NCBI RefSeq assembly: GCF_003334765.1
Contig: NZ_QOWT01000041.1
Strand: one strand, 5' to 3'
DNA length: 30,887 nucleotides
Source: Escherichia coli
GTDB lineage: Bacteria; Pseudomonadota; Gammaproteobacteria; Enterobacterales; Enterobacteriaceae
Every line of letters starts with the position of its first letter. Position 1 is the stretch's first letter. A program made the translations under genes and the position numbers. The notes below the pieces were generated by a model. That model saw only the letters and a list, made by a program, of their open reading frames with translations. It was not told where the DNA came from and searched no databases. Shown in pieces: positions 1-30,887 of this stretch.

Positions 1-8458: not shown

Positions 8459-9130
8459 TTAGGGCTGATTTGCTGTATAGCGCACGAACGCCGGACGTTC
8501 CGAGGCCACCGCGTCCGCCCAGCGCGTTGGCTCCGGCAGACGATAGCCTTTCATGCAGCGTTGTACCCACGCCAGCGCGCTGTCCACGCTGACCCGATGG
8601 CCGGTAGCGATAAACAACGGGTTACAGCGCGCTTTGCTGCGCCAGACCCAGGCCAGCTGCTCGCCTTTATCCATCAGTGGGGCCAGCGCGCCCGGTTCGC
8701 TGGAGAGCGGTTCGAATTTACCGCAGAGCCGTTTTTTCGCCACGCCAATGGTCGGCACATCCACCAATAAGCCAAAATGGCTGGCGACGCCAAGACGGCG
8801 AGGATGCGAGATCCCATGACCATCGACAAACACTAAATCCGGCTTTTGCGACAGCATCTCCCACGCTGCCAGCAGCGCAGGATATTCGCGGAAGGAAAGA
8901 AAACCTGGAATGTAAGGCATGGTGGTGGCGATGCGGGCAACTTTATACTCGACCAGCTCAAGCGAGGGATATTTCAGCAGCACCATCGCCGCTCGCGTCA
9001 CTTCTCCGCCCTGCTCAAACCCGACATCGGCTCCGGCGATCAGATCCGGTGGATCTTTATCGAGTCGATCCTCGCGGATCACAGAAGAAGCCAGTTCGAT
9101 TTGTTGAGCGCGTAATGACGCGAGATCCAT
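8459..9130 (-). CDS. nfi: Endonuclease V (deoxyinosine 3' endonuclease)
   Basis: 223 aa from the ATG at 9130 ([20 protein letters not shown]), preceded by an AAGGAG Shine-Dalgarno; the six-frame ORF begins 2 codons earlier at a GTG. Confidence 0.93.
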
Positions 9131-9139
9131 AATCACTCC

Positions 9140-10204
9140 TTAGCGGTGATACTGTTCAGACAGTCGATGCACTGCCTCCACGAACACGCCAGCATGTTCT
9201 GGCGGCACATCCTGATGAATGCCGTGACCAAGGTTAAAGACATGACCTTCGCCGTGACCGAAACCTGCAAGTATAGTCGCTACTTCTTCTTCAATGCGGG
9301 CAGGCGGCGCGTACAGCATCGACGGATCCATATTACCCTGCAACGCGACTTTATTGCCCACACGGCGGCGCGCATCGGCGATGTCCGTTGTCCAGTCGAG
9401 GCCCAGCGCATCGCAACCGGTTTCTGCCATGGCTTCCAGCCACTGTCCGCCGCCTTTGGTAAACAGCGTGACCGGTACGCGGCGACCGTCGTTTTCACGC
9501 AGTAAACCATCAACAATTTTATGCATGTAATAGAGCGAGAACTGTTGATAATCGCGCCCGGTAAGCACGCCGCCCCAGGTGTCGAAAATCATCACTGCCT
9601 GAGCACCGGCTTTAATCTGCGCATTCAGATACAAAGTGACGCTTTTCGCCAGTTTATCGAGCAGAGCGTGCAGCGCCTGCGGATCGGCATACATCATTTT
9701 TTTGATCACGGTGAAGGCTTTGCTGCTGCCGCCTTCCACCATGTAGGTCGCCAGCGTCCACGGGCTGCCGGAAAAACCAATCAGCGGCACTTCGCCTTTC
9801 AGTTCGCGACGAATGGTACGCACCGCGTTCATCACGTAACCCAGTTCATCTTCCGGGTCCGGAATTGGCAGTTTATCGACGTCAGCTTTGCAGGTGACTG
9901 GCGAGGTAAAACGCGGACCTTCTCCGGCTTCAAAATAGAGCCCTAACCCCATCGCGTCCGGCACGGTGAGGATATCGGAAAAGAGGATCGCCGCATCCAG
10001 CGGGTAGCGACGCAGCGGTTGCAAAGTCACTTCGCACGCCAGCTCGGCGTTTTTGCACAGCGACATAAAATCGCCTGCCTGGGCGCGCGTGGCTTTATAT
10101 TCCGGTAGATAGCGACCCGCCTGGCGCATCATCCATACTGGAGTGACATCAACGGGCTGGCGCAGCAGCGCCCGCAGATAACGATCGTTTTTAAGTTCGG
10201 TCAT
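9140..10204 (-). CDS. hemE: Uroporphyrinogen decarboxylase
   Basis: 354-aa ORF starting [36 protein letters not shown] (URO-D family signature). Confidence 0.96.
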
Positions 10205-10243
10205 TTTGGCTGTTCCTTAGTGCGTCAGGCGGTCAGTGTATCA

Positions 10244-11017
10244 TCACTCATACTCTGCCCGACACATCGCCACCGTATCTTCTATCAGACGGCGCGCTAC
10301 GGTGCCGGGCGGCGGGAGTAACGGCAAATCGTCATAGCGATACCAGTTCGCCTCGAGCAATTCTTTCGGGTCGATCACGATGTCGCCGCTGTCATATTCC
10401 GCCATAAACGCGGTCATTAAAGACTGAGGAAACGGCCACGGCTGAGAAGTCACGTAACGCAAGTTTTTAACTTTAATTCCGCTCTCTTCCATCACTTCCC
10501 GCGCGACTGCCTGCTCGAGGGTTTCGCCCACTTCGACGAATCCGGCAAGTACTGTATGGACACCGTTACGATGGCGGGTATGCTGGGCGAGGAGGATCGA
10601 ATCATCGCGACGGATGGCAACAATAATGCAGGGGGCGATTTGCGGGTAGTAACGCTCACGGCAATGGCTGCACAGCATCGCCCATTCGGTTTTGCTCGGA
10701 TACATTTCATGCCCGCAGTAACCACAGTATTTATGCGATCGGTAAAACTCCGCCAGTTGTACGCCTCGTCCGGCCAGTTGAAACAGCCCAACATCGAGAT
10801 CAATGACCTGACGTACCGACCCCATATCGTGACGCCGCTGCTGTTGTACTAACCAAACAGGTTCCCCCTGCCATTCGCCGATTTGTAGTGCGCGCTGACC
10901 CACAAGATCGAAATTTGCCGCTTCGCCATATGGCAATTCTCCCTTCGGCAACCATAATTTTTGTTCATGGCTGACGACCCACCAGCCGTGATCTAATTTT
11001 TCAATTATACGATCCAT
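10244..11017 (-). CDS. nudC: NADH pyrophosphatase (Nudix hydrolase)
   Basis: 257-aa ORF with a zinc-ribbon Cys cluster ([22 protein letters not shown]) and a Nudix box ([23 protein letters not shown]). Confidence 0.95.
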
Positions 11018-11111
11018 AGCTCTTGCACTACCTTTGCATCACTGGCATGTTTAACATGGTTTTTACATTTCTCACTGAGCAGTTTTTGAATACAAACTTG
11101 CGGAGTCAATC

Positions 11112-11588
11112 ATGCTTAACCAGCTCGATAACCTGACGGAGCGCGTCAGAGGAAGTAACAAACTGGTTGATCGCTGGCTACATGTACGTAAGCATCTGCT
11201 CGTGGCTTACTACAATCTGGTTGGCATTAAGCCTGGCAAAGAATCGTACATGAGGCTAAACGAAAAAGCCCTTGATGATTTTTGTCAGAGCCTGGTCGAT
11301 TACTTGTCTGCCGGACATTTCAGTATTTATGAGCGCATTCTTCATAAGCTGGAAGGCAACGGGCAACTCGCGCGCGCCGCGAAGATTTGGCCGCAACTCG
11401 AAGCCAATACTCAACAGATTATGGATTACTACGATTCCAGTCTGGAAACCGCCATCGATCATGATAATTACCTTGAGTTTCAACAGGTTTTATCTGACAT
11501 CGGCGAGGCGCTGGAAGCGCGCTTTGTGCTGGAAGATAAGCTGATTCTGCTGGTGCTTGACGCCGCCCGCGTCAAACATCCTGCTTGA
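11112..11588 (+). CDS. rsd: Regulator of sigma D (anti-sigma70 factor Rsd)
   Basis: 158-aa ORF starting MLNQLDNLTERVRGSNKLVDRWLHVRKHLLVAYYNLVGIKP; divergent from nudC. Confidence 0.94.
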   Translation: MLNQLDNLTERVRGSNKLVDRWLHVRKHLLVAYYNLVGIKPGKESYMRLNEKALDDFCQSLVDYLSAGHFSIYERILHKLEGNGQLARAAKIWPQLEANTQQIMDYYDSSLETAIDHDNYLEFQQVLSDIGEALEARFVLEDKLILLVLDAARVKHPA

Positions 11589-11644
11589 GTTCTGCGCTGT
11601 TAACGCGTAATTTACATTCAATGCCCCATTTGCGGGGCTAATTT

Positions 11645-11740
11645 CTTGTCGGAGTGCCTTAACTGGCTGAGACCGTTTATTCGGGATCCGCGGAACCTGA
11701 TCAGGCTAATACCTGCGAAGGGAACAAGAGTTAATCTGCT
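11645..11740 (+). ncRNA. TPP riboswitch (thi box) aptamer in the thiC leader
   Basis: Contains the conserved thi-box elements CTGAGA and ACCTGATCAGGCTAATACCTGCGAAGGGA; lies 80-175 nt upstream of the thiC ATG. Boundaries are approximate. Confidence 0.85.
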
Positions 11741-11817
11741 ATCGCATCGCCCCTGCGGCGATCGTCTCTTGCTTCATCCGTCGTCTGACAAGCCACGTCC
11801 TTAACTTTTTGGAATGA

Positions 11818-13715
<1,898 letters not shown>

Positions 13716-13716
<1 letters not shown>

Positions 13717-14351
13717 TGTATCAGCCTGATTTTCCTCCTGTACCTTTTCGTTCAGGACTGTACCCGGTGGTGGACAGCGTACAGTGGATCGAACGTCTGT
13801 TGGATGCAGGCGTACGTACTCTCCAGCTACGCATCAAAGATCGGCGCGATGAAGAGGTGGAAGCCGATGTCGTGGCGGCAATTGCGCTGGGCCGCCGCTA
13901 TAACGCGCGATTGTTTATCAACGATTACTGGCGGCTGGCGATCAAGCATCAGGCGTATGGCGTCCATTTGGGGCAGGAAGATTTGCAAGCCACCGATCTC
14001 AATGCCATCCGCGCGGCAGGCCTGCGGCTGGGCGTTTCGACACATGACGATATGGAAATCGACGTCGCGCTGGCAGCACGCCCCTCTTATATCGCGCTGG
14101 GACATGTGTTCCCGACGCAAACCAAACAGATGCCTTCTGCACCGCAGGGGCTGGAACAGCTGGCACGGCATGTTGAGCGACTGGCGGATTATCCCACCGT
14201 GGCGATTGGCGGTATCAGTCTGGCACGCGCGCCTGCGGTGATAGCAACGGGTGTCGGCAGTATCGCCGTCGTCAGCGCCATTACTCAAGCCGCAGACTGG
14301 CGTTTGGCAACGGCACAGTTGCTGGAAATTGCAGGAGTTGGCGATGAATGA
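13716..14351 (+). CDS. thiE: Thiamine-phosphate synthase
   Basis: 211 aa from the ATG at 13716 ([21 protein letters not shown]); the start overlaps the thiC stop (GTGATG). Confidence 0.93.
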
Positions 14352-15099
14352 CCGTGACTTTATGCGTTATAGCCGCCAAATCCTGCTCGACGATATCGCT
14401 CTGGACGGGCAGCAAAAACTGCTCGACAGCCAGGTGCTGATTATCGGTCTGGGCGGGCTGGGTACACCTGCTGCGCTGTACCTGGCGGGCGCTGGCGTCG
14501 GGACGCTGGTACTGGCAGATGACGACGATGTGCATTTAAGCAATCTGCAACGACAAATCCTCTTTACCACTGAAGATATCGATCGCCCGAAATCGCAGGT
14601 CAGCCAACAGCGACTGACACAGTTGAATCCCGACATTCAACTGACAGCATTACAACAACGGTTAACGGGTGAGGCGTTAAAAGATGCGGTTGCACGGGCC
14701 GATGTGGTGCTCGACTGTACCGACAATATGGCGACTCGCCAGGAGATTAATGCCGCCTGCGTGGCACTCAACACGCCGCTTATCACCGCCAGCGCGGTCG
14801 GATTTGGCGGTCAGTTGATGGTACTGACGCCGCCCTGGGAGCAGGGGTGTTACCGCTGCCTGTGGCCAGATAACCAGGAGCCAGAACGCAACTGCCGCAC
14901 GGCGGGCGTGGTTGGCCCGGTGGTCGGGGTTATGGGCACTTTGCAGGCACTGGAAGCCATTAAGTTATTAAGCGGTATAGAGACACCTGCGGGAGAACTC
15001 CGACTGTTCGACGGTAAATCGAGCCAGTGGCGCAGCCTGGCGTTGCGCCGCGCCAGTGGTTGCCCGGTATGCGGAGGAAGCAATGCAGATCCTGTTTAA
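14344..15099 (+). CDS. thiF: ThiS adenylyltransferase (E1-like)
   Basis: 251 aa from the internal ATG ([53 protein letters not shown], a Rossmann/E1 fold); overlaps the thiE stop by 8 nt. Confidence 0.93.
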
Positions 15100-15283
15100 C
15101 GATCAAGCGATGCAGTGCGCCGCCGGGCAAACTGTTCACGAACTACTGGAGCAACTCGACCAACGACAAGCGGGCGCGGCTCTGGCGATTAATCAGCAAA
15201 TCGTCCCGCGTGAGCAGTGGGCGCAACATATCGTGCAGGATGGCGACCAGATCCTGCTTTTTCAGGTTATTGCAGGGGGTTGA
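15083..15283 (+). CDS. thiS: Sulfur-carrier protein ThiS
   Basis: 66 aa, [25 protein letters not shown]... ending in the diglycine VIAGG typical of ThiS/MoaD; overlaps the thiF 3' end by 17 nt. Confidence 0.92.
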
Positions 15284-15284
15284 A

Positions 15285-16055
15285 ATGTTACGTATTGCGG
15301 ACAAAACGTTTGATTCACATCTGTTTACCGGCACAGGGAAATTCGCTTCTTCACAACTGATGGTGGAGGCGATCCGCGCTTCCGGCAGCCAGCTGGTGAC
15401 ACTGGCGATGAAACGTGTCGACTTGCGCCAGCACAACGACGCTATCCTCGAACCGCTTATCGCGGCGGGTGTGACCCTGCTGCCAAATACATCCGGGGCG
15501 AAAACAGCGGAAGAAGCCATTTTCGCCGCCCATCTGGCTCGTGAAGCGTTAGGCACAAACTGGTTAAAATTAGAGATTCACCCTGACGCCCGCTGGCTGT
15601 TGCCCGATCCCATCGAAACCCTGAAAGCCGCCGAAACGCTGGTACAACAGGGATTTGTCGTGCTGCCTTACTGCGGGGCCGATCCGGTATTGTGTAAACG
15701 TCTGGAAGAAGTCGGCTGTGCAGCGGTGATGCCGCTCGGCGCGCCGATTGGCTCGAATCAGGGACTGGAAACCCGCGCCATGCTGGAGATTATTATCCAG
15801 CAGGCCACAGTGCCGGTGGTTGTCGATGCTGGCATCGGCGTTCCCAGCCATGCCGCGCAGGCGCTGGAAATGGGGGCCGACGCGGTGTTAGTGAATACGG
15901 CGATTGCCGTCGCGGACGATCCCGTCAACATGGCGAAGGCATTTCGTCTGGCGGTAGAAGCAGGCCTACTGGCACGTCAGTCCGGACCGGGCAGCCGCAG
16001 TTATTTTGCTCATGCCACCAGCCCGCTGACCGGATTTCTGGAGGCATCGGCATGA
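15285..16055 (+). CDS. thiG: Thiazole synthase
   Basis: 256 aa from the ATG at 15285 ([20 protein letters not shown]); the start follows the thiS stop directly (TGAAATG). Confidence 0.94.
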
Positions 16056-17185
16056 AAACCTTCAGCGATCGCTGGCGACAACTGGACTGGGACGACATCC
16101 GCCTGCGTATCAACGGCAAAACGGCTGCTGACGTAGAGCGGGCGCTAAATGCCTCGCAACTCACCCGCGACGACATGATGGCGCTGTTATCGCCTGCCGC
16201 CAGTGGCTATCTGGAACAACTGGCCCAACGGGCGCAGCGTCTGACCCGTCAGCGATTTGGCAACACAGTTAGTTTCTACGTCCCGCTTTATCTTTCCAAT
16301 CTTTGCGCTAACGACTGCACGTACTGTGGATTTTCCATGAGTAATCGCATCAAGCGCAAAACGCTGGATGAAGCGGATATTGCCAGGGAAAGTGCCGCTA
16401 TACGGGAGATGGGCTTTGAACATCTGCTGTTAGTCACTGGTGAACATCAGGCGAAAGTGGGGATGGATTACTTTCGTCGTCATCTCCCTGCCCTTCGTGA
16501 ACAGTTCTCTTCACTACAGATGGAAGTGCAACCGCTGGCGGAGACGGAATACGCCGAGTTAAAGCAACTTGGTCTGGATGGCGTGATGGTTTATCAGGAG
16601 ACATATCACGAGGCGACTTATGCCCGCCATCATCTGAAAGGCAAAAAACAGGACTTCTTCTGGCGGCTGGAAACGCCGGATCGGCTGGGGCGTGCGGGGA
16701 TTGATAAGATAGGCCTCGGCGCGCTAATTGGCCTTTCCGACAACTGGCGCGTTGACAGCTATATGGTTGCCGAACATTTGCTATGGCTGCAACAGCATTA
16801 CTGGCAAAGCCGTTACTCTGTCTCCTTTCCGCGCCTGCGCCCGTGTACTGGCGGCATTGAGCCTGCGTCGATTATGGATGAACGCCAGTTAGTGCAAACC
16901 ATCTGCGCCTTCCGACTGCTTGCACCGGAGATTGAACTGTCACTCTCCACGCGGGAATCACCGTGGTTTCGCGATCGCGTTATTCCGCTGGCGATCAATA
17001 ACGTCAGCGCCTTCTCGAAAACGCAGCCAGGTGGCTATGCCGATAATCACCCCGAGTTGGAACAGTTCTCACCGCACGACGATCGCAGACCGGAAGCGGT
17101 TGCTGCCGCGTTAACCGCTCAGGGTTTGCAGCCGGTATGGAAAGACTGGGACAGCTATCTGGGACGCGCCTCGCAAAGACTATGA
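16052..17185 (+). CDS. thiH: 2-iminoacetate synthase (tyrosine lyase, radical SAM)
   Basis: 377-aa ORF with a [10 protein letters not shown] radical-SAM cysteine motif; ATGA overlap with thiG. Confidence 0.95.
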
Positions 17186-17429
17186 GACGGAATGTAAGAA
17201 CGTAAATTTATTCCGAGCCGCTACGGAAGATGAAAAACGCAAGGTTGTTGAAAGCGTTGTGTTTTTTTATGGTAGTGCCGTCAGCAGGAATGTTGTCCAG
17301 GGCGAAAAGCTTCTTCCTCGTTTCGCCCTGCCTTTCTTAAAAATTCCGTAATGCAAAGTCTGAAGCCATCGCCTGTTGAGCAATGAAAGAGATCTGATTG
17401 TAAGAGAGTAAATACTCAACTATGATAGA

Positions 17430-17600
17430 GACGAAAATAAGAACACATGTTCTCATCTTCCAGGATGCAGCAGACTGAAGAAATTCAGACATCCCGCAAC
17501 CTGCGATTATCGCAAGGTCAAGGCAAAGTCCGGTAATGGCGTTCTGAATACCAGAGATAATTCTCTGGCGAAACCCACCTTAAGGTGGGTTTTGTTATTT
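17430..17600. ncRNA. Candidate small RNA in the thiH-htrC gap (possibly SroH; strand and ends unresolved)
   Basis: 409-bp gap with no ORF of 60 aa or more; a strong terminator at its right edge and a weak hairpin plus U-tract near 17425..17450 on the opposite strand. SroH in this interval is recalled from K-12 literature, not verified. Confidence 0.3.
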
Positions 17601-17601
17601 T
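17571..17601 (+). terminator. Rho-independent terminator (plus-strand) overlapping the htrC stop codon
   Basis: AAACCCACC-TTAA-GGTGGGTTT followed by TGTTATTTT. Confidence 0.65.
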
Positions 17602-18134
17602 GAGGGCTGAGGAAGCTGCTTATTTCTCAATAAGTTGTAGGCAATGGTGAAAAATTTCACTGATTTACCTTTCTGTTTTTCAGAAATGGGATAAGCGCTA
17701 GTTACATGCAAACGGAGTTTTTTCTTTTCCCTGAAAGCCCTGAACGCAACAAAGTAAAATGCCTTATCTCCTCCGTCTAAGTCCACCTCAATCACGGCAT
17801 AGCTACCATACCCGGCATGAATAACGTTGCTTTCTGGCAGCGCCAAAATAGTTCTTTTTAAGTGTGTGCGCGCTAAGTTATAACGGTGCTGGCAGAAGGG
17901 ACGAGATTCTTTAGGCGCGTGGTACATTAACGATTGTTTTTCTTCGTTCGTCTGATGTTCATAATCTTTTGTGAAGCAGTGAAGAGAGTAGGTAACCCAA
18001 AAGCGATACTCTAAAGGCTCTTTGCCCTCATGATGCTGAACGTAGACAGCCTGATGAGCATCAAGAAATGATAAATCACGAATATCACCATCCGGATGTC
18101 CAAAAGGTCGCCACTTTTCCACTTCCTGTTTCAT
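17595..18134 (-). CDS. htrC: Heat-shock protein HtrC (YjaZ)
   Basis: 179-aa ORF starting MKQEVEKWRPFGHPDGDIRDLSFLDAHQ; located just downstream of rpoC as in E. coli. Confidence 0.88.
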   Translation of the reverse strand: MKQEVEKWRPFGHPDGDIRDLSFLDAHQAVYVQHHEGKEPLEYRFWVTYSLHCFTKDYEHQTNEEKQSLMYHAPKESRPFCQHRYNLARTHLKRTILALPESNVIHAGYGSYAVIEVDLDGGDKAFYFVAFRAFREKKKLRLHVTSAYPISEKQKGKSVKFFTIAYNLLRNKQLPQPSK

Positions 18135-18297
18135 TCTCGTTCCTTAAGAAAGTTACACAGGAATAGTATCGAATCCTTGCCGAGTTTGACTCAATTAGTT
18201 CAGTCAGTTTCAGGATATTAGTCATCTCTACATTGATTATGAGTATTCAGAAATTCCTTAAATATTCTGACAAATGCTCTTTCCCTAAACTCCCCCC

Positions 18298-18325
18298 ATA
18301 AAAAAACCCGCCGAAGCGGGTTTTT
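18298..18325 (-). terminator. rpoC operon terminator (bidirectional hairpin)
   Basis: ACCCGC-CGAA-GCGGGT stem-loop flanked by an A-run on one side and a T-run on the other; about 25 nt after the rpoC stop. Confidence 0.8.
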
Positions 18326-18346
18326 ACGTTATTTGCGGATTAACGA

Positions 18347-21300
18347 TTACTCGTTATCAGAACCGCCCAGACCTGCGTTCAGCAGTTCTGCCAGGCTGGC
18401 AGATGCGTCTTCTGCAGTCACCTGCGGTGCAGCCGGAGCTTCACCCGCAGCACGGCGACGCATACGATCCTGGTGGTACGCGTAACCGGTACCTGCCGGG
18501 ATCAGACGACCCACGATAACGTTCTCTTTCAGGCCGCGCAGTTCGTCGCGTTTGCCCGCAACGGCTGCTTCGGTCAGCACGCGAGTGGTCTCCTGGAACG
18601 ATGCCGCGGAGATGAAGGACTCGGTTGCCAGAGACGCTTTGGTGATACCCAGCAGATCGCGGGAGTAAGTTGCACCCACTTTGCCGTTCGCTTCCAGTTC
18701 GCGGTTTGCGATCTTGACGCGAGAGTATTCAACCTGTTCGCCTTCCAGGAAGTCGGAGCTACCCGCGTTAACGATGGTAGCTTTACGCAGCATCTGACGA
18801 ACGATAACTTCGATGTGTTTATCGTTAATCTTAACGCCCTGCAGACGGTATACGTCCTGTACTTCGTTAACGATGTAACGAGTAACAGCATGAACACCAC
18901 GCAGACGCAGAATGTCGTGCGGCGCTTCCGGACCGTCGGAAATTACGTCACCACGTTCTACACGTTCACCTTCGAACACGTTGAGCTGACGCCATTTCGG
19001 AATCATCTCTTCGTACGGATCGCTACCGTCTACCGGGGTGATAACCAGACGACGTTTACCTTTGGTTTCTTTACCGAAGGAAACGATACCGCTGATTTCA
19101 GCCAGGATTGCCGGCTCTTTCGGACGACGTGCTTCGAACAGGTCCGCAACGCGCGGCAGACCACCGGTGATGTCCTTGGTACCGCCGGATTCCTGCGGAA
19201 TACGCGCCAGGGTGTCACCAGAGCTGATCTGTACGCCATCTTCCAGCTGAACAATCGCTTTACCCGGCAGGAAGTACTGCGCTGGCATATCGGTACCTGG
19301 GATCAGAACGTCGTTACCCTGAGCATCAACGATTTTCAGTGCCGGACGCAGATCTTTACCACCTGCGGTACGTTCTGCGGAATCCAGAACCACCAGCGAA
19401 GACAGACCGGTCAGTTCGTCGGTCTGACGCGTAATGGTCTGGCCGTCGATCATGTCAGTAAAGCGTACAAAACCGCTTACTTCGGTGATAACCGGCATGG
19501 TGTGCGGGTCCCAGTTTGCAACGGTTTCGCCGCCAGCAACCTGTTCGCCATCGCCTTTCGCCAGTACCGCACCGTAAGGTACTTTGTAGCTTTCTTTAGT
19601 ACGACCGAATTCGTCGATCAGTTTCAGTTCAGTATTACGGGAAGTGATAACCAGTTTACCGCTGGAGTTCACAACCGACTTCACGTTGCTGAGCTTGATG
19701 CTACCTTTGTTTTTCACTTGGATGCTGGATTCAGCAGCCGCACGAGATGCCGCACCACCGATGTGGAACGTACGCATGGTCAGCTGTGTACCCGGTTCAC
19801 CGATGGACTGTGCCGCGATAACACCGATTGCTTCACCCTTGTTGATGATGTGGCCACGCGCCAGGTCACGACCGTAGCAGTGCGCACATACACCAAAGTC
19901 GGTGTCACAAGATACAACAGAACGTACTTTAACCGCGTCGACAGAGTTCTCTTCCAGCAGGTCACACCACTGTTCGTGCAGCAGCGTGTTGCGCGGAACG
20001 AGGATATCAGCAGTACCCGGCTTCAGAACGTCTTCAGCAGTTACACGACCCAGTACGCGATCGCGCAGCGGCTCTTTAACGTCACCACCCTCGATAACCG
20101 GAGTCATCATGATACCTTCATGGGTACCACAATCGTCTTCGGTAACCACCAGGTCCTGCGCCACGTCAACCAGACGACGAGTCAGGTAACCGGAGTTCGC
20201 AGTTTTCAGTGCGGTATCCGCCAGACCTTTACGAGCACCGTGGGTGGAGATGAAGTACTGGAGTACGTTCAGACCTTCACGGAAGTTCGCGGTGATTGGC
20301 GTTTCGATGATGGAGCCATCCGGCTTCGCCATCAGACCACGCATACCAGCAAGCTGACGAATCTGTGCCGCAGAACCACGCGCACCGGAGTCGGCCATCA
20401 TGTAGATGCTGTTGAAGGAAACCTGCTTCTCTTCCTGACCGTCACGGTTAATCACGGTTTCAGTTTGCAGGTTATCCATCATCGCTTTGGATACACGATC
20501 GTTCGCCGCAGCCCAGATATCGATAACTTTGTTGTAGCGTTCGCCCGCAGTTACCAGACCAGACTGGAACTGCTCCTGAATTTCAGCAACTTCTGCTTCT
20601 GCCTCGGAGATGATTTCGTGTTTCTTCTCCGGGATGACCATGTCATCGATACCAACAGATGCACCAGAACGCGCTGCATAGGCGAAGCCGGTGTACATGA
20701 TCTGGTCCGCAAAAATAACGGTCGGTTTCAGACCGAGAATGCGGTAGCAGGTGTTCAGCATTTTGGAGATTGCTTTTTTACCCAGCGCCTGGTTGACGAT
20801 GGAGTAAGGCAGACCTTTCGGTACAATCATCCACAGAATGGCACGGCCAACAGTCGTGTCTTTCAGGCTGGTTTTCGCTACTAATTCACCGTTAGCATCT
20901 TTTTCATACTCGGTGATACGCACTTTAACGCGCGCATGCAGAGAAGCCAGACCAGAGCGATACAGACGTTCTGCTTCTTTCGGGCCAGTCAGCACCATGC
21001 CTTCGCCTTTGGCGTTAACACAGTCACGGGTCATGTAGTACAGACCCAGTACAACGTCCTGAGACGGAACGATGATTGGTTCGCCGTTCGCCGGGGACAG
21101 GATGTTGTTGGTAGACATCATCAGCGCACGCGCTTCCAGCTGGGCTTCCAGCGTCAGCGGTACGTGAACAGCCATCTGGTCACCATCGAAGTCGGCGTTA
21201 TATGCCGCACAAACCAGCGGGTGCAGCTGGATAGCTTTACCTTCGATCAGTACCGGTTCAAATGCCTGGATACCCAGACGGTGCAGAGTCGGTGCACGGT

Positions 21301-22570
21301 TCAGCAGTACCGGGTGTTCGCGGATAACTTCGTCCAGGATATCCCAAACGACAGCTTCTTCGCGCTCAACCATTTTCTTCGCAGCTTTAATGGTGGTAGC
21401 AAGACCACGCAGTTCCAGCTTGCCGTAGATGAACGGTTTGAACAGCTCCAGTGCCATTTTCTTCGGCAGACCGCACTGATGCAGACGCAGGTATGGACCT
21501 ACGGTGATTACAGAACGACCGGAGTAGTCAACACGCTTACCGAGCAGGTTCTGACGGAAACGACCCTGTTTACCTTTGATCATGTCGGCCAAAGATTTCA
21601 GAGGACGCTTGTTAGAACCGGTGATCGCACGACCGCGACGACCGTTATCCAGCAGGGCGTCTACCGCTTCCTGCAGCATACGTTTTTCGTTACGTACGAT
21701 GATGTCCGGCGCAGCCAGATCCAGCAGACGTTTCAGACGGTTGTTACGGTTAATGACGCGACGATACAGATCGTTCAGGTCAGAAGTCGCGAAACGACCA
21801 CCATCCAGCGGAACCAGCGGACGCAGATCTGGCGGCAGTACCGGCAGAACGGTCAGGATCATCCACTCTGGTTTGTTACCAGACTGAACGAACGCTTCCA
21901 GCAGTTTGATACGCTTGGTCAGCTTTTTACGCTTGGTTTCGGAGTTGGTTTCGTTCAGCTCTTCACGCAGCTGTTCGCACTCTTGCTCCAGATCCATGCT
22001 CTTCAGCAGAGCCTGGATTGCTTCCGCCCCCATCTTCGCGTCGAATTCGTCACCGAACTCTTCCAGCGCGTCCAGATACTGCTCTTCAGTCAGGATCTGC
22101 TGACGTTCCAGGTTGGTCATACCGCCTTCGATAACCACATAGGATTCAAAGTACAGTACGCGTTCGATATCGCGCAGCGGCATATCGAGCAGCAGACCGA
22201 TACGGGACGGCAGCGATTTCAGGAACCAGATGTGCGCAGTCGGGGAAGCCAGTTCGATGTGGCCCATACGCTCACGGCGTACTTTAGTCTGGGTCACTTC
22301 AACGCCGCACTTCTCACAGATGACGCCACGGTGTTTCAGGCGCTTGTACTTACCGCACAGGCACTCGTAATCTTTTACCGGCCCAAAGATACGGGCGCAG
22401 AAAAGGCCGTCACGTTCTGGTTTGAACGTACGGTAGTTGATGGTTTCCGGCTTTTTAACTTCACCGAAAGACCATGAACGGATCATGTCTGGCGAAGCCA
22501 GAGCAATTTTGATCGCATCAAACTCTTCGGTTTTAGTCTGCGCTTTCAGAAACTTTAATAAATCTTTCAC
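18347..22570 (-). CDS. rpoC: DNA-directed RNA polymerase subunit beta'
   Basis: 1407-aa ORF starting [48 protein letters not shown], with the NADFDGD catalytic motif. Confidence 0.98.
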
Positions 22571-22646
22571 GGATTTGCTCCCGTCGGAGTTAGCACAATC
22601 CGCTGCCGGGTTTTAACCCGACAGCAGTGACCTGTTTGAGCGAGAA

Positions 22647-30887: not shown

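What the first reader, a model, noticed from the sequence alone, without database searches (positions are those of the whole stretch)
17186..17601. 409-bp ORF-free gap between convergent thiH and htrC: candidate small RNA locus
No ORF of 60 aa or more occurs here on any frame. The right edge carries a strong terminator (17571..17601) that overlaps the htrC stop codon, with an adjacent CCAGAGA-TAAT-TCTCTGG hairpin (17551..17568). A weaker candidate thiH terminator sits at 17234..17268, and a weak hairpin plus U-tract is near 17425..17450 on the opposite strand. I recall a small RNA (SroH) being reported between htrC and thiH in K-12, but I cannot verify its coordinates or strand.
Basis: partly seen in the sequence, partly recalled or inferred. 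Interest (0 to 1): 0.45.

Follow-up and report, generated by a model that had tools for sequence, protein, structure and literature searches.

The report
SroH small RNA, partner of YjaZ
The ORF-free gap holds the already catalogued E. coli small RNA SroH, but comparison with other genomes shows it is a deeply conserved, pseudoknotted RNA that travels with the neighbouring yjaZ gene as a mobile two-gene unit from enterobacteria to cyanobacteria, which suggests it works with the YjaZ protein.

Summary
Window 17186-17594 has no ORF above 51 aa. The Rfam family sroH (RF00372) matches 17433-17593 (+) at 201 bits, E 1e-49. A sigma-70-like promoter (17398-17426) and a terminator whose U-tail overlaps the yjaZ stop codon complete the gene. 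The locus is therefore already known, but the function of SroH is not.

New here:
- **Cassette:** sroH and yjaZ form a 946-bp accessory cassette (17349-18294), present in about 69% of 5,426 E. coli genomes.
- **Linkage:** The same RNA lies next to YjaZ-family genes on plasmids, phage-plasmids, prophage ends and chromosomes of many phyla. All 41 full-length yjaZ loci had it. Of 99 RNA loci, 70 had intact yjaZ.
- **Structure:** The RNA has seven helices and a pseudoknot. 97% of cells are paired, and 27 of 41 pairs show compensatory changes. Rfam annotates only the terminator.
- **Negative tests:** There is no conserved ORF, no pairing to the yjaZ 5' region, and no antiterminator.

The parts
16052..17185 (+). 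thiH coding sequence, the left border of the gap.
   Evidence: A 377-aa ORF, annotated as 2-iminoacetate synthase ThiH in identical E. coli genomes.
17186..17348 (+). thiH 3' flank, found in essentially all E. coli genomes and not part of the sroH cassette. It holds two terminator-like hairpins: 17231-17267 (A-run/hairpin/U7) and 17298-17331 (10-bp stem followed by CCUUUCUU).
   Evidence: 5,421 of 5,426 genomes match this part, while about 31% stop matching near 17349. The empty-site allele is identical up to 17348. Fold.
17349..18294 (.). 946-bp accessory cassette carrying sroH and yjaZ, inserted between the thiH flank and the rpoC terminator.
   Evidence: Aligned against an empty site (NZ_CP026085, thiH-rpoC spacer 240 bp): the flanks match up to 17348 and from 18295. 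IAI39 carries different cargo at the same site. The sroH core is in 3,740 and yjaZ in 3,738 of 5,426 E. coli genomes.
17398..17426 (+). sroH promoter: -35 TTGTAA (17398-17403), 17-nt spacer, -10 TATGAT (17421-17426).
   Evidence: Promoter scan gives 9 of 12 matches. The -10 ends 7 nt before the Rfam 5' end at 17433. Homologues in other taxa have TTGACA/TATAAT-like boxes just upstream of helix P1.
17433..17600 (+). SroH RNA (Rfam RF00372), from the transcription start to the terminator U-tail.
   Evidence: cmscan gives 201.1 bits, E 1e-49, model positions 1-161 at 17433-17593. My own models R1 and R2 score 161 and 132 bits at 17455-17600.
17433..17462 (+). 5' extension with hairpin P0 (palindrome GAACACAUGUUC, 17441-17452). 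It is lineage-specific and absent from most homologues. On the minus strand the same sequence forms a 12-bp hairpin with a U-rich 3' arm.
   Evidence: Folds. The upstream alignment shows most taxa start within a few nt of P1.
17463..17494 (+). P1 (17463-17467 with 17490-17494) encloses internal loop J1/2, CAGCAGA (17468-17474), and hairpin P2 (17475-17478 with 17485-17488).
   Evidence: P1 has 2 of 5 pairs with compensatory changes (GGAUG/CAUCC to GAGUG/CACUC). All 4 pairs of P2 covary. Coordinates.
17495..17541 (+). P5 (17495-17498 with 17538-17541) closes a junction. The junction holds hairpin P3 (17499-17503 with 17514-17518), short hairpin P4 (GG 17522-17523 with CC 17530-17531) and the invariant GGUAA segment.
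   Evidence: P5 has 3 of 4 pairs with compensatory changes (CGY with RCG: GC 81/AU 12; UA 49/CG 42). P3 has 2 and P4 has 1. Coordinates.
17469..17548 (+). Pseudoknot: CAGA (17471-17474, inside the P1/P2 internal loop) pairs with UCUG (17543-17546). It is extended by a tandem G.A/A.A (17469-17470 with 17547-17548).
   Evidence: Pair 18-244 is AU in 90, GC in 2 and CG in 1 sequence. The G.A position swaps to A.G in 5 sequences and to A-U in 1. The diverged subfamily has CAGG with CCUG.
17551..17568 (+). P6 hairpin, CCAGAG-AUAAUU-CUCUGG.
   Evidence: 6 of 6 pairs show compensatory changes, and loop length and sequence vary.
17569..17600 (+). Intrinsic terminator T (17569-17579 with 17584-17594) plus tail UUGUUAUUU. 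The tail is antisense to the last codon and stop codon of yjaZ.
   Evidence: Rfam consensus structure. 8 of 11 pairs show compensatory changes. The RNA 3' end overlaps the yjaZ stop by 1-6 nt in 62 of 79 distinct convergent pairs.
17595..18134 (-). yjaZ (formerly htrC), 179 aa, the protein partner of the module. Pfam PF27200, NCBIfam NF007263.
   Evidence: NCBIfam gives 430 bits against a cut-off of 324. Homologues carry PF27200. The AlphaFold2 model has pLDDT 87. The best PDB fold matches are RelE/ParE-type toxins, but at Z no higher than 4.6.

Best explanation
The gap contains the known E. coli small RNA SroH (17433-17600, + strand). It is transcribed from its own sigma-70 promoter and ends at an intrinsic terminator whose U-tail overlaps the yjaZ stop codon.

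SroH is not an isolated enterobacterial sRNA. Its roughly 130-nt core is a seven-helix, pseudoknotted RNA. That RNA forms a compact, horizontally mobile two-gene module with the YjaZ-family protein (PF27200) in Proteobacteria, Cyanobacteria and other phyla.

The most likely mechanism is that the folded RNA is the specific partner of YjaZ. It binds the protein and controls its activity, either as an antitoxin-like inhibitor or as an obligatory RNP cofactor. High-level independent transcription keeps the RNA in excess over the protein.

What is shown here: the identity as SroH, the promoter and terminator, the cassette boundaries, the RNA-protein gene linkage, and the secondary structure with covariation. 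What is inferred: direct RNA-protein binding and any toxin-like activity of YjaZ.
For: - **Identity:** RF00372 at 201 bits, E 1e-49. Promoter. Reported as a primary transcript, polyadenylated and of unknown function (PMC5389530).
- **Linkage, protein to RNA:** 43 genome loci encode YjaZ homologues of 38-89% identity. The RNA model hits all but two of them. One of the two is cut at the contig end and the other is a gene fragment.
- **Linkage, RNA to protein:** of 99 informative RNA copies from viral and metagenome scans, 70 have intact yjaZ, 14 have a disrupted one and 15 have none.
- **Linkage at depth:** distant YjaZ homologues (27-36% identity) on Vibrio, Klebsiella and Pseudomonas plasmids carry a diverged copy of the RNA.
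- **Mobility:**
  - a 2,462-bp ColE1 plasmid has the module as its only cargo;
  - P1-like phage-plasmids carry it;
  - so do prophage tail-fibre ends and plasmid par/recombinase regions;
  - two loci are next to tRNA or tmRNA genes;
  - the E. coli cassette has an empty-site allele.
- **Structure:**
  - 41 pairs, 97.3% of cells paired against 34-50% for slid controls;
  - 27 pairs have double changes, with 0 of 500 shuffles as high;
  - junction and pseudoknot nucleotides are invariant while peripheral loops vary.
- **Orientation is not essential:** the RNA is upstream in tandem in Vibrio and Thiomargarita.
- **Constraint within E. coli:** the sroH core is at least 99% identical in 3,734 of 3,742 records, against 2,943 of 3,738 for yjaZ.
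- **Asymmetry and replacement:**
  - intact yjaZ was never found without the RNA;
  - orphan RNAs are common;
  - on one plasmid backbone yjaZ is replaced by a relBE toxin-antitoxin pair while the RNA stays (compared).
- **Alternatives tested and not supported:**
  - no conserved reading frame;
  - no cognate-specific pairing to the yjaZ 5' region;
  - no consistent antiterminator.
Against: - No tool here can test RNA-protein binding or YjaZ toxicity.
- According to PMC5389530, citing earlier work, an sroH deletion mutant of E. coli K-12 is viable and only sensitive to envelope stress. That is not expected if SroH neutralised a potent toxin.
- The excess of orphan RNAs could reflect neutral decay. 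A 540-nt ORF is a larger and more easily scored target than a 130-nt RNA. Some frameshifts may also be metagenome assembly errors.
- The near-universal convergent, overlapping geometry could mean that a cis mechanism matters.
- Published in-vitro binding of SroH to kbl mRNA (PMC6172242) and Hfq PAR-CLIP enrichment (bioRxiv 10.1101/2020.06.29.178624) point towards conventional sRNA activity.
Confidence: 0.55

Rival explanations
1. SroH is a conventional trans-acting base-pairing sRNA, possibly Hfq-assisted. It regulates chromosomal mRNAs such as kbl or envelope-related genes, and its position next to yjaZ is incidental.
For: - EMSA binding of SroH to kbl mRNA was reported (PMC6172242).
- SroH was enriched in Hfq PAR-CLIP, though it is 'not an established Hfq target' (bioRxiv 10.1101/2020.06.29.178624).
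- It accumulates in stationary phase, and the preprint groups it with CRP-regulated sRNAs (bioRxiv 10.64898/2025.12.22.696124).
- The deletion mutant is sensitive to envelope stress (PMC5389530).
- It has a terminator with a U-tail.
Against: - The invariant nucleotides lie in helices, junctions and a pseudoknot rather than in an accessible seed.
- The same RNA occurs in cyanobacteria and on plasmids and phages, where no shared target regulon is expected.
- Linkage to yjaZ holds in all 41 full-length yjaZ loci with room downstream and extends to homologues of 27-36% identity.
- Overexpression gave no biofilm, motility or fimbriae phenotype (PMC4606813).
- No CRP-like site with 3 or fewer mismatches lies upstream of the promoter.
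Confidence: 0.12
2. SroH is a cis-encoded antisense regulator. Convergent transcription and the 3' overlap control yjaZ mRNA by transcriptional interference or RNase III cleavage of a read-through duplex, as in type I toxin-antitoxin pairs that overlap at their 3' ends.
For: - The RNA 3' end overlaps or abuts the yjaZ stop in most pairs, by 1-6 nt in 62 of 79.
- The shared hairpin has no U-tract in the yjaZ direction, so yjaZ transcripts probably read into the antisense of sroH.
- In E. coli a minus-strand hairpin at 17434-17461 could end such a transcript. That would give about 165 nt of perfect complementarity.
Against: - Antisense action does not need a conserved pseudoknotted fold with invariant junctions.
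- In Vibrio and Thiomargarita the RNA is in tandem upstream, not convergent.
- YjaZ is a 179-aa soluble protein, not a small membrane peptide.
- Orphan RNAs persist intact after yjaZ loss.
Confidence: 0.15
3. The conserved core is a ligand-sensing aptamer, a riboswitch-like element. Its terminator decides whether transcription continues, antisense into yjaZ in most taxa and sense into yjaZ in Vibrio. The abundant 160-nt SroH would then be the terminated product.
For: - The conservation pattern is aptamer-like: invariant junction and pseudoknot, covarying stems, variable loops.
- A terminator directly follows the fold.
- In Vibrio pVP17-2 the element ends 26 nt before the yjaZ start codon, leaving no room for another promoter.
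- From my own knowledge, other 'Sro' RNAs (SroA, SroG) turned out to be terminated riboswitch leaders.
Against: - No consistent alternative pairing for the terminator 5' arm was found. It was 55% unpaired, and the remaining partners were scattered.
- The base of the terminator and its U-tail are themselves conserved and covary as a stable stem.
- The convergent and the tandem layouts would give opposite regulatory logic.
- No Rfam riboswitch family matches.
Confidence: 0.13
4. The signal is only a 3'-UTR fragment of thiH or yjaZ, a processing product rather than a gene.
For: It lies between two convergent genes and shares its terminator hairpin with yjaZ.
Against: - It has its own promoter at the correct spacing in E. 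coli, and TTGACA/TATAAT-like boxes sit upstream of P1 across phyla.
- SroH is described as a primary transcript (PMC5389530).
- The cassette is absent from 31% of E. coli genomes that still have thiH.
- The RNA is on the opposite strand to yjaZ.
Confidence: 0.02

Closest known systems
SroH RNA (Rfam RF00372; E. coli K-12 sroH, found by RNomics in 2003)
   Same: It is the same gene. The full-length model matches at 201 bits, lies between thiH and yjaZ/htrC, and is about 161 nt with the same terminator.
   Different: - Rfam annotates only the terminator stem. Here seven helices and a pseudoknot are supported by covariation.
- Copies from cyanobacteria, Pseudomonas and other taxa score 65-79.7 bits, just under the 80-bit gathering score. 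They are therefore outside the curated family.
- None of the papers I could search describes the link to YjaZ.
Type III toxin-antitoxin systems (ToxIN, CptIN, TenpIN)
   Same: - Both are two-gene modules of a structured RNA and a protein.
- Both are carried by plasmids and phages.
- The protein is never found without the RNA, while orphan RNAs are tolerated.
- In Vibrio the layout is promoter-RNA-terminator-protein gene, as in ToxIN.
   Different: - The RNA is a single non-repetitive fold, not tandem repeats.
- The genes are usually convergent.
- YjaZ shows no ToxN/AbiQ-like fold match. Its weak matches are to RelE/ParE-type toxins.
- Neither toxicity nor binding has been shown.
Type I toxin-antitoxin pairs with 3'-overlapping convergent genes (for example txpA/RatA and bsrG/SR4 of Bacillus subtilis; from my own knowledge)
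   Same: The RNA gene is convergent and overlaps the 3' end of the protein gene.
   Different: - The protein is 179 aa and soluble, not a small hydrophobic peptide.
- The overlap is only 1-6 nt.
- The RNA has a conserved tertiary fold.
- Tandem layouts exist.
Ro60-Y RNA modules (Rsr with YrlA) and OLE RNA with its Oap proteins: RNP partners encoded side by side (from my own knowledge)
   Same: A structured non-coding RNA gene is syntenic with the gene of a dedicated protein, and the distribution across bacteria is patchy.
   Different: There is no sequence or fold relation to Ro60, Y RNA or OLE. No Rfam match other than sroH was found. The module is far smaller, at about 0.75 kb.
Riboswitch-controlled antisense RNAs (for example the B12 riboswitch with AspocR in Listeria; from my own knowledge)
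   Same: An aptamer-like fold plus terminator points into a convergent gene.
   Different: No antiterminator and no known ligand class were found. The terminated RNA is itself the abundant, conserved product.

Membership tests
Rfam RF00372 (SroH RNA) | The covariance-model score reaches the curated gathering score (80 bits) over the full model. | tested here: met
   201.1 bits, E 1e-49, model positions 1-161 at 17433-17593 (+).
Rfam RF00372 (SroH RNA) | An independent transcription unit between thiH and yjaZ/htrC with its own promoter and intrinsic terminator. | tested here: met
   The promoter at 17398-17426 is 7 nt from the 5' end. The terminator stem covaries. SroH is described as a primary transcript in PMC5389530. 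Transcript ends were not measured here.
YjaZ family (Pfam PF27200 / NCBIfam NF007263), for the neighbouring gene | The profile score is above the curated cut-off over the whole protein. | tested here: met
   NF007263 gives 430.1 bits against a cut-off of 324, residues 1-179. All homologues carry PF27200. The local Pfam-A copy lacks this family.
Type III toxin-antitoxin (ToxIN/CptIN/TenpIN) | The antitoxin RNA is an array of tandem direct repeats that the toxin processes. | tested here: not met
   TRF finds no repeat in 17186-18300. The RNA is one non-repetitive fold.
Type III toxin-antitoxin (ToxIN/CptIN/TenpIN) | The RNA gene is upstream of the toxin gene on the same strand, separated by a terminator. 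| tested here: not met
   The genes are convergent in the window and in nearly all loci. The feature is met only in Vibrio pVP17-2 and a Thiomargarita MAG.
Type III toxin-antitoxin (ToxIN/CptIN/TenpIN) | The toxin is an endoribonuclease of the ToxN/AbiQ fold. | tested here: not met
Type III toxin-antitoxin (ToxIN/CptIN/TenpIN) | The RNA binds the protein directly and neutralises a growth-inhibiting activity. | not testable with these tools
   There is only indirect support. All 41 intact yjaZ loci have the RNA, while 29 of 99 RNAs lack intact yjaZ. yjaZ is replaced by relBE on one plasmid backbone.
Type I toxin-antitoxin | The toxin is a small hydrophobic peptide (below about 60 aa). | tested here: not met
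   YjaZ is 179 aa with a globular alpha/beta model of pLDDT 87. ORFs inside the RNA have no conserved frame: 39, 31 and 23 cases per frame.
Type I toxin-antitoxin | The antitoxin RNA base-pairs with the toxin mRNA. | tested here: inconclusive
   The annotated genes overlap by only 1-6 nt. There is no cognate-specific pairing to the yjaZ 5' region: -32.2 against -32.1 kcal/mol for non-cognate pairs. A longer overlap through yjaZ read-through is possible but unmeasured.
Hfq-dependent trans-acting sRNA | A conserved accessible seed, complementary to conserved target mRNAs. | tested here: not met
   The invariant nucleotides are in helices, junctions and the pseudoknot. The family occurs on mobile elements in unrelated phyla.
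Hfq-dependent trans-acting sRNA | Binds Hfq in vivo. | not testable with these tools
   One PAR-CLIP preprint found SroH enriched but calls it not an established Hfq target (bioRxiv 10.1101/2020.06.29.178624).
Riboswitch | Terminator and antiterminator structures that are mutually exclusive and coupled to the aptamer. | tested here: not met
   Truncated RNAs were folded for 94 sequences. The terminator 5' arm was 55% unpaired and had no consistent partner.
Riboswitch | Located in the 5' leader of the regulated gene. | tested here: not met
   The RNA is convergent with yjaZ in the window, and nothing lies downstream on its strand except yjaZ antisense. The feature is met only in Vibrio.
RelE/ParE toxin superfamily (for YjaZ) | Significant fold or profile similarity to RelE/ParE-type toxins. 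| tested here: inconclusive

The most novel reading that the evidence does not exclude
SroH and YjaZ together are a previously unrecognised kind of mobile RNA-protein module. A single, non-repetitive, pseudoknotted RNA of about 130 nt binds a YjaZ-family protein, possibly a distant RelE/ParE-like RNase, and neutralises or licenses it. On this reading the module would serve plasmids, phages and chromosomes across bacterial phyla as an addiction, stress or defence element.
Probability: 0.4. Interest if true: 0.8.

Novelty: already known. Interest (0 to 1): 0.5.

Why it matters
As a locus this is ordinary, because SroH has been catalogued since 2003. Its function, however, and that of YjaZ (a y-ome gene whose 'heat-shock protein C' label was retracted, PMC11551758), are both still open.

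The comparative evidence turns two orphan questions into one testable hypothesis: an RNA-protein pair that co-evolves, moves together on plasmids and phages, and is conserved from E. coli to cyanobacteria.

If the RNA proves to be an antitoxin-like partner, that would add a new architecture to the RNA-antitoxin systems. If it proves to be an RNP cofactor or a ligand sensor, it would be a new structured-RNA class with an accessible E. coli K-12 model.

Two practical points follow. The Rfam family could be extended in both structure and taxonomic range. Genome annotation could also be improved, because PGAP leaves sroH unannotated and gene callers place a spurious 50-aa ORF over the RNA.

Tried and rejected
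- **Hidden small protein:** the 29-aa ORF at 17447-17536 has no NCBIfam match. ORFs over the RNA fall in all three frames (39, 31, 23) across 93 homologues. Rejected.
- **Pairing with the yjaZ 5' UTR or RBS:** RNAduplex energies were compared for cognate, non-cognate and shuffled targets. They gave -32.2, -32.1 and -33.3 kcal/mol, and the upstream regions are not conserved. Rejected.
- **Antiterminator or expression platform:** no consistent partner was found.
- **Tandem repeats typical of type III antitoxins:** none.
- **Function of YjaZ from libraries:** the local Pfam-A copy gave nothing. PADLOC, PHROGs and PDB sequences also gave nothing. hhalign against RelE gave nothing. AFDB50 returned only uncharacterised family members.
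- **Other Rfam families covering the distant copies:** only sub-threshold sroH matches.
- **CRP site upstream of the sroH promoter:** none with 3 or fewer mismatches.
- **INPHARED phage genomes:** no copy of the cassette.
- **A third conserved gene in the module:** neighbours differ between contexts. The 2.46-kb plasmid has only yjaZ and the RNA.
- **Vogel et al. 2003:** I could not read the original SroH paper, which is not held.
Full report
**1. What is at the coordinates**

The window is an E. coli K-12-type segment, identical over the 501 bases compared (17150-17650) to many E. coli chromosomes. It runs thiCEFSGH, then the gap, then yjaZ, then rpoC. thiH ends at 17185 and yjaZ (formerly htrC) occupies 17595-18134 on the minus strand. 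Nothing longer than 51 aa is open between them, so the 409-bp ORF-free gap is real.

A scan of the whole window against Rfam gave three matches at gathering level. The best was sroH (RF00372) at 17433-17593 on the + strand, with 201.1 bits, E 1e-49 and the full model. A sigma-70-like promoter, TTGTAA-17 nt-TATGAT at 17398-17426, ends 7 nt before that 5' end. The RNA ends in the stem 17569-17594, followed by UUGUUAUUU. This tail is antisense to the last lysine codon and the TAA stop of yjaZ.

**2. What is published**

In the papers I could search, SroH is an uncharacterised sRNA.
- It is a primary transcript that is polyadenylated and accumulates in a pcnB mutant. Its 'function is still unknown', and the deletion mutant is sensitive to envelope stress (PMC5389530).
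- One in-vitro target, kbl, was proposed (PMC6172242).
- Overexpression gave no biofilm, motility or fimbriae phenotype (PMC4606813).
- It rises in stationary phase, and the preprint groups it with CRP-regulated sRNAs (bioRxiv 10.64898/2025.12.22.696124).
- It is not an established Hfq target (bioRxiv 10.1101/2020.06.29.178624).
- It is missing from B2+D strains and some others (PMC3318445).
- The 'heat-shock protein C' designation of yjaZ was retracted (PMC11551758).
- Among the papers holding at least two of the terms sroH, htrC, yjaZ and antitoxin, none held sroH together with htrC or yjaZ.

**3. The gap has two parts**

About 31% of 5,426 complete E. coli genomes match only up to about 17349. 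A strain with an empty site (thiH-rpoC spacer of 240 bp) fixes the limits. 17186-17348 is thiH 3' flank present in almost all E. coli genomes. 17349-18294 is a 946-bp cassette containing only sroH and yjaZ. From 18295 the sequence is the rpoC terminator region.

IAI39 carries different cargo at the same site: a ribokinase-like gene, a permease and a DUF4867 gene.

The thiH flank folds into two terminator-like hairpins. A stronger one is at 17298-17331, followed by CCUUUCUU.

The sroH core occurs in 3,740 genomes and yjaZ in 3,738. The core is at least 99% identical in 3,734 of 3,742 records, against 2,943 of 3,738 for the yjaZ coding sequence.

**4. The same pair occurs elsewhere**

BLAST of the cassette against plasmids gave matches that begin inside sroH and run through yjaZ, in Serratia, Enterobacter, Klebsiella, Citrobacter and Edwardsiella. 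Rfam sroH scored above its gathering score in all five loci I fetched, always abutting the yjaZ stop.

These loci include a P1-like phage-plasmid, where the pair sits among tail genes. They also include a 2,462-bp ColE1 plasmid whose only annotated gene is yjaZ.

YjaZ homologues (PF27200) at 40-60% identity exist in Aeromonas, Pseudomonas, Marinomonas, Psychrobacter, Pasteurellaceae, many cyanobacteria, Thiomargarita and others.

**5. Linkage tested in both directions**

*Protein to RNA.* I built a covariance model from the window and five plasmid copies. It found the RNA in every one of the 43 genome loci except two. One of those is cut at the end of yjaZ, and the other is a gene fragment. 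All 41 full-length genes with room downstream have the RNA.

*RNA to protein.* The pattern GGATGCAGCAGAC-N(8-38)-GACATCCC found 5 viral and 120 metagenome stretches. I removed 8 chance matches and 19 copies at contig ends. Of the 99 that remained:
- 70 have intact yjaZ;
- 14 have a disrupted yjaZ;
- 15 have none, and most of these keep remnants of the yjaZ C-terminal codons.

*Geometry.* In 62 of 79 distinct convergent pairs the RNA 3' end overlaps the yjaZ stop codon by 1-6 nt. Orientation is not absolute. In a Thiomargarita MAG and in Vibrio pVP17-2 the RNA lies upstream on the same strand, and in Vibrio it ends 26 nt before the start codon.

*Distant homologues.* YjaZ relatives of 27-36% identity on Klebsiella and Pseudomonas plasmids have a diverged RNA of the same architecture. 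The pair has therefore co-diversified.

**6. Structure**

Aligning 101 copies (94 distinct) to a second model supports:
- helices P1, P2, P3, P4, P5 and P6 and the terminator T;
- a pseudoknot between CAGA in the P1/P2 internal loop and UCUG downstream of P5;
- a tandem G.A/A.A extension of that pseudoknot, which swaps to A.G/G.A in five sequences.

The counts are as follows:
- 41 pairs, with 97.3% of cells paired against 34-50% when partners are slid;
- 27 pairs with changes on both sides;
- a covariation score of 0.362 against 0.137 for shuffles, with 0 of 500 shuffles as high.

The diverged subfamily has CAGG with CCUG at the pseudoknot, a further compensatory change.

The alignment was fitted to the model, which favours the structure. 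The slid controls and the many double changes argue that the structure is nevertheless real.

Peripheral loops vary freely in length and sequence, while the junctions are invariant from E. coli to cyanobacteria.

Rfam annotates only the terminator. The cyanobacterial and Pseudomonas copies score 79.3 and 79.7 bits, just below the 80-bit gathering score, so they fall outside the curated family.

Most taxa have TTGACA/TATAAT-like boxes directly upstream of P1. E. coli and some relatives add a 5' hairpin (17433-17462 in the window).

**7. What the RNA is probably not**

- **Not a peptide gene:** there is no conserved frame.
- **Not an antisense regulator of the yjaZ 5' region:** cognate, non-cognate and shuffled duplex energies are the same, and the upstream regions are not conserved.
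- **Not a classical riboswitch:** no consistent antiterminator was found.
- **Not a type III antitoxin in the strict sense:** there are no repeats.

**8. The protein**

YjaZ has a confident AlphaFold2 model (pLDDT 87) and no informative relatives.

The invariant residues are rich in His, Lys, Arg and Tyr. That composition is compatible with RNA binding or metal-independent RNase chemistry, but this is an inference.

**9. Context**

The module sits in:
- plasmid partition and recombinase regions;
- prophage tail-fibre ends;
- loci next to tRNA or tmRNA genes;
- neighbourhoods that often hold type II toxin-antitoxin pairs.

On one plasmid backbone the order DUF2913, RNA, yjaZ, tyrosine recombinase is seen in Serratia and Edwardsiella. 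In Enterobacter pM324-NDM1 it is replaced by DUF2913, RNA, relE-relB, tyrosine recombinase. An addiction module has taken the place of yjaZ, and the RNA is left as an orphan.

**10. Interpretation**

Shown:
- the locus is SroH;
- SroH and yjaZ form a mobile two-gene unit;
- the RNA has a complex conserved fold.

Inferred: the fold is the specific partner of YjaZ. Several observations fit an antitoxin-like role, with an obligatory RNP cofactor as a close variant:
- intact yjaZ was never found without the RNA, while orphan RNAs are common;
- the cargo contexts are plasmids, phages and islands;
- yjaZ is replaced by relBE on one plasmid backbone;
- Vibrio has a ToxIN-like layout.

The main objections are these:
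- the sroH deletion in K-12 is viable;
- the fold evidence for a toxin is weak;
- neutral decay could explain the orphan RNAs;
- the conserved convergent overlap leaves room for a cis component.

I give the partner model 0.55, cis-antisense 0.15, riboswitch-like sensing 0.13, a conventional trans-acting sRNA 0.12, and a UTR fragment 0.02.

**11. Verdict**

As a finding, the sRNA locus is already known. The added value is that two uncharacterised E. coli genes now form one testable RNA-protein system with a defined structure and wide distribution.

Noticed in passing
window 11640-11740 (+): A TPP riboswitch (RF00059, 74.8 bits) lies upstream of the thiC ORF (11821-13716). This is the expected leader of the thiCEFSGH operon.
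   Followed up: no
window 26929-26990 (-): Rfam 'Pseudomonas sRNA P26' (RF00630, 74.5 bits) matches upstream of the large rpoB-like ORF (22647-26708, minus strand). The match includes a strong terminator-like stem.
   Followed up: no
window 28-43 (+): A perfect CRP-type palindrome, TGTGAAGTGATTCACA (0 mismatches to TGTGA-N6-TCACA), sits at the very start of the window, upstream of the 529-aa ORF at 388-1977.
   Followed up: no
window 17349 and 18294; loci L186 and L185: The thiH-rpoC spacer is a three-state variable site in E. coli. It can be empty (240 bp; in a strain labelled DH5alpha, which is odd for a K-12 derivative). It can hold the 946-bp sroH-yjaZ cassette. Or it can hold about 5.6 kb of other cargo in IAI39: a ribokinase-like gene, a permease, two hypothetical genes and a DUF4867 gene.
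   Followed up: partly
L200 2494-2632 (+); also L056, L094, L114 and L140: An intact orphan copy of the RNA lies next to a relE/relB type II toxin-antitoxin pair, at the position where related plasmids carry yjaZ. The RNA 3' tail is changed from UUAUUU to UUAUGU. Many Enterobacter, Klebsiella and Citrobacter plasmids of 57-160 kb appear to share this form.
   Followed up: partly
L195 2252-2436 (+) and L034 2633-2865 (+): In Vibrio parahaemolyticus pVP17-2 and a Thiomargarita MAG the RNA is upstream of yjaZ on the same strand instead of convergent. The Thiomargarita copy also has an insertion of about 100 nt in P2, and it still carries a remnant of a yjaZ C-terminus after its terminator.
   Followed up: partly
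L194, L198 and L199 (Klebsiella plasmids); L196 (Pseudomonas lundensis): These loci show a second subfamily of the module. The YjaZ-like proteins are 27-33% identical and are present on several hundred Klebsiella plasmids. They are paired with a diverged RNA (J1/2 GUUACAGG; pseudoknot CAGG with CCUG) that scores only 20-35 bits with the model.
   Followed up: partly
L187 5523-5675 (-) and equivalents in L188-L190: Gene callers place a 50-aa ORF with no Pfam match exactly over the RNA. In RefSeq E. coli genomes nothing is annotated under sroH.
   Followed up: no
L100 3353-3494 and 5815-5956: A 6.9-kb metagenome contig with very high coverage (about 3,984x) carries two identical copies of the RNA-yjaZ module 2,462 bp apart. 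It is probably a multimer assembly of the small ColE1 plasmid.
   Followed up: no
E. coli O157 genomes H243-H245: Some O157 strains match only 88% of yjaZ, in two pieces, which suggests an internal deletion. Two O157:H7 genomes listed carry the sroH core at 100% identity.
   Followed up: no
L041 2211-2568 and L014 2535-2616: The module lies directly next to a tmRNA gene in Oceanobacter and next to a tRNA gene in Aeromonas. Both are typical island insertion sites.
   Followed up: no
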